From the NCBI GenBank assembly GCA_944393465.1, contig CALYAG010000001.1, positions 1,709-65,708 of the forward strand: a stretch of DNA of 64,000 nucleotides, in the 5' to 3' direction. Made by a program: the position numbers and the translations under genes. Position 1 is the first letter of the stretch; each line of letters opens with the position of its first letter. Origin of the DNA: an uncultured Clostridia bacterium. GTDB lineage: Bacteria; Bacillota; Clostridia; TANB77; CAG-508. Under the pieces are notes generated by a model. It saw only the letters and a program-made list of their open reading frames with translations. It was not told where the DNA came from and did not search any database. Positions 1 through 64,000 of the stretch are shown piece by piece.

Positions 1-44
1 AATTTTTAAATGTATAAAGAACGATAATTTAGAAAGGCTTTAAT

Positions 45-347
45 ATGGGAGATTATAACTTACTATTTCAAGCTATTTTTACGACAAAAAATATTATTAT
101 ATATTTAATAGTAATAAATTTATTAACATTTTTAATAATGTGGTGGGATAAGCATGAAGCTAAGCTTGGTGATTGGAGAGTTAGTGAAAAATTTTTATTT
201 TTGCTTGTGCTACTTGGTGGAGGTGTTGGAGGTATAGTTGGCATGTATACCTTTAGACATAAAACTCAAAAGTGGTACTTTAAATATGGATTTCCAATTA
301 TACTTATAATAGAAATTATTATAGGTTTGTACTTTATAATAAAATAG
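45..347 (+). CDS. DUF1294-like small membrane protein
   Basis: 100-aa ORF with hydrophobic helices. The pattern WWDK.EAK...WRVSE..L....L.GG..GG..GM..FRHKT.K is as I recall it for DUF1294. Confidence 0.55.
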   Translation: MGDYNLLFQAIFTTKNIIIYLIVINLLTFLIMWWDKHEAKLGDWRVSEKFLFLLVLLGGGVGGIVGMYTFRHKTQKWYFKYGFPIILIIEIIIGLYFIIK

Positions 348-404
348 AATTATAGATAATATTCCCCAAGAAATAATTTCTTGGGGGGTTGTAATCTCAA
401 CTTC

Positions 405-602
405 TTATCCATTTTTTTCCAAAAGCTTTTTATCGCTTTCATCCAAATTTTCAAGAGAATATTTTAATAGGGCAATTACAGTTTTGTTAAAAGATAAGTT
501 TTTGTTGTCTGCTAATTTTTGTACATCTTCAATTACATTGTCAGGAAGACGTAAAGTTTTACTAATACCGCTGTGATTTTCTGGTATTTTTAATTTGTTC
601 AT
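405..602 (-). CDS. small ribbon-helix-helix-like DNA-binding protein (hypothetical)
   Basis: 65-aa ORF. The segment ISKTLRLPDNVIEDVQKLA...LSFNKTVIALLKYSL resembles a beta-strand plus two helices of a CopG/Arc-type fold. There is a GGAGG-like RBS upstream on the minus strand. Confidence 0.35.
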   Translation of the reverse strand: MNKLKIPENHSGISKTLRLPDNVIEDVQKLADNKNLSFNKTVIALLKYSLENLDESDKKLLEKNG

Positions 603-820
603 GTTTTATATCCTCCTCTCTTATGATGCTATTTTACACGGAAAAATTATCCATGTATGCACCTAATTAAGAGTGCAATACAAAACAGGGGTATCTATAT
701 TATATCATTATTTTTATATAATAAAGTAATTGTATAAAAATAAATTATAGTTTAGTATATAAAAAATCAATGTAAAGGTTTGTAATAAAAAGTTAAAATA
801 CTAAAAAATGAAGAAAACCC

Positions 821-849
821 TTGACTTTTACCAAAAAAAGCTATATAAT
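821..849 (+). promoter_or_regulatory. sigma-A type promoter of the rimP-nusA-infB operon
   Basis: TTGACT (821-826), 17-nt spacer, TATAAT (844-849). Confidence 0.6.
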
Positions 850-872
850 TAATTTATCATAAGACGAGAGCA

Positions 873-899
873 GAAAGAGTGGAGCAAATCCACTCTTTC
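873..899 (+). promoter_or_regulatory. perfect 11-bp stem-loop in the rimP/nusA leader (possible attenuator)
   Basis: gaaagagtgga-gcaaa-tccactctttc, about 25 nt downstream of the promoter -10. No U-tract follows. Confidence 0.3.
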
Positions 900-1010
900 A
901 TTACGTAATTGGCATATAGACTTAAGCAAAAATTTGTCTAAATATTAAGAATTAAGTCAAAAATAAATAACATATATGCTAGCTATTTGCCAAGTTGGGG
1001 AGGTTGAAGC

Positions 1011-1463
1011 ATGACAAGTCTAGAAAAAAAGGTAGAAGACTTAGTTAAACCTATCATAGAAAATTTAGGTTACAGAGTTTATGATGTAATTTATCAAAAG
1101 GAAGGCAAAGACAATTATTTAAGAATCTTCATTGATAGCGACAAGGGCATAGACTTAAATGATTGTGAAAAAGTAAATGATAGTATAACAGACATACTAG
1201 ACGAAAAAGACTATATAAAAGCACAATATTATTTAGAAATATCTTCACCTGGAATTGAACGCAATCTTAGGCGTGATGAACAATTTTTAGATAATATAAA
1301 CAAAAAAGTAGAAGTACATCTATACAACAGCATTAACAATACCAAAACCGTTACAGGTATACTTAAGGAATACAATGAAGACAATATAGTCATAGATGAT
1401 ATTAAAATAGAAAAATCAAATATTGCAAGTGCAAAAACTTTATATAATTGGGAGGAATGTTAA
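1011..1463 (+). CDS. rimP: ribosome maturation factor RimP
   Basis: 150 aa, sits immediately upstream of nusA. Contains the LEISSPGIER.L motif typical of RimP. Confidence 0.85.
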   Translation: MTSLEKKVEDLVKPIIENLGYRVYDVIYQKEGKDNYLRIFIDSDKGIDLNDCEKVNDSITDILDEKDYIKAQYYLEISSPGIERNLRRDEQFLDNINKKVEVHLYNSINNTKTVTGILKEYNEDNIVIDDIKIEKSNIASAKTLYNWEEC

Positions 1464-1466
1464 AAA

Positions 1467-2630
1467 ATGAAGAAGAAAGTTACAAAAGTAATAAACAAAG
1501 GAATTGACACAACAGAGCTTATACAAGCAATGGATGAGTTAGAAAAAGAAAATGGTATTAAAAAAGATTTTCTAATGGAGTCAATAGAATCGGCTTTAGT
1601 TATAGCTTACAAAAAGAATTTTGATTGCAATGATGAAAATGTAAAAGTAGAGCTAGACAAAAATGATGGTCAAATGCATGTTTATCAACAAAAAGACGTT
1701 GTAGAAGAAGTAACAGATGACAAAAAAGAAATAAGTTTGGCAGATGCTCAAAAAATTAATCCAAATTATAATGTGGGAGATGTTATTAATTTTGAACTTA
1801 TGCCAAAAGATTTTGGTAGAATAGCTGCTCAAACAGCAAGACAAGTTATAACTCAAAAACTTAGAGAAGCTTCAAGAGACATTATCTTCAATGAATTTGC
1901 AGATAAAGAAGGCGAAATTATAACAGGCTTAGTTCAAAAAGCAGATGGTGGAGCAGTTATAATGGACTTAGGCAAAATAGAAGGAATAATGCCTAAAAAA
2001 GAGCAAATACCTACAGAAAAATATCATGTTAATGACAAAATTAGAGCCTGCATAATAAAAGTAGACAAAGGTGTAAAAGGCTCTACACAAATAATTCTAT
2101 CAAGAGCAAGCACAGAGTTTGTAAGAAAGTTGTTTGAAATAGAAATTCCAGAAATATATGAAGGTGTAATTGAAATTAAGAGTATTTCTAGAGATGCAGG
2201 TTCTCGTAGTAAAGTTGCTGTTTATTCGCCAAATCCTAACATTGACCCAGTTGGTTCTTGTGTTGGACAAAAAGGTATTCGTATACAAAATATCATAAAT
2301 GAATTAAATGGCGAAAAAATAGATGTTATTGAATGGAACGAAGATCCATCAATTTATATTTCTGCTGCTTTACTTCCCGCAAAAGTTTTAGCAGTTGATA
2401 TAAAAGAAGATGAAAAATTTGCACAAGTTATAGTTCCAGATGACCAACTATCTTTAGCTATAGGCAAAGGTGGACAAAATGCAAAACTTGCTGCAAAACT
2501 TACAAATTGGAAAATAGACATAAAGAGTGAATCTCAATTTAGAAAGATTCTTGAAGATAAAATGGCAGAAGAAAACGAAGAAAACACAGATAATGCAAAT
2601 GAAACTGCTACAAATGAAAATAAAGATTAA
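1467..2630 (+). CDS. nusA: transcription termination/antitermination factor NusA
   Basis: 387 aa. S1 and two KH domains are recognisable (GSCVGQKG.RIQNI, LAIGKGGQNAKLAAKLT.WKIDI). Confidence 0.95.
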   Translation: MKKKVTKVINKGIDTTELIQAMDELEKENGIKKDFLMESIESALVIAYKKNFDCNDENVKVELDKNDGQMHVYQQKDVVEEVTDDKKEISLADAQKINPNYNVGDVINFELMPKDFGRIAAQTARQVITQKLREASRDIIFNEFADKEGEIITGLVQKADGGAVIMDLGKIEGIMPKKEQIPTEKYHVNDKIRACIIKVDKGVKGSTQIILSRASTEFVRKLFEIEIPEIYEGVIEIKSISRDAGSRSKVAVYSPNPNIDPVGSCVGQKGIRIQNIINELNGEKIDVIEWNEDPSIYISAALLPAKVLAVDIKEDEKFAQVIVPDDQLSLAIGKGGQNAKLAAKLTNWKIDIKSESQFRKILEDKMAEENEENTDNANETATNENKD

Positions 2631-2776
2631 AAATATGCAAATGCCTTAAATTGAGGCTTGAAGGTATATTTTTGTAAAAAAGTCATAAAATGTTAATTAA
2701 GAGAATATAAGAGGTGTAATGTTGAAAAAAAATATCATAAATAAATATAACAAAAATATTGCAGGGGGTGATTTGA

Positions 2777-5695
2777 TTGGGTAAAATAAAAATATATGAA
2801 TTAGCAAAAGAATTAAATTTAGGAAACAAAGAATTAATTGAAATAGCAAATAAGTTAGGACTAGGAGTCACAAGTCACTTAAATGCAATTGAAGAAAAAG
2901 ATGCCAACAAAATAAGAGAAAATGTTAAAGGCGAAGATAAAAAATCAGAGGTTAAAACTACAGGGCAGGTCATTATAAGACGTGAAGTTATAGTAAGCGA
3001 CGAAGATGAAGAAAAAGAAAAGAAAAAGCAAGAAGAAGCAAAGAAAAAATCGGCAGGTTTAGGCTTTACTCAAAAAAGAAATAAAGACTACAATATAGTT
3101 TATAGAGAAAAGCCAACAAAGCCTATGACTGTTAGTGAGCTTTTTGGTATTAAGCCTAAAAAAGAGGAAAAAAAGCCTGAGCCAAAAGCTCAAGAAAAAC
3201 CTGCTGACAAAATAGAAAAGGTAGAAAGCAAAACTGAAACTGTAGCTCCAACAACTGTAGCTCAAAAAGTGACAGAAACTAAAGCAAATGAACAAATAGA
3301 GCAAGTATCTAAACCTAAAGAAAATATTGCTCCAAAAACTACTTCTAATCTAGACCAAAAACCTTTTAACAAAAATTACAAAAACGACAGTAATGGTCGC
3401 GCTAAAGAAAATAGAAGCAATAATTACAATAATGCTCGTGGAGAAGGTTACAGAAATAATCGTGGAAATTATAATCATAATGGTTCACATAATAATTTTA
3501 ATAACCGTCAAAACAATGGAGACCATGGCTTTAACAAGAATAATAGAAATGGAAACAATAACTTTAGAAACAACAATGGTGGCAATAATTTCAAAAGACC
3601 AATGAATAGCAAAAATATTGAAAGAAATATTAAAGACATAATGGAGGCTGAAATTGCAGAAAAGAGTAATCAAAGAGATTACAGCACAAGAATAATAGAT
3701 AAACAAAAAGCCAACAGATACAATAATCAGGATGACAAAAAGAGAAGAAATAGAAGAGGCGGAGAAGAAGATAATTTCAATGAGGATAAATTAAGAAACC
3801 TAAAACAAGTTGACAAATTATCAAATATGTTTGAAGACCAAGAAGGTGGAATGCTTGATTATTATGATTTAACAACTGTAAGAGGAAAAAGAAATAAAAG
3901 AAAACCTAAAAAAGATGAAGAAAGAAATAAGCAAAAAATCTTTGATTTAAAAGAGATTACAATACCTGCAAATATTACTGTAAAAGATTTAGCTTCAGAC
4001 CTTAAGAAAACAAGTTCAGAGGTCATTAAAAAGTTGTTTGACTTAGGCATTATGGCAACAATAAATCAAACAATTGACTTTGATACAGCTTATTTAGTAG
4101 CAGACGCTTTTGGAGTAACAGCAAATAAAAAAGAAGAAGTTAAAGATGAAGATATTTTATTTGATGATTCTGAAGACAAAGAAGAAGATTTAAAACCACG
4201 TCCACCAGTAGTTGTTGTTATGGGTCACGTTGACCATGGTAAAACATCACTATTAGATGCAATTAGAAAAACTCATGTTATTGAAGGTGAAGCAGGTGGA
4301 ATTACTCAACACATTGGTGCATACATGGTAAACATAAATGGTAGAGAAATTACATTTTTAGATACACCAGGACATGAAGCTTTTACAAGTATGCGTGCTA
4401 GAGGTGCTCAAATTACTGATATTGCAATACTTGTTGTAGCAGCAGATGATGGTGTTATGCCTCAAACAATTGAAGCTATAAATCACGCAAAAGCTGCAAA
4501 TATACCAATTATAGTAGCAATAAACAAAATAGATTTACCAGGAGCAAATCCAGACAGAGTAAAACAAGAACTTATGAAATATGACTTAGTTCCAGAAGAA
4601 TGGGGCGGAGATACAATATATGTTCCAATTTCAGCTCTAAAACATATTAATATAGATAATTTATTAGAAATGGTATTATTAGAAGCAGATATGCTTAACT
4701 TAAGAGCAAACCCTAACAAGCAAGCCAAAGGTGCAGTTATAGAGGCAAGGCTTGACAGAGCACAAGGACCAGTTGCATCTGTATTAGTACAAAGGGGCAC
4801 ACTAAATGTTGGAGATAGAATAATAGTTGGAAATGCAATTGGTAAAATAAGAACAATGAAAAATGATAAAGGCAAAAAGGTAAAAGCAGCAGGACCTTCT
4901 ACACCAGTTGAAATAACTGGCTTAACAGAAGTTCCAGAAGCAGGAGATATTTTCTATGAGGTAAAAGATGAAAAAACTGCTAAACACTTAATAGAACAAA
5001 GAAAACTTGCTTCAAGAGAAAAATCAATTGCAAATAATGATGTTGTAACACTAGATAACTTATTTGAAAAAATGGAAAGTGAAGACTTAAAGCAACTTAA
5101 CATAATAGTTAAAACCGATGTTCAAGGTACAGCAGAAGCAATGAAAACTTCACTTGAAAAACTTTCAAACGATGAAGTAAAAGTCAAGGTAATTCACTCA
5201 ATTGCAGGTGGTGTTACAGAATCTGATGTACAACTTGCAAAAGCTGCAAATGCAATTATTATAGCATTTAATGTTAGACCAGTTGGAGCTGCTAAGCAAT
5301 TAGCAGAAAAAGAAGGCGTAGAAATAAAACAATATTCTGTAATTTATCAAGCATTGGACGATGTTAGAGACGCCATGAAGGGAATGCTTGCACCTGTTTA
5401 TATAGAAAAGAACATTGGTAATGCTGAAGTAAGACAAACATTTAGAATCTCAAATGTAGGAACAATTGCAGGATGCTTTGTATTAGATGGCAAACTTGAA
5501 AGAAATGCAGGCGTAAGAGTAATAAGAGAAGGCGTTGTTATACATGACGGTAAACTTGTATCTTTAAAAAGATTTAAAGATGATGTTAAAGAAGTTTCAA
5601 AAGGCTTTGAATGTGGTATTCAAATTCAAGATTACAATGACATAAAAGAAGGAGATACCATCGAAGCTTATGTACAAGAAGAAGTAAAAAGATAA
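2777..5695 (+). CDS. infB: translation initiation factor IF-2
   Basis: 972 aa with a TTG start after a GGGGGTGA RBS. GTPase motifs [22 protein letters not shown] and NKID are present. There is a long K/E-rich then N-rich low-complexity N-terminal linker. Confidence 0.95.
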
Positions 5696-5770
5696 AAAGT
5701 TTTCAAGATATTTTAAAATTCAAGTCTGAGTTTTAAATATCTTGAAACAAAATAAAAAAGAGGTAAAACA

Positions 5771-6127
5771 ATGGCAAAAAATACAAATAGACTTGGTAGA
5801 GTTAATGAAGAGCTAAAAAAAGAAATAAGCCAAGTTATAAATTATGAATTGAAAAATCCAGATGTAACTGGTATGATTAGTGTAACTAAGGTCAAAGTCA
5901 CTCCTGACCTTAAGTATGCTAAAGTTTATGTTAGTGTTCTTAACCCAAAAAACTTAAGTAAAACTTTAAGCGGACTAAAAGAAAGTGCAGGCTTTATTAG
6001 AAGTAGAGTTGCTCAAACAGTAAACTTAAGAATTACACCAGAATTAGTATTTGAATATGATGATTCAATTGAATATGGGGAGAGAATTGACGCAATACTT
6101 AAAGAACTTAAAAAGGATGAGAAATAG
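5771..6127 (+). CDS. rbfA: ribosome-binding factor A
   Basis: 118 aa in the conserved position after infB. Motifs R..R..EE..KEIS and P.L.F.YD are present. Confidence 0.9.
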   Translation: MAKNTNRLGRVNEELKKEISQVINYELKNPDVTGMISVTKVKVTPDLKYAKVYVSVLNPKNLSKTLSGLKESAGFIRSRVAQTVNLRITPELVFEYDDSIEYGERIDAILKELKKDEK

Positions 6128-6174
6128 GAACACACTATAAAATATATTTAAAATATTTTTATCAATTATTAAAA

Positions 6175-6305
6175 GCTCCAATATATGTTCTCTAACATTT
6201 CAAGTGAGCGCAGGCAACGTAGGAGCTTAAGCGTAACGCGCGAGCTGGAGCGAGACTTGTTCGAGCGACCCGCGTGACGAAATAAGAGAGAATGTATATT
6301 GGAGC
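6175..6305. repeat. GC-core palindromic intergenic element (long variant, opposite orientation)
   Basis: AT-rich inverted arms (gctccaatatatgttctct / agagagaatgtatattggagc) surround a GC-rich core. The core contains gagctggagcgag...cgagcgacccgcg, the reverse complement of the core seen at 29497-29583 and 54902-54988. It lies inside the operon, between rbfA and nrnA. Confidence 0.7.
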
Positions 6306-6332
6306 AGATATTAATTTTGAAAAGGAGATAAA

Positions 6333-7286
6333 ATGTCAACTTTAGATGAAATATTAAAGGAAATAAAAAAAGCAAATGACATCATAATCTTAACACACAA
6401 TAATCCAGATGGTGATGCAATAGGCTCAAGTTTAGCTACATATATTGCATTAAAAGAAGCAGGAAAAAACGTAGAGGTAGTAATACCTAAAATGCCTAGA
6501 ATATACAATTTTTTACCATGCGCAGATGAGGTAAAAAAAGAGGCAAGTAAGCAAAGCTATGACTTAGCAATATCTTTAGATTGTGCAACAATAAAATTAT
6601 TAAATGGCTGGTCAAAATATTTTGAAGATTCTACAAAAAGAATTGTTATAGACCATCATAGCACAAATGATATGTATGGAGATTTAAACTATGTTGAATT
6701 AGGTTCACCAGCATGCGCACAAGTGCTATATGTGTTATTCAATTATTACAAAATTAAAATAACACCAGAAATAGGAACATGCATTATGACTGGCATAATA
6801 ACAGATACAGGAGGATTCCAATATTCAGCAGTATCAAAGGAAACTTTTGAAATAGCAGCAGAATTACTAAGTTCAGGCGTAAATATTTCAAAAATATACA
6901 AAAAAGTATTTGCAACACATACAAGAGGAAATTTTGAACTTAGAAAAATAGCACTTCAAAGAATGGAATTCTTAGAAGACGGCAAAGTAGCGTTTACATA
7001 CATAACTAAAGCAGATGAAGAAAAAGTCCATGCAGAAGAAGGCGACATAGAGGGCATAGTAAATGAAGGAAGAAACATAGAAGGAGTTGAAGTTTCAATA
7101 TTTTTACATGAAATAGATGAAGGAATGAGAGTTTCAACTAGGTCAAACGACTATGTAAATGTTTCAGATGTATGCCTAATGTTTGGTGGCGGAGGCCATG
7201 TACATGCTGCAGGCGCAACAATGCAAGGTACACCAGAGCAAATAAAGGAAAAGTTACTTAAAGAAATAAAACTTCAATTAAAATAG
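6333..7286 (+). CDS. nrnA: DHH/DHHA1 phosphoesterase (NrnA-type oligoribonuclease/pAp phosphatase)
   Basis: 317 aa with motifs H.NPDGDAIGS, IDHH, DTGGF and GGGH. Confidence 0.8.
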   Translation: MSTLDEILKEIKKANDIIILTHNNPDGDAIGSSLATYIALKEAGKNVEVVIPKMPRIYNFLPCADEVKKEASKQSYDLAISLDCATIKLLNGWSKYFEDSTKRIVIDHHSTNDMYGDLNYVELGSPACAQVLYVLFNYYKIKITPEIGTCIMTGIITDTGGFQYSAVSKETFEIAAELLSSGVNISKIYKKVFATHTRGNFELRKIALQRMEFLEDGKVAFTYITKADEEKVHAEEGDIEGIVNEGRNIEGVEVSIFLHEIDEGMRVSTRSNDYVNVSDVCLMFGGGGHVHAAGATMQGTPEQIKEKLLKEIKLQLK

Positions 7287-7339
7287 AGTGAAAATAAGTT
7301 TTGCCTAATCGCAAAACTTATTTTAAAAAGGATGGAAAA

Positions 7340-8152
7340 ATGAATGGCGTAATAGTAGTAGATAAAGAAAAAGGAAAAACATCATTTGATGAAATAAGAA
7401 AGATAAGAAAAGAATATAACATAAAAAAAGTAGGACATACTGGAACATTGGATCCAATGGCAACAGGGGTACTTCCAATACTTGTGGGAGAGGCAACTAA
7501 GTTATCAGATTATTTAATGGAACATGACAAGGAATATCTTGCTACTCTAACTTTGGGTGAAAAAAGAGATACTGGAGATAGTGAAGGCATAGTTGTTGAA
7601 ACAAAAGAGATTCCTAATGTTAATGAAATAGAACTAAAAAATGTATTAAAATCTTTTAAAGGAGAAATTAGCCAAATACCACCAATATATTCGGCAATTA
7701 AAGTAAATGGAAAAAAGCTTTATGAGTATGCAAGAGAAGGCAAGCAAGTTGAAATTAAGCCAAGAATTGTTACTATATATGACATTAAGCTAATAGAAAT
7801 AAAAGAAAATAACATAACTTTTAAAGTTCATTGCTCAAAAGGTACATATATTAGAACTTTATGTGAAGACATTGCAAAAAAGCTAGGAACAGTAGGTTAC
7901 ATGAGTAGCTTAAGAAGAACTAGAGTGGGTAATTTTACATTAGAAGATGTGGGAAGAATTATTCCAATTGAAGAAGTGATAAAAGATAATCAAGAATATA
8001 AACTAAATGACAATGAATTAAATAAACTTTTAAATGGTGTAAAAATAATAACTGACTTAAAAGATGGACTTGTTAGAATATATAATAACGAGAAGTTCAT
8101 AGGCATAGGTGAAGTAAAAAATAAAGTCTTAAAGAGAAAAATTATAATATAA
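7340..8152 (+). CDS. truB: tRNA pseudouridine(55) synthase TruB
   Basis: Contains the GHTGTLDPMATGVLP catalytic motif. I chose the ATG at 7340 (RBS aaggatgg) over the TTG at 7301 given by the ORF track. Confidence 0.9.
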   Translation: MNGVIVVDKEKGKTSFDEIRKIRKEYNIKKVGHTGTLDPMATGVLPILVGEATKLSDYLMEHDKEYLATLTLGEKRDTGDSEGIVVETKEIPNVNEIELKNVLKSFKGEISQIPPIYSAIKVNGKKLYEYAREGKQVEIKPRIVTIYDIKLIEIKENNITFKVHCSKGTYIRTLCEDIAKKLGTVGYMSSLRRTRVGNFTLEDVGRIIPIEEVIKDNQEYKLNDNELNKLLNGVKIITDLKDGLVRIYNNEKFIGIGEVKNKVLKRKIII

Positions 8153-8221
8153 TTCAATTACTATTGAGACAAAAACTATTTTAACAATTAATTGATTAAG
8201 TAAAAAGACCATAAATTTTAA

Positions 8222-8450
8222 GATAAAAAAACACACCCCACATTAGCCGTAAGATGAGAGAAATTTTAAGAGCCTGTTTTCACAGGTGGGTGTCTTGTTG
8301 AATGCTCCTGGGTTTCTTACTTAAAAAGCAAGCATACACGCCACATCCAAAGGCGGACTCCCTTTAATCTAATTTGTTGGTTCTAAAATTCCAGTCTACA
8401 CGCACCACGCAGGGATTTTTACTACTTTTTACAATGCTTCTGTCCTCAAA
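8222..8450 (-). ncRNA. candidate structured ncRNA of unassigned class
   Basis: A GC-rich patch in an AT-rich intergenic gap with no ORF. The minus-strand reading is G+U rich, so G-U pairs are possible only on that strand. It contains hairpins (cctgtgaaaacagg; cttgc-tttttaa-gtaag) and ends in the stem acaccca...tggggtgt followed by a T7 run. It is convergent with truB. Confidence 0.4.
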
Positions 8451-8632
8451 AGAACAAAAAAGCTACTTATAGAATATCATATAAATCAAAAAAATGCAAT
8501 AGAAATTTTGTTGAAATTATTTTTTCTTTATGATATAAGTAAAGTAGCTTTGAAAAATGCCGTGAAGCTTTACACAAAATGCAAAAAAGGGTTTAATTTT
8601 AAAAAGAGGCAAATGATTGGAGGAATGAACAT

Positions 8633-9478
8633 ATGAAAAAAAGATCTTTAATTGTAGATGAAAAAACTATAAAAAGGAATAAATTTATTACAAAACTAAT
8701 TATAACAATTGCATTACTTGTATTATGTATTGTTACAATTGTGGAAATTTTAAAAGTATATAAAATTAATGATGACTTTTCAAATTATATTGATGAGTTA
8801 TCAAGGCTAAATTCTAAAACAGTTTTTAGTATAGATAGAATTTATTTGTATAGTAGTGCAGATGCAACAAGTAATGAAACTACTAAACCAGTGTGGGATT
8901 TAAACATATTTCAATTTACAGACATAGCCTTGTTTATAAATAATAGAGCAGATGAAGGCGTAACTTATGAAAATACAATAAAAGAATTAAAAATAGATAA
9001 TATAAAATTTAACAATTTACAAAGTGGAACTCCAAGTTTATATTACAAGAATGTAAACGATTTTGCTAAAATGACTAATATAGATGAAAATAAAATAAAT
9101 GATTCTTTAGAATTTAATGTTATTAATTCTGGAGATGCAGATTATAGTAAACCTGTTATTTACAGTAACTGTCAAAACCCTATAACACTTGAATATGTTA
9201 ATTCCAATATGGAAGAAAATACCGTAATTTCAGATATTTCAACACCACTAACATATGATGGTAGTCTTCTAAAAAAGGGAGGAATTTTGCTTAGCCAAAT
9301 GGAATGCACACTTTCTTTTACTATAACAATAATAAATAATTATAATCAAAAATTTGTTGCAACTATTTATATAGACATTCCTTTAGAAGACAGTATGAGT
9401 GGAGAAAACATTTATGATGGTAAATTGATTAAAAATATTGAAAATACAAATTTAGTTAAATTTATCAGAGTTGAATAA
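8633..9478 (+). CDS. hypothetical membrane-anchored protein
   Basis: 281-aa ORF with a GGAGG RBS and one N-terminal TM helix (LIITIALLVLCIVTIVEIL). I recognise no family. Confidence 0.5.
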   Translation: MKKRSLIVDEKTIKRNKFITKLIITIALLVLCIVTIVEILKVYKINDDFSNYIDELSRLNSKTVFSIDRIYLYSSADATSNETTKPVWDLNIFQFTDIALFINNRADEGVTYENTIKELKIDNIKFNNLQSGTPSLYYKNVNDFAKMTNIDENKINDSLEFNVINSGDADYSKPVIYSNCQNPITLEYVNSNMEENTVISDISTPLTYDGSLLKKGGILLSQMECTLSFTITIINNYNQKFVATIYIDIPLEDSMSGENIYDGKLIKNIENTNLVKFIRVE

Positions 9479-9549
9479 AAAGGAAAATTACATTAGATTT
9501 ATAAAATAATCTACATTAATAATTAATGTTATATTTGAAAGGAACAAAA

Positions 9550-10434
9550 ATGACAATAAAACAGGCATTGAACTTTGCAAAACAAAGCCTTGACAGTATA
9601 GAGGCAAAAACATTGATAAAACATACACTAAAAAAAGATAATATGTATATTACAATTAATGAAGATAAAGAGATTACAAAAAATGAAGAGCTTGAATTTA
9701 TAAGTTCGTTAAAAAAAATAAAAGAAGGTTATCCCTTACAATATATAACACATCATCAAGAATTTATGGGATTGGACTTTGAAGTGAACGAAGATGTACT
9801 AATACCTCAGCCAGATACAGAAGTGCTTGTAGAAAATACAATTAAATTAGTATTAGAAAATTTTTCTAAAAATAGTTCTGATGATTTTCAAAGGCAAAAT
9901 GTAATAACAAATGGGATAAGAGGCGAATTGAAAAAGAATAAAAGTACAACCAATTTAAAAATTTTGGATTTGTGCACAGGAAGCGGTGCTATAGCAATTG
10001 CCTTAAAAAAATATTTGCCAAATATTTTAGTATTTGCTTCAGATATAAGTGAAAAAGCCTTAAAAATAGCGCAAAAAAATGCCAAGAACAATAATGTTGA
10101 GGTAAGCTTTATAAAATCAAATATGTTTGAAAATATAAATAATAAGTTTGATTTAATAGTTTCAAATCCGCCATATATTAAGTCGAGTGAAATTTCAAAG
10201 TTACCAAAGCAAGTGCAAAACGAACCTAAGATAGCTTTAGATGGTGGTAAAGACGGACTAGATTTTTACAAAATAATATATAATGAGGCGCCAAAATTTT
10301 TGAATGAAAAAGGTATAATACTTTTAGAAATTGGTTATGACCAAGGCTTAGCTGTAACAAATATATTTAAAAATTCAAAGATTATTAAAGACTATGCTGG
10401 TAATGACAGGGTAATTGTATGGTTTGCAAAATAA
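9550..10434 (+). CDS. prmC: peptide chain release factor N5-glutamine methyltransferase
   Basis: Contains the SAM motif DLCTGSGAIA and the NPPY motif (VSNPPYI). The ATG at 9550 has a better RBS than 9526. Confidence 0.85.
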   Translation: MTIKQALNFAKQSLDSIEAKTLIKHTLKKDNMYITINEDKEITKNEELEFISSLKKIKEGYPLQYITHHQEFMGLDFEVNEDVLIPQPDTEVLVENTIKLVLENFSKNSSDDFQRQNVITNGIRGELKKNKSTTNLKILDLCTGSGAIAIALKKYLPNILVFASDISEKALKIAQKNAKNNNVEVSFIKSNMFENINNKFDLIVSNPPYIKSSEISKLPKQVQNEPKIALDGGKDGLDFYKIIYNEAPKFLNEKGIILLEIGYDQGLAVTNIFKNSKIIKDYAGNDRVIVWFAK

Positions 10435-10503
10435 CAATTATAAAGCCTTTAGTTAAACTTAAAATAGATAAAAGCTACTAAAAACGCTTAGGAGGAATAA
10501 AAG

Positions 10504-11334
10504 TTGGAATCATTTTCAAGAAAAGTAAAAGAAGAATTAAGCAAATTGAATAATTTATCAAATAAAAACCTTGTAAAATATGAACTACAAGGTTATTTGC
10601 TAACAGCAAGTTCAAATAAATTCACTACTGAAAATGAATACAATATAAATAGATTTAGCAAACTTTTAAGCAATAGTGGCTTAGATGATTTTAAAATAGA
10701 AATGCAAGGAAATAAATTTTGCATTACAACTAAAAAGCCAATTGAAATAAATCAAGAAATAACAGATGTAGAAGAAGCTAAAGCTATTGTAAGAGGCAGC
10801 TTTATGGGAGCTGGTTCAATTTCAAACCCCAAAAGTAAATATCATTTAGAAATTGTATTTCAAATAGAAGAAAAAGCTTTAAAGATAAATCATATATTAA
10901 ATCATTTTGAGATAAATAGTAAGGTGTTGCAAAGAGCCAAAAACTACATTGTATATATAAAAGATGGCGAAGATATTTCAAATTTTTTAGCCTTTATTGG
11001 TGCAAATAAAAGTGTACTAAAATTTGAAGAAAATAGAGTTATACGAGATGTTAGAAATAATGTAAATAGAATAGTAAACTGCGAAACTGCTAATTTGAAC
11101 AAAGTTATTCAAACAGCGGTAAAACAGATTGAAGATATTAAACTAATAAAGAAGAAAAACAAATTCAATGATTTGAATGCTGGAGAGAAGGAGCTTGCTG
11201 AACTAAGGCTAAAAAACCCAGAAGCATCTCTAACTGAACTTGGCAAAATGCTAAAAAAGCCTATAAGTAAGTCAGGAGTTAATCATAGGATGAGGGCGAT
11301 TGAAGAATTGGCAAATGAACTTAAATCTAGCTAG
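10504..11334 (+). CDS. whiA: DNA-binding protein WhiA
   Basis: 276 aa with a TTG start after AGGAGG. LAGLIDADG-like middle region and a C-terminal HTH (SKSGVNHRMR.I) are present. Confidence 0.85.
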   Translation: MESFSRKVKEELSKLNNLSNKNLVKYELQGYLLTASSNKFTTENEYNINRFSKLLSNSGLDDFKIEMQGNKFCITTKKPIEINQEITDVEEAKAIVRGSFMGAGSISNPKSKYHLEIVFQIEEKALKINHILNHFEINSKVLQRAKNYIVYIKDGEDISNFLAFIGANKSVLKFEENRVIRDVRNNVNRIVNCETANLNKVIQTAVKQIEDIKLIKKKNKFNDLNAGEKELAELRLKNPEASLTELGKMLKKPISKSGVNHRMRAIEELANELKSS

Positions 11335-11382
11335 AAAAGAGCAATTCTTTTCCAGCTTTTTAGAAAGGGGTATTAAGTCAAA

Positions 11383-12522
11383 ATGAAAGAAATTGGAATT
11401 TACATTCATATACCTTTTTGTAAATCTAAATGCATTTACTGTGATTTTAATTCATTTGCACAAAAAGATGATTGTATTGAACCATACATAAAAGCGGTAA
11501 AAAAAGAAATAAAAGAATATGCTAAAAAAAATGAAGATATTTTAGTAAAAACAATATACATTGGTGGAGGTACTCCTTCATATATAAAGGAAAAGTACAT
11601 AAAAGATTTATTAGAAACTATAAAAGAAAATTTTGAAATATTGCCAAATGCAGAAGTAAGTATAGAAGTTAACCCAGGAACAGTAAACAGGCGAAAACTT
11701 GACTGCTATTATAAAGTAGGCATAAATAGGCTAAGCATAGGGCTTCAAAGCACAAATGATAAATTGCTAAAGCTAATGGGCAGAGTTCATGATTTTGAAG
11801 ATTTTTTAGAAACTGTAAGACTTGCTAATACTGTAGGCTTTTCAAACATAAATGCAGACTGCATGATAGGACTTCCAACTCAAACTATTTATGATGTAGA
11901 AGAAACTTTAAATGTATTAATTAATTTAAGACTAACGCATATTTCAGTATATTCACTAATAGTTGAGGAGGGCACTCCTTTAGAAAAGAAAATTACATCA
12001 GGAGAATTAAAATTGCCAGATGAGGAAATAGAAAGATATATGTATTGGTTTGCAAAAAGAAAGCTAGAAGAAAATGGCTATTTACACTATGAAATATCAA
12101 ACTTTGCAAGGCCGCTTTTTAGGTGCAAGCATAATTTAGACTGTTGGAATCAAAAGGAATACAAAGGTTTTGGCGTATCCGCAAGCTCATATGAAAATGG
12201 AGTAAGATATACTAATATTCCAAGTATAGAAAAATATATAAAAAATGTAGAAGCGGGTAAATTTAAAGAAAATTATATAGTAGAAGAAAAGCAAGATAGA
12301 GAAGCCATGATGAAAGAATATATGCTTTTAGGTCTTAGAAAAATAACAGGAGTAAATATCACAGAATTTAGAAGAAAATTTGGAACAACACCGCTATACA
12401 AATATAATAAAGAATTGGCAAAACTTATGCAGGAAGGCTTAATTGAGGCTAATGAGCACACCATAAGACTTACTAAACGAGGATTAGATTTGGCAAATGT
12501 GGTATGGGAAGAATTTGTGTGA
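11383..12522 (+). CDS. hemW: radical SAM heme chaperone HemW (HemN-like)
   Basis: 379 aa. YIHIPFC.SKC.YCDF (a CxxxCxxC motif) and the GGGTPS motif are present. Confidence 0.85.
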   Translation: MKEIGIYIHIPFCKSKCIYCDFNSFAQKDDCIEPYIKAVKKEIKEYAKKNEDILVKTIYIGGGTPSYIKEKYIKDLLETIKENFEILPNAEVSIEVNPGTVNRRKLDCYYKVGINRLSIGLQSTNDKLLKLMGRVHDFEDFLETVRLANTVGFSNINADCMIGLPTQTIYDVEETLNVLINLRLTHISVYSLIVEEGTPLEKKITSGELKLPDEEIERYMYWFAKRKLEENGYLHYEISNFARPLFRCKHNLDCWNQKEYKGFGVSASSYENGVRYTNIPSIEKYIKNVEAGKFKENYIVEEKQDREAMMKEYMLLGLRKITGVNITEFRRKFGTTPLYKYNKELAKLMQEGLIEANEHTIRLTKRGLDLANVVWEEFV

Positions 12523-12695
12523 TTTGTAACAAAAATGTAATATAAAATGGCTTGACTAAAAATAGGTGTAAGTGTAAAATTAAAATGTAAATTTCAAAAT
12601 TCGATGAACAAAGTATCAAATTGAAAAAATAATAATAAAATTCAAAAGAAAAGGGAGAATAAAACATATGAAAATCGCTGAAACCCTTGCGGCTG

Positions 12696-12717
12696 TATAT
12701 ATATATATATATATATT
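12696..12717. repeat. (TA)10 microsatellite
   Basis: An uninterrupted tatata... run, lying inside a 17-codon mini-ORF (12668-12721) that has an AAGGGAGA RBS. Confidence 0.9.
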
Positions 12718-12842
12718 GTAAAATTTAACCAAATAAAAATATGTAAACATAGAGATAAAACTATGCTTTTTAGACGTATTTAAAATTCGTTTAAACTGCA
12801 TAGTTTTTTGTGTATGCAAAAAGATTTTCAGTAGGAGATTTT

Positions 12843-13002
12843 CTGTCGGGGACGTGCCTTAAATGGAGAATAATTTCCGTCGGGGACGTGCCTTAAATGG
12901 AGAATAATTTCCGTCGGGGACGTGTCTTAAATGGAGAATAATTTCCGTCGGGGACGTGTCTTAAAATGAAAATCTACTGATTTTCATTTTAGGACCGTCC
13001 CC
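12843..13002. repeat. 4 x 34-bp tandem array ending in a palindromic GGGGACG(G/T)..TAAAATGAAAA unit
   Basis: Units start at 12843, 12877, 12911 and 12945 (ccgtcggggacgtg[c/t]cttaaatggagaataattt). The last unit pairs with attttcattttaggaccgtcccc at 12980-13002. Confidence 0.9.
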
Positions 13003-13050
13003 AGAGGAAAATCAAATAAAAATTATAACAAATGAAAGGAAGAATTTATT

Positions 13051-14335
13051 ATGAGTTTAAAGAGAACAAATTTAAAAGAAAGTAAAATTACAATGAAAAA
13101 ATTGAAAAAGCAAGTAAAGCGGAATTACACTTATAGCGTTAGTCGTTACAATTATTGTCCTTTTGATTTTAGCTGGAATAGCACTTAATTTAACAATAGG
13201 GCAAAATGGCATCTTCAGTAGAGCAGAAAAGGCAGCCAATACATGGAGAAATGCAGAAACAAATGAACAACTAGCCTTAGGAGAATTAGGAAACTGGATA
13301 GGTAACTATTTAGGAGAAAATGGAAATGGTGGAAGCCAAGGCGGTAGCAATGGTGATGACCAAACAGGAACTACAGTAGTAGACGGAGTGCCAATACCAG
13401 ATGGCTTTTACTATGTAGGTGGCAAAAAAGATACAGGTCTAGTAATATCAGATAATTCAGCAGACGCAAAATATCAAAATCAAGAAATAGTTCCAGCAGA
13501 CGGATTGATTGGAAACCAATTCGTATGGATACCAGTAGATAATTCAGCAGAAGAAAATTTTAACAAGGTGTTTCAAAGACAAGAAGGGTATTGGAATGGT
13601 AAAAAAGATTCAATACTATCTACATGTGGAGAAGCAAATGCTGAGGGAAAAAATGCAAACTTAACAGAAACAACAACAACGCAAACAGAAGCAAAAGCAA
13701 TGTATGCAAGTGTATATAAAAATGGAGGCTTTTACGTAGGAAGATATGAAGTAGGAAAAGATACTTCAGGAGTAATAGTAATAAAAAAAGGAACAGAAGA
13801 AAACCAAGTAAATCCATATAATAATATTCCTTGGTCGGCAAATGGACAAATGCAAGAAACTACTGGAACAGATGGAGGAGCAGTAGAAATATCTAGAAAT
13901 TTTGATAGTGCAAATAATTATACAAGTGTAACAAGTACATTAATATATGGAGTACAATGGGATGCAATAATGAATTTTATAGATCCAAATTATATAACAA
14001 ATGCAACAATAGGAACCCCAAATTGCCAAGATAGTTCATACGTAAAAAATAGTCAGGGAAAAGGAAACTACAATGAAAGCCAAAATACAAATACATGGAA
14101 AAATCAAGTAGCACCTTGTGGTTCAAGTGATGATTATAGAATGAAAAATATATATGATTTAGCAGGAAATGTATATGAATGGACAATGGAGGCGTACTCT
14201 ACTCTCAGTCGAGTTGTTCGTGGAGGCGTTTACCTCGGTTCCGGCTCGTACAATCCAGCTTCTCGTCGTGGCCGCAACTCTCCAGGCGACGACGACGTCG
14301 ACTACGTCGGTTTCCGTGTGGCTTTATATTTGTAG
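13051..14335 (+). CDS. surface-anchored FGE/SUMF1 (C-type lectin fold) protein with a DGR-type variable C-terminus; +1 frameshift at 13120
   Basis: An ATG at 13051 with a GAAAGGAAG RBS gives MSLKRTNLKESKITMKKLKKQVK. The frame then changes at aag-C-gga to GITLIALVVTIIVLLILAGIA, a pilin-like N-terminal anchor. The downstream frame opens only at 13118. The C-terminal domain carries GFYVGRYEV...GNVYEWT...RVVRGG...GFRVA. Confidence 0.65.
14190..14322 (+). other. candidate DGR variable region (VR)
   Basis: In 14191-14320 I count 77/130 G+C and only 18/130 A, against an AT-rich background. It has runs of NNC codons (GGC GAC GAC GAC GTC GAC TAC GTC) between RGG and GFRV. Confidence 0.6.
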
Positions 14336-14515
14336 ATACTTACAGCTAAAGCCGCTAAACTAGCCATAGTTGACTAAAGCAGTGGGAATGCTCAAAGTAT
14401 GAACATTGACAAGAACGGATGCGTTTTAGACGTAAAAAGATGTATAGAAAGTTTAAATAAAGAAAGATAGACTTTAAAAATGCTTATGGAAGATTATGTC
14501 AAACGAAAAAACTGC

Positions 14516-14545
14516 TTGACAAACATATAAAACATAGTGTATAAT
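14516..14545 (+). promoter_or_regulatory. promoter of rplU-rpmA
   Basis: TTGACA (14516-14521), 18-nt spacer, extended -10 TGTATAAT (14538-14545). Confidence 0.55.
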
Positions 14546-14551
14546 ATATAT

Positions 14552-14650
14552 CTGTAAACCGCCTAAGTCGGGTAGCTAAATTCTAGCTGGTTGCTAGATA
14601 CCTTGCATTTATGCTTAGCGAGTATGAGAACGGAGGAGGTGCACTAAAGC
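14552..14650 (+). ncRNA. probable ribosomal protein L21 leader
   Basis: A GC-richer structured leader between the promoter and rplU (gcctaagtcgggtagctaaattctagctggttgctag...). The position matches the Firmicute L21 leader. Not verified against a covariance model. Confidence 0.45.
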
Positions 14651-14653
14651 CCT

Positions 14654-14971
14654 ATGTACGCAATAATAGAAAGTTGTGGTAAACAATACAAAGTTTCAGA
14701 AGGAGATGTAGTTTACTTTGAAAAATTAGATGCAGAAGAAGGCAAAAAAGTTACATTTGATAATGTAGTTCTAGTATCTGATGACAAAAATGTAAAAGTA
14801 GGAACTCCATATGTAAAAGGTTGTAAAGTTGAAGGAACTGTAGTAGCTCATGGTAAAGGAAAGAAAATAATCGTTTACAAATACAAAGCTAAGAAAAACT
14901 ACAGAAGAACTCAAGGTCACAGACAACCATATACTAAGGTTGAAATTAAGTCAATCAAAGTTGCAGAATAA
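14654..14971 (+). CDS. rplU: 50S ribosomal protein L21
   Basis: 105 aa beginning MYAIIE..GKQYKV.EGD, with ...[11 protein letters not shown] later. Confidence 0.95.
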
Positions 14972-15070
14972 TTTTTAATTAACAAAAAGTTAATTTATTT
15001 CGCAAATTTATAAATGGCAAAACTAAATAAAACATAGCCATTAATATATTTTAAAGGTAGGTGAAAATAC

Positions 15071-15412
15071 ATGGCACATCATAAAGGTCAAGGTAGTACC
15101 GATAACGGAAGAGATAGTGAGTCAAAAAGACTTGGTATAAAGAGAGCTGACGGTCAATTAGTTAATGCAGGAAACATTTTGTTTAGACAAAGAGGAACAA
15201 AAATGCATCCAGGTACTAATGTTGGTATCGGAAGCGATGACACTTTATATGCAAAAATTACCGGTATAATGAAAGTTGAAAGACTTGGAAAAGATAAAAA
15301 GAAAATTAGTGTTTATCCAGAAGCACAAGTAAAAGCTGCAAAAACAGAAAAATCTGAAAAGTCAGCTAAAGTTGCAAAAGTAGCAAAAACTAAAGCTACA
15401 GCAAAGGCATAA
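15071..15412 (+). CDS. rpmA: 50S ribosomal protein L27 (no N-terminal propeptide; K/A-rich C-terminal tail)
   Basis: Starts [24 protein letters not shown]. The C-terminal extension is [25 protein letters not shown]. Confidence 0.95.
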
Positions 15413-15451
15413 GCCTTGCGCATAAATTTTTATAAAGCTTATTTCTAAAAA

Positions 15452-15480
15452 AGAAGCATTAGACAACTAATGCTTCTTTT
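15452..15480 (+). terminator. rho-independent terminator after rpmA
   Basis: agaagcattag-acaa-ctaatgcttct followed by TTT. Confidence 0.8.
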
Positions 15481-15714
15481 AGTATTTGAAAAAATGTAAG
15501 AATAACTGTAAAAGTTAAATTTATTTAGAAAAACTAATTTCTAATTACCGAGAAAAAATGTAACAAATATGTAATATAAAATTTATTGAAAATAAATGTA
15601 GATTATTATATAATTTTAAAAGTAATAGGAATCATAGCTTTATAAATTCTGAAATTTTACTAATGAAATATGAAAATTTGGAAAAAATATAATAAAAAAC
15701 AAATGAAGGTAAAT

Positions 15715-17430
15715 ATGAATAAATTAGATTTAGAAAGATGTAAAAAAGACAAAGAAGAATATGATAAAAAAGTAAGGAGTTTAGACTATAAAATAGTGGA
15801 AACTTCTGTTTCGCTATACAATTCTGGTTGGCGTAATTCACAAAATAATTTAGAAGATGAAGAAAGTAGTAAAGTTAAAGAATTAAAACTTAAAATTCAA
15901 CAATATGAAAAAGAAAAAGAAGATTTGACAAAAGAGTTTTGGGAAAAGTTAGTTGTTATTAAAACAAATTTTAGTAATTTAATTAATAAAAAAATTGAAA
16001 AGTTTCCAAAGAAAAGGGCAGAATTATTGTTGGCAAGTTTTGCAATGAATAAAATAACGGATGTATATTTTGATGCTAATGAATTAGTTAATTTATCTTA
16101 TCTATTTGATGATGATAAAACAAGCCAAAACGCTAAATTAGAAGTTAAAAATAATACTGTCGAAGAAGAAAAGCAGCCAAGCGTTTTGATTCCAGTAAAA
16201 GAAGAAAAAGAAATAGCCATTCCATTTAAACCTACAGTTGACATAAAACAGAGTACAACAGGAGCTGAAGAAAATTTAGTTGAAAAACAAGTTGAAACAA
16301 TGGCTACAAATACAGATCAAACATTAGATGTAAATAAACCAAAACCTGAAACTTCAAAAGAAGAAAAAACAGAGGCTGAAATTACAAATGTGATTAAGAC
16401 AGAAGATAAAGATAAACCAAAACGAGAACCAATTAATCAAGAACAAAATGTTCCAAAACCAGCAGCTGTTACAATAGAAAGACCATTTGAAGTAGAAGAA
16501 AAATTTAAGCCTGCACAACCTGTGCCACAGTTTAACATTGAAGAGCAAAGAATAGTAGATTTTGAAAACTTGCTAAATCATATCTACAAAATTTCTAAAG
16601 ATTATAGAATTGATGTTGAAAGGGCACTTAGTAGATTTATTATTAACTACAAAATAGTAAAAAATACTCAATATTTAAAAAATGATTTTGATAATTTAAC
16701 AAACAATTACCTTGACATGTTTAAGACAACTTTTTTGAAATTTAAAAAAGATGAGAACTTAGATGCTTTACAAGAAAGAATTGAGAATCAAGAAAATGCA
16801 ACTAAGGACATTGAAAAGAAATTATTAAACAATAATATAGAAATCAAAGAAATGCTTAGACAAATGAAGGAATTATCAAAGGTATATTTTGTAGGAGGAT
16901 ATGTAAGAAAAGTATTAAATCAAGTTGCAAAAATTCAGGGAGAGCAAGAGGTAGAAAAGACAGATAAAGAAGAAAAAACAAATAATGTTTTTGTACCGAT
17001 TAAAGACTCTACTACGGATAATACAAATGATGTCTTCCAAAAAATAAAAAAATTAGCTTATGATAAAAGAATGAGTCACATAATTGAAGTAAGTAAATGG
17101 ACAAAAAATGTTGAAGAAAAGCTTACAATGTTCCAATTGGAAGAATCAGATTTTCAGTTTGTAATTTATTTGATAAGACAAACAGAAAATGTATGCAATT
17201 CAAACTTTGAACAAGTAGCAAATATAATAATAAGTTTATGTGACGCAAATCAACAATTAGAAGTGGTTGAAAAAAATGAAAATGAAAAAAACAAAGAATT
17301 GCAAGAAGAAATAAATACTACGGAAATTTTAAAAAGTGGAATAGAAAACATAAAGAAAAAATACTCAAAGGTTCCTTTTATAGGTAGAAAAGTTTCATCA
17401 ATACTTAGTGCAAAAATGTTGAATGAGTAA
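15715..17430 (+). CDS. hypothetical K/E-rich coiled-coil protein
   Basis: A long ORF (the track gives 15670). The ATG at 15715 has the better RBS (gaaggt). I recognise no family. Confidence 0.5.
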   Translation: MNKLDLERCKKDKEEYDKKVRSLDYKIVETSVSLYNSGWRNSQNNLEDEESSKVKELKLKIQQYEKEKEDLTKEFWEKLVVIKTNFSNLINKKIEKFPKKRAELLLASFAMNKITDVYFDANELVNLSYLFDDDKTSQNAKLEVKNNTVEEEKQPSVLIPVKEEKEIAIPFKPTVDIKQSTTGAEENLVEKQVETMATNTDQTLDVNKPKPETSKEEKTEAEITNVIKTEDKDKPKREPINQEQNVPKPAAVTIERPFEVEEKFKPAQPVPQFNIEEQRIVDFENLLNHIYKISKDYRIDVERALSRFIINYKIVKNTQYLKNDFDNLTNNYLDMFKTTFLKFKKDENLDALQERIENQENATKDIEKKLLNNNIEIKEMLRQMKELSKVYFVGGYVRKVLNQVAKIQGEQEVEKTDKEEKTNNVFVPIKDSTTDNTNDVFQKIKKLAYDKRMSHIIEVSKWTKNVEEKLTMFQLEESDFQFVIYLIRQTENVCNSNFEQVANIIISLCDANQQLEVVEKNENEKNKELQEEINTTEILKSGIENIKKKYSKVPFIGRKVSSILSAKMLNE

Positions 17431-17434
17431 ATTT

Positions 17435-17530
17435 GTCAATTGTCAATTGGGACGGTTCTATTTGACACAAAATAGTGTCAAATAGGACCGTCCCAATTGA
17501 CAACAAGATCCGTCCAAATTGACAATCCCC
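17435..17530. repeat. palindromic GGGACGGTTCTA.../...TAGGACCGTCCC intergenic repeat unit
   Basis: Left arm gtcaattgggacggttctatttgacac (17442-17468) pairs with gtgtcaaataggaccgtcccaattgac (17476-17502). An extra half-site, gatccgtccaaattgaca, follows. Confidence 0.85.
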
Positions 17531-17541
17531 AAACTTAAAAG

Positions 17542-19965
17542 CTACACATTTTTATACAAATTACCATAAGTGTAGTCTTTTGAAGAAAATGTTTTTCCTT
17601 CTTTAACAGTTTTTATCGCCTCATTTATTTCATTAATATTTTCATCTAATATGCTAATTCTTACAGAACTTGGGCAAATATTCTTATATGGAATTGAGGT
17701 AATCTTACTATTATAAAGAGTGGTTACTGTTTGCATATTGTCTGGAACAACTCTAAATTTATATCCAAGCCTATCTTTAATATAAAACTTGCTATCTGTT
17801 TTGCATCTCATTTTGCACTTTGGATAACATTTATTTGAACTTCCAAGTAAACAGTACCCCATATTCATAACAGGCAATTTGCCGTAAACTATGATTTCAG
17901 TTGGAATATGAGAATTTGAGCATAAGTTAGCTAAAGATATTTCATCAAGTTCTGGAGATAATGTAACCATGTTTAGTCCAAGTTTAGATAGCTCATTTAT
18001 TGTATTATTGTTAAATACATTTAAAGTGTAATTTCCAATTATATTTAATTTTCCAATATATTTACTTAAAGTATATATACTAGATAAATTTGATGCAACA
18101 ATTCCTTTTATGTTAAATTCTTCAATGTATTTATCCAAACTATTGTAAATTATGTTTCTATAGTTATCCTTTATAATTGTTGGCATATAAATATATAACT
18201 CAGAGTTATTAGATAAATATTTAATTATGTCTTTTAAATCTTTCATGCCAAAGAATTTTAAAGGTATGTAAATTTTATCTGTTGCAAGTAAATTAGTATA
18301 GTCAAAAGAAGAATTTATGTCATTTAAAAGCAAGCTAATACTTGTAGTGTCCGAAGATATGCCTTTGGTGTTAAATTTCTCATTAAATGAATTTTGAGGC
18401 AATTTTTCACTTACTGCAATTTCTCTTTCAAATTTTTTTATTGCCAAATTTTCTAATTCTTGCAAACAATCTCTACGTAAAGAATTTATTGCTGAAATTT
18501 TAGGTAGGTAGGCGTTATCATCCAAAATTACATTTATTTTTGTAAATTCAAAAGGAGTATCGGTTGTTTTGGAAAGTTGCTCTATAACTCTTTCCTTTGA
18601 AATAGGGTTACTTATGGCATCAATTGGAGTTACATCAATTGCTTTTAGCACCTCCATAGATGAGTAAATACCTTTATCCAAAGATTTTACTTCAAGAGTA
18701 ACAGGCTTGCCCTTTTTTATAGTGATGGTGCAGGCAAGAGGGGCCTTTTTGTTTTCTGCTTTGTAATGTTCAGTAATAGATTTACTTAAAGATTTGCTAC
18801 TTAATTTATATATCTTATCTCCAAGTGAAATATTACCCTTCATTCTGCCAATTGTTATTAAATCTCCAATGTTTGCATTTTCAATATTTTGATTATTTTT
18901 TATAAGTTCTGATACTGTGTATTTATGAGCTTCCTTTTCTAAAGATATTTTATCTCCAATGGTAAGAGGCTCATTGGTTTTAAAAGTAATTAGAGCCTTG
19001 CTTTTATTAAAAGATGACACATTGCCAATGTAAAGTCCCATGTTATTTGGTTTTTCTTTGTATACATAATCTAAATTTTCTTCATCACTTAAATTACCAG
19101 TAGAGAAGCCACCTCTATTAAAGACTTGCATTAATTTTTTTATATCTTCATCATCAATCTTGTACTCTTCATCACTTAAAGCTAAGTCAATATATTTTCT
19201 GTAAATACTTGTTACAACCGCCACATATTCAGGCGTTTTCATTCTTCCCTCAATTTTAAAAGACGTAACTCCTGCATTTATTAGGTCAGGTATGTATTTT
19301 AAAGAGCATAAGTCTCTTGGACTAAGCAAATAGCCTTTATCTAACAAATTGTTATTTTCATCAATTAGTTCATAAGGTAGTCTACAAGGTTGAGCACATC
19401 TACCTCTGTTGCCAGACCTTGCGCCAATTGTGCTTGAAAGCAAACATTGGCCAGAATAAGATATGCAAAGAGCGCCATGTGCAAAAACCTCAATTTCAAT
19501 ATTTGAATTATGGCATATATATTCTATTTCAGACAAACTTAGCTCCCTTGAAAGCACAACTCTTTTAAAACCTAGTTTTTCCAAGGCAAGCACACCTTGT
19601 AAATTGTGAATTGTCATTTGAGTACTTGCGTGAACATCCATACCCGGCATATTATCAATTATATATTTAGCAAGGCCTAAATCTTGCACAATAATTGCAT
19701 CCGCACCTAAAGTATAAACATATTTTGCAAGATTAATTGCATCTTCAAATTCATCATCTTTAATTAAAGTATTAAGCGCAAAATTAATTTTTACATTCCT
19801 AAGCTTTGCATATCTAATGGCTTTTTTTAAACCATCTCTATCAAAATTAGAAGCAGAAGCCCTTGCATTAAAAGCGCTTCCTCCTAAATAAACACTGTCA
19901 GCACCATTTTGCACTGCTGCCTGCAAACATTCAAAATCTCCTACAGGAGACAAAAGTTCTACCAT
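17542..19965 (-). CDS. peptidase U32 family protein (fused YhbU/YhbV-like, collagenase-type)
   Basis: 807 aa. N-terminus is ELLSPVGDFECLQAAVQNGADSVYLGG. The U32 signature E.FAHGALCISYSGQC is present. Confidence 0.85.
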   Translation of the reverse strand: MVELLSPVGDFECLQAAVQNGADSVYLGGSAFNARASASNFDRDGLKKAIRYAKLRNVKINFALNTLIKDDEFEDAINLAKYVYTLGADAIIVQDLGLAKYIIDNMPGMDVHASTQMTIHNLQGVLALEKLGFKRVVLSRELSLSEIEYICHNSNIEIEVFAHGALCISYSGQCLLSSTIGARSGNRGRCAQPCRLPYELIDENNNLLDKGYLLSPRDLCSLKYIPDLINAGVTSFKIEGRMKTPEYVAVVTSIYRKYIDLALSDEEYKIDDEDIKKLMQVFNRGGFSTGNLSDEENLDYVYKEKPNNMGLYIGNVSSFNKSKALITFKTNEPLTIGDKISLEKEAHKYTVSELIKNNQNIENANIGDLITIGRMKGNISLGDKIYKLSSKSLSKSITEHYKAENKKAPLACTITIKKGKPVTLEVKSLDKGIYSSMEVLKAIDVTPIDAISNPISKERVIEQLSKTTDTPFEFTKINVILDDNAYLPKISAINSLRRDCLQELENLAIKKFEREIAVSEKLPQNSFNEKFNTKGISSDTTSISLLLNDINSSFDYTNLLATDKIYIPLKFFGMKDLKDIIKYLSNNSELYIYMPTIIKDNYRNIIYNSLDKYIEEFNIKGIVASNLSSIYTLSKYIGKLNIIGNYTLNVFNNNTINELSKLGLNMVTLSPELDEISLANLCSNSHIPTEIIVYGKLPVMNMGYCLLGSSNKCYPKCKMRCKTDSKFYIKDRLGYKFRVVPDNMQTVTTLYNSKITSIPYKNICPSSVRISILDENINEINEAIKTVKEGKTFSSKDYTYGNLYKNV

Positions 19966-20217
19966 ATTATGAAGTTTCCTTTATTTTATATATTTAGGTT
20001 TTTAAAGGAACCTATAAACCTTTATAAAATTTCTTATTATTGTAGTTTAATAAATTTCAAAATTTCCACAAATATTGTAACACAAATTTAATAAAAAGCA
20101 TACTATATAATATTAAAAAAGTAAGCAAATAATTAACAAAAGTTGTAATTTGTGCTTTTTCATCTAGTTTAAATACCTAATACATATTAAAGAATTTGCT
20201 TAGAAAGTGAGGATTTT

Positions 20218-20367
20218 ATGAATGATGGACTAAATAATTGCTGTTGCAATAATAACAATTGTGGTGGACTTTTTAGGTCAGGAGGTAGCAATTCGGAAAT
20301 ACTACTATTCCTAGTTGTATTTTTACTGCTATTTACAAACTTTGGTTGCTGTGGGTGTGGAAATTAG
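20218..20367 (+). CDS. tiny Cys/Asn-rich membrane protein (YjcZ-like?)
   Basis: A 49-codon ORF not in the supplied track: MNDGLNNCCCNNNNCGGLFRSGGSNSEILLFLVVFLLLFTNFGCCGCGN. It has a GTGAGGA RBS and is followed by the hairpin gtgtgg-aaattagtt-ccacac plus T6. Confidence 0.45.
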   Translation: MNDGLNNCCCNNNNCGGLFRSGGSNSEILLFLVVFLLLFTNFGCCGCGN

Positions 20368-20375
20368 TTCCACAC

Positions 20376-20552
20376 TTTTTTCAGTTGGGGACGGTCCTAA
20401 AACGAAAAAAGTTGCTTAGGCCCAACAATATGTCAATTGGGGACGGTTCTAATTGACAATTTTCGATTTAGGACCGTCCCCAAACGAAAATATTGTCAAA
20501 TGGGACGGCTCTAAATGACAATTTTCATTTTAGGACCGTCCCAAAACGAAAA
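20376..20552. repeat. cluster of GGGGACGGTCCTAAAA.GAAAA palindromic repeat units
   Basis: Six half-sites in alternating orientation: cagttggggacggtcctaaaacgaaaa, caattggggacggttctaattgaca, tttcgatttaggaccgtccccaaacgaaaa, caaatgggacggctctaaatgaca, ttttcattttaggaccgtcccaaaacgaaaa. Confidence 0.9.
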
Positions 20553-20716
20553 AATTAAAACTATTTTTGCAAATCATTTGACAAATGATTTTTGTTATAA
20601 GATAATATAGCTAGACAAAAACTAAAGAGCAAAAAATTCTTTTTTGAGAAATCTTTTTATTTAATTCATTAAGTAAAAATCTCAAAAATGAAAAAATTAC
20701 CAAGGAGGAAAATAAA

Positions 20717-23296
20717 ATGGCTTTTGTATTTAATAAAATCACAGTAAGGCCTCAACTACCAAAGAGAATAGCAAAATTATATGATATATCATATAATTTG
20801 TGGTGGTCATGGAATACAGAATTTTTAAAATTATTTAAAATATTAGACATAGATTTATGGGAAAAAGTAGGAAAAAATCCTGTAAAATTTTTAAGAATGG
20901 TATCACAAGAAAAGCTAGAAGAAGCATCTAAAAATGCAGAGTTCTTAAAAGAATATGATAAAGTTGTTAAAGATTTTGATGATTATATGGAAAGTAAAGA
21001 CACATGGTTTAAAAAGAAATTTCCTGACAACTCAAATGATTTAATAGCTTATTTTTCTGCTGAGTATGGTTTGGATGAGACTATTCCGATTTATTCAGGA
21101 GGACTTGGTATTCTTTCTGGTGATCACATGAAATCTAGCAGTGATATGGGAATTCCTTTAGTTGGAATAGGTTTACTATATAAAAGTGGATATTTCCATC
21201 AAAAAATAAATGGATATGGACAGCAAGAAACTGAATATCATGCAATAGATATTTCAATTTTACCTCTAACACCGGTCAAAGACCATGAAGGAAAAGATTT
21301 GCTAATTTACATAAAGTTTCCTAAAAAGAAAATTTACTTAAAAGCATGGCAAATGAAAGTTGGACGTAATACTTTGTATTTGCTAGATTCGGACATAGAC
21401 GAAAATATTCCGGAATACAGAAATGTAACTTCAACACTTTATGGTGGAGACCAAGAAATGAGAATAATGCAAGAAATAGTTCTTGGCATGGGTGGAGTTA
21501 ACTTACTTTATACCTTAGGACTAAAGCCTACTGTATACCATATGAATGAAGGTCATTCATCGTTTTTGACAATTGAACTTATTAAAAATATGATGAAATA
21601 CAAAGAAGTTTCATTTGATATAGCAAAAGATATAGTATCATCAATGACAATATTTACAACGCATACGCCGGTTCCTGCAGGAAATGACATATTTCCTTTA
21701 AACTTAGTTGAAAAATATTTTAATGGCTTTTGGGACAGACTAGGCCTAACTAAAGAAGAATTCTTTAGGTTAGGTATGGAGCCAAATGCAGACATAAGCA
21801 AGTCAGGCTTTGATATGGGAATATTAGCACTAAAAATTGCAGGAAAGAAAAACGGAGTTAGCAAATTACATGGAGCAGTATCAAGAGAACTATTCTCAAA
21901 GGTTTGGCCAGATATTCCATCAAATGAATCTCCAATAGAGTATGTAACAAATGGCGTACATACTTGCTCATGGCTTGCACCAACAGTAAAAGATTTATAC
22001 AATAAGTATTTGGAGCCATATTGGCAAGACAATATTCAAGATGATAATGTTTGGAAAAATATAGAGAAAATTCCAGATGAAGAACTTTGGAAGGTTCACC
22101 AATCAAGAAAAGAAAAATTGCTAAAAATAGTTAAAAACTCTACAATAGATAGACTTAGAAGATATAACTACTCTTATGAAGACATAGAGCAAATGGTAGG
22201 AAAACTTGATCCAAACATTTTAACTATTGGATTTGCAAGAAGATTTGCAACATACAAAAGAGCAACACTAATTTTTAGAGATTTAGAAAGAGTTACGCAA
22301 ATATTTAATGAAAAAAATATGCCAGTTCAAATAATATTTGCTGGTAAAGCTCATCCAAGTGACAAAGAAGGACAAGACTTAATAAAATTTATACATGACA
22401 TATCTTTAAAGCCACAATTTAAAGGAAAAGTATTTATACTAGAAAATTATAACATAGGAATGTCAAGATACCTAATTTCTGGCGTTGATGTATGGCTAAA
22501 TACACCAAGAAGACCATTAGAAGCATCAGGCACAAGTGGACAAAAGGCAGCAATAAATGGAGTTATAAACTTTAGCGTATTAGATGGTTGGTGGGCAGAA
22601 GGCTATAACCAAAAAAATGGTTGGACAATAGGTTCAAATGCCAAATACCAAAGCTATGATGCTCAAGATGATGCAGATAGTAGGAGTATGTATGATACAT
22701 TAGAAAACAAAATAATTCCAATGTATTATGATAAAAATGAAAAAGGCTATTCAGACACATGGCTTAGAATAATGAAAAATACAATAGAATCAAATGCAGG
22801 AAGATTTAGTACAGCAAGGATGCTTGAAGATTATACTACTAAATTTTATATGCCATTATGTGATTTACATAACAAATATTATACAGACTTGTCAAAAGTT
22901 ACTAGATACAACGAATGGAAAGAAAAGTTATACGCAAACTGGGACGACATAAAAATAAGACAAGATGAAAAAAATTACAATGATATAACTGTAGATGCAG
23001 GAAACAAAATAGAAGTAAGCTGCTATGTAAAATTGCCAAACAACCTATTAAGCATAGAAAACATAGATGCACAAGTATATTATGGCAAAATTACAGATGA
23101 GGGTGTAGTTGATGACATAAGCATAATGCCTATGAAGTTAGTAGAAGAAGACGAAATAAATTTGGAATACAAATTTACTGCTAAAATAGAGCTAAAATCT
23201 GGCGGAGACTATGGTTACACATTTAGAGTTATTCCAAAAAATAAAATGATATTAAATCCAATGAATTTAAACTTAATAAAATGGATAACTGAGTAA
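20717..23296 (+). CDS. glgP: alpha-glucan (glycogen/maltodextrin) phosphorylase, GT35
   Basis: 859 aa. The architecture matches the bacterial alpha-glucan phosphorylase family. EASGTSGQKAAINGV (PLP-lysine region) and FARRFATYKR are present. Confidence 0.9.
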   Translation: MAFVFNKITVRPQLPKRIAKLYDISYNLWWSWNTEFLKLFKILDIDLWEKVGKNPVKFLRMVSQEKLEEASKNAEFLKEYDKVVKDFDDYMESKDTWFKKKFPDNSNDLIAYFSAEYGLDETIPIYSGGLGILSGDHMKSSSDMGIPLVGIGLLYKSGYFHQKINGYGQQETEYHAIDISILPLTPVKDHEGKDLLIYIKFPKKKIYLKAWQMKVGRNTLYLLDSDIDENIPEYRNVTSTLYGGDQEMRIMQEIVLGMGGVNLLYTLGLKPTVYHMNEGHSSFLTIELIKNMMKYKEVSFDIAKDIVSSMTIFTTHTPVPAGNDIFPLNLVEKYFNGFWDRLGLTKEEFFRLGMEPNADISKSGFDMGILALKIAGKKNGVSKLHGAVSRELFSKVWPDIPSNESPIEYVTNGVHTCSWLAPTVKDLYNKYLEPYWQDNIQDDNVWKNIEKIPDEELWKVHQSRKEKLLKIVKNSTIDRLRRYNYSYEDIEQMVGKLDPNILTIGFARRFATYKRATLIFRDLERVTQIFNEKNMPVQIIFAGKAHPSDKEGQDLIKFIHDISLKPQFKGKVFILENYNIGMSRYLISGVDVWLNTPRRPLEASGTSGQKAAINGVINFSVLDGWWAEGYNQKNGWTIGSNAKYQSYDAQDDADSRSMYDTLENKIIPMYYDKNEKGYSDTWLRIMKNTIESNAGRFSTARMLEDYTTKFYMPLCDLHNKYYTDLSKVTRYNEWKEKLYANWDDIKIRQDEKNYNDITVDAGNKIEVSCYVKLPNNLLSIENIDAQVYYGKITDEGVVDDISIMPMKLVEEDEINLEYKFTAKIELKSGGDYGYTFRVIPKNKMILNPMNLNLIKWITE

Positions 23297-23313
23297 AAGG
23301 GCATAGCCCTTTT
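23296..23313 (+). terminator. terminator hairpin after glgP
   Basis: aaagggc-ata-gcccttt followed by T-rich sequence. Confidence 0.6.
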
Positions 23314-23518
23314 TCAGTTTGCATTTTTTAGTTTGCTTTTTCAGTTTGCCTTTTTCAGTTTGCCTTTTTCAGTTGGCCTTTTTCAGTTGGGGACGGTCCT
23401 AAAATGAAAAAAATACAATATTTTCGTTTTAGGTCTGTCCCAAATTGAAAATTTTTTCATTTTAGGACCGTCCCCAACTGAAAATTTTCATTTTAGGACC
23501 GTCCCCAACTGAAAAAAT
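23310..23518. repeat. reiterated TTTTTCAGTTTGCC 13-14-mers merging into three GGACCGTCCCC palindromic units
   Basis: ttttcagtttgc appears about 5 times and decays into tttttcagttggggacggtcctaaaatgaaaa. Then come ttttcgttttaggtctgtcccaaattgaaaa and two copies of ttttcattttaggaccgtccccaactgaaaa. Confidence 0.9.
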
Positions 23519-23604
23519 CCCGAAAAAATGTAATAAAATGGTTGAACTTGGGGAAGAATAGTGATATAATTATTACGCTAAAAATTATGAAAGGAAGTAA
23601 TAAA

Positions 23605-25047
23605 ATGAAAGAAGTAATTAGAAAAACAAAAATCATTGGTACAATAGGACCAGCAAGTGAGAGCGAAGAGATGCTTACAAAATTAATGAATGCAGGCTTA
23701 AATGTATGCAGAATTAATTTTTCACATGGTGGATATGAAGAAAATGCAGAAAAAATCGCAACAATTAAAAGATGCAGAGACAAATTAGGACTACCTATAG
23801 CAATGGCTCTTGATACAAAAGGACCAGAAATAAGAACAGGTAAACTAGAATCAGGAGATGAAAAAGTTACAATTACAGAAGGACAAGAATTTACTTTTGT
23901 TCATGATGACATAATTGGAAACAATACAAAAACAACATTAAGTTACAAAGATTTATACAAAGATGTTAAACCAGGTTCAACAATATTAGTTGATGATGGT
24001 GCAATAGAATTCAAAGTAAAAGAAATAAAAGGACAAGATATTGTTTGTATAGCACAAAACACAGGTAGATTAGGTTCAAGAAAAACAATGAATATACCTG
24101 ATGCAATAGTTGAATTACCAGCATTAGGTGCAAAAGATATAGATGACATCACAAAAGGTGTAAAAGCAGGATTTGATTATATATTTGCTTCATTTGTAAG
24201 AAGAGCAGATGATGTTAAACAAATAAGAAAACTATTAGATGATAATGGTGGACAAGAAATAGGAATTATATCAAAAATTGAAAGCCAAGAAGGTATAGAT
24301 AACTTCGAAGACATCTTAGCTTTATCTGATGGTATAATGGTTGCTCGTGGAGATATGGGCGTTGAAATACCAATGGAACAAGTTCCTATAGTTCAAAAAC
24401 ATATCATTAAGAGATGTAACGAAGTTGGAAAACCAGTTATCACAGCAACACAAATGTTAGAATCAATGACATCAAACCCAAGACCAACAAGAGCAGAAGT
24501 ATCAGATGTTGCAAATGCTGTATATGATTTAACAGGATGCATCATGCTTTCTGGAGAATGTGCAATGGGTAAATATCCAGTTGAATGTGTTGAAGCAATG
24601 AACAAAATTTCAAGAGCAATTGAAGGTCACATTAATTACTGGAAGAGATTTAACAACAAAGGTTGCATTGTAGATAAAAACGATTTAAAAGCTAACACAG
24701 CTTACTCAGCATGTGTAACAGCAAAAGATATTGAAGCAAATGCAATAGTTGCTTATACTCATACAGGAGATACAGCAAATATTTTAGCAGGATTAAAACC
24801 AGCTTGCCCAGTATTAGCAATTACAGATAATTTAAAAACATATCATAAATTATCATTAACAGCTAACACATATCCAATCTATATTGAAGCTCAAAAAGAC
24901 ATAGATTGCACAGTTGAAAAAGGTATTCTTGAACTAGAAAATAGAGGAATACTAGAAAAAGGTGATAAAATAATCATTGCTGGCGGAAACAAAATACTTC
25001 CATTAGAAAAAGAAAGCCAAGTAATTGGTGGAATAATGAAAATTTAA
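23605..25047 (+). CDS. pyk: pyruvate kinase
   Basis: Begins MKEVIRKTKIIGTIGPAS, with NFSHG, MVARGDMGVEIP and TQMLESM. The ATG at 23605 has an AAAGGAAG RBS; the track ORF starts further upstream at 23542. Confidence 0.95.
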   Translation: MKEVIRKTKIIGTIGPASESEEMLTKLMNAGLNVCRINFSHGGYEENAEKIATIKRCRDKLGLPIAMALDTKGPEIRTGKLESGDEKVTITEGQEFTFVHDDIIGNNTKTTLSYKDLYKDVKPGSTILVDDGAIEFKVKEIKGQDIVCIAQNTGRLGSRKTMNIPDAIVELPALGAKDIDDITKGVKAGFDYIFASFVRRADDVKQIRKLLDDNGGQEIGIISKIESQEGIDNFEDILALSDGIMVARGDMGVEIPMEQVPIVQKHIIKRCNEVGKPVITATQMLESMTSNPRPTRAEVSDVANAVYDLTGCIMLSGECAMGKYPVECVEAMNKISRAIEGHINYWKRFNNKGCIVDKNDLKANTAYSACVTAKDIEANAIVAYTHTGDTANILAGLKPACPVLAITDNLKTYHKLSLTANTYPIYIEAQKDIDCTVEKGILELENRGILEKGDKIIIAGGNKILPLEKESQVIGGIMKI

Positions 25048-25287
25048 TCTATTATAATAGTTTATTTATTAACTAAACTTTGTTTTAAAAAATGAATTTT
25101 TATATTCAATAAAAAGGACTCTAAATGTGTGTTAAACCAAAAGTAGTAAATGGCTGCTCACATTCATAGAGTCCTTTTTGTTTTGCAGCATTAAAAATAC
25201 AAATAAACTATAAAATAGACGAAAAAACTGTTGAAAAAAATGTCAAAATATGTAAGAATATAAAGAGTGAAAGAAAAGGGGGTAAAT

Positions 25288-25989
25288 ATGGAAAATACGA
25301 AAACAGCAACAAAAACAAAAACAAAAGCAAAAACAACAACTGAAACTAAAACTAAAAGAAAGACTAGAGTTAGTAAAACAAAAAAGAAGGACGGGCTTGA
25401 TATTAAGGTAAAGCTAGAAGATGACAGAATTATTAAATCATTGATTGCAGAATCAACATTTATAAATGAGACACAATTAAACGAGAAAATGATAAATGAT
25501 TTTTATAAGTTTTATAAAAGAAAAATAAAAAGGTCGGATTTTTATTCTTTAATTTTTTGCAGTTTAATACTTATAGCTATAGGTATAAACTTTTTAATAG
25601 AAGGTTCAGAATTCTTTTTTGGAATTATAGTAAATATTGTAATTAGTGGCTTTTTAATTGCATTAGGAATTTATTTATTGGTTTATGATTTTAAGTATCA
25701 AAAGTATAACAAAAAAGAAAGTAAAAAAATCTATGATGATGACATCTCAAAATTTGTCGATAGTTATTATTTTAATGATGAAAGAGTAGTAATAAAAAAC
25801 AAAATTGGCACAACAGAAAGAACATATGAAAGACTTAACTCTGTTTTTGAAACTAAAAATTTTTATTATATACTTGTTACAGAAAATAGTGGCTTTGTTA
25901 TGAAAAAAGACTCCTTTACAAAAGGAAATGAAAAAGATTTTCATAATTTTATAAAAGCGAAAATGGGAAAAAGTTTTAAAAAAAGATAG
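25288..25989 (+). CDS. hypothetical membrane protein (YcxB-like?)
   Basis: A K/T-rich N-terminus, two TM helices and a C-terminal domain ...FYYILVTENSGFVMKKDSF. The ATG at 25288 follows an AAGGGGG RBS. Confidence 0.45.
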   Translation: MENTKTATKTKTKAKTTTETKTKRKTRVSKTKKKDGLDIKVKLEDDRIIKSLIAESTFINETQLNEKMINDFYKFYKRKIKRSDFYSLIFCSLILIAIGINFLIEGSEFFFGIIVNIVISGFLIALGIYLLVYDFKYQKYNKKESKKIYDDDISKFVDSYYFNDERVVIKNKIGTTERTYERLNSVFETKNFYYILVTENSGFVMKKDSFTKGNEKDFHNFIKAKMGKSFKKR

Positions 25990-25996
25990 AATTAAA

Positions 25997-26068
25997 AAGG
26001 AACGATTCTAAATAACACATATTTTATTTAAAAAGCCAAAGCAATTTGTTTATTTAGAATCGTTCCTT
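25997..26068. repeat. degenerate member of the palindromic repeat family
   Basis: aaggaacgattctaaataa ... aaaagccaaagcaat ... ttatttagaatcgttcctt. It shares the ttgctttggctttt linker with the element at 54.9 kb but lacks the GC core. Confidence 0.6.
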
Positions 26069-26668
26069 ATTTTGTCTAAGCATTTAAATAAAACTTCTTC
26101 TAAATGAGTAGTATCTACAACAGATTCAATGCAAGCATTAAGCATATCTTTAGGCTTAACATTTTTTATATCTAAACTATATCCGATTTACATAAGCAAG
26201 ATGTCTAATAAATTCTCTAATTGTTCTGCCATTACCTTCTCTAAAGGGGTGAAGAACATTAAGCTCAGACATATAATAAGCTAATTTTTTTGCCATTTCT
26301 TCTTTTGATAAATTTTTCAAATTGTCTTTAGATAATTTATCAAGAAGCTTTCTAAGCTCATCTTCTATATATTCCCATTTAGCAAAACGAAAAGACCCTT
26401 TGGCAATATCCTCAGACCTTATTTTTCCAGCAAAAGGGTAAATGTCTTCAAACAAAAATTTATGTATTGACAAAAAATGATGAATATCAAAATTACCAAT
26501 ATTTTTGTTTTGCCTAAGTGTATATAATTTTAATAAAACTAGCTTCCTTTCAACAGTTGCTAGTTTTTTGTTATCATGTATATTTAGTTTATTTACAAGT
26601 ACATCACTATTTGGATAGCAGTAAATTGAGTTAACAGCCTCATATAATTCAAACATTTTAGCTTCCAC
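26050..26668 (-). pseudogene. fic: Fic/DOC family protein, +1 frameshift at 26183-26186
   Basis: The HPFREGNGRTIREF Fic motif is present. The ORF stops at ...LAYVNRI, but the +1 frame continues for 44 codons from aat-C-gga (GYSLDIKNVKPKDMLNACIESVVDTTHLEEVLFKCLDKIRNDSK) to a TAA at 26050-26052. That gives a normal Fic length of about 205 aa. Confidence 0.75.
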
Positions 26669-26731
26669 CTTTCATTTGTTTTAAAAGTTATATAAATTTG
26701 GTTTGCAAAATTAAATTTAACAAACCAAAAA

Positions 26732-26902
26732 TTAATTTAAGTTTCCTTTTATAATACTATTTATCGCTTCATTTAAAGTAATTTCATTAGTTGAATACTT
26801 TTTTAGCATATTAACATCTTCATCAGTAACAAACATATCCTCAATAGCTAAATCATTTTTTAAATTTTCTATATCTAAATTAAATTTTTCTTCAAAATTC
26901 AT
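26732..26902 (-). CDS. small antitoxin-like protein upstream of fic (VbhA-like?)
   Basis: 56-62 aa, directly upstream of and co-oriented with fic. The segment NDLAIEDMFVTDEDVNMLKKY resembles the VbhA-type helix, but the canonical S/T-x-x-x-E-G/N inhibitory motif is not exact. Confidence 0.4.
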   Translation of the reverse strand: MNFEEKFNLDIENLKNDLAIEDMFVTDEDVNMLKKYSTNEITLNEAINSIIKGNLN

Positions 26903-27101
26903 AAAAATAAATCCTTTCATAAATTTATTAAATAAAATTATGTATAAAATGTAGGTAATTAAATTATAAAAATTTTAACAATCACCACAATATTATTATA
27001 CCATATTTTGAAGTAAAATGCAAATTGGAGGCTTACACCTCCAATTTTTTTAGACTATTTAGATTAATTATTTGTCTTAATTTTTTAATTAAATTTCCAA
27101 G

Positions 27102-27729
27102 CTAGCATTGGCAATCATTATTATTGTTGTTATTCCAATTACAATTGCCCATTGCAAACATTCTTTTTTCTGCAAGTTTGTCTTGAACACCACGAAGTGC
27201 TTCACCAAATCTTTGGAAGTGAACGATTTCTCTTTCTCTTAAAAATCTTAATGGGTCAACAACATCAGGATTATCTTTACATAAGTCAATTAGCTTTTCG
27301 TATGTGGCTCTGGCTTTTTGTTCAGCCGCCAAATCTTCCTGCAAATTAGCTATAGGGTCACCTTTGCAAGCTATTGCATTTGCACTAAAAGGAAAACCAC
27401 CAGCTGATTGTGGATATACATCTAAGCCATGGTCAGTATAATATGCACCAAGTCCTGCTTTTTCAGCTTCTTCTGCAGTAATGCCTTTAGTTAATTGATG
27501 AACTATTGAGCCTACCATTTCAAGGTGTCCGAAGTTCCTCAGTACCTACGTCATTTAAGATTGCTTTTGACTTTTGGTCAGGCATTCCAAAACGCTGACT
27601 TAAATATCTTAAAGAAGCTCCAAGTTCTCCATCTGGTCCACCATATTGAGAAATTATAAATTTTGCAAGTCGTGGGTCTGGATTTTTTATTTTTATTGGA
27701 TATTGAAGTGTTTTATTATAACTCCACAT
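27102..27729 (-). pseudogene. cotJC: spore coat protein CotJC (Mn-catalase-like), +1 frameshift at 27529-27531
   Basis: Two abutting ORFs: ...NDVGTEELRTP* and MVGSIVHQLT.... Skipping the C of ctt-C-gga-cac-ctt-gaa-atg restores GTEELGHLEMVGS, the E-x-x-H metal-binding motif. The C-terminus is GNCNWNNNNNNDCQC. Confidence 0.85.
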
Positions 27730-28037
27730 TAGAAATTACCTCCTTCCCAAGGCCAAGGTTGTTCTAGCCATCTCCATTTATTACATGGGTAAAATATTGA
27801 TAGTGGTCCGTATTTCTTTTGATATCTTTCTACAGCTTCTTTGTAGCATTTACAATATTCTTTGTGCAAAGCTAGAGCTCTTGTATCATCTGGATGTGTA
27901 TCTAAATATAAACCAAGTTCAACAATTGCAAAGTTAAAGCCTCTTACGTCATTCATCATTTCTTCTCTTGTAGGGCATTTTGAGTTTTCTTTACAAGTAC
28001 AATTGCAAGAACAAGTATTATTATTATTGCATTCCAC
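27729..28037 (-). CDS. cotJB: spore coat protein CotJB
   Basis: Contains FAIVELGLYLDTHPDD..AL..H.....Y......Y...YGPL. It has an N-terminal Cys/Asn-rich extension, MECNNNNTCSCNCTCKENSKC. Confidence 0.85.
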   Translation of the reverse strand: MECNNNNTCSCNCTCKENSKCPTREEMMNDVRGFNFAIVELGLYLDTHPDDTRALALHKEYCKCYKEAVERYQKKYGPLSIFYPCNKWRWLEQPWPWEGGNF

Positions 28038-28347
28038 TATTACATCCCTCCTTAATTTCGTTTGAACATCTTAAAAATTGATCTTCTTCTAAACTTTGAC
28101 CAGGGGCATAAGGGCTTACAAGTTCAGGAAATATAGTTCCCATTTTAAGTCCTGTGCATGGTTTAAAAGTAGTTGTCATTCTTTGAATTGGAACATAGCT
28201 TTGACCAAACATATAGTTTTCAGGAAAAACTGATTCTTCATTAAATCCACATTCACAATCATCATCATTTGGCATATTATTGCACATCATTCTTGTATCT
28301 ATCATGTTAGAATTATTATTCATGCAGTTATTTCTACATCTACACAT
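28024..28347 (-). CDS. cotJA: spore coat-associated protein CotJA
   Basis: Contains FGQSYVPIQ......F.P..GL..GTIFPEL..PY. The N-terminus is MCRCRNNCMNNNSNM... Confidence 0.8.
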   Translation of the reverse strand: MCRCRNNCMNNNSNMIDTRMMCNNMPNDDDCECGFNEESVFPENYMFGQSYVPIQRMTTTFKPCTGLKMGTIFPELVSPYAPGQSLEEDQFLRCSNEIKEGCNSGMQ

Positions 28348-28524
28348 AAATTCAAACCTCCTTACTAAACATAATATGAAGTAAACATAACCAAGGTTAC
28401 AATTAACATAAAAAATAATTGGGCATATTATATATTAAATGTTATTTACGCAAACGAAAGGGCTTAAGATGCATAAAGTGGCTTAATGGTAGTAATTTTA
28501 AGCTGACATAATGGGGGTGAAGAT

Positions 28525-28674
28525 TTGAAAAAAATACATAAAAGAAAAAAGCCAATTTTTCAATATTCTAAACTTAAAAATAATATACTTATTTGTTTTT
28601 TGATGGCAATAATAATTGTTCTGTTTATTGTTTTCTTAAATTTACTTTTTAATAATTATTTTTATGTAATTTGA
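28525..28674 (+). CDS. possible 49-aa single-TM peptide
   Basis: TTG start 5 nt after GGGGGTGA. Sequence MKKIHKRKKPIFQYSKLKNNILICFLMAIIIVLFIVFLNLLFNNYFYVI. Weak call. Confidence 0.2.
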   Translation: MKKIHKRKKPIFQYSKLKNNILICFLMAIIIVLFIVFLNLLFNNYFYVI

Positions 28675-28716
28675 AATGTAAGTAGTCTTAAAAATTATCT
28701 CAAGATTTGTTGCTAT

Positions 28717-28778
28717 AAATAAATAGCATAGTATATAATAATACTTGAAATAAATAGCATAGTATATAATAATACTTG
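28717..28778 (+). repeat. perfect 31-bp tandem duplication containing a TATATAAT box
   Basis: aaataaatagcatagtatataataatacttg occurs twice (28717-28747 and 28748-28778), upstream of the flavodoxin-like gene. Confidence 0.95.
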
Positions 28779-28827
28779 CAGAAAATTTTAATATAATTAT
28801 AATAAATTATTTTTTGAGGAGGAAGTT

Positions 28828-29448
28828 ATGAAAGAATTATTAGTAAATGGGGGACCACACGAAAAAGGTTGTACATATACAGCATTAGAAGAGGTAGCAA
28901 AAACTTTACAAAAAAATGGAATAGAAACAGAAATAATTTGGCTTGGTGTGCAACCAATTGCTGGATGCATAGGATGTAATGCCTGTTTAAAAACAGGAAA
29001 ATGTTTTAGAAATGACATTGTAAATGAATTCATAGAAAAATCAAAAACAGCTGATGGATTTGTATTTGGTACTCCAGTCCATTTTGCATCTATGTCAGGA
29101 GCATTAACATCATTTATGGATAGAGTATTTTATGGCAGAGGAGATTTGTTCAAAAATAAGCCAGCCTGCGGTGTTGTAAGTTGTAGAAGAGGCGGAGCAA
29201 GTGCTACTTTTGACCAATTAAATAAATATTTTTCAATTAGCAATATGCCAATTGTAACATCACAATATTGGAACCAAGTACATGGTAATACACCAGATGA
29301 GGTAAGAAAAGATGAAGAAGGAATACAAATAATGAGAACTCTTGGAAACAACATGGCATGGCTATTAAAGTGTATTGATGTGGCTAAAAAGAATGGAGTG
29401 GAATACCCACAAAATGAAAGCCCTATTAAGACAAATTTTATAAGATAA
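28828..29448 (+). CDS. flavodoxin-like NAD(P)H-dependent FMN reductase family protein
   Basis: 206 aa. Contains LLVNGGPHEKG.T, a Cys cluster CIGCNACLKTGKC, and GTPVHF.SMSG. Confidence 0.7.
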   Translation: MKELLVNGGPHEKGCTYTALEEVAKTLQKNGIETEIIWLGVQPIAGCIGCNACLKTGKCFRNDIVNEFIEKSKTADGFVFGTPVHFASMSGALTSFMDRVFYGRGDLFKNKPACGVVSCRRGGASATFDQLNKYFSISNMPIVTSQYWNQVHGNTPDEVRKDEEGIQIMRTLGNNMAWLLKCIDVAKKNGVEYPQNESPIKTNFIR

Positions 29449-29463
29449 TAAGTCACTAGATAG

Positions 29464-29617
29464 TTCTGCTTGACACGATTAATTTATACTTTATTCGCCA
29501 AACAATATATCTATTTTCACATTCTCGGCGCGGGTCGCTGCTTGCTCCAGCTTGAGAATGAAAAATAGACATATTGCTTTGGCTTTTAAATATAAAAAAG
29601 TATGTGTCAAACAGAAC
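29464..29617. repeat. GC-core palindromic element (87-nt core 29497-29583) inside an outer inverted repeat
   Basis: The core gccaaacaatatatctattttcacattctc-GGCGCGGGTCGCTGCTTGCTCCAGCTT-gagaatgaaaaatagacatattgctttggc matches 54902-54988 at 86/87 positions. The outer inverted repeat is gttctgcttgacac / gtgtcaaacagaac. Confidence 0.9.
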
Positions 29618-29764
29618 CATTTTGATAACTCTATTGACTTTTTGCAAGCATTAATTATATAATAAGACCATAAAATTAAAGAAAAGAAGCAATGTGCAAT
29701 TTTGCAACCAATATAATTTAAGCATTAAACTACACATCTTCTTGAGAAAGGAAAGTAATAAAAA

Positions 29765-30694
29765 ATGGAAAATAAAGTTTTAGTTACAGGACACAAAAAT
29801 CCAGACACAGATTCAATTTGTTCTAGCATAGTAATGGCTAATTTAGCAAAACATTATGGAGTAGATTGCAAGCCAGTAAGACTTGGAAATTTAAATAAAG
29901 AAACAGAATATGTATTCAAGCACTTAAATATGGAAGCACCAGAATTAATTGAAAAAGTAGATGAGGGTCAAAAGCTAATTTTAGTTGACCACAATGAAAA
30001 AGCTCAAAGCGTAGAAGGTAGAGAAAATGCAAAAATCTTAGCAGTAATTGATCACCACAGAATAGCAGATTTTGAAACAAATGAGCCACTTTATTATTTA
30101 GCAAAACCTTATGGCTGTACATCAACACTTCTTTTTGAAGAATACAAAAAGGCAGGCTTAGAAATAGATAAAGTTATGGGTACATTAATGCTTAGTGCAA
30201 TAGTATCTGACACATTACTTCTAAAATCTCCTACTTGCACAGAAAAAGATGTAAAAGCTGTAGAAGAGTTAGAAGAGATTACAGGACTAAAAGCAAGTGA
30301 ATATGGACTAGATATGCTAAAAGCAGGAACAGATTTAAGTACATATTCAAGTCAAGAAGTTATAAACTTGGATGCAAAAGAGTACGAAAAAAATGGCAAG
30401 AAAATAGTAATTTCACAAGTAAATACAGCAGATATTGATGATGTTTTCTCAAGAAGAGAAGAACTAGAATTTGCAATGGAAAAAGAAATTGCAGAGAAAA
30501 AGCTAGACTTATTTATATTTGTTATAACAGATATTATAAATACAAGTTCAAAAATAATAGCACTTGGAGCTGATAAAGAGCTTACAGAAAAAGCTTTTGG
30601 CAAAAAGCTTGATGAATTCGATTCAATGATGCTAGAAGGCGTTGTTTCAAGAAAGAAGCAAATAGCTCCACCATTACTAGAAGTAATAGATTAA
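29765..30694 (+). CDS. ppaC: manganese-dependent inorganic pyrophosphatase (family II)
   Basis: 309 aa. Contains GHKNPDTDSICS, VDHNE, IDHHR and SDTLL..SPT. Confidence 0.95.
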   Translation: MENKVLVTGHKNPDTDSICSSIVMANLAKHYGVDCKPVRLGNLNKETEYVFKHLNMEAPELIEKVDEGQKLILVDHNEKAQSVEGRENAKILAVIDHHRIADFETNEPLYYLAKPYGCTSTLLFEEYKKAGLEIDKVMGTLMLSAIVSDTLLLKSPTCTEKDVKAVEELEEITGLKASEYGLDMLKAGTDLSTYSSQEVINLDAKEYEKNGKKIVISQVNTADIDDVFSRREELEFAMEKEIAEKKLDLFIFVITDIINTSSKIIALGADKELTEKAFGKKLDEFDSMMLEGVVSRKKQIAPPLLEVID

Positions 30695-30792
30695 AGACCG
30701 ATTTTAGCGTTAGTGTTAAATTTATGTAGGCAAAATATAAAAATTGCCTACATTTATTTAACACACTTTTTTTATTTTTTCTCAAAAATCTC

Positions 30793-30821
30793 TTGACATA
30801 CCATAAATTACCATATATAAT
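30793..30821 (+). promoter_or_regulatory. consensus sigma-A promoter of the MucBP surface protein gene
   Basis: TTGACA (30793-30798), 17-nt spacer, TATAAT (30816-30821). Confidence 0.6.
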
Positions 30822-30971
30822 AATACCACAATTTGGTATTTGCCTTGTTGAATAAACAATTAGTTTTCTATTCAACAAAACTGCATTCATTCTTAAAGTA
30901 CAATAATTAATCAAATTATTGTGTTTTCCACTTACTTACTAAATTAATATTTCAAAAGGAGGTGCTTGCCT

Positions 30972-32747
30972 ATGCACAAAAAATCTAAACTAATGACAAT
31001 TTTATTCATCCTAATTCTTGCCATGGCTACTACTGCAATTTATTTGCAAATGACAAATTCAAAAATTAAAATAAGCGAAAAGCAAATGCAGTCAAAAGGT
31101 GAAAAGGTAGCTATAGAGGCAAAATCAACAAAAGATTGTAATGTAAAATTATATCAAAAAACCGAAGATGAAAATGAATTTACAGAAGTAAAAACAAAAG
31201 TTGAAAATCAAGGCATTTTAAGTACTAAAAGCACTTTTGAACTAGATACAAAAGACACCTCCAAGCCAAATAATGTAACTAACATTAAGCCAGTTATAAC
31301 AGATGATTACATAATAATTAGTTTTACACCAGCAACCGACAATGCCACATTATATGAATATTATTTAGAAACTCAAACAGAAGGTACAAATAGCACTAAT
31401 GCACCAGAAAATGTTAAATCAGATGTCACAAAAATATATAGTGACTCAGGCATAAAAGGCTATAATTACATTATTGATAATAGCAAAGATACAGAAGCAG
31501 GACTTGAAGTAAACAAAACAAATGATGAACCAATATTATATACAGGTATAGAGTGGGACAAGGACTATTATTTGCATATTAGAGCAATAGATAATAGTGG
31601 AAATTATTCAAACAATATTACATATAAAATAGATTTGCCTTCAAAAGGTGTAATGCTAAAATATATTGATTTGAACACAAAAACTGAAATTTCCCCTGAA
31701 GAAACTATTATAGGCATTGTAAATGAAAAATATAATATAAGTTCATTTAATAAAGATATAAGTGGTTTCAAATTAGTTGGTATAGATGGCGAAACAGAAG
31801 GCAAACTCAAGAAAGAGAGAATTAATGTGAAATATAATTATGCAAAAAATGCAAGTATCACAGTAAAATATGTAGATAAAACAGGTGCAAAGCTACTAGA
31901 ACCTACTGTTATTGATGGTTACGAAGGAAAAGAATACAGCATTTACCCTAAAAAAATTGATGGGTATGTTTGTGAAATGCAAAATTTAAACGGAAAAATG
32001 AATGCAGGAGACGAAGAAAGAGTACTAACTTACAACAAATTGGGAACAGTAACAACTTCATATGTAAATGAAATTACAGGTGAAAACATAGAAAATGATG
32101 TTGTTATTACAAGTGCATTTGGACAAGCATATAAAACAGAAGAAAAATCTATTGAAGGATATGAACTATCTAAGGTAGAAGGCGAAACAGAAGGCATAAT
32201 TAATTCAGACAATATTAGTGTAACATATTACTACAAAAAGAAAGTAAATATGAAAGTTAAGTATGTAGACATAACAACAAATAAATTACTTGATGAAGAA
32301 GTAATTAATGGCTTAGAAGGTGACAAAGTTGAAGTAAAAGCAAAAGAATTTGATGGATATGTACTAACACTAAAAGAAAACTCTTTAAATGAAAATAAAG
32401 GAGATTTAATAAAAAATGGCATAGAATACAGTCAAGAAAATACTTTAATTGAAAAATCAAAAATACAGGAAGAAGAAGTTAACTATGAAGCTAGTAATGA
32501 AACTGATGATGAAACAAACTTAGACACATCAAATATTGATTCAAATGAAAATGAGTATTTAGCTGAAAATGAAAAGACAAATATTGTTGAAGAGTTATTA
32601 GCTGGAAATTACGAAAATGATGAAGATTATGAGAATACAGAAGAAACTTCAAATGAGCATCTAGAAGAATACAATATCAAACAGGAATATGATATTGTTT
32701 TAGATCCAAAAGAAACAGAATACATCATTTATTATAGGAAAAAATAA
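30972..32747 (+). CDS. secreted/surface protein with MucBP-like repeats
   Basis: ATG after an AAGGAGG RBS and an N-terminal TM/signal sequence. Four repeats of the type KYVD..T.K.L.....I.G.EG..Y......IDGY are present, followed by an acidic C-terminal tail. No LPXTG motif seen. Confidence 0.7.
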   Translation: MHKKSKLMTILFILILAMATTAIYLQMTNSKIKISEKQMQSKGEKVAIEAKSTKDCNVKLYQKTEDENEFTEVKTKVENQGILSTKSTFELDTKDTSKPNNVTNIKPVITDDYIIISFTPATDNATLYEYYLETQTEGTNSTNAPENVKSDVTKIYSDSGIKGYNYIIDNSKDTEAGLEVNKTNDEPILYTGIEWDKDYYLHIRAIDNSGNYSNNITYKIDLPSKGVMLKYIDLNTKTEISPEETIIGIVNEKYNISSFNKDISGFKLVGIDGETEGKLKKERINVKYNYAKNASITVKYVDKTGAKLLEPTVIDGYEGKEYSIYPKKIDGYVCEMQNLNGKMNAGDEERVLTYNKLGTVTTSYVNEITGENIENDVVITSAFGQAYKTEEKSIEGYELSKVEGETEGIINSDNISVTYYYKKKVNMKVKYVDITTNKLLDEEVINGLEGDKVEVKAKEFDGYVLTLKENSLNENKGDLIKNGIEYSQENTLIEKSKIQEEEVNYEASNETDDETNLDTSNIDSNENEYLAENEKTNIVEELLAGNYENDEDYENTEETSNEHLEEYNIKQEYDIVLDPKETEYIIYYRKK

Positions 32748-32908
32748 TTTAGATTTAATTTGGTATATATTATAACGGAATATTTTCCATTTACTCCCAA
32801 AACAAAAGCCTTAAATTTATAAGGCTTTTGTTTGAAATTATATTAAAATTAAAGACTCTGACAATTTTACATGACTGTATCTTAGGTCGATATAAAAACA
32901 TTAAGCAA

Positions 32909-33910
32909 TTAATCATTTTGGCTGAGCTCAGGTAGCACAGGGCAAATTCTTTTATATGTATTCAAATCATCTGCCATTAAGTACATATGAGCTTTACGCC
33001 TGTAACTTAAAAATGGAGAGATTTTTTCTTCCTTTTCTTTAACAATTTGCATAAACATTTTATACATATTATCTGCATTTATCAAGGGTTTATTGTTGCA
33101 TATAGCATCATAAAATTCATTTTGGATATTTTTTAAAATATCATATTGACAATAAATCTCTAAATTTGGGTATAATTTCATAATGCGTATATCCCTGTTT
33201 ATTAGAGAAGAGTTAGAAAAAGCTTCTGATGTTTTGCAATGGTAAGCTGGCATATTAACAAAAGCAGTTTTTTTACTTAATTCTATTAATCTAACAACTA
33301 CATCGGAATTATCATCTGAAAATTTAATAGAATTAAATAGCTCTTTTTTAAACAATATTCCACAAACAGTATTTGTCAATGTTTTTCCGAGTAACAATTG
33401 TCTAATAGCATCTTCATGTGACAAAGTAATTACAGTATTGCTACTTGAAGAATAGTTGCCAGAGGTATTTATAGCCCTTGAAGAAACATTAGCATTTGAA
33501 GTGTTGCTTGAAGATGGATAAATGTAAGTTTTAGGTTGTTCACTGCCAAAGCTTAAAGAACACATAGCAATATCTACAGGGTAGTTTTGCATCATTTTGT
33601 ATAAAGTTTCTATCATATCATTTTTTATAGTGTCAGAACCATTTACAAAAGTTACATATTTGCCAGTAGCCATGTCTAAGCCAATATTTCTGCTATCACC
33701 AAGGCCAGAATGCATTCTATGTACTAACTTCATTTTAGAACTTGTTAAAACCAAATCATCACAAATTTTGGCTGAGCCATCTGTTGAACCATCATCTATT
33801 AAAATAATTTCAAGGTTCCTATAGGTTTGTCCAATTAAAGAAATGATGCAATCTTTTAAATTCTTTTCATCATTGTATATACTAACTATTACACTAACTA
33901 AATCATTCAT
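32909..33910 (-). CDS. glycosyltransferase family 2
   Basis: N-terminus VSVIVSIYNDEKNLKDCI.SL..QTY.NLEIILIDDGSTDGS. Confidence 0.8.
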   Translation of the reverse strand: MNDLVSVIVSIYNDEKNLKDCIISLIGQTYRNLEIILIDDGSTDGSAKICDDLVLTSSKMKLVHRMHSGLGDSRNIGLDMATGKYVTFVNGSDTIKNDMIETLYKMMQNYPVDIAMCSLSFGSEQPKTYIYPSSSNTSNANVSSRAINTSGNYSSSSNTVITLSHEDAIRQLLLGKTLTNTVCGILFKKELFNSIKFSDDNSDVVVRLIELSKKTAFVNMPAYHCKTSEAFSNSSLINRDIRIMKLYPNLEIYCQYDILKNIQNEFYDAICNNKPLINADNMYKMFMQIVKEKEEKISPFLSYRRKAHMYLMADDLNTYKRICPVLPELSQND

Positions 33911-34070
33911 AATTTACTCCTTTTTAAAAACAAGTTTGATTAAAAGCTTGTAATTATTTTTTGTAGCAATTAAATTATACCAATAAGTTAATAAATTTAA
34001 AAGAGGTTAATAGATTTTTATAAAGATTAATAAAGAATTAAAAATTTACATAAATTTTAAAAAAAACTAA

Positions 34071-34099
34071 TTGACATATGTTTAGCAAGTATATATAAT
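34071..34099 (+). promoter_or_regulatory. consensus promoter of the ABC exporter operon
   Basis: TTGACA (34071-34076), 17-nt spacer, TATAAT (34094-34099). Confidence 0.6.
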
Positions 34100-34146
34100 T
34101 ACAAAATACGGAAAAATAAATTTTAGCAGAAAGGGGTAGTAAAGTT

Positions 34147-36402
34147 ATGCTAAAAGTGTTAAAAAACCTAAAAGAATCAGCTTTATTAGTAATTGCAATA
34201 TTCATCTTACTTTGCATACAAGCTGCATGTGACTTGAACTTGCCAGACTTTACATCGAAAATTGTAAATACTGGTATTCAGCAAGGTGGCATAGAATATG
34301 CAGTGCCAGATGTAATTAGGTCTAGTGAACTAGATAATTTAATGTATTTTACAGATGCAGATGATGAAATAAAAAGCAATTATGAGCTTATGGAAAAAAC
34401 AGATGACAATTTAGAAGAATATCCAGAATTACAAAATGAAGATATTTACAAATTGAAAAATTTATCAAAAGAGGAAAAAACAAATTTAGAAAGCTTGATG
34501 GCAAAGCCACTCGCAATTGTTTATCAACAGCCAGACATAATTGATTTAATAAAGCAAATGCCAGATACACAAAGGCAAGCTGTTTTAAATCAAATAGACG
34601 CAACTTTAAGCACAATGTCAGATTCAATTATAGAGCAAGCAGCAATTCAAGCAGTAAAAAGTGAATATGGCTCTATTGGAGTAGATTTAGATAGTTTACA
34701 AAATAAATACATACTTATAGTTGGACTTCAAATGGCGGGAGTTGCCTTTTTAAGTATGCTTTCAGCTGTAACAATAATGTTCCTATCATCAAGAGTAGCA
34801 GCAAAACTTGGCAAAACTTTAAGAGAAAAATTATTCAAAAAAGTGCTAAGCTTTTCAACAGCAGAATTTAATAGATTCTCAACAGCGTCACTTATTACAA
34901 GAAGTACAAACGATGTGCAACAAATACAACAATTAATTACAATGCTATTTAGAGTAGTTGTATATGCTCCTATAATGGGAATTGGTGGTGTTTTAAGAGT
35001 TATAAGAACAGGCACACTTTCTATGGCTTGGGTTATAGCTTTAGCAGTTGTCTTAGTTATTGCAATTGTTTTGGTTCTATTTATAGTAGCAATGCCTAAG
35101 TTTAGAAAAATGCAAGATTTAATAGATAGATTAAATTTAGTTGCAAGAGAAATTTTAACAGGTTTACCAGTTATAAGGGCTTTTAATACTCAAAAAAGAG
35201 AAGAAAGCAGATTTGATGAAGCTAATACAAACTTAATGAAAAACAGTGTATTTGTAAACAAAGCAATGAGTTTGATGATGCCAGCAATGATGTTCACAAT
35301 GCAAGGAGTTATGATACTTATTATTTGGGTTGGTGGACACAGTGTAGACCAAGGTATTATGCAAGTTGGAGATATGATGGCATTTTTACAATACACAATG
35401 CAAATAGTAATGTCATTCCTAATGATTTCAATTATCTCAATAATGCTACCAAGAGCATCAGTTTCTGCAAATCGTATTAATGAAGTGTTAGAAACAGAAC
35501 CTCAAATAGAAGATAAACCAGTAAATGAACAAGCAAAATTCGATGAAAACAAAAAAGGCTTGGTCGAATTCAAAAATGTTTCATTTAGGTATCCTGATGC
35601 AGATACGGAAATACTTGAAGATATAGACTTTACAGCTGAAGCTGGTAAAACAACTGCAATTATAGGAAGTACAGGTAGTGGTAAGTCTACATTAGTTAAT
35701 TTGATACCAAGATTTTATGATGTTACAGGTGGAGAATTACTTGTTGATGGAGCAAACATTAAAGACGTATCACAAAAAGATTTAAGAAGTAGAATAGGTT
35801 TTGTACCACAAAAAGGTTTGCTATTCTCTGGAACTATTGAATCTAACATCAAATATGGTAAAGATAACATTTCAGACGAAGAAATGGTAAAAGCAGCATC
35901 AATTGCACAAGCAACTGAATTTATTGAAAAGAAAGAAGAAGGATACAAATCACCAATTGCACAAGGTGGTAATAACGTATCAGGTGGTCAAAAGCAGCGT
36001 TTATCTATAGCAAGAGCGTTAGCAATTGACCCAGAAATATATGTATTTGATGACAGTTTCTCTGCATTAGACTTAAAAACAGATAAGGCTTTAAGAGAGG
36101 CATTACATGAACAAACTGAGAATAAGACAGTAATAATAGTTGCACAAAGAATAAGTACAATAATGGATGCAGACCAAATTATAGTTCTTGAAGAAGGAAA
36201 AATTGTTGGAAAAGGTACACATGAGGAATTGCTAAAAAATTGCGAAACATATAGGCAAATAGCTTTATCTCAACTTTCAGCAGAAGAGTTAAATCTTGAA
36301 GAAGAAAAGAAAGAAGAAAAAAATAAGCAAAATGAAGATTCTTTAAATATAAAAAATAAAGAGCAAGACTCAAAAAATCAAAATGGAAAGGTAGGTGAGT
36401 AG
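34147..36402 (+). CDS. ABC transporter permease/ATP-binding protein (heterodimeric exporter subunit 1, with a long extracytoplasmic insert)
   Basis: Walker A GSTGSGKST, signature VSGGQKQRL, Walker B YVFDDSFSALD. A roughly 150-aa insert follows TM1, and the tail is K/E-rich. Confidence 0.9.
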   Translation: MLKVLKNLKESALLVIAIFILLCIQAACDLNLPDFTSKIVNTGIQQGGIEYAVPDVIRSSELDNLMYFTDADDEIKSNYELMEKTDDNLEEYPELQNEDIYKLKNLSKEEKTNLESLMAKPLAIVYQQPDIIDLIKQMPDTQRQAVLNQIDATLSTMSDSIIEQAAIQAVKSEYGSIGVDLDSLQNKYILIVGLQMAGVAFLSMLSAVTIMFLSSRVAAKLGKTLREKLFKKVLSFSTAEFNRFSTASLITRSTNDVQQIQQLITMLFRVVVYAPIMGIGGVLRVIRTGTLSMAWVIALAVVLVIAIVLVLFIVAMPKFRKMQDLIDRLNLVAREILTGLPVIRAFNTQKREESRFDEANTNLMKNSVFVNKAMSLMMPAMMFTMQGVMILIIWVGGHSVDQGIMQVGDMMAFLQYTMQIVMSFLMISIISIMLPRASVSANRINEVLETEPQIEDKPVNEQAKFDENKKGLVEFKNVSFRYPDADTEILEDIDFTAEAGKTTAIIGSTGSGKSTLVNLIPRFYDVTGGELLVDGANIKDVSQKDLRSRIGFVPQKGLLFSGTIESNIKYGKDNISDEEMVKAASIAQATEFIEKKEEGYKSPIAQGGNNVSGGQKQRLSIARALAIDPEIYVFDDSFSALDLKTDKALREALHEQTENKTVIIVAQRISTIMDADQIIVLEEGKIVGKGTHEELLKNCETYRQIALSQLSAEELNLEEEKKEEKNKQNEDSLNIKNKEQDSKNQNGKVGE

Positions 36403-36403
36403 C

Positions 36404-38233
36404 ATGCCAGGACCAATGGGAGGAATGAGAAGAGGCGGCGGAAGAGCCCCAGAAAAAGCAAAAGATTTTAAAGGTACTGTAAAAAAATTAATAAAAAATT
36501 ATCTAGCTCCATTTAAGTGGCAGATAATAATTGTATTAATATTTTCTATTGGTAGTACTATATTTTCAATAGTTGGACCAAAAATACTAGGTAATGCCAC
36601 TACCGAAATATATAATGGACTTATAAGTAAGCTTTCAGGTGGAAGCGGAATAAACTTTGAAGCAATTGCTAATATTTTAATTACCCTTTTAGTATTATAT
36701 GCGGTAAGTATGGCCTTTTCTGCAATACAAGGATTTGTAATGACAAATGTTGCACAAAAAGTCAGCTACAAAGTTCGTAATGATTTAATTGCAAAAATAA
36801 ATAAATTACCAATGAGATTTTTTGATAAAAGAACAAATGGTGAAATTTTATCAGTAATTTCAAACGACGTTGATATGCTTTCACAAAACTTAAACCAGAG
36901 CATAACTCAAATAATTACAGCAGTTTGCACTGTAGTTGGCATACTTATAATGATGTTATCAATAAGCTGGGAAATGACTATACTTGCAATATTAATTTTA
37001 CCAATAACAATAATAGTAGTAAGCATTATTGCAAAAAAATCACAAAAATACTTCAAAGCTCAACAAGACCATTTAGGATACTTGGATGGCCAAGTAGAAG
37101 AAATTTATGGTGGACATTTAATTGTAAAAGCATTTAATAGTGAAGAAAAAGTATTTAAGGCATTTGACGAAGAAAATGATAATTTATATCGTTCAGGATG
37201 GAAATCTCAATTTTTGTCAGGCTTAATGCATCCAGTTATGAACTTTATAGGAAATATTGCATATGTTGGAGTAGCAATACTTGGTGGATATTTAGCAGCA
37301 CAGGGACAAATTACAGTTGGTAATATTCAATCATTTATACAATACATGAGACAATTTACACAACCTATATCTCAAATAGCTCAAATTTCTGGAATGCTTC
37401 AAACAATGGTAGCAGCTGCAGAAAGAGTATTTGAATTCTTAGATGAACAAGAAGAGCTACCTGATGTAGCAAATCCTAAATCTATAGAAGGACTTAAAGG
37501 CAATGTAAAATTTGACCATGTAGAATTTGGTTATGATGATGACAACATAATAATACATGACTTTAATGCAAATGTTCATGATGGACAAAAAATAGCAATA
37601 GTTGGACCAACTGGAGCTGGAAAAACAACCATGGTTAAACTTTTGATGAGGTTCTATGATGTTAATTCTGGAGGAATATATGTTGATGGAAACAATATAA
37701 AAGACTTTAAGCGTGGAGATTTAAGAAAAATGTTTGGAATGGTACTTCAAGACACATGGCTATTTAGCGGAAGCATTAAAGATAATATACGTTATGGAAA
37801 GCCAGATGCAACTGACAATGAAGTAATTGAAGCAGCAAAAGCAGCGCACGTACATCATTTTATTAAAACATTGCCAAACTCTTATGACATGGTACTTAAT
37901 GAAGAGACATCAAACATTTCTGCAGGACAAAAGCAACTTCTTACAATAGCTCGTGTAATATTAACTAATCCAAAGATTTTAATATTAGATGAAGCTACAT
38001 CAAGCATAGATACTAGAACAGAGATACAAATTCAATCAGCAATGGATAATTTGATGAAGGGCAGAACAAGTTTTATAATTGCTCATAGATTATCTACAAT
38101 AAAAAACGCCGACCTAATATTGGTTATGGAACACGGAGATATTGTAGAACAAGGAACTCATGATGAGCTTTTGGCAAAAAATGGAGCGTATGCGAGATTA
38201 TATAACTCACAATTCGACGAAGAAGAAGAGTAG
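36404..38233 (+). CDS. ABC transporter permease/ATP-binding protein (exporter subunit 2)
   Basis: Walker A GPTGAGKTT, signature ISAGQKQLL, Walker B LILDEATSSID. The start overlaps or abuts the stop of subunit 1. Confidence 0.9.
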   Translation: MPGPMGGMRRGGGRAPEKAKDFKGTVKKLIKNYLAPFKWQIIIVLIFSIGSTIFSIVGPKILGNATTEIYNGLISKLSGGSGINFEAIANILITLLVLYAVSMAFSAIQGFVMTNVAQKVSYKVRNDLIAKINKLPMRFFDKRTNGEILSVISNDVDMLSQNLNQSITQIITAVCTVVGILIMMLSISWEMTILAILILPITIIVVSIIAKKSQKYFKAQQDHLGYLDGQVEEIYGGHLIVKAFNSEEKVFKAFDEENDNLYRSGWKSQFLSGLMHPVMNFIGNIAYVGVAILGGYLAAQGQITVGNIQSFIQYMRQFTQPISQIAQISGMLQTMVAAAERVFEFLDEQEELPDVANPKSIEGLKGNVKFDHVEFGYDDDNIIIHDFNANVHDGQKIAIVGPTGAGKTTMVKLLMRFYDVNSGGIYVDGNNIKDFKRGDLRKMFGMVLQDTWLFSGSIKDNIRYGKPDATDNEVIEAAKAAHVHHFIKTLPNSYDMVLNEETSNISAGQKQLLTIARVILTNPKILILDEATSSIDTRTEIQIQSAMDNLMKGRTSFIIAHRLSTIKNADLILVMEHGDIVEQGTHDELLAKNGAYARLYNSQFDEEEE

Positions 38234-38462
38234 AATTAATACAAAGATGTATACTCCTAAAAAGAGTATTTCAGATCTTAAACATTATAGCTTATAAAAG
38301 AAAAGCTTTGTAAAATTTTCTAATCATAATAAAATAAATTTAACAGAAGATGCACCCACAAAAGTGAGCGCATCTTCTTTTGGTTTGCAGTTGTTTCTAA
38401 AAAGCAAAGGCTAATTCACCTTAAAACAAAAGGAAGTAGCTATGCTTTATTAGAATTAGCTT

Positions 38463-38732
38463 TTAGAAAATAAAAGCAACAACTGCAATGATGGCTGCAA
38501 TTCCAATCAAAAACGGGAACAAACAACCACCGCATCCACCTCGCCTATAAGGCGGAGGAGGTGGGGGTGGACCACCCCACATTGGACCACGAGGAGGGGG
38601 ACCTCCGAACCCACGTGGAGGTCCATGATGGAATCCTCCGGAACCATGATGAGGCCCTCCAAAGCCACCGTGAAAATGCGGACCACCAGCAGGTCCATGA
38701 GGAGGTCCACCAAAACCACCGTGCATAGGCAT
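38463..38732 (-). CDS. Gly/Pro/His-rich tail-anchored small protein
   Basis: 89 aa: MPMHGGFGGPPHGPAGGPHFHGGFGGPHHGSGGFHHGPP...PPPPPPPYRRGGCGGC followed by a TM helix, LFPFLIGIAAIIAVVAFIF. Gly/Pro codons explain the local GC spike. Confidence 0.5.
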   Translation of the reverse strand: MPMHGGFGGPPHGPAGGPHFHGGFGGPHHGSGGFHHGPPRGFGGPPPRGPMWGGPPPPPPPYRRGGCGGCLFPFLIGIAAIIAVVAFIF

Positions 38733-39015
38733 GAAATCACAACCTTTCTAAAATATTACACAAAAAGTGTAACAATATTATAGCACTTTTTTATATGAAA
38801 ATCAAAGTGCTTGTCAAGAATACTGTGTAAATTTTTCCCATAATTAATGAATTTATTTCCTAAAAGTGCAAGCAAATATATATTGGAACTTTTATAAAAA
38901 TCTGTTTTAAAAATAAAAAATGGAAAAGATAGTAATTAGGTTGACGAAATTAACAAAAAGTATTATAATTATAAGTACCGTTTTTTGAAAAAAGCTTTTG
39001 AAGGAGGAATTGAAA

Positions 39016-39459
39016 ATGAAAAGACGGTTTTATGTTTCAGTGTTGGACACCGATGAAAGAAAGGTCATTCTAACTGGAGATATGCTACCTATTGATATTG
39101 TGGTAGAAAATAACAAACACGTTACATTTGATGTAGAGTCTAATAAAGAAATAGAAAAAGACCAAATACTCTATGAAGAAAGACCGGAAGAAATCTATTT
39201 AACAATTATGAAAAATGGTAATACCATTAAAGGGCTCACAAAGGTTACTATAGATAGAAATCATGATTTTATAGTATCTTATGGTAGTTATAATTGTAAA
39301 TATGATTCTAAGAAAAAAACTTTAAGGATCCTATGTTGGAAAAATGAAAAGATGATAGATCAAACATTTCATGGGTCCATTAGAAGAATCCATATTGGCA
39401 ACTTTGTGAAGGTATCTTTCTTTAATGGTGGAACGGTAAAATTCGACATAAACTCCTGA
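39016..39459 (+). CDS. hypothetical protein
   Basis: ATG after a GAAGGAGG RBS. No recognisable motifs. It contains an in-frame CGG codon at 39025-39027. Confidence 0.45.
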   Translation: MKRRFYVSVLDTDERKVILTGDMLPIDIVVENNKHVTFDVESNKEIEKDQILYEERPEEIYLTIMKNGNTIKGLTKVTIDRNHDFIVSYGSYNCKYDSKKKTLRILCWKNEKMIDQTFHGSIRRIHIGNFVKVSFFNGGTVKFDINS

Positions 39460-39590
39460 AAAGCAATCCATTATGCAGTAATGAGGCTACTCATATTGCA
39501 TAATGGTAATTTTATTGAATAGAAAAAATCAAGTTTTTTTATTATGCAAAAATAAAATGCCACTACACTAATTTGCAGTGGCATTTTTGG

Positions 39591-39673
39591 TGGTGCCGTT
39601 GGTGGGACTCGAACCCACATGATTTCTCGCAGCATTTTGAGTGCTGTGCGTATACCAATTTCGCCACAACGGC
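39591..39673 (-). tRNA. tRNA-Leu (anticodon CAA)
   Basis: Manual cloverleaf: acceptor GCCGTTG/CAACGGC, anticodon stem CAGCA/TGCTG with loop CT-CAA-AA, a long variable arm, T-loop GGTTCGAGTCC, and an encoded CCA. Confidence 0.9.
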
Positions 39674-39852
39674 ATAAATTATTGAAACTACTTTAATATA
39701 ATAGCATATTTTAAATTAAAAGTCTAGTTAAATAATGAAAAAATTAATAAATTATGAAATAAAATTTATTAAAAAAATATTTTAAATAGAGATAAAAATT
39801 TTATTATTAATTGACTTAAATTCAAATTATTATTATAATAACAAAAACAGTA

Positions 39853-40662
39853 ATGGAAGGAATGAAATTTACTATGGATAAAGATATAGAGAAATATGCA
39901 GCAGCAAAAACTATTTTGGGTTTTAATCTTTTAGCTAATAGAGCTAAAAGAGCTGATGGGACAGTTGACAAAGCAAAATTGGACGAATTGCTAAAAGAAA
40001 AATATGAAAATATAAGAGAAAGTATTATGAAAAGAAAAGAAGAATCTCCAGATTTATCTGAAAAATTAGATCATGATTTGCAAGAAATAGGATACTTATA
40101 TTCTCTAATTAAAGATGAAGATTCAAGAAAAGAATATGATGTTTTAACGAAACAAGAAGTGTATGCAAAAAATTTACCTTTAAATCCAGAAGAAGTAAAA
40201 ACAGGAATTATAAGAAATTTTAATTCTAAATATTCTAAAGAAAGATGGTATCAATTCGAAGTTTCACCAAATGGAGAAAATACAAAGCAAATATTAGTCA
40301 TACCAAAGAGAAATTATCAATATACAACTCAGTTAGGTGTTATAGCATACTTAAATGAATATGAAATAGTAAAAAATATTGCTGGCATTGATATGCATTT
40401 TGATGTTACAACTAATACTAGGTTTGATGAAGTAGACAGAATAATTCATTTGGATAGGCCATTATCTGATAAAGAGAAAGAATATATTAGTTTATTTAAT
40501 AAGCAAATGTCAGATTTGCATTTAAGAACCTGTCAAAGAAAGTTTAACGGATATATTGGTACCGTTGAAAATAATTTGAATGGCACTATATTTGACATGA
40601 ATGATGAAGATTTAGCTACTACTAAATTAATAAGACAAAAAGAACAAGATTTGGAAAGATAA
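39853..40662 (+). CDS. hypothetical protein
   Basis: 269-aa ORF. The start is uncertain (39853, 39862 or 39874). I recognise no family. Confidence 0.45.
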   Translation: MEGMKFTMDKDIEKYAAAKTILGFNLLANRAKRADGTVDKAKLDELLKEKYENIRESIMKRKEESPDLSEKLDHDLQEIGYLYSLIKDEDSRKEYDVLTKQEVYAKNLPLNPEEVKTGIIRNFNSKYSKERWYQFEVSPNGENTKQILVIPKRNYQYTTQLGVIAYLNEYEIVKNIAGIDMHFDVTTNTRFDEVDRIIHLDRPLSDKEKEYISLFNKQMSDLHLRTCQRKFNGYIGTVENNLNGTIFDMNDEDLATTKLIRQKEQDLER

Positions 40663-40750
40663 AGTTAAGTTTATATATTTTTCTATTTAAGGCTTCAATA
40701 TACATTCTTCCACATTTATAAAATGTAATATAAATTTTTTTAAATATCAC

Positions 40751-40779
40751 TTGACAAATATATAAAAAAATATTAAAAT
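40751..40779 (+). promoter_or_regulatory. promoter of the suf operon
   Basis: TTGACA (40751-40756), 17-nt spacer, TAAAAT (40774-40779). Confidence 0.55.
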
Positions 40780-40883
40780 GTTAGACAAGACTAACAAAAA
40801 CGTTGAAAGTCATAAGCAATAACATTTTTCGCAGTAAAAATATTGCTAATAAAAATAAAACTTTCAAAAGAAAAGAGGTAAAA

Positions 40884-41597
40884 ATGCTAGAATTAAAACA
40901 TATAATGTTCGAAAGGGACAATAAAAAAATATTAAATGATATTAATTTAAAGATAGATGCTGGCAAGTTTATTGCAATAACAGGACACAATGGTTCTGGA
41001 AAATCAACACTTGCTAAAATAATTATGGGAATAGAAAAGCAAGACAGTGGACAAGTAATATTTGAAGGACAAGACATCACAAACAAAACTATTGATGAAA
41101 GAGCAAGGATGGGTATAGGTTTTGCATTCCAACAACCAGTAAAATTCAAAGGTATTACAGTACTTGATTTAATAAGACTTTCTGCAAATAAAAAAATGGA
41201 TAGAAGAGAAGCTTGCAGAATATTATCTCAAGTTGGTTTATGTGCCAAAGAATATATAGATAGAGAAGTAAATGATTCTTTATCTGGTGGAGAACTAAAA
41301 AGAATTGAAATAGCACTTCTTGCTGTAAGAGGTTCAAAACTTTGTATATTTGATGAACCAGAGGCAGGAATAGATTTGTGGAGTTTTCAAAACTTAATTC
41401 AAGTATTTGAAGACATACAATCAAGAAAAAATCGTTCAACTTTGATTATATCTCATCAGGAAAGAATATTAAAAATTGCAGATGAAATAATATTAATGAA
41501 AGATGGCGAGATTCAAGAAATAGGAAGACCAGAGGATATTTTAAAAGAAGTAAATGCACAAGTTCCTTGCTGTAAAATACAGTATGATGAGGAATAA
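40884..41597 (+). CDS. sufC: Fe-S cluster assembly ATPase SufC
   Basis: Walker A GHNGSGKST, signature LSGGELKR, Walker B IFDEPEAGID. The ATG at 40884 follows an AAGAGG RBS; the track ORF starts upstream. Confidence 0.9.
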   Translation: MLELKHIMFERDNKKILNDINLKIDAGKFIAITGHNGSGKSTLAKIIMGIEKQDSGQVIFEGQDITNKTIDERARMGIGFAFQQPVKFKGITVLDLIRLSANKKMDRREACRILSQVGLCAKEYIDREVNDSLSGGELKRIEIALLAVRGSKLCIFDEPEAGIDLWSFQNLIQVFEDIQSRKNRSTLIISHQERILKIADEIILMKDGEIQEIGRPEDILKEVNAQVPCCKIQYDEE

Positions 41598-41655
41598 GAA
41601 AAGATTTAAAAAATAGACGAAAGGAGTTTCGTATAATTTATACGAGAAAAAATAA

Positions 41656-42570
41656 ATGCAAAAAATAGAAGAAAATTTATTAGAAACAATTGCAGGTGAT
41701 GATGTAAGAACTGGAGCCTACAATATTAGAGAAAACGGAAAAGGCGTTGAAAGACAAGTAACAGAAAATGTAAAAATAGAAACAAAAAAAGATAAATCAG
41801 GTATAGATATTTATGTAAAAGAAAATACAAAATTTGATATTGTCCACATACCTGTTATCATTACACAAAGTGGGCTTAAAGATGTTGTCTACAATGATTT
41901 TTACATTGGAAAGAATGCAAATGTAGTAATTATTGCAGGTTGCGGAATTCATAATGATGAGCATAATGATACACAGCATGATGGTATACATCGTTTCTTT
42001 TTAGAAGAAGGCGCAAAGGTTAAATATTATGAAAAGCATTATGGAGAAGGTAAAGGCGATGGAAAAAGAATATTAAACCCAGTAACAGAAGTAGAATTAA
42101 AAGAAGGTGCAACCATGGAAATGGAAAGCATTCAAATAAAGGGAGTAGATTCTACTATTAGAGAAACAAAGGGCAAGGTTTATAAAAATGCAAATTTTGT
42201 AGTTACTGAAAAAATACTTACACACAAGGACCAATTAGCCAAAACAATATTTGATGTAGACTTAGAAGACAAAGGTGCAAGTGTAAAAGTAACATCACGT
42301 TCTGTTGCAACAGAACATTCAAAACAAGAATTTGTTTCAAAAGTTGTAGGAAATGCAGAATGTTTTGGACATGTTGAATGTGATGCAATTATAAAAGACC
42401 ATGCAAAAGTAATTTCAACTCCTGAAATAATAGCAAATAATGTAGATGCGAATTTAATACACGAAGCAGCTATCGGAAAAATCGCGGGTGACCAATTAAT
42501 AAAATTAATGACTTTAGGGCTTACAGAAAAAGAAGCTGAAGAAAAAATAATTGAAGGATTTTTGAAATAG
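41656..42570 (+). CDS. sufB: short SufB/SufD-family Fe-S assembly scaffold protein
   Basis: 304 aa. The C-terminus, LIHEAAIGKIAGDQL..LMT.GL.E.EA...I..GF, is typical of SufB/D. It sits in the suf operon. Confidence 0.8.
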   Translation: MQKIEENLLETIAGDDVRTGAYNIRENGKGVERQVTENVKIETKKDKSGIDIYVKENTKFDIVHIPVIITQSGLKDVVYNDFYIGKNANVVIIAGCGIHNDEHNDTQHDGIHRFFLEEGAKVKYYEKHYGEGKGDGKRILNPVTEVELKEGATMEMESIQIKGVDSTIRETKGKVYKNANFVVTEKILTHKDQLAKTIFDVDLEDKGASVKVTSRSVATEHSKQEFVSKVVGNAECFGHVECDAIIKDHAKVISTPEIIANNVDANLIHEAAIGKIAGDQLIKLMTLGLTEKEAEEKIIEGFLK

Positions 42571-42682
42571 AATTCTAAAAATGTAAACAATAATTAACAA
42601 TAAAATAGCACAAAAAATTTAATAAATATATTCAAATAAACCATTTGTTTTACATAAACTATAATATAGGAGTGTAAATCAA

Positions 42683-43966
42683 ATGGCTTATTTTTTTAAA
42701 AAAGATTTTCCATTATTAATGCAAAATAATATTGCTTATTTAGACAGCGCAGCTACAACACAAAAGCCTATGCAAGTTATAAATGCAATTAGTGAATACT
42801 ATAAAAATTCGAACGCAAACCCTCATAGAGGAGCATATAAATTGAGCTTGGAAGCTACAAAAGTGTATGATGAAGCAAGAAAAAAGGTTGCCAAGTTTAT
42901 AAATGCCAAAAGCGAAAAGCAAATAGTATTTACTAGAAATGCAACTGAAAGTTTAAACCTAATAGCATATAGCTATGGGCTAAATAATTTATGTAGCAAA
43001 GATAAAATTGTACTGTCAATAATGGAACATCATTCTAATTTGGTACCATGGCAATATGTTTCAAGAAAGACTGGCGCTAAAATAGAATATATGTATATAA
43101 ATAATGCAGGAGAGATAACAGATGAAGAAATTGATAGCAAAATAGTAGAAGGAACCAAAATTGTAGGAATAACCCATGTGTCAAATGTGCTTGGAACAAT
43201 AAATCCAATAGGAAAAATAATAAAAAAAGCTCATAGTGTTGGGGCTATTTCCATAGTTGATGCATCACAAAGCGTACCACATATGAAAGTAGATGTTCAA
43301 AAGCTTGATGCAGATTTTTTAGTGTTTTCGGGACATAAGATGTTAGCTCCACTTGGAATAGGTGTGATATATGCCAAAAGTGAACTATTAGAAAAAATGA
43401 AACCATTTTTATTTGGTGGAGACATGATAGAGTATGTTTATGAGCAAAATGCTACATTTGCTGAAGTACCTACAAAATACGAAGCTGGTACGCAAAATGT
43501 AGAAGGTGCAGTTGGACTATCTGCAGCAATAGATTATTTGAACAATTTAGAATTAGCAAATTATGAAGGAAATAGTGAGATAAACGATATAAACAAAGTG
43601 AAAAATAGTAAAGTGCTAAAAGGCATGGAAGTAGTGCAAGCAATTGAAAAAGAATTAACAATGTATGCTCTGGAAGAATTACAAAAACTAGCTTTTGTTA
43701 CAATCTATGGCTTTTCAAACAAGCAGGCAGGAGTTATTTCATTTAACGTGGGTGGAGTACATTCCCATGATGTAGCAAGTGTATTAGATAGTGAAAACGT
43801 ATGCGTTAGGTCTGGAAATCATTGTGCACAACCATTGCTTAGATATATGGGATTAGAATCGACATGCAGAGTGAGCTTTTATATTTATAATACAAAAGAA
43901 GATGTAGATAGATTGATAGATGCTTTATATAAAACTAAGAAACTATTTGCTAAGTGGATAAGGTAG
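42683..43966 (+). CDS. sufS: cysteine desulfurase SufS
   Basis: Contains YLDSAATTQKP, the PLP site FSGHKM, and the catalytic Cys in RSGNHCAQP. Confidence 0.9.
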   Translation: MAYFFKKDFPLLMQNNIAYLDSAATTQKPMQVINAISEYYKNSNANPHRGAYKLSLEATKVYDEARKKVAKFINAKSEKQIVFTRNATESLNLIAYSYGLNNLCSKDKIVLSIMEHHSNLVPWQYVSRKTGAKIEYMYINNAGEITDEEIDSKIVEGTKIVGITHVSNVLGTINPIGKIIKKAHSVGAISIVDASQSVPHMKVDVQKLDADFLVFSGHKMLAPLGIGVIYAKSELLEKMKPFLFGGDMIEYVYEQNATFAEVPTKYEAGTQNVEGAVGLSAAIDYLNNLELANYEGNSEINDINKVKNSKVLKGMEVVQAIEKELTMYALEELQKLAFVTIYGFSNKQAGVISFNVGGVHSHDVASVLDSENVCVRSGNHCAQPLLRYMGLESTCRVSFYIYNTKEDVDRLIDALYKTKKLFAKWIR

Positions 43967-44075
43967 TAACAAGAATGAAATTTAACATATGCAATTCATA
44001 AAATTGAATATGTTAGAAAGTATGGGTTATAGGTAAACCCGTAAAACCTAAATAAAAATAAAGGAACGGAATATA

Positions 44076-44501
44076 ATGGATTACTTAGAAGAAGTATATA
44101 CAAATATCATAATGGAACATAGTATAAGTAAAAAAAACAAACATAATTTAATTGAAATAGATAGGAAAGAACACGGGCATAATCCAAGTTGTGGGGATGA
44201 TATTACACTTGAAATAAAATTTGACGGAAATATAATAAAAGATTTATCTTATACAGGATATGGATGTGCAATATCTCAAGGCTCAGCATCCATTATGATA
44301 GATTTATTAAAAGGAAAATCACAAGAAGAAGCGATAAAGCTAATAGATATTTTTTTGAAAATGGTAAATGGAGAAGAAGTAGAAGAAGCGGAGCTCAATA
44401 TGTTAGGAGATGCTAAGTACTTGAAAAGTATTACAAAAATGCCAGCAAGAATAAAATGTGCTAGTTTAGCATGGGAAACAATGAGGAGAATGATGGAGTA
44501 G
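44076..44501 (+). CDS. sufU: SUF-system NifU/SufU-type scaffold
   Basis: Contains NPSCGD, GYGCAIS..S and R..CA.L.W. Confidence 0.85.
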   Translation: MDYLEEVYTNIIMEHSISKKNKHNLIEIDRKEHGHNPSCGDDITLEIKFDGNIIKDLSYTGYGCAISQGSASIMIDLLKGKSQEEAIKLIDIFLKMVNGEEVEEAELNMLGDAKYLKSITKMPARIKCASLAWETMRRMME

Positions 44502-44510
44502 AATTTGTAT

Positions 44511-44618
44511 AAGGTCGCAATTTGCGACCTTAAATAAGAAGTTTCAAGATATTATAAGGTTCCAAATTGTAACCTTAAAGTTAATTATTAAATGTGGTTC
44601 CATTTTGGAACCACATTT
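44511..44618. terminator. three consecutive hairpins after sufU (two are paralogous)
   Basis: Hairpin 1 is aaggtcgca-att-tgcgacctt (44511-44531). Hairpin 2 is taaggtt-ccaaattgt-aacctta (44555-44577). Hairpin 3 is aaatgtggttcc-atttt-ggaaccacattt (44590-44618). Confidence 0.7.
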
Positions 44619-44784
44619 TACATCATAAAAATCTTTAAATCTTAGAAATTTTTATAAAAATACTTGAAATTTTCTTTAATTATCTGTATAATTTATTTGA
44701 CAAAAGAATTTATTTTATGTATAATTATATTTAATAAATCATATAATAATAGTAGAGCAATAGCTTTTTAATTTAATAAGTCCT

Positions 44785-45624
44785 TTATGTGCGAAAGTCA
44801 GCTTCATGCTGTGAGTATTTTTTAATACCTAGCCGTAAAGGGCTTATCTTTTTTATATCAAATGGATTTTTCTTACTGTAAAAATTCTTCCATCCCTTTT
44901 TGTAATCATACAAATCTACAATTAATCCAAATTTTTCTTTCAAAAATTTATAATATCTCATATCATTTTGTAAAAAAGCTCTTTGTACTGCCCAATTACA
45001 ATAATCTACAATTTGTAAGCATACTTCTCCTGATGGTGTTTGTGGTAATATTTTCTGTGTAGAATCAATTGTAGTATTTAATTTGCTTTCGGTATAATTC
45101 AAAGCTTTTTGTATAGCTTGTTCTAGTGGAGCTTGTCTTTTCTTACTTCCTCTAGTTGCTATATAAATATAGTTATTATTAGATAAATGTAATATATTTT
45201 TAAATAAATTTGTTATCAAAGAATCATATAGTTCTTGTGTATTACCATTAAATTTTTTAAAAACATGCTCTGTTTTTCTTGCGACAACAATATTACATGA
45301 AAAAGGTAAATCTTTTAATAAAGTAAAGACTTTATATCTAACCTCAGGACAATCATCTTTTGCATGAAATGATATCCTTGTTTTACTCATAGAAGGTATG
45401 TCTTTTAAATATTCATCATTTAATATTTCATATTTTAATTCATTAAGTTTTTTTCTTAAAAATTCTGGTTCAGTTGTTCTTATAAATCCCATAAGTAATA
45501 TTTTTGACGCTCCATTTTCATGCCCAACAATCCATTCACCTTTTCTATTATAAAAAGTTGTATCTCCGGATTCATCTACAAAAAAGTAATTATTATTATA
45601 TATATTTTCTTTCATATAACTCAT
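44785..45624 (-). CDS. DUF3800 family protein
   Basis: 279 aa with the N-terminal YFFVDESGDT motif characteristic of DUF3800. It contains an in-frame CGG at 44833-44835. Confidence 0.55.
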   Translation of the reverse strand: MSYMKENIYNNNYFFVDESGDTTFYNRKGEWIVGHENGASKILLMGFIRTTEPEFLRKKLNELKYEILNDEYLKDIPSMSKTRISFHAKDDCPEVRYKVFTLLKDLPFSCNIVVARKTEHVFKKFNGNTQELYDSLITNLFKNILHLSNNNYIYIATRGSKKRQAPLEQAIQKALNYTESKLNTTIDSTQKILPQTPSGEVCLQIVDYCNWAVQRAFLQNDMRYYKFLKEKFGLIVDLYDYKKGWKNFYSKKNPFDIKKISPLRLGIKKYSQHEADFRT

Positions 45625-45790
45625 CCTTTCAAATTTATCAGAAAATGTCTGATAGATTCAATTATAACATAGAGGAGAAAATATTTCATTATTTTTTACA
45701 TATTTTGTAAAAAATTTGAACTTTAATACTCCCACAAATGTCTAAAACTACGTATTTTAGGTAATTTTAAAATTTAGTGGGAGTAATTTT

Positions 45791-45866
45791 TGGAGCCACC
45801 AGCGAGAATCGAACTCGCGACCTACAGGTTACGAATCTGTTGCTCTACCAACTGAGCTATAGTGGC
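45791..45866 (-). tRNA. tRNA-Thr (anticodon CGU)
   Basis: Manual fold: GCCACTA-TA-GCTC-AGTTGGTA-GAGC-A-ACAGA-TT-CGT-AA-CCTGT-AGGTC-GCGAG-TTCGATT-CTCGC-TGGTGGC-T-CCA. Confidence 0.9.
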
Positions 45867-45997
45867 ATAAAACAAATATATTATAGTATATAAAATATTT
45901 TAAATCAAGATATTTTTACTTTTAAAATAGATATTTATGTTGAAATTATAAATAAAATAATATAAAATTATTGTAAATGAATATCAGGGAGATAATT

Positions 45998-47008
45998 ATG
46001 CTAAAAGAATTAAAAATAGAATTAACTAATAGATGCTCAAGAAACTGCATACATTGTTCAAGCAGTGCTACTAGTAATGCTAAAAATATTAAAGAGTTAG
46101 AATATGAAGATGTAAAGAAAATAATACTAGAAGCAAAGCAAATGAATGTTACTGATGTGGTATTTACGGGAGGAGAACCACTAAAATATGAAAAGCTAAA
46201 TGATTTAATTAAACTAACAAAAGAATTAGAAATCAATTCTGCAATTTATACATTTGATTATAGGAATGATGAAAACATAAATAAATATAAAAAACTTATT
46301 GATAGTGGACTAAATAAAATAATATATTCGCTAGCAGACAGTTTATCAAACCAAAAAGATTCTTCAACATACACACATATAGAATTTTTTGATAAATTAT
46401 TAAAAAATTCAAATTGTAAATTAGGATTTCATTATACAATTTCAAAAGACTCAATTTCACAAATGCAGACAATAGTAAATGCAACAATGGAAGAATTTCA
46501 TAATAGGAAATATTTCGAAAAAATTAGCTTACTTAGATTTGTTCCACACGGTAAAGGCAGTAAAAATATGGACTTAACTAGAGAAGAATTGAATCAAATA
46601 AAAGACTTTTACTTAGAATCAAAATACAAAGACAAAATAAGGTTAGGAAGTCCTTGGAATTTATTAAATATAAAAAATAGTCCTTGTATTATTGCGGATG
46701 AAATTATGATAATTGGATTTGATGGTATTGCATATCCATGTGATTCTATAAAATATTTTACAAAATTGGGCATTAGTGGGAATATAAAAGAAAATACACT
46801 AAAAGAAATGTATAATTCAGAATACTTTAAATTATTGAGAGAGCTAAATACAGAAAATAGTTGTAAATCATGCAAAGACTATAAAATTTGTAAGAGTGGT
46901 TGTATTGGTCAAAAAATAATTGCAGGATATAATAAAAATGAAGATATATACACAAACTTAAAAAGATGTATTAATTCAAAAGACCCTAAATGCATGAAAA
47001 CAAATTAA
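45998..47008 (+). CDS. radical SAM protein with a SPASM/twitch-like C-terminal Cys cluster
   Basis: Contains CSRNCIHC (CX3CX2C), the GGEPL motif, and C-terminal ...YPCDS...C.SC.DY.IC.SGC. The ATG at 45998 follows an AGGGAG RBS. Confidence 0.8.
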   Translation: MLKELKIELTNRCSRNCIHCSSSATSNAKNIKELEYEDVKKIILEAKQMNVTDVVFTGGEPLKYEKLNDLIKLTKELEINSAIYTFDYRNDENINKYKKLIDSGLNKIIYSLADSLSNQKDSSTYTHIEFFDKLLKNSNCKLGFHYTISKDSISQMQTIVNATMEEFHNRKYFEKISLLRFVPHGKGSKNMDLTREELNQIKDFYLESKYKDKIRLGSPWNLLNIKNSPCIIADEIMIIGFDGIAYPCDSIKYFTKLGISGNIKENTLKEMYNSEYFKLLRELNTENSCKSCKDYKICKSGCIGQKIIAGYNKNEDIYTNLKRCINSKDPKCMKTN

Positions 47009-47020
47009 AAGAGGTATGAA

Positions 47021-47962
47021 ATGAAAAAAAGACAAGAAGTTTATGACTTATATTGGTATTTCGCTTGTGAAAGACAAAATATATTTTTGCGCAAACTTGA
47101 AGGTAAAGAACCACCATGGACAGAAGATGAAATTTTGCAGGAATACAAGTTTTGTAATAGTTATAGAGTAAATGATAGAGTAAGTCAATATTTATTGAAG
47201 AATGTAATATATAATGGAAAAACATATGATAATGATGATAATATTTTTAGAATAATACTATTCAAGTTATTTAACAAAGAGCAAACATGGGGATTATTGT
47301 TAGAAAACATAGGAGACCCTACATTAAAAAATTTCAATAGAAAAACATACTCAGAAGTATTAGAAAAGGCTATATCTAATGGAATAAAAATATATAATGA
47401 TGCATATATATCATGTGCCAATAAAGCATTTGGATTTGATAGAAAACATGATAATCATTTAGCTTTACTACAAAAAATGTTCTTGGAAGACAAAATGCAA
47501 GATAAAATTTTAGAATGCAAAAAAATGAAAGAGGCATTTGAAATTATAGAATCGTATCCTCTAATTGGAGATTTTATGGCATACCAGCTAGTAACAGATA
47601 TTAATTATAGTGAAGTAGTTGATTGGAAAGAAAATGAATTTACAGTAGCAGGACCAGGTTCATTAAGAGGAATAAATAAGTGTTTTATTGACAAAGAGAA
47701 TATGAGTAATGAAGATATTATAAAATATATGTATGAAAACCAAGACAAAGAATTTAAAAGATTGAATTTGAATTTTAAAAGAATAGGAAATCGAGAGCTT
47801 CAGCTAATAGATTGCCAAAATATTTTCTGTGAATTAGACAAATATTGTAGGCAAGCACTTCCAAAATTAAAGTCTAATAGGAAAAAAATCAAAAAGAAGT
47901 ATATACCTAAAACATCTAAAATAGAATATATGTATCCTCCAAAATGGGGAGTGGAATTGTAA
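47021..47962 (+). CDS. putative DNA base hypermodification protein (aGPT-Pplase-like; sometimes annotated 'nucleotide kinase domain-containing')
   Basis: The N-terminal block LYWYFACERQNIFLRKLEGKEPPWTEDEILQEYKFCNSYRVNDRVSQYLLKNVIY matches my recollection of the alpha-glutamyl/putrescinyl thymine pyrophosphorylase superfamily signature (W.F..ER..I.......PWT.D.IL..Y+F.N.YR..DRVSQYL). No P-loop is present. Not verified by search. Confidence 0.45.
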   Translation: MKKRQEVYDLYWYFACERQNIFLRKLEGKEPPWTEDEILQEYKFCNSYRVNDRVSQYLLKNVIYNGKTYDNDDNIFRIILFKLFNKEQTWGLLLENIGDPTLKNFNRKTYSEVLEKAISNGIKIYNDAYISCANKAFGFDRKHDNHLALLQKMFLEDKMQDKILECKKMKEAFEIIESYPLIGDFMAYQLVTDINYSEVVDWKENEFTVAGPGSLRGINKCFIDKENMSNEDIIKYMYENQDKEFKRLNLNFKRIGNRELQLIDCQNIFCELDKYCRQALPKLKSNRKKIKKKYIPKTSKIEYMYPPKWGVEL

Positions 47963-47975
47963 AGGAGAAAAAATT

Positions 47976-48992
47976 ATGGATAATATCAAATGGGGATTTA
48001 TAGGATGCGGAAAAGTAGTAGAAAAGAAAAGCGGTCCAGCTTTTAATACTGCCAATAATAGTTCAATTTATGCAGTAATGAGAAGAAACTTAGACAATGC
48101 AAAAGTTTCAGCTGAAAAATTAGGAGCACAAAAATGGTATGATAATGTAGATGATTTACTTAAAGATAATGAAGTAAATGCTGTATATATTGCAACACCA
48201 CCAGGATTGCATTTAAAGCAAGCCATAAAATGTTGCCAAGCAAAAAAAGCAACATACATAGAAAAGCCTTTTGCTAGAAATTATAAAGAGGCATTAGAAA
48301 TTACTGAAATGTTTGAAAAAGCAGGAGTCCCACTATATATCGCTCATTATAGACGAGCATTACCAAAGTTTGTTAAGATTAAGCGATTATTGGAAGAGGG
48401 TATAATAGGTAAAATATGTGAAGTAGATTTTAGACTTAACAGAAAATATAATAAAGAAGAAATTTTGAATACTTGGCTATATAATACAGAACTTTCAGGC
48501 GGAGGAAAGTTTTATGATATAGCACCCCATTCTATTGATATAATGGTATATTTATTTGGAAAATTTACAAAAATAAATGGAATAGCGACTAATAATAGCA
48601 AAGAATATAATGTAGAAGATGTAGTTGTAATGTCTTTTGAAACAGAAAATGGAGTAATAGGAACAGCAAATTTTAACTCAATTGCATTTGATAAAAAAGA
48701 TAAAATTTTAGTCTATGGAACAAACGGAACAATGGAATTTTCAATGCATGGTAATGATGATATAGTAATAAAAAATGAAAATGGAGAAGAAAAATTACAT
48801 ATTGATAATCCAGATATTATACAAGAAGATATGGTTCATGAAGTAGTAGATTCATTAATTACTGGAAAGCATCTAAATACATGCTCTGGAAGAGAAGCAC
48901 TTGAAACATACAGAATAATTGACGAGGTACTAAATGATTATTATCATGGAAGAGAAGACGAATTTTGGAAAAGGGAAAATACTTGGAATTAA
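47976..48992 (+). CDS. Gfo/Idh/MocA family oxidoreductase
   Basis: Contains the Rossmann motif GFIGCGKV, the EKP motif (YIEKPFA), and the typical alpha/beta C-terminal domain. Confidence 0.85.
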   Translation: MDNIKWGFIGCGKVVEKKSGPAFNTANNSSIYAVMRRNLDNAKVSAEKLGAQKWYDNVDDLLKDNEVNAVYIATPPGLHLKQAIKCCQAKKATYIEKPFARNYKEALEITEMFEKAGVPLYIAHYRRALPKFVKIKRLLEEGIIGKICEVDFRLNRKYNKEEILNTWLYNTELSGGGKFYDIAPHSIDIMVYLFGKFTKINGIATNNSKEYNVEDVVVMSFETENGVIGTANFNSIAFDKKDKILVYGTNGTMEFSMHGNDDIVIKNENGEEKLHIDNPDIIQEDMVHEVVDSLITGKHLNTCSGREALETYRIIDEVLNDYYHGREDEFWKRENTWN

Positions 48993-49080
48993 AAAATAAA
49001 GCTAATTGGATTGAACCAGTTAGCTTTTTACGTTAGCCCTATTTAACAAAAACAATATTACACAGAAAAATCGATTTACC

Positions 49081-49875
49081 CTATTCAGAAAACAACAATT
49101 TCTTCAAATCAAAATAATTATCTCCAATTTCACAAACAATATCAAATTGCTTTCTAATAGCTTCTAATTCAGACTTGTTTTCATCACATAAGAAGCAATT
49201 AGTATAAACATGGTCATGCTTAGATTTATCAACCATTCTTAAATCACTAATTTGGTCACCTAGTAGTAAAACATTTTTTCTATTACTTAATTTTTCTTTT
49301 ATATTATCTGGCAAAGAAACCTCATTTTTATTTAAGCTATGAATAATATTAGTATCTACACCAACAGCGATTCCGTCTTTAAAAATAATTTTGTTACTAC
49401 TAACATAAATATTATCATAGTAGCAACCATTCAAAGTAAGAAAGGCCTCAATAAAATTTCCAATTCCTGCGCTAATAATAATTAATGGGATATTATTATC
49501 ATGTAAAAATTCAATAAATTCTTTAGCACCTGGTCTAAATTCCATTATTCGTAAATCAGTAGCAGCATTATTAAAAATTTCTTCAGTGATTTTGTATTTA
49601 ACAAATAATCCAATATGCTTTTGGTACCATTCCTTCATCTTAGAAGCTTTGTATTCATAATCTAATGATTCATCAACTTCAATAGGCCTGTAATAGTCAT
49701 AAAATCCTTGTCTTTCCTTTTTATATTCTTTTGGAACAAGTGGACTTTCAGATAAAATAGACCATGAAGTTTTACTACTGCCATTTGTTATTGTTCTATC
49801 AAAATCAGCTACAACAAATAAATTAGATAAATCCTTAATAGGAAGAATTTTTCCTATCTCATCTTTGATAATCAT
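49081..49875 (-). CDS. HAD-superfamily hydrolase, pyrimidine 5'-nucleotidase (UMPH-1)-like
   Basis: Contains the DxDxT motif (ADFDRTIT), a cap region, IISAG, and GDQISD. The ATG at 49875 follows an AAGGAG RBS; the track ORF starts at a GTG at 49896. Confidence 0.55.
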   Translation of the reverse strand: MIIKDEIGKILPIKDLSNLFVVADFDRTITNGSSKTSWSILSESPLVPKEYKKERQGFYDYYRPIEVDESLDYEYKASKMKEWYQKHIGLFVKYKITEEIFNNAATDLRIMEFRPGAKEFIEFLHDNNIPLIIISAGIGNFIEAFLTLNGCYYDNIYVSSNKIIFKDGIAVGVDTNIIHSLNKNEVSLPDNIKEKLSNRKNVLLLGDQISDLRMVDKSKHDHVYTNCFLCDENKSELEAIRKQFDIVCEIGDNYFDLKKLLFSE

Positions 49876-50082
49876 TGAGCATTTCTCCTTTAACACCTAT
49901 AATTTCAGTTTAATTATATTATAAACTGAAATGAAAGTAAATATAAGTAAATTACTTTGACTATATAAATATTGAAAAAATAAAAAGTATTTAAACTATT
50001 TACAACTAAAAATTTATTATGATAGAATTCATTTAAGCAATGTTGTTTCAATCAATACAATAATTTGTTATGAGGTGAGGCA

Positions 50083-50808
50083 ATGATTATCGAATTACCA
50101 AAAGAGCACATTATTCTTAGTGATGAGAAAGGAGAGGTAAAAGACGGAATTCTTTACTTGCATCGGAATATGTTTGAAGAAGCGATGTTTGAATTGACGT
50201 ACATTCTACATGGCCACGTCTGCTATTATTGCCAAAAGCCTATTACAGGTATAGAAGACAAAGAAAAACAAGACGGAGTACTATGGAAATCCTTAGACCA
50301 CCTTATACCGAGAGAATTTGGTGGTGTTAGTATTACCAGCAACTTAAGACCTTGCTGTAGTGTTTGCAACCGTAAAAAAGGTAGTATGTATCCAAACGAA
50401 TTTGAAAAGTTTCAGCATATTGTAAAATCAACAAAAGGTCGAGAAAGAAAAGCAGAGGTGAAAGATTTCAATGAAGAATTAAGTTTAATCCAAACCAAAA
50501 GGAGATTTGGCGAATTGCCATCTCTTCCTGAGGAGTGGCTAGAACAAGGAAATCACAAATCCGTGTATGTAAATTTTAGGTTAGAGGACCCGATTGGAAC
50601 TGTATACAACAGAATTGCTAGATTTTATAGAAAATATAAAAGAATTCCATATCCAATAGTTGTAAGCGCAAATAAATTCCTGCTTGATGGTTTCAATTCT
50701 ATACTTTTTATGAAAATAGAAGGTGTAAGAAAGATTGATGTCATTAAGTTGGAAAATGTGATTTATGACGGAATAGTTGATTATACTTCTCAAGTGTTAG
50801 GTAAGTGA
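50083..50808 (+). CDS. HNH endonuclease fused to a degenerate ParB/Srx-like C-terminal domain
   Basis: The HNH region is CYYCQKPI...DHLIPREFGG....NL.PCCSVCNRKKG. The C-terminus, PIVVSANKFLLDGFNSILFMKIEGVRKIDVIKL, resembles the ParB N-terminal domain without DGHHR. It has an in-frame CGG-A at 50164-50167. Confidence 0.7.
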   Translation: MIIELPKEHIILSDEKGEVKDGILYLHRNMFEEAMFELTYILHGHVCYYCQKPITGIEDKEKQDGVLWKSLDHLIPREFGGVSITSNLRPCCSVCNRKKGSMYPNEFEKFQHIVKSTKGRERKAEVKDFNEELSLIQTKRRFGELPSLPEEWLEQGNHKSVYVNFRLEDPIGTVYNRIARFYRKYKRIPYPIVVSANKFLLDGFNSILFMKIEGVRKIDVIKLENVIYDGIVDYTSQVLGK

Positions 50809-50931
50809 TTTTTCTCACTATTTGCCCGGTAGTCCTTTGACTACCGGACGTATTAAAGTAAAAAAAATTCTAGATACATTGAAAAAATAATTCGTATTGT
50901 ATATAATTATAAAAAATAAAGGAGATGCAAG

Positions 50932-51573
50932 ATGTTTAATTATAAAAAAAGCATAAAAATATTAAAAATACTATATAAAATATTTATCATAACATTTTTA
51001 ATAAGCATTTTGAAAAATGCAATTGTATTAGCAACCGGTCAACCGCAAATTCCTACTGCAAATGTGAGAAAAATAAATACTAGCACGGAAGAATATTATA
51101 CATCAGTGTATATTGCTATAACAATTTTATTTATAACTATAAATGTAATGGTCACAAATTTTATTGCAATGGTATATCAAAAGAAAACAAATAATAAAGT
51201 AAGCAAAGTTTCAAAAATTATTTTGATAATATGCATATTATTAATGATATTTTCGATTATTTTGCCTAATATGGTTGCTTTGATATTTGGAAAAACAAGG
51301 ACTGTATATTTAGGAGGGTCAGGAGAACCGATAAGTTATTTTACAGTAGAAGCATGCTATGGACTTTTACTAATTTTACTTATTTGCCTTATTATTCTAG
51401 GAATTATAATGATTTATCAAAAGATTAAATATAAGAAATTGTCAACAATACAAAAATACATAACTTTGAGTTGTGCTATAGTGTGTGTAATGCTAATTAT
51501 AGAATATAGTTGTATGAAATTACTAGCGGATAATACTTTCTTTAATGGAATTGATATTTCTATATATTATTAA
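50932..51573 (+). CDS. hypothetical polytopic membrane protein
   Basis: 213 aa with 5-6 hydrophobic helices. No recognisable family. Confidence 0.45.
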   Translation: MFNYKKSIKILKILYKIFIITFLISILKNAIVLATGQPQIPTANVRKINTSTEEYYTSVYIAITILFITINVMVTNFIAMVYQKKTNNKVSKVSKIILIICILLMIFSIILPNMVALIFGKTRTVYLGGSGEPISYFTVEACYGLLLILLICLIILGIIMIYQKIKYKKLSTIQKYITLSCAIVCVMLIIEYSCMKLLADNTFFNGIDISIYY

Positions 51574-51629
51574 TAAAAAACAAGTAACCCCTTGAATTTT
51601 AAAATTCAGTTTGATAAAATAATGAAAAC

Positions 51630-51745
51630 AAAAAAGGGAGTAGCTCATAAATAACTAATCAACAACAAGAGAAATCTGGTTAGTGACCTTTATGGTGAGC
51701 AAGACTTTTAAGAAATAGTAATTCTTATTAGTCTTGCTTTTTATT
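51630..51745 (+). promoter_or_regulatory. possible yybP-ykoY (Mn2+) riboswitch-like leader with a terminator
   Basis: A promoter precedes it: TTGAAT (51592-51597), 17 nt, TAAAAT (51615-51620). Then come AAGGGAGTAGC (compare the conserved GGGGAGUAG) and GAGCAAGAC (compare AGCAAGAC). The latter also forms the left arm of a terminator with gtcttgc plus T5 (51698-51745). The middle of the aptamer is poorly conserved. Confidence 0.35.
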
Positions 51746-51965
51746 GTATTACTGCAAAAAATTATCATAAAATTGGGTATTAGAATATTTAATTGCTGTT
51801 TAAAATAAATTAAATAGCAAATAATAATACTGCTTGACAAGAGTGATAATTCAAGTATACAAAGCAATGATAAAATACGTACATAATACAAAAGTACATA
51901 AAGTAATAATAGAATGAGAAGGTTTGACTAACTTTATTTTAAAAATATGAAAGGAAAGTGAAAAA

Positions 51966-54842
51966 ATGAACTGGTTTAACAAAGACGTAGAAGAAGTTTC
52001 TAAAACTTTAAACACAGACTTAGAAAAAGGATTAAGCGAAGATGAAGCTAAAAAGAGACAAAAAGAAAATGGTTATAATGAATTGCAAGAAAAGAAAAAG
52101 AAGGGTACTTTTGCAAAATTTTTAGAACAATTTAAAGATTTTATGATAATTGTTCTTATAATTGCAGCAATCATTTCTGGCGTTGTTGGACAAATGCAAG
52201 GCGAAGGGTTTACAGATTCTATAATCATACTAATTGTTGTTATTCTTAATGCTGTTATAGGTGTTATACAAGAAAATAAGGCGGAAAAATCACTAGAAGC
52301 ATTAAAGAAAATGAGTAGTTACTCAGCAAAGGTAATGCGTGATGGCAAGGTAACAGTTGTACCTTCAAGAGAGTTAGTGCCTGGAGATATAGTTGTATTA
52401 GATACAGGAGATTATGTTCCTGCAGATATTAGATTAGTTGATGCTGTAAATCTTAAAGCACAAGAGGCATCACTTACAGGAGAATCAGTACCAGTTGAAA
52501 AAGATGCTGCTACAATAGAAAATGAAGAAGCATCTCTTGGAGATAGAACAAATATGTTATTTTCTTCAAGCTTAGTAACATATGGTAGAGGAAAAGGCAT
52601 AGTTGTTGAAACTGGAATGCATACAGAGGTTGGAAATATTGCAGGTATGCTAAATAGCGTAGAGGAAACTGCAACACCACTTCAACAAAAATTAAATAAA
52701 CTTGGCAAAAGTTTAGGAATAATGGCAATTGTAATTTGTATAGTTATATTTATAATAGGATTAGCATATGGCAAAGATGTAATAGATATGTTTATGACAG
52801 CAGTAAGCTTAGCTGTTGCAGCTATTCCAGAAGGGCTAGCAGCAGTATCAACAATTGTTCTTGCAATAGGCGTTCAAAGAATGGTTAAGAAAAATGCTAT
52901 TGTAAAGAAATTACCAGCAGTTGAAACACTTGGAAGTGCATCAGTAATTTGCTCAGATAAAACAGGTACACTTACTCAAAATAAGATGGAAGTTCAAAAA
53001 ATATTTGTTAATGGACAATTAATAGATGTTGCTAATGCAAATTTGCAGATAACAAGTGAGAAAAGCAAAGGTTCTTCAAATTCAACAAATGAAGATGTAA
53101 AAGATATGCTTTCATCTGATGAACTAGAAAAAACGATTTTAATTGGAATGCTATGTAATGATACAAAAATCGCACCAAGCAATCCTAATACAAATGAATT
53201 AAATAGTGCAAAAGCCGATAATTCTAATGATAGCACATCAAATAGTGAAGAAAGCAATTTAAAGAATGTTACCTTCACAGGTGACCCAACAGAAATTGCT
53301 TTAACTCAATTAGCTTTTAATTTTAAATATGATGAAAATGAAATAAATAATCATCCAAGAGTTGCAGAAATACCATTTGATTCAGATAGAAAATTAATGA
53401 CAACAGTAAACAAATTTGGAGACAGATATTTGGTTTGCACAAAAGGTGGACTTGATGAATTACTATCAATATGTAATAGTTATTCTGAAAATGGAAAAAT
53501 AAAAACTGACTTAAAAGACAAAATACCAGAAATAGAAAAGCAAAATGAATCTTTAGCTAAAAATGCTCTTAGAGTTTTAGCAATGGCATATAAATATATG
53601 GACCATGCACCAGTAGGAGATGAAATTTTAGACTTAGAAAGAAATTTAACATTTGTTGGAATGTGCGGAATGATAGACCCACCTAGAGAAGAAGCCAAAA
53701 TTGCTGTTCAAAAATGTAAAGAAGCAGGAATAAAAACTGTAATGATTACAGGTGACCACAAGATTACAGCAACAGCAATAGCTAAAAGCTTGGGAATATT
53801 AGAAAATGAAGATGAAGCTATAACAGGAGCAGAACTTGCAAAAATGTCTGATGAAGAATTGGATAAAAACATTAGAAAATACAGTGTATATGCAAGAGTT
53901 GCACCAGAACATAAAGTTAGAATAGTAAAAGCATGGCAAAAAGCAGGAGAAATTGTTGCAATGACAGGTGATGGTGTAAATGATGCACCAGCACTAAAAC
54001 AAGCAGATATTGGATGTGCAATGGGAATGGTTGGTACAGATGTTGCAAAAGAAGCAGCAGATGTAATTTTAACAGATGATAACTTCGCAACAATAGTTTC
54101 AGCAGTAGAAGAGGGAAGAAGAATATATGCAAATATTTTAAAAGCTATCGAATTCCTAATTTCAAGTAACATAGGTGAAATTGTTTTACTATTCGTATGT
54201 ATGCTTATAACACCATTTTTAAGTAGCACATTTGGAATAGACATTAATTTAATTGAACCATTACTACCAATGCATATTTTATGGATAAATTTAGTAACAG
54301 ACTCGCTTCCAGCTCTTGCACTTGCCGTAGACCCCGCAGAAGATGATATAATGAAGAAAAAGCCAAATAGAGAAAAAGGCATATTTGTAAAATCAAGACT
54401 TTGGAGAGTTGCATATCAAGGTATAATGATAGGATTAATTACACTTGCAGCATTTATAATTGGTCTATCAACACCTGACAGCATACTTCCACAAATAGAA
54501 GGCTTAAGCAATGAAGAAGTAAAAGTAGAAATAGGTCAAACAATGGCATTCGTTACACTTGCATTTGCAGAGCTAGTTCATGTATTTAATGTAAGAAATC
54601 CTAAAAAATCAATATTTAAAACACATCCATTTAAGAACAAAATGTTATTATTGGCACTTGGAGTTTCATCAATGTTAATGATAGTAATTTTAGCAATTCC
54701 TGGTTTACGAGAAGTATTCAGCATACCAGTACTTCCAGTACAAGACATTATTGAAATGATATTACTAATATTATCACCAATAGTAATTGTGGAAATAATG
54801 AAATTAATCAAATTAAATGGAAATAGAAAGCAAGAAGAATAA
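51966..54842 (+). CDS. cation-transporting P-type ATPase (Ca2+/Mn2+ type, P2A-like)
   Basis: 958 aa. Contains LTGESVPV, ICSDKTGTLT, MITGDH and MTGDGVNDAPALK. A roughly 60-aa low-complexity insert lies in the N-domain. Confidence 0.9.
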   Translation: MNWFNKDVEEVSKTLNTDLEKGLSEDEAKKRQKENGYNELQEKKKKGTFAKFLEQFKDFMIIVLIIAAIISGVVGQMQGEGFTDSIIILIVVILNAVIGVIQENKAEKSLEALKKMSSYSAKVMRDGKVTVVPSRELVPGDIVVLDTGDYVPADIRLVDAVNLKAQEASLTGESVPVEKDAATIENEEASLGDRTNMLFSSSLVTYGRGKGIVVETGMHTEVGNIAGMLNSVEETATPLQQKLNKLGKSLGIMAIVICIVIFIIGLAYGKDVIDMFMTAVSLAVAAIPEGLAAVSTIVLAIGVQRMVKKNAIVKKLPAVETLGSASVICSDKTGTLTQNKMEVQKIFVNGQLIDVANANLQITSEKSKGSSNSTNEDVKDMLSSDELEKTILIGMLCNDTKIAPSNPNTNELNSAKADNSNDSTSNSEESNLKNVTFTGDPTEIALTQLAFNFKYDENEINNHPRVAEIPFDSDRKLMTTVNKFGDRYLVCTKGGLDELLSICNSYSENGKIKTDLKDKIPEIEKQNESLAKNALRVLAMAYKYMDHAPVGDEILDLERNLTFVGMCGMIDPPREEAKIAVQKCKEAGIKTVMITGDHKITATAIAKSLGILENEDEAITGAELAKMSDEELDKNIRKYSVYARVAPEHKVRIVKAWQKAGEIVAMTGDGVNDAPALKQADIGCAMGMVGTDVAKEAADVILTDDNFATIVSAVEEGRRIYANILKAIEFLISSNIGEIVLLFVCMLITPFLSSTFGIDINLIEPLLPMHILWINLVTDSLPALALAVDPAEDDIMKKKPNREKGIFVKSRLWRVAYQGIMIGLITLAAFIIGLSTPDSILPQIEGLSNEEVKVEIGQTMAFVTLAFAELVHVFNVRNPKKSIFKTHPFKNKMLLLALGVSSMLMIVILAIPGLREVFSIPVLPVQDIIEMILLILSPIVIVEIMKLIKLNGNRKQEE

Positions 54843-54848
54843 CTAAAC

Positions 54849-55036
54849 TTTTTTCAGTTTTTTTCAGTTGGGGACGGTCCTAAAATGAAAAAGTTGCTTA
54901 TGCCAAACAATATATCTATTTTCACATTCTCGGCGCGGGTCGCTGCTTGCTCCAGCTTGAGAATGAAAAATAGATATATTGCTTTGGCTTTTGTCTTTAT
55001 ATTTTTTCGAAAAAGGACCGTCCCCAACTGAAAAAA
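54849..55036. repeat. composite repeat: 87-nt GC-core element (54902-54988) nested between two halves of a GGGGACGGTCC palindromic unit
   Basis: tttttcagttggggacggtcctaaaatgaaaa-agttgcttat-[core]-ttttgtctttatattttttcgaaaa-aggaccgtccccaactgaaaaaa. Confidence 0.9.
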
Positions 55037-55137
55037 TTTTTGAAATATATTGCTTATTTTTAATTTTTATGTATAATATATTTGTAGAAAATAGCGTTCA
55101 ACAACAAAATTGTTAAAAGACTAAAAGGGGCAAAGCA

Positions 55138-56019
55138 ATGTATGATTTAATTGTAAGGACAAAAAGATTAAATAAACTAAAAGTTGCACTGGTTATTTTA
55201 GTTGTTGTACTAATTATTTTAATGATTTTTACAAGCATAAAATTAGTACAAATGTATAATGTAAGTAAAACTAAATATGCATATGATTTATGGATTAATG
55301 AAGTGAATGCTCAAATTTCAGCTAGGGAAGAGGCTGAAAAAGCGAGATTTGCACCATTAAATGAAGAAGAACTTGAAAGATTTAATAACATATATAAACA
55401 TCAAGATAATAAAAGAGTGTTTTTGACATTTGATGATGGACCTTCAACATCAGTTACTCCATACATTTTAGATTTACTTAAAGAGCAAAACATAAAAGCA
55501 ACGTTTTTTGTGTTAGGACTTAAAGTAGAGGCAAATCCAGACTTAGTTAAGAGAGAATATGATGAGGGGCATTACATAGCAAATCATGGATATTCTCATA
55601 AATATGGAGACATATATTCTAGTAGCCAAGCGGTGCTTGATGAATATAATAAAACAAATGACGCAATAAAAAATGCTTTAGGAAATGAAAATTATAATTC
55701 GCTAGTATTTAGGTTTCCAGGTGGTTCAAGTGGAGGACCATATCATGATATAAAGCAAGAAGCGAAGGAATTATTAAAGCAAAATGGAATCGCAAGTGTT
55801 GATTGGAATGCACTTACAAATGATGCAGCAGGGGCTAATACAAAGGAAAAAATAATGCAAAACTTCTATAATACTGTTCAAGGCAAAACAAGTATAGTAA
55901 TATTAATGCATGATGCATCAGATAAAATCTTAACTTATGAATGTTTACCAGAAATGATACAATATTTTAAAGATAATGGATATGAGTTCAAAACAATGTA
56001 TGATGTAATAGAAAGATAA
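55138..56019 (+). CDS. polysaccharide (peptidoglycan) deacetylase, NodB-type
   Basis: N-terminal TM anchor, with FLTFDDGPS, HGYSH and LMHD motifs. Confidence 0.85.
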   Translation: MYDLIVRTKRLNKLKVALVILVVVLIILMIFTSIKLVQMYNVSKTKYAYDLWINEVNAQISAREEAEKARFAPLNEEELERFNNIYKHQDNKRVFLTFDDGPSTSVTPYILDLLKEQNIKATFFVLGLKVEANPDLVKREYDEGHYIANHGYSHKYGDIYSSSQAVLDEYNKTNDAIKNALGNENYNSLVFRFPGGSSGGPYHDIKQEAKELLKQNGIASVDWNALTNDAAGANTKEKIMQNFYNTVQGKTSIVILMHDASDKILTYECLPEMIQYFKDNGYEFKTMYDVIER

Positions 56020-56085
56020 TAATAGTAGCCTATTGCTTTTATGATAGGCTACTAATTTAATATAATAAACAAGTAATTTAAAAAA

Positions 56086-56616
56086 TTATTTTGAATTACG
56101 TTTAAAAAATCTTTTTATAGAATTAAATATTTTATTGTACCATTTCTCTTTTTCTATTATAGCTAATGCTTGAGACTGTTCATTTGCTTGAGGCTGTTCA
56201 TTATTGTCAGAATTAAGATTAGCTATATTATTGGAAGTTGAATCTTCAAAATTATTATTGCTATTGCTGTTTGAAAACAATAAATCAGGATTGTATTTTT
56301 TATTGTTTTCATCCTCTTGTTTTTGTAAATCATATTTTTCTTTTTGAATTATTTTATTTCTTTGCTCTGGAGTAGCCCAGTAATCTCTGAAAAAGATTGC
56401 TAAAACGACTTTTGCAACATAAGATAAATTTTGCTGATTAAAAGGTTTATTTTCATCTAATTGAAAATTATATGATTTATCAGCATTATCTTTATAATAA
56501 GTCAAAATATCTGACGGAATCTTATCAACATCAGTCTTGTCCATATGATTTAAAACAGTACAAACTTCTGTATATGCCATTTTTTGTTCTTTTGTTAAAG
56601 TCATAAAAAATTTCAT
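56086..56616 (-). CDS. hypothetical protein
   Basis: 176-aa ORF with an N/S/Q-rich linker. No family recognised. Confidence 0.4.
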   Translation of the reverse strand: MKFFMTLTKEQKMAYTEVCTVLNHMDKTDVDKIPSDILTYYKDNADKSYNFQLDENKPFNQQNLSYVAKVVLAIFFRDYWATPEQRNKIIQKEKYDLQKQEDENNKKYNPDLLFSNSNSNNNFEDSTSNNIANLNSDNNEQPQANEQSQALAIIEKEKWYNKIFNSIKRFFKRNSK

Positions 56617-56678
56617 TCCTTTCTGGTTTTAATTAAAAGCACACATAGTTATGAAAACAATTTCTTTCAAACTTTTAT

Positions 56679-57689
56679 TTAAATAAAATCTATATCTAAT
56701 GGTTGTACTTTATTATTGTTTAATTCTTCTCTAGATTGTTCTTCTTGAAGTTTTGCCCTCGTATCTGACTGCGCATCTAAAGTACCTTTACCAATATCTG
56801 TAGTAGTAAATTTTTGTCGAGCACCAAAATCAAGCAATACACTATGATTGAATACATATTGGGCAAGTATATTGTCATAAGAAATTGTGCTCATATTTGG
56901 AAAGTAGTCCGATGGAAAATCAATTTCTTTAGTGATTGAATTTCTTAAACTTGCATATTCTTCAGGAGAAGAAAGAACAACTCTAGAATGTCCTAAAATT
57001 GATGTTGCCATTTCTGCCATATCTGTTTTTTGCATTATAGGTTTTCCATCAAAATCAGGAAAAGAACTAGGCTCTTGTTCAGTAGAATCTACAACCATTT
57101 GCTTAAAATCATTTAAAGATAGATTTACCTTAGAAGATGCTAAAATTTTTTGAGCTTCTAAAGCTTCATTAGTATACTGCATTTCAGTTTCTCCAAATAT
57201 ATCCTTGGCATAATTATTTAATTCTTGCATCTTAGAAGTATCAGTTAATTGCTTGAATTCATCAGGGGTTAAAGTAATTGAACAAGATGCTAGCAATTTT
57301 TGAATTGCACTTGCTCTTAAAGTAGGGCTAATAAGTCTTTCACCAGTTGTAATATCAACAAAATCCTTGCTTTCAACGGTTTCCTTAGCTTCTTCCTTTA
57401 ACTTGTAATATTCAGATAATGAAATTGATGCTGAAGAAACTGAAAGAATATGCTTTGCCTCATCAGATGTAACACCCAAGCTTTCCAAATCAGTTTCATT
57501 AGTTAAATTTATATATTCTTCTGCTCCTAATAAAGGCTTAGCACCATCTAGCATAGACTTAGCTTCATATGCTTTATCAGTAGGTTTTGTGGTTGTTTCA
57601 CTAAAAATTTCTTTTGCATATTTATCTGGTTCAGTCTCATGTGACTGTTTTCTTAATTTTAAATAAGTTGACAAAGTTACTTCTTTCAT
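56679..57689 (-). CDS. hypothetical protein with internal roughly 45-aa repeats
   Basis: 336 aa. The motif S(I/V).L(S/T)..E(Y/F)..L+ recurs: TLSTYLKLRK, SISLSEYYKLKE, SITLTPDEFKQL, VNLSLNDFKQM, VVLSSPEEYASL. Confidence 0.4.
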   Translation of the reverse strand: MKEVTLSTYLKLRKQSHETEPDKYAKEIFSETTTKPTDKAYEAKSMLDGAKPLLGAEEYINLTNETDLESLGVTSDEAKHILSVSSASISLSEYYKLKEEAKETVESKDFVDITTGERLISPTLRASAIQKLLASCSITLTPDEFKQLTDTSKMQELNNYAKDIFGETEMQYTNEALEAQKILASSKVNLSLNDFKQMVVDSTEQEPSSFPDFDGKPIMQKTDMAEMATSILGHSRVVLSSPEEYASLRNSITKEIDFPSDYFPNMSTISYDNILAQYVFNHSVLLDFGARQKFTTTDIGKGTLDAQSDTRAKLQEEQSREELNNNKVQPLDIDFI

Positions 57690-57855
57690 AAATACCTCAA
57701 TATATAATAAATTTAATTATTAAAATTATATATTTATAAATATTAATATGTCAATATTTGTTACAAAAACGAAACATTAATATAAGGGTTTTTATAGTAA
57801 ATACAAAACAAAATGATATAGCGAAAAATAGATGATTAAAATTTTTATAAAGTAC

Positions 57856-57884
57856 TTGACAATATGATAAAAAAAGTGTATATT
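57856..57884 (+). promoter_or_regulatory. promoter of tRNA-Leu(UAG)
   Basis: TTGACA (57856-57861), 17-nt spacer, extended -10 TGTATATT (57877-57884). Confidence 0.55.
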
Positions 57885-57950
57885 AAATATTGTTCACATT
57901 ATTGAACAATATTTAGCACTGGTCTTAGTAACCAATGCGAATATACATAT

Positions 57951-58034
57951 GCGGATGTGGCGGAATTGGCAGACGCGCTGGTCTTAGGAACCAGTACCAA
58001 TGGTGTGGGGGTTCAAGTCCCTTCATCCGCACCA
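57951..58034 (+). tRNA. tRNA-Leu (anticodon UAG)
   Basis: Manual fold: acceptor GCGGATG/CATCCGC, anticodon stem CTGGT/ACCAG with loop CT-TAG-GA, a long variable arm, T-loop GGTTCAAGTCC, and an encoded CCA. Confidence 0.9.
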
Positions 58035-58162
58035 ATGACGTATCTGTTCGAACTAAATTGAATAGATAGATACAAAATCAATCAGAAAATAAAATCTGGT
58101 TGATTTTTTTGTTGCCTATAAACAATATAAAAATCATCCAATCGAAAGGATGGTGCAAAAAA

Positions 58163-58432
58163 ATGAAGATAATTAAGCAAGAATTACAATTTGAAGAAAG
58201 TCTAAAGCAAAGACTAGAATTTATATGTGAATTTTCTAAAGTTACTCCTACTTTTATTAATGGTAGTATTAGAAAAATTGAAAAAACTAATCTCACATAT
58301 ATTGAACCTCATAGAGTAATTATTAAAAATATTACATTCTTAGTTTTTAATTATTCAAATGATGTGTATATTTCTAATTTATATAAAAAGATTAAATTAT
58401 CAGAATTAGAAGAATATATAAAAAATATATAA
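58163..58432 (+). CDS. hypothetical small protein
   Basis: ATG at 58163 after an AAAGGATGG RBS. 89 aa. Confidence 0.35.
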   Translation: MKIIKQELQFEESLKQRLEFICEFSKVTPTFINGSIRKIEKTNLTYIEPHRVIIKNITFLVFNYSNDVYISNLYKKIKLSELEEYIKNI

Positions 58433-58610
58433 ATACCAGTATTTGACATTTCTACAAATTATGATATAATAATTCAAGTAAACCAATTATGTTTATGGAG
58501 ATGATTATATGATTTTGAAAAAATTGCATTTTAAAATAGAAATTTTACAGAGATGTCATTAGTATTAGTGTGTACTATGATGTCTCTTTTTTGTTAGGAG
58601 GTTTTTATAA

Positions 58611-60530
<1,920 letters not shown>

Positions 60531-60680
60531 TTGTTGCAACTATTACTTATATATTTTCTTTGTTGCAACAATCAAATTAACGTGGCACGTTTTGTTTTTG
60601 CAATTAGCAAAAATGAAAGTGGCGATAGTTAATTTGGATAAAATTTATCTATGGAAGATAAATTTTATTGCCTCGCAGAG

Positions 60681-60790
60681 CCCCCGAGTTTTGATAGCAT
60701 GTCAAAACTCATAGGGGGTTAGGACTTATGACAAGGTCAAAGTCCTGTAAAAAATACTTCGTATTTTTATGGAGCCTTCGGCTTAAAAAG
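60681..60790 (+). promoter_or_regulatory. candidate oriT / mob leader (four consecutive hairpins)
   Basis: The hairpins are cccccgagttttga-tagcatg-tcaaaactc-ata-ggggg, aggactt..aagtcct, aaaaatac-ttc-gtattttt, and agcc-ttcg-ggct. They lie directly upstream of the relaxase gene. Confidence 0.35.
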
Positions 60791-60812
60791 AATCTTCAAG
60801 GAGGTGCTTTTG

Positions 60813-62201
60813 ATGGAACAAGAATTAGCATATTCATTTCACTTAGGTAGTGATAAAAACAAAAGTAAATTAGCCAAAAGAGTATCAAAAGATAATGTAT
60901 CTGGTACTACTTCTCTTTCCAATAATGCAATTCAAAATGCAAATGATTTATCTAGAGTTAATAAGCATAATTTAAGAGATTATGATAAAAATAAAGAATT
61001 AATTAAAGTAATTTATGGTTCAAATAATATTATAACTGATGTAAAAAATTTGTATTTAAAAGAATTTGAAGAATCTAGGCTAGAATATAACAGCAAGCAA
61101 ACTCGTGAAGATAGAAAAATCAAAGACTATTTCAAAAAAGTATGTGAATCTCAAAACGATATAGCGTGTGAAATTATAATAGAACTTGGAGATATGGACT
61201 TTTGGAATAATAAAGACCAAGAATATAGATTAAAGATGATTGATGTATATAATGAACAAATAAAAGATTTAACTAAATTTGTACCTACTTTTAAAATAGC
61301 AAATGCTACAATACATTTTGATGAAACTTCTCCACATATGCACATTGTAGGTGTACCAGTAGTTGAAAATTGTACTAGAGGGATGAAAAAACAAGTTGGA
61401 AAAAGCAAGCTATTTACTAAAACATCATTAACTAATATACAAGATAAAATGAGAAATGCTTGTATTAAATCATATAATAAGTTTTATGAAGTTGATACTA
61501 GACTAAAAGAAAAACAAAAAGGTAGAAATCAAGATATAAATGTAAAAGATATGAGTAATTATAAAAAAATTAAGAAACAGTTGGACAAGAACGCACAAAA
61601 ACTTGCTGAGGCAAATAATCAAACAGAAAAATTAGACAATAGCAGTAAAGATATAAATTCAATATTAGATAAACTAAAACCATCTAAACTTAATAAAAAT
61701 AATAATCTTATTTCAAATGAGGATGTTGAAAAAATCAAAAATTTTACAAAAGATGTAAAAGATATTACTAAAACAGTTAGAAGTGTAAATGACTTAAATA
61801 TGGCAATTAAAGAATTTGAACATAGTTCTTTTGAAATAGCACAAGAAAATTCTTCACTAAAATATCAATTAGAGTTAAAAACTGATAAAATTAATAAATT
61901 GAAAGAAGATTTATCTGCTAAAGATAAGATTATTGATAAATTAAAAACAGAAAAAGAAAAAATAAAACAAGAATTACAGAAATTTAAAGACTTCTGGTAT
62001 AGAATTATGGGACATTTTCATAAGAGAATTTGCTATGACAAAGATAATAACTATAAAATAGTAAGTGATGACTTATACAAAAATGGTATATTTACTGATG
62101 ATGAAAATGAAATTGCAAATAATATTGCTAGAAAAATAAAACCGAAAGAAAATATAGAACAAACTATAAATAAAAAGAAAAATAATTTTGAATTAAAGTA
62201 A
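60813..62201 (+). CDS. mob: plasmid recombination/mobilization relaxase (Pre/MobV family)
   Basis: Contains the HFDETSPHMHIVGVPV motif (HxDE...PHxH) and a long coiled-coil C-terminus. ATG at 60813 after AAGGAGG. Confidence 0.8.
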   Translation: MEQELAYSFHLGSDKNKSKLAKRVSKDNVSGTTSLSNNAIQNANDLSRVNKHNLRDYDKNKELIKVIYGSNNIITDVKNLYLKEFEESRLEYNSKQTREDRKIKDYFKKVCESQNDIACEIIIELGDMDFWNNKDQEYRLKMIDVYNEQIKDLTKFVPTFKIANATIHFDETSPHMHIVGVPVVENCTRGMKKQVGKSKLFTKTSLTNIQDKMRNACIKSYNKFYEVDTRLKEKQKGRNQDINVKDMSNYKKIKKQLDKNAQKLAEANNQTEKLDNSSKDINSILDKLKPSKLNKNNNLISNEDVEKIKNFTKDVKDITKTVRSVNDLNMAIKEFEHSSFEIAQENSSLKYQLELKTDKINKLKEDLSAKDKIIDKLKTEKEKIKQELQKFKDFWYRIMGHFHKRICYDKDNNYKIVSDDLYKNGIFTDDENEIANNIARKIKPKENIEQTINKKKNNFELK

Positions 62202-62215
62202 AGGAGTAAGATATT

Positions 62216-62512
62216 ATGGAAGAAAATAAAGTTGAAAATGTAATAAATATAATCAAAGATATGGATATAAAAGATAAATTAAGACTTGGAATATGTCTAT
62301 CTACTAGTAGTTGGACTAATATTCTATATGATAAAACAGAAATGTATGAGAAATTTGATACTATGCTAAAAGAAATTGATAAAGAATATAGAACTACTCT
62401 AATAAATTTTGCAAAGTATAAACTTGTAATGTATACAATGGCTAAGATTATGGAAATGAAACAAACTGAAAGAAATAAAATTGTTTTATATTTGTTTAAC
62501 AATGTTAATTAG
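62216..62512 (+). CDS. hypothetical protein
   Basis: 98-aa ORF with an AAGGAG RBS, immediately after mob. Confidence 0.4.
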   Translation: MEENKVENVINIIKDMDIKDKLRLGICLSTSSWTNILYDKTEMYEKFDTMLKEIDKEYRTTLINFAKYKLVMYTMAKIMEMKQTERNKIVLYLFNNVN

Positions 62513-62681
62513 AAAATTTATTATTACTATAGGAAGGTAGCTGAACTATTGAAGAACGTAAGATTTTATGGTATAATTACTAAGATTTAGCAAGTAAGCT
62601 AATTAATTTTTTATAATCTCCTTTTGGAGTTAAACATAAAGAACCACTAGCAGCACAATAATTATTGAAGGAGGAATTGGT

Positions 62682-63338
62682 ATGGAAGAAAGACTTAAAA
62701 GTACAATGAGGTTTTATCTCTTGGCTACACAACTGAAATATAAAATTAGGAGTGGCTGGGACGAAACACATTGGAATGTGAGTAAAGAAAGAATTGAAAG
62801 TATTGCTGAACATGTTTATGGAACGTGCATACTGGCATTAAGTATCGATTCTGAATTTGAAACACACTTGGATATCGGTAAGGTAATAAAAATGCTGGTT
62901 CTTCACGAATTAGGTGAAGTTGTCATAGGAGATATTACCCCATTTGACAATGTCACTCTAGAAGAAAAAATGGAAAAAGAACATGAAGCAATCAAGGAAG
63001 TTCTAGGCGACTTAGTCAAGAAGAAAGAATACTTTGCATTATTGTTAGAATTTGACGAAAGGAAAACGAAAGAAGCAATTTTTGCTTATCATTGTGATAA
63101 ATTAGATGCCGACATACAAGCAAAAGTTTATCAGGATATGGGGTGCCAAAATCCCTTAGATAGGCAGGAAAATAATGTTGTTTTCAACAGTCAAAAAGTT
63201 CAACAAATGGTGCAAGACGGTGCAAAAACGGCATTTGACATTTGGTATGAATGGGATAGACCGTTATATGCAGAAGATGAAAGATTTTCAAAACTTCTTG
63301 ATTATATTAAGGAGGCTGATACTCAAACGGACTTTTAA
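62682..63338 (+). CDS. HD-domain 5'-deoxynucleotidase (YfbR-like)
   Basis: Contains ESIAEHV (H), LHELGEVVIGDITP (HD) and CDKLDA motifs. 218 aa. Confidence 0.7.
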   Translation: MEERLKSTMRFYLLATQLKYKIRSGWDETHWNVSKERIESIAEHVYGTCILALSIDSEFETHLDIGKVIKMLVLHELGEVVIGDITPFDNVTLEEKMEKEHEAIKEVLGDLVKKKEYFALLLEFDERKTKEAIFAYHCDKLDADIQAKVYQDMGCQNPLDRQENNVVFNSQKVQQMVQDGAKTAFDIWYEWDRPLYAEDERFSKLLDYIKEADTQTDF

Positions 63339-63376
63339 TGTAACTCGCAAACAAAATTGTTAAGGAGGAAAAAGAT

Positions 63377-63571
63377 ATGGCAAAGCTTACATTTTTTTCT
63401 GTCTTAAAAAGCAACTTGAAATGTGCCTTTTGTAAAAAAGAAAATTGCCCCGTAAGGTATATGCCCCAGAGGAAAAAAACTCAGATTTATGATGGTTCAC
63501 AATATGTTACAAGATGCGAAAAAGATGAGAAGGCACGTGAAGATGCTATGTTGAAAAGACGGCTTCCGTGA
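63377..63571 (+). CDS. hypothetical small Cys-containing protein
   Basis: 64 aa with an AAGGAGG RBS. It has an in-frame CGG at 63560-63562 and is followed by a strong terminator. Confidence 0.35.
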   Translation: MAKLTFFSVLKSNLKCAFCKKENCPVRYMPQRKKTQIYDGSQYVTRCEKDEKAREDAMLKRRLP

Positions 63572-63584
63572 TATGTAAGTCAGC

Positions 63585-63630
63585 AAAACAGAATGTATTA
63601 TATTAAAATGTAATACATTCTGTTTTTGTG
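63585..63630 (+). terminator. rho-independent terminator
   Basis: aaaacagaatgtatta-tattaaaatg-taatacattctgtttt plus TGTG. The stem is 16 bp. Confidence 0.8.
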
Positions 63631-64000
63631 AGAATTTTATTAAAAAATACATTGTAAGATATTGCAATTTATAAAAAATATGATATACTTTAATAAATTG
63701 ATTGATATTTGTATCAATCGTTATGAGAGCCAAAAAGTTGTAAATAACTACTTCGTTGGCACCATTTCATAAAAATAAAAAGAAGAAAAACTCTAGTAAA
63801 TGCTTATAAATCAACATTTATTAGAGTTTTTGGTTTTATATAGTTTTAACAAAAAAACAAGTAAATTTAATTAAATTTTAAAGAAATTACCCTAAAATTA
63901 CCACCAATTTTTCGATAAAAATAGAAAAGAGATAAATTATATTGACACGCATAAGTAAATACATTATAATGATATTTAGTCAATAAAAATAAAAAATGGA

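Follow-up and report, generated by a model that had tools for sequence, protein, structure and literature searches.

The window, that is the whole 64-kb stretch of DNA analysed here (from an uncultured Clostridia bacterium), is a piece of core chromosome with the gene order infB, rbfA, nrnA-like, truB, prmC, whiA, hemN-like radical-SAM, target, rplU, rpmA, U32 peptidase, glgP and pyk, in which "target" stands for the gene whose 3′ end concerns us. The rplU gene starts at position 14654, downstream of the target, and has a promoter-like site at 14516-14545. The features of the locus are collected in Table 1.

Table 1. Features at the hemN-rplU site, in window coordinates, and the observations that define them
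Feature	Position	Strand	Basis
Short upstream ORF with the original N-terminus (MKKLKKQVK...)	13051-13191	+	Alignment with intact genes in L001 and L006
Main ORF of the DGR target protein	13163-14335	+	ORF list; 390 codons from TTG; C-terminal part FGE-sulfatase/C-type-lectin-like
Variable region (VR)	14190-14323	+	blastn with the L001/L102-type template repeat (TR): E=1e-25, sole match in the window
IMH-like 3′ end of the VR, GGTTTCCGTGTGGCT	14309-14323	+	15 nt identical in VR and TR; VR-TR homology stops right after
Stem-loop overlapping the VR end, GTGGCTTTA/TAAAGCCGC, 9 pairs	14318-14355	+	DNA folds of the window, L001 and L091
About 100 nt past the stop codon, still homologous to cassette-bearing loci	14336-14436	+	blastn of L001, L003 and L091 ends at 14436

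An earlier note on this DNA had taken 13051-14335 for one gene, which turned out not to be the case: the stretch is not a single ORF, the ATG codons at 13051 and 13093 lying in a different frame from the main ORF. Near 13120, one inserted nucleotide (AAAGCGGAATT at 13116-13126 vs. AAAA-GGTATT in L001 and L006) shifts the leader into a different frame from that of the membrane-anchor segment GITLIALVVTIIVLLILAGI, with which the main frame begins. This N-terminal frameshift is common to every allele at the hemN-rplU site, even the very divergent ones of L091, L003 and L092, and the split gene (an ORF of 45 aa followed by one of 390 aa) is also called in L087-L101. Despite the frameshift, the downstream ORF remains open throughout. 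Programmed +1 frameshifting or slippage on an A-run was considered as a means of rescue and rejected, as none of the candidate sequences (AAG CGG A; A6 and A5 runs) makes a convincing slippery motif.

The N-terminus of the target protein is a pilin-like membrane anchor, while residues 290-387 of the main ORF match the Pfam family FGE-sulfatase (PF03781, E=3.8e-8). The best sequence match in the PDB is human SUMF2/pFGE (1y4j), a weak one (E=0.003) over residues 314-387. The VR thus sits at the C-terminus of a predicted C-type-lectin/FGE-sulfatase fold. Homologues of the protein number 4051, nearly all of them in ENA metagenome assemblies, and an alignment of 26 shows hypervariability at fixed positions within an otherwise invariant scaffold, WTME..S...RV.RGG....SGS..PAS.R....P.......GFRVALYL.

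The earlier note had drawn attention to an abrupt GC-rich, A-poor tail of this gene and to a run of NNC codons between the scaffold residues, and both observations hold. The 133 nt from 14190 to 14322 contain 19 A, 41 C, 38 G and 35 T, i.e. 59.4% GC and 14.3% A, vs. 29.1% GC and 41% A for the window as a whole; this puts the segment within the uppermost 0.16% of all its 133-nt windows by GC content and within the bottom 0.03% by A content. Its codons, which read as they had been given, are mostly NNC or NNT (GTT TAC CTC GGT TCC GGC TCG TAC ... GGC GAC GAC GAC GTC GAC TAC GTC). They lie between the scaffold residues W-T-M-E...RVVRGG and GFRVALYL, and the protein end encoded by the segment reads WTMEAYSTLSRVVRGGVYLGSGSYNPASRRGRNSPGDDDVDYVGFRVALYL.

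The prototype of the DGR mechanism is the Mtd/Brt/bAvd system of Bordetella phage BPP-1. The closest homologue of the target protein, P0001 (88% identity), is encoded inside a full DGR cassette on contigs L001 and L002, and this cassette contains a 132-nt A-rich repeat, GAAGGCTAACTCTACTAACAATCGAGTTAATCGTGGAGGCAATTACAACAATTCCGGCTCGAACAATCCAGCTTCTAATCGTAACAACAACAATCCAGACAACAACAACGACAACATCGGTTTCCGTGTGGCT, with the core CGAGTTAATCGTGGAGGCAATTACAACAATTCCGGCTCG. This TR, which we compared with the VR, was taken from L001, L102 and other related contigs, not from the window's own genome. Over 131 aligned positions the window VR and the L001 TR are identical at 103 and differ by 28 substitutions, 27 of which fall on TR adenines, although only 46 of the 131 TR positions are A (binomial P ~1e-11). 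The window VR additionally has one extra codon, a 3-nt insertion in the AAC run. With 27 of 28 substitutions at the adenines of a real TR, the segment is a DGR variable region, and a purely compositional origin is excluded. The proposal of a DGR-type VR made in the earlier note is supported by the TR of a complete Avd-RT-TR cassette lying beside the closest homologue. One might still take the tail for a GC-rich coding element conserved with the lectin fold, or for a stretch of foreign base composition, as the scaffold residues are conserved family-wide and the sequence is the same among conspecific strains. However, neither idea accounts for the adenine-specific substitutions, for variation between alleles that is confined to TR-adenine positions, or for a cassette adjoining the closest homologue; we consider such an origin refuted and extremely improbable.

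The 3′ end of the VR, to judge from the comparison with the TR, is a GC-rich IMH-like element with a stem-loop close by (Table 1). The 9-bp stem (14318-14326/14347-14355) is the same in the window and in the cassette-bearing L001 and L091, which makes it a candidate DGR target hairpin, with a function predicted from the folds. With both elements intact, the VR site looks homing-competent. An Rfam scan of 12400-15200 gave nothing relevant.

The length of the VR is not fixed: between CCA and GGTTTC it measures 7, 8 or 9 codons (P0127, P0143, the window and P0002), the window having 8, and P0127 has one extra codon elsewhere in its VR. All ten complete TRs sampled (L001, L102, L116 and L119-L125) have 7 codons, and an 8-codon TR variant was accordingly rejected as the source of the extra codon. 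Length changes are also seen in the cassette-linked genes P0127 and P0143. They may have arisen by slippage on the AAC repeats as the cDNA was made.

The absence of RT, Avd and TR from the 64 kb, reported in the earlier note, was borne out by our searches. There is no second copy of the segment in the window, the best ungapped identity on either strand being 60/146, and a gapped search with the real TR matches only the VR itself. No RT-like ORF with a YxDD motif is found in the window, and tblastn searches with the RT, Avd and accessory protein of the cognate cassette gave nothing below E=0.5. A complete DGR, with RT and TR in addition to the VR, is not found within the window. Beyond the window, a degenerate TR pattern that allowed either the VR base or A at each position had 0 matches in 185,579 species genomes, a set from which the window's species seems to be absent or masked and in which the closest relative of the protein is 71% identical, and the exact 63-nt TR core had 0 matches in JGI metagenomes and 0 in IMG/VR.

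The point at which the cassette is missing can be located in the roughly 100 nt that follow the stop codon and are still homologous to cassette-bearing loci. According to the folds, the terminator hairpin of L001 and L091 is disrupted in the window at about 14413-14421, and no terminator-like site was found after the target in the window. In four other loci (L097, L098, L099 and L101) the independent assemblies end 225 or 247 nt past the gene, corresponding to about 14560 or 14582 in the window; these shared ends suggest strain heterogeneity or a repeat boundary.

The cognate cassette is present in close relatives, both at the spoVA site and at the hemN-rplU site. At the former, in L001, L002, L102 and L116-L125, a 4.49-kb target-plus-cassette module lies between spoVAD and spoVAC, with the order target, 144-aa accessory gene, bAvd, RT, TR and 81-aa ORF seen in L001, L002 and L102. 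Comparison of L001 (9685-14175) with L106 (8058-8088) shows the module inserted in the spoVAC-spoVAD-spoVAE operon in place of a 30-nt spacer; no target-site duplication is obvious at the L001 module. Among 19 contigs whose flanks are 98-99% identical to L001, the site is empty in each of the 10 places shown, where 30 nt separate spoVAD from spoVAC. The cassette Avd matches the NCBIfam model DivGenRetAVD (3.5e-18), and the RT, of 335 aa, has the motifs IGNYTSQ and YMDD and shares no more than 36% identity with any RT of the GenBank phage set, Bordetella phage RTs being among the matches. The 144-aa accessory protein is conserved in the cassette and has no family match. The RT is intact (335 aa) in L102 and L116-L125, and the intact protein, P0144, is found on 17-18 contigs of the same cohorts. 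In L001 and L002, a 1-nt deletion (AGAAAAAAATT vs. AGAAAAGAAATT in L091 and L003; L001 12460-12500) splits it into 39 + 287 aa. About 110 nt of the upstream part of the L001 module resemble the dodecin-ruvA intergenic region.

At the hemN-rplU site itself, cassettes are found in a state of decay. The flanks of L091 and L003 are 99.7-99.8% identical to the window, and there an allele of the target is followed by the accessory gene, Avd and RT; of the pair only L091 has Avd, L003 being without about 425 nt that cover it. The RT of L091 ends at about codon 192, interrupted by three consecutive tyrosine-recombinase genes (407, 320 and 338 aa; L091 12952-16139), and the L003 contig ends at the same point of the RT. 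The recombinase insert of L091 resembles a recombinase-trio mobile element. A sister allele, in L004, L005 and L088, has flanks 98.5% identical to the window and a VR that differs from the window's at TR-adenine positions, so that diversification did take place in the past. This allele carries a 223-nt out-of-frame deletion (corresponding to 13999-14221; L004 1051/1052, L005 1221/1222, and L088), the right end of which is inside the VR at GGAGGC, and it is invariant across three samples. The deletion may be either a product of aberrant homing or an ordinary deletion. A further locus, L092, encodes a protein (P0130) whose non-VR part is the same as that of the cassette-less P0128; its VR scaffold differs, and a different cassette lies directly downstream. 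The 21 VR differences between P0130 and P0128 were considered as a case of rewriting in trans, a possibility that we rejected because L092 has its own cassette downstream and a different VR scaffold at non-adenine positions.

Variation among strains gives an indication of whether the VRs are still being rewritten. The cassette-linked proteins P0001, P0124-P0127 and P0129 have 0-2 differences outside the VR vs. 15-20 inside, and at least nine different VRs are found beside one conserved TR (including those of L118, L120, L123 and L124). The cassette-linked DGR, on this sequence evidence, is or recently was active. For the window's allele, by contrast with what is expected of an active target, an alignment of 13 loci, each from a different sample, over 13051-14560 shows 32 variable sites, of which 0 lie in the VR. 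The window VR is identical in P0121, P0128, P0132, P0135 (24 contigs read, all 24 with rplU downstream) and P0137, proteins that have up to 15 residue differences outside the VR, P0137 being identical to the window protein, and it is identical in about 38 contigs. Hypervariation specific to the VR between constant flanks is thus not observed among the 13 loci or the ~38 contigs. It should be noted that an identical VR also occurs in several samples for the cassette-linked P0124 (4 samples); sharing across samples is therefore weak evidence on its own, and the identity of the VR across otherwise differing proteins is the stronger observation. Elsewhere in the gene, a patch of 23 SNPs at 13806-13917 is private to the window vs. 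12 other strains with the same allele, and resembles a tract taken up by recombination from a more distant allele.

Non-VR dN/dS values are 0.2-0.27 vs. the cassette-linked gene and 0.47-1.0 among recent variants at the same site, the counts being small. Together with the frameshift and the 223-nt deletion allele, these show signs of relaxed selection on the target at the hemN-rplU site. In two samples in which both were assembled, coverage of the cassette contig was 4-5x lower than that of the cassette-less locus (64.3 vs. 11.8 in BRZ_IC and 20.1 vs. 5.3 in BRZ_HM, respectively, for locus vs. cassette), suggesting that the cassette belongs to a minority strain; this comparison assumes one species, an assumption indirectly supported by the same cohorts, GC content, dispersed repeat and shared module.

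The invariance of the VR, the decay of the gene and the low coverage of the cassette together favour a static orphan VR, and we propose, with a probability of about 0.7, that the segment is a fossil DGR variable region. Adenine-specific mutagenic retrohoming would have written the VR from a TR essentially identical to that of the L001/L102 type. The cassette would then have gone from the hemN-rplU site in the window's lineage, leaving only about 100 nt of cassette-side flank before the rplU promoter and a VR that, no longer changing, would be a relic. We infer that a deletion removed the cassette, unless recombination brought in the VR-bearing end, and that the window's own genome probably has no active cassette elsewhere. 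Several observations sit less comfortably with a fossil: the IMH and stem-loop beside the VR are intact, the ORF is open for 390 codons, the 8-codon length of the VR is absent from the sampled TRs, and the stretch of genome over which the cassette is seen to be absent amounts to 64 kb. As to import, the cassette might never have been at the hemN-rplU site in the window's lineage; homologous recombination with a cassette-bearing strain or a paralogue would have brought in the entire gene or just its 3′ end with the VR. The mosaic nature of the target gene, with its private 23-SNP patch, fits this idea, as do L091 and L003, which share the 5′ 366 nt at 92% and the remainder at about 80%, and P0123 and P0139, which join the 5′ part of one VR to the 3′ part of the window VR; the combination in L092 of a non-VR protein the same as P0128 with a different VR scaffold and cassette points the same way. 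We nevertheless find import rather doubtful, given that the cassette-side flank (14336-14436) has been kept and breaks off inside the terminator hairpin, which looks like a deletion scar, and that strains with 99.7% identical flanks carry the cassette at this very site.

The earlier note had left the choice between a remote target and a fossil; of the two, the fossil is favoured by the invariance of the VR, the decay of the gene and the presence of the cassette in a minority strain. For the locus to be a live target in trans, a cassette elsewhere in the chromosome, e.g. the 4.5-kb spoVA module, would have to be still rewriting the VR via the intact IMH and stem-loop that the window keeps. Remote targets are established for non-phage, chromosomal DGRs (PMC5758913): 45 of 372 DGRs have non-adjacent targets, some of them more than 100 kb away, and complementation in trans has been shown (PMC5758913). 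They also exist in this clade. In related MAGs, the TR of L032 (13458-13582) pairs with the VR of L013 (11046-11170) on another contig (mismatches 21 A, 4 C), and the TR of L029 (13305-13413) with the VR of L031 (10932-11045), again on another contig (mismatches 19 A, 2 C); the L031 VR adjoins a decayed cassette fragment. Both pairs are examples of true remote targets. Moreover, an RT is nearby at only 7 of 80 related target loci, genomes of this clade have several paralogous targets each, and the same cohorts contain the intact RT P0144. On the other side of the balance, the window VR is invariant in the 13 loci and ~38 contigs despite divergence elsewhere in the gene, in both shared samples the cassette contigs are covered 4-5x less deeply than the locus, the 10 places shown all have an empty spoVA site, the frameshift and the deletion allele speak of relaxed selection, and the VR has 8 codons vs. 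7 in every sampled TR. A live remote target is therefore, in our estimation, unlikely. A broader scheme would have the 4.5-kb target-plus-DGR module relocating between sites (the spoVA operon and hemN-rplU) and leaving behind homing-competent orphans that can be rewritten in trans, with RT slippage on AAC producing VRs of 7, 8 and 9 codons from a 7-codon TR; we hold this to be quite improbable.

The proposed fossil VR can be set against known systems. Chromosomal DGRs with targets of the C-type-lectin/FGE-sulfatase fold have been surveyed by Wu et al. 2018 (PMC5758913). Like them, the locus has a C-terminal VR in an FGE-sulfatase-type domain, adenine-only differences from an AAC/AAT-rich TR, and a GC-rich IMH followed by a stem-loop, and its cognate cassette has an Avd and an RT with IGxxxSQ and YMDD motifs. 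Unlike them, the window retains nothing beyond the target and its VR, the target protein has a membrane anchor of pilin-like type at its N-terminus, and the cognate cassette has an extra 144-aa gene and an RT no more than 36% identical to those of phages. Remote targets, of which the Treponema denticola DGR has seven (PMC5758913) and for which DGRscan-remote searches (PMC6602519), resemble the locus in that the VR-bearing gene has no RT or TR nearby, and relatives in the clade have paralogous targets and cross-contig TR-VR pairs. A remote-target DGR would, however, have a matching TR in the same genome and a varying VR, whereas the window VR is invariant across strains and its TR is known from relatives. 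The likeness to "inactive" DGRs in the metagenome survey of Roux et al. 2021 (PMC8144416) is a DGR-type locus free of VR-specific polymorphism. That survey required RT and VR on one contig, so that orphan VRs and remote targets were invisible to it; here, by contrast, RT is absent at the locus and related copies have decayed (recombinase-cut RT, Avd deletion, RT frameshift).

In its mechanism, which is already known, the locus is an ordinary DGR target of the C-type-lectin/FGE-sulfatase class, and its value lies in annotation and evolutionary bookkeeping rather than in new biology. DGR VRs can be recognized by A-depleted NNC runs at the end of an FGE-sulfatase domain, even with no RT nearby, and surveys anchored on RT miss orphan VRs, which are to be expected wherever DGRs are gained and lost. 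What the locus adds is a target family with a pilin-like anchor in uncultured low-GC Clostridia and, with its relatives, a small natural decay series that includes the intact module, the RT frameshift, the RT interrupted by three recombinases, the loss of Avd, the loss of the whole cassette and the erosion of the target.

Directly upstream of the target lie four tandem 34-nt repeats (12837-12972), the copy number of which depends on the strain. These repeats are members of a dispersed family of inverted repeats that is based on GGGGACGGTCC/GGACCGTCCCC and flanks several intergenic regions, with further sites at 12979-13012, 20376-20553, 23378-23516 and 54859-55035, and at 114-180 of L001. Two copies of a 91-nt direct repeat, at 29497-29587 and 54902-54992, are 99% identical and have a GC-rich hairpin-like core inside.

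Follow-up and report, generated by a model that had tools for sequence, protein, structure and literature searches.

A radical SAM/SPASM-PF18723 gene pair in an uncultured Clostridia bacterium, a candidate pyrimidine-modifying module

Introduction

Beside a tRNA-Thr gene of an uncultured Clostridia bacterium, genes for a radical SAM enzyme, a 313-aa protein and a Gfo/Idh/MocA oxidoreductase are packed on one strand, followed by genes for a nucleotidase, an HNH nuclease and a membrane protein. Which of these genes belong together, and what might they do? A first-pass annotation had read them as one host-encoded DNA (thymidine) hypermodification system, possibly serving defence. The window (the whole stretch of DNA analysed, 64,000 nucleotides; contig CALYAG010000001.1) was followed up by profile, structure and neighbourhood searches.

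Locus organization

Gene positions, strands, the 12- and 13-nt gaps and the adjacency to tRNA-Thr, as first annotated, were all reproduced by the ORF and tRNA calls. The features were:

45791-45866, minus strand: tRNA-Thr(CGT) (ARAGORN and Rfam), directly upstream of the radical SAM gene
45940-45968, plus strand: promoter-like site TTGAAA-17-TAAAAT 5' of the radical SAM gene (consensus scan, 10/12 matches); weak evidence, being equally frequent in shuffled sequence of this AT-rich DNA
45998-47008, plus strand: radical SAM/SPASM gene (gene 1), 336 aa; an ATG further upstream, at 45977, is a possible alternative start
47021-47962, plus strand: PF18723 gene (gene 2), 313 aa, downstream member of the conserved pair
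47976-48992, plus strand: Gfo/Idh/MocA NAD(P) oxidoreductase gene (gene 3; Pfam)
48998-49029, no strand assigned: terminator-like hairpin with T-run, 12-bp stem, -14.7 kcal/mol
49081-49896, minus strand: UMPH-1-like HAD gene of the pyrimidine 5'-nucleotidase family (PF05822, E 4e-47)
50083-50808, plus strand: HNH nuclease gene with HNH_5 and HNH domains (Pfam)
50932-51573, plus strand: small polytopic membrane protein gene, ~5 hydrophobic segments, no family match

The 12-nt gap separates the radical SAM and PF18723 genes, the 13-nt gap the PF18723 and Gfo genes, and the hairpin lies where the Gfo and nucleotidase genes converge. The tRNA gene forms the boundary of a small variable region, which holds the pair and also a DUF3800 gene matching PADLOC DUF3800_VII. 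The claimed chromosomal, non-viral setting was supported; a P-type ATPase and the suf operon flank the locus.

Protein families of the first two genes

Gene 1 was recognized in the profile search as the radical SAM/SPASM enzyme that had been annotated: Radical_SAM (2e-14), SPASM (3e-9) and Fer4_12 all passed Pfam cut-offs, the CSRNCIHC (CX3CX2C) motif is present, seven further cysteines are kept in 24-25/25 homologues and an eighth in 22/25. The start at 45998 has a GGGAG ribosome-binding site and agrees with the length of 336 aa called for this gene on other contigs. None of the NCBIfam equivalog models reached its cut-off; the best similarities, all far below it, were to PqqE (70 vs 381 bits needed), MftC, sactipeptide and other maturases. 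With the SPASM maturases PqqE, MftC, anSME and AhbD, gene 1 has the CX3CX2C motif, the full SPASM cysteine set and a similar length in common, whereas its equivalog scores are far too low and its constant partner is a nucleic-acid-type enzyme and no precursor peptide. SPASM enzymes usually act on peptides or proteins and not on nucleic acids, which was counted against the pyrimidine-modifying module discussed below.

The 313-aa protein had been assigned at first pass to the alpha-glutamyl/putrescinyl thymine pyrophosphorylase (aGPT-Pplase) lineage. This assignment held, as clade 1, with a Pfam match to PF18723 (HMUDK_hel) at E 7.3e-108 over profile positions 2-280 of 281; PF18724 (ADDT), to which M6 gp51 belongs, gave no match. 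Homologues in phage records are annotated 'alpha-glutamyl/putrescinyl thymine pyrophosphorylase clade 1', and an E. coli homologue is named 'putative DNA base hypermodification protein' by NCBI. The AF2 model (pLDDT 93.5) was matched by Foldseek to the SP10 5-hmdU DNA kinase (637 aa) at TM 0.79, while the best PDB folds were the Ogg and AlkA glycosylases at E about 0.5, so that similarity to HhH glycosylases was not significant. Residues R18, N46, R49, D52, D193, D264, C270, E271, K274 and R277 are invariant among the window protein, M6 gp55 and the E. coli DS-4 protein. Identity to the phage proteins is 27-31%; the closest relatives outside Bacilli are from Nostocaceae (55-58%). Across the family, fusions to a TMK-like kinase, MazG with MazG_C, MT-A70 and a glycosyltransferase occur, cyanobacterial clusters contain DUF1643, MazG/MazG_C and a dCTP-deaminase-like gene, and TS-like genes lie near 21/55 IMG/VR PF18723 loci; these ties to nucleotide enzymes were counted in favour of the module discussed below. 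Pfam currently labels the domain 'helical', i.e. possibly accessory, and this label was counted against the same module.

A conserved two-gene operon

The PF18723 gene was found immediately 3' of the radical SAM gene in 69/69 assessable metagenomic loci of the window radical SAM family (gap 6-16 nt in 68 loci), which bears out the tight coupling first proposed. Conversely, the radical SAM gene is patchy among PF18723 loci and was present in only 23 of the 64 assessable Bacilli-type (window-related) ones. The two genes, radical SAM/SPASM and then PF18723, make up an operon that is the conserved functional unit; since the radical SAM gene was never found without PF18723, which often stands alone, the radical SAM enzyme would be an add-on. 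Distant pairs arose independently with the order reversed, at locus L088, with a TMK-like kinase::PF18723 fusion followed by a radical SAM protein 29% identical to that of the window, and at L099 and L100, with ThsB-TIR, Nmad2 and PF18723 followed by a radical SAM/SPASM protein 25% identical to it. The view of the pair as uncharacterised was supported.

Comparison with phage clusters and defence systems

As a parallel, the phage thymidine hypermodification clusters of M6, ViI, SP10 and PhiW-14 (Lee et al. 2018 and 2021, PMC8989533) had been named. PF18723 occurs there too, as M6 gp55 and in the SP10 5-hmdU DNA kinase, and the conserved Cys-Glu and Arg/Asp core is common to M6 gp55 and the window protein. 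The pair, in contrast, is chromosomal, and the window comes without dUMP hydroxymethylase, 5-hmdU DNA kinase (PF18748), PF18724 transferase or a dedicated PLP enzyme. By tblastn, no TS-like hydroxymethylase, P-loop kinase, M6 gp51 transferase, Nmad2, TIR or MazG_C was found in the 64-kb window, in agreement with the first-pass annotation, which had seen neither hydroxymethylase nor 5-hmdU DNA kinase. This lack of a hydroxymethylase or kinase as a source of 5-hmU substrate was counted against a pyrimidine-modifying module. The M6 pathway also includes a radical SAM enzyme, gp53 (PMC8989533), but that of the window is SPASM-type and unrelated to it, so the parallel is not one of homology. The M6 step that was reconstituted, in which the 315-u glycinyl-thymidine product is formed, did not require gp55 (Lee et al., PMC8989533), and the SP10 kinase domain is active without its PF18723 domain; both were counted against the pyrimidine-modifying module.

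M6 gp51 is a clade 2 transferase (PF18724) characterised by Lee et al. (PMC8989533). To the ADDT transferases of this clade (M6 gp51, ViI gp247, PaMx11 gp46) the window protein showed weak fold similarity (TM 0.42-0.53, prob 0.99-1.0) and no sequence-level match, and these enzymes require 5-phosphomethyl-dU from a kinase of a kind absent in the window. Clades 1 and 2 were placed in one DNA-glycosylase-like helix-hairpin-helix group by Aravind and colleagues. A Cys with a Glu close by is essential to clade 2 enzymes; each of the two families has such a conserved Cys and Glu, and the two pairs may be equivalent.

A further related system is DS-4 ('NTTI') of DefensePredictor, an experimentally validated E. 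coli anti-phage system that includes a PF18723 protein (Science 2026, PMC13092281). This protein, WP_087900470.1, is 31% identical to the window protein over the full length (E 3e-33) and, as in the window, is host-encoded and standalone and retains the Cys-Glu motif. DS-4 lacks a radical SAM gene, and its other members are a TS-like enzyme, a dNMP kinase, TIR and Nmad2, none of which is present in the window; L100 (TIR, Nmad2, PF18723 and radical SAM/SPASM) bridges the two architectures. Predicted nucleotide-centric conflict systems include aGPT-Pplase, MazG, MazG-C, dUTPase, NMAD and UDG (Burroughs et al. 2015, as cited in PMC13092281). The Nostocaceae relatives of the window protein sit in clusters of this type (DUF1643, MazG/MazG_C, dCTP-deaminase-like), which are without radical SAM, and their partners are likewise missing from the window. 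The defence role suggested at first pass is plausible because a PF18723 protein belongs to the validated DS-4; the place of the window pair in a small variable region beside a tRNA gene, together with the DUF3800 gene that matches PADLOC, was also counted in its favour.

Possible function of the pair

The pair is best read as an uncharacterised, radical SAM-tailored pyrimidine-modifying module of a gut bacterium, acting on DNA or nucleotides and probably conflict-related, a reading to which an even chance is given. Gene content, conservation pattern and family memberships are shown; its substrate, chemistry and defence role are inferred. The PF18723 protein would most likely be an enzyme and not a passive helical accessory, judging from its conserved Cys-Glu and Arg/Asp/Lys constellation. 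If it works like the clade 2 amino-acid:DNA transferases, its target may be a pyrimidine (of the thymine or 5-hydroxymethyluracil type), either within DNA or as part of a nucleotide. The radical SAM enzyme would either tailor the product of PF18723 or supply a radical-generated substrate, which could substitute for the hydroxymethylase and kinase of phages and DS-4. The most likely role would be in phage-host conflict, in which DNA or nucleotides are marked or altered.

PF18723 could instead be a housekeeping nucleic-acid enzyme of reduced gut Bacilli, e.g. a glycosylase-like enzyme for the repair or surveillance of 5-hmU or damaged pyrimidines, or one that modifies RNA, with radical SAM as an optional tailoring partner and without a conflict role. 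Stable synteny and apparently vertical inheritance in several lineages agree with this, as do the glycosylase folds among the PDB matches, albeit at the E value given above. In syntenic genome pairs PF18723 evolves no slower than flanking genes, and it is frequently found among housekeeping genes (YbaK-like, YgjP-like, ABC transporter, RluA); it thus resembles a stable chromosomal gene more than a mobile defence gene, which was counted against a conflict-related module. Elsewhere, however, the family is accompanied by genes of conflict or of nucleotide modification (TIR, Nmad2, MazG_C, TS-like genes, kinases and phage clusters). The validation of DS-4 as a defence system, the patchiness of the radical SAM gene and the variable region around the window locus also speak against a purely housekeeping function, which is considered unlikely.

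Similarly doubtful is a role of the radical SAM/SPASM enzyme as maturase of the PF18723 protein, e.g. by anSME-like oxidation or a cross-link at a conserved residue, so that an enzyme working unmodified in other lineages would here be activated or altered. The typical SPASM substrates, the maturases among the best NCBIfam similarities, the tight translational coupling of the two genes and their one-way dependence would fit a dedicated maturase. Yet every maturase model scored far below cut-off, no residue was found to separate radical SAM-coupled from solo PF18723 proteins, and one genome holds a solo and a coupled paralogue that are 83% identical. The lack of coupling-specific residues was also counted against a pyrimidine-modifying module.

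Genes adjoining the pair

In the first-pass model of a multi-component host DNA (thymidine) hypermodification-restriction system, the radical SAM, Pplase-like and Gfo proteins make the modification, the dTMP pool is adjusted by the nucleotidase, and unmodified DNA is restricted by the HNH-ParB protein. All these genes are adjacent, the first three are probably co-transcribed (12-/13-nt gaps, ribosome-binding sites), and radical SAM, PF18723 and HNH occur together in L001-L006 and L141.

Gene 3 has the annotated identity, with Gfo/Idh/MocA N- and C-terminal domains (Pfam), and its own AGGAG ribosome-binding site; its membership in the system did not stand. The gene is a precise ~1.1-kb insertion: window positions 47962-49081 are absent from L141 and L142, which are otherwise 97% identical to the window DNA upstream of the insertion and 94-96% downstream, and in which a terminator hairpin different from that at 48998-49029 directly follows the PF18723 stop codon. 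Gfo is also absent from L005 and L006, whose PF18723 is 96-97% identical, and in the survey of the radical SAM-Pplase-Gfo trio, where the first two proved conserved, it lay beside no other homologue in 160 loci. Gfo is a recent lineage-specific insertion at the 3' end of the operon and not a conserved partner; in the window lineage, the radical SAM-PF18723 operon ended at a terminator before the insertion.

The pyrimidine-5'-nucleotidase-like HAD gene was correctly identified and is convergent with the operon, but it was found only in L001-4, L006, L141 and L142, and L005 is without it. Like the HNH gene, it is restricted to the species group of the window, which speaks against either as a system partner. 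The HNH family is small (26 proteins), and homologues elsewhere (33-42% identity) are surrounded by housekeeping genes, PF18723 and radical SAM both being absent from the vicinity. Of the HNH protein described as fused to a degenerate ParB-like domain, the HNH part was upheld. The C-terminus had no Pfam match even at E<=10 and none in a profile search of PDB sequences; in the AF2 model (pLDDT 88.7), it had weak Foldseek matches, one to SbnI and one to the pNOB8 ParB N-domain (rmsd 2.5 A over 53 columns, E 0.04, prob 0.99), and a predicted ParB/Srx-like fold, which would suit the multi-component model, is weakly supported.

Gfo, nucleotidase and HNH never accompany the pair outside one species group, and the likeness to Dnd/Dpd modification-restriction systems fails for lack of a conserved restriction partner. 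By comparative genomics the multi-component model is thus largely refuted, and both its architecture and the roles it assigns are regarded as very improbable.

That radical SAM and Gfo belong to one pathway for a sugar or cofactor (BtrN- or inositol-type chemistry) with PF18723 as an unrelated passenger has a negligible probability: some SPASM/twitch radical SAM enzymes are sugar dehydrogenases and Gfo resembles inositol and sugar dehydrogenases (NCBIfam, E 6e-30, far below cut-off), but the neighbourhood survey already contradicts it, the gene after radical SAM in 80 metagenome loci being PF18723 every time and Gfo not once, Gfo being recently inserted and no sugar-metabolism genes recurring in the loci.

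The polytopic membrane protein annotated after the HNH gene was confirmed by its hydrophobic segments; its gene is missing from L006 and is a variable neighbour.

Genomic context of the radical SAM–PF18723 locus

The region from 45.8 to 51.6 kb was identified as AT-rich chromosome (29% GC), bounded by a suf operon (SufC-like ABC ATPase, SufBD, SufS and NifU) and a gene for a P-type ATPase. The gene layout of the first-pass annotation was correct, as the open reading frames, the gaps of 12 and 13 nt among the three plus-strand genes, tRNA-Thr and the neighbouring genes were all found where it had placed them. The start codon of the radical SAM (rSAM) gene, ATG at 45998, is preceded by a GGGAG ribosome-binding site. 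The features are as follows:

45791–45866, − strand: tRNA-Thr, preceding the three plus-strand genes
45998–47008, + strand: radical SAM/SPASM enzyme (Pfam Radical_SAM, SPASM and Fer4_12, all above cut-offs)
47021–47962, + strand: PF18723 (HMUDK_hel) protein, full-length (E 7.3e-108)
47976–48992, + strand: Gfo/Idh/MocA oxidoreductase (Gfo; by Pfam)
48998–49029: 12-bp hairpin with a T-run, 3′ of the Gfo gene
49081–49896, convergent with the three plus-strand genes: UMPH-1-type HAD hydrolase (nucleotidase)
50083–50808: HNH protein
50932–51573: small membrane protein with about five hydrophobic segments

The local order is NifU, (DUF3800), tRNA-Thr, rSAM, PF18723, (Gfo), (nucleotidase), HNH, (membrane protein), P-type ATPase, where the genes in parentheses are gained or lost among close relatives, so that this is a small variable region. 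The DUF3800 protein is encoded at 44785–45624 (− strand), between NifU and tRNA-Thr, and matched the PADLOC model DUF3800_VII at E 7e-25; its gene is missing from the close contig L005, which gives the surroundings of tRNA-Thr the character of a small variable, defence-flavoured region.

Family and fold of the PF18723 protein

The HMM search proposed in the first-pass annotation, which had placed the 313-aa protein in the alpha-glutamyl/putrescinyl-thymine pyrophosphorylase (aGPT-Pplase) superfamily, proved this placement accurate: the protein belongs to PF18723, clade 1 of the superfamily (E 7.3e-108; 360.6 bits, cut-off 25), and covers profile positions 2–280 of 281. Relatives in phage records (H3, H15) are named ‘alpha-glutamyl/putrescinyl thymine pyrophosphorylase clade 1’, and an E. 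coli homologue carries the NCBI name ‘putative DNA base hypermodification protein’. The protein is not in the characterised family PF18724 (ADDT, clade 2), to which the glycine:DNA transferase gp51 of phage M6 belongs, while M6 gp55 is a PF18723 member. No Pfam match to PF18724 was obtained even at E ≤ 10, and a profile comparison with gp51 was not significant (hhalign probability 0.13). A jackhmmer search of the IMG/VR loci returned a single weak relative of gp51, too little to build a profile of clade 2.

An AF2 model of the protein, built on 24 homologues (pLDDT 93.5), was compared by Foldseek, and it has the same fold as the phage PF18723 members: the SP10, PhiW-14 and phiRSL1 proteins were matched at E 4e-14 to 2e-8 and TM 0.62–0.79, with the SP10 5-hmdU DNA kinase superposing at TM 0.79 and the PhiW-14, phiRSL1 and other phage PF18723 models at TM 0.62–0.78. 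ADDT-annotated BFVD models superposed loosely (TM 0.42–0.53, E 0.035–0.09), and the 47 PDB matches at E ≤ 10 included no ADDT-named structure; the best were glycosylases of the HhH-GPD type (Ogg, AlkA), whose E of about 0.5 is not significant. No solved structure matching the protein by sequence was found in the PDB.

Five distant members, namely M6 gp55, the PF18723 protein of the E. coli anti-phage system DS-4, the proteins of loci L088 and L100 and a cyanobacterial homologue, were added to the comparison. Of 25 invariant columns in the A1 alignment, 14 were identical in all five (R18, F44, N46, R49, D52, D193, G211, G213, G217, D264, C270, E271, K274 and R277). Judged from the alignment, such a shared core is the signature of a probable enzyme and not merely of a helical scaffold. 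The pair C270-E271 is reminiscent of the catalytic dyad in clade 2, where a Cys and a proximal Glu act at C6 of 5-phosphomethyl-dU; the alignment of the pair onto this dyad was not significant by hhalign.

The human-gut metagenome contig L209 encodes two PF18723 paralogues, 83% identical (1596–2555 and 6010–6951). One, a solo copy lacking rSAM, follows genes for a YgjP-like protein and for a pseudouridine synthase of RluA type; the other lies directly after rSAM and carries Arg at the elsewhere invariant G211.

The radical SAM/SPASM enzyme

Membership in the radical SAM/SPASM superfamily is documented by the cluster motif CSRNCIHC (CX3CX2C), by both domains and by the auxiliary-cluster cysteines. 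C13, C17 and C20, together with C230, C248, C289, C292, C298, C302 and C332, are conserved in 24–25 of 25 homologues, and an eighth further Cys in 22 of the 25. When the enzyme was run against subfamily models, as had been proposed, it came out as SPASM-type without reaching a named subfamily: every NCBIfam equivalog (PqqE, MftC, anSME, AhbD, viperin and others) scored far under its cut-off. Matches to PADLOC pVip models (E about 1e-8) are weak and come without a PADLOC cut-off, and were therefore read as generic radical-SAM similarity.

The parallel drawn at first pass to the radical SAM isomerase of phage M6 does not extend to homology, as the best match to M6 gp53 had an E of 0.39; gp53 lacks the SPASM domain that the window enzyme has. 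No close viral version of the enzyme was found. An alignment-based scan returned only L088, L099 and L100, and in addition L229, whose 23%-identical rSAM occurs without PF18723 and is probably outside, or at the edge of, the family.

Neighbourhood survey

For the survey of homologues, 80 genomic loci with relatives at 55–97% identity were fetched, and all genes of this part of the window were looked for in their flanks. Relatives at 64–97% came mostly from gut MAGs labelled Bacilli, ‘Tenericutes’, ‘Clostridium sp.’ or Erysipelotrichaceae, and the most distant eight loci (55–58%) were from Nostocaceae.

Among the 80 loci, Gfo was found only where the contig is identical to the window, which is the case for four of them; L005 and L006, with PF18723 proteins of 97% and 96% identity, lack it. 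In two further close metagenome contigs, L141 and L142, exactly the stretch corresponding to window positions 47962–49081 is missing, at a DNA identity of 97% upstream and 94–96% downstream. In both of these contigs, as in L006, a hairpin terminator comes straight after the PF18723 stop codon, and the convergent nucleotidase gene after that. Because Gfo is missing in near-identical contigs and the terminator follows the PF18723 stop codon, the Gfo gene was recognised as a recent insertion that entered an operon of two genes at its 3′ end. A conserved rSAM-Pplase-Gfo trio was accordingly rejected: the oxidoreductase, which the first-pass annotation had counted as a member of the system, is a clean strain-level insertion and was seen beside no other homologue in the loci surveyed.

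The nucleotidase gene is missing in L005 and none was found outside the window's species group; the HNH gene is confined to L001–L006 and L141. The HNH family has 26 members, and homologues at 42% or 33% identity lie beside LeuRS and Mur ligase genes, or SpoIID and AddA-like helicase genes, with neither PF18723 nor rSAM near them. Neighbourhood surveys and the contexts of the HNH homologues thus led to the rejection of both proteins as the partners they had been taken for, since neither accompanies the pair outside the species group. With no nuclease or ParB-type partner conserved beside the pair, the proposed likeness to Dnd and Dpd modification-restriction systems is not supported. The ‘degenerate ParB-like’ domain ascribed to the HNH protein is a weakly supported possibility: the AF2 model matched the ParB N-domain of pNOB8 and SbnI weakly, and at the level of sequence, the C-terminal domain had no ParB match in Pfam or in a PDB-sequence profile search.

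Linkage of rSAM and PF18723

Of the 64 Bacilli-type loci that could be assessed, 23 have the rSAM gene directly upstream of PF18723. In the reverse test, 80 metagenomic loci with an rSAM alignment (59–99% identity) were examined, and PF18723 was directly downstream in 69/69 of those whose contig extends far enough, with gaps of 6, 7, 8 or 16 nt (68 loci with a recorded gap). The reverse test is much stronger than the forward one: within these loci rSAM was never seen without PF18723, while PF18723 often occurs without rSAM. The two genes form an operon in which the linkage is obligate in one direction, from rSAM to PF18723. In a neighbour-joining tree, the coupled PF18723 proteins, i.e. those with rSAM, formed a crown group and, apart from it, four or more distinct lineages, with solo ones interspersed among them.

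The pairing recurs at a distance, in the opposite gene order. Locus L088 encodes an M78 peptidase, an unknown protein, a TMK-like kinase::PF18723 fusion and an rSAM 29% identical to that of the window, and L099 and L100 carry a ThsB-type TIR, Nmad2, PF18723, an rSAM/SPASM enzyme of 25% identity and a 521-aa unknown protein. The conserved unit is the rSAM–PF18723 pair and not the broad six-gene system of the first-pass annotation; it is a variant related to phage hypermodification clusters, to DS-4 and to predicted nucleotide-centric conflict systems. As to novelty, which had also been claimed, no description of a SPASM radical SAM enzyme with PF18723 was found in the searchable literature; an earlier computational mention of rSAM in association with clade 1 is possible.

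Family context and comparison with known systems

PF18723 is a large family, with 6,468 clusters when grouped at 90% identity and 4,323 representatives at the 50% level; its members include fusions to TMK-like kinases, MazG with MazG_C, MT-A70 and a glycosyltransferase. A thymidylate-synthase-like (TS-like) gene of the DS-4 kind lies within 6 kb in 21 of 55 IMG/VR PF18723 loci, and the nearest non-Bacilli relatives (Nostocaceae, 55–58%) stand beside DUF1643, MazG/MazG_C and a dCTP-deaminase-like gene. The family as a whole is associated with genes of pyrimidine-nucleotide metabolism and DNA modification.

The IMG/VR loci with a TS-like gene include L087, L097, L101 and L105–L121. Viral-contig PF18723 proteins mostly travel without the characterised gp51 transferase, a weak relative of which was present in one locus only. 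In the Nostocaceae loci L077–L083, PF18723 and, about 1–4 kb downstream of it, DUF1643, MazG/MazG_C and the dCTP-deaminase-like gene form a conserved cluster that resembles unvalidated predicted systems highlighted by DefensePredictor. A YgjP-like metallopeptidase gene (PF01863) stands beside solo PF18723 in separate lineages (L068 and L073–L076, at about 8941–9612; L209, 76–621). Proteins 67–77% identical to that of the window were also found in MAGs labelled Saccharibacteria/Nanosyncoccus or Muribaculaceae (L054, L069, L037, L060, L066 and L070), placements that reflect mis-binning or, alternatively, horizontal transfer.

That hosts encode PF18723 proteins as parts of conflict systems is already known from DS-4, which was validated in the DefensePredictor study and combines a TS-like gene with a dNMP kinase, PF18723 (WP_087900470.1), a TIR protein and Nmad2; the same paper lists aGPT-Pplase, MazG-C, dUTPase, NMAD and UDG systems as predicted and unvalidated (PMC13092281). 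Over its full length, the DS-4 member of PF18723 shares 31% identity with the window protein. Of the DS-4 composition, the 64-kb window has the PF18723 component alone. In the phage-type pathway 5-hmdU is supplied by a TS-like dUMP hydroxymethylase or a TET/JBP dioxygenase; a TS-like query had no match in the 64 kb. The 5-hmdU DNA kinase is the feature for which PF18723 (HMUDK_hel) is named, and the window protein has no kinase domain; homologues of M6 gp54, of the DS-4 kinase and of TMK-like kinases were likewise absent from the 64-kb window. The first-pass annotation had reported neither a hydroxymethylase nor the kinase, and for these two the homology searches bear it out. From the work of Lee et al., gp55 could be omitted from the reconstituted reaction, and the kinase domain of SP10 gp186 stays active after C-terminal deletion (PMC8989533).

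Functional interpretation

Hypermodifying phages, cyanobacterial nucleotide-conflict clusters and a validated E. coli defence system all include PF18723 members, and the only pathway with such a member that has been reconstituted could do without it. The present form is minimal, with two genes strictly coupled on the rSAM side, and occurs abundantly in gut metagenomes from humans and animals. To our knowledge, no activity of any PF18723 protein has ever been shown.

On the most likely reading, and by analogy with clade 2, the PF18723 protein would act on a pyrimidine base, whether of DNA or of a nucleotide, with addition of Cys at C6 as a possible mechanism. The rSAM enzyme would then either tailor the PF18723 product or make the activated substrate by radical chemistry, and in the second case it would replace the hydroxymethylase and kinase used by phages and DS-4. 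A role in phage–host conflict is the likeliest one. That the pair performs a previously unknown radical-initiated pyrimidine modification, independent of hydroxymethylase and kinase, is put forward as a tentative and rather unlikely reading; the product would be a new epigenetic or self-marking base in the chromosomal DNA of abundant human-gut Bacilli themselves, or a modified nucleotide acting as an antiviral molecule.

A repair or housekeeping role of PF18723 is a live alternative, as many solo copies are in stable, housekeeping-looking contexts and evolve at the rate of their flanks. Unusual conservation or horizontal transfer of PF18723 was considered; in truly syntenic pairs the protein is no more conserved than its flanks, and exceptional constraint was dropped as a candidate. 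Since proteins are the usual substrate of SPASM enzymes, rSAM may instead be a maturase of the PF18723 protein, but no residues convincingly specific to rSAM-coupled PF18723 were found.

If the radical pyrimidine modification is real, it would give the PF18723 family its first biochemical function, and a new base or nucleotide would extend DNA or nucleotide hypermodification chemistry from phages to common uncultured gut bacteria; a new base in host DNA could affect sequencing and restriction behaviour. The pair is a tractable handle, with two genes, clear candidate catalytic residues and natural controls (solo versus coupled paralogues; loci with versus without Gfo). Modest experimental follow-up is worthwhile, this being the simplest available route to PF18723 function.

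Further features of the window

Three tRNAs and a 6S RNA lie elsewhere in the window, the latter at 8231–8418 (− strand; Rfam RF00013, 104.9 bits). A large serine recombinase with Resolvase and Recombinase domains is encoded at 58611–60530 (+ strand), directly after tRNA-Leu (57951–58034), and may lie at the border of an integrated element.
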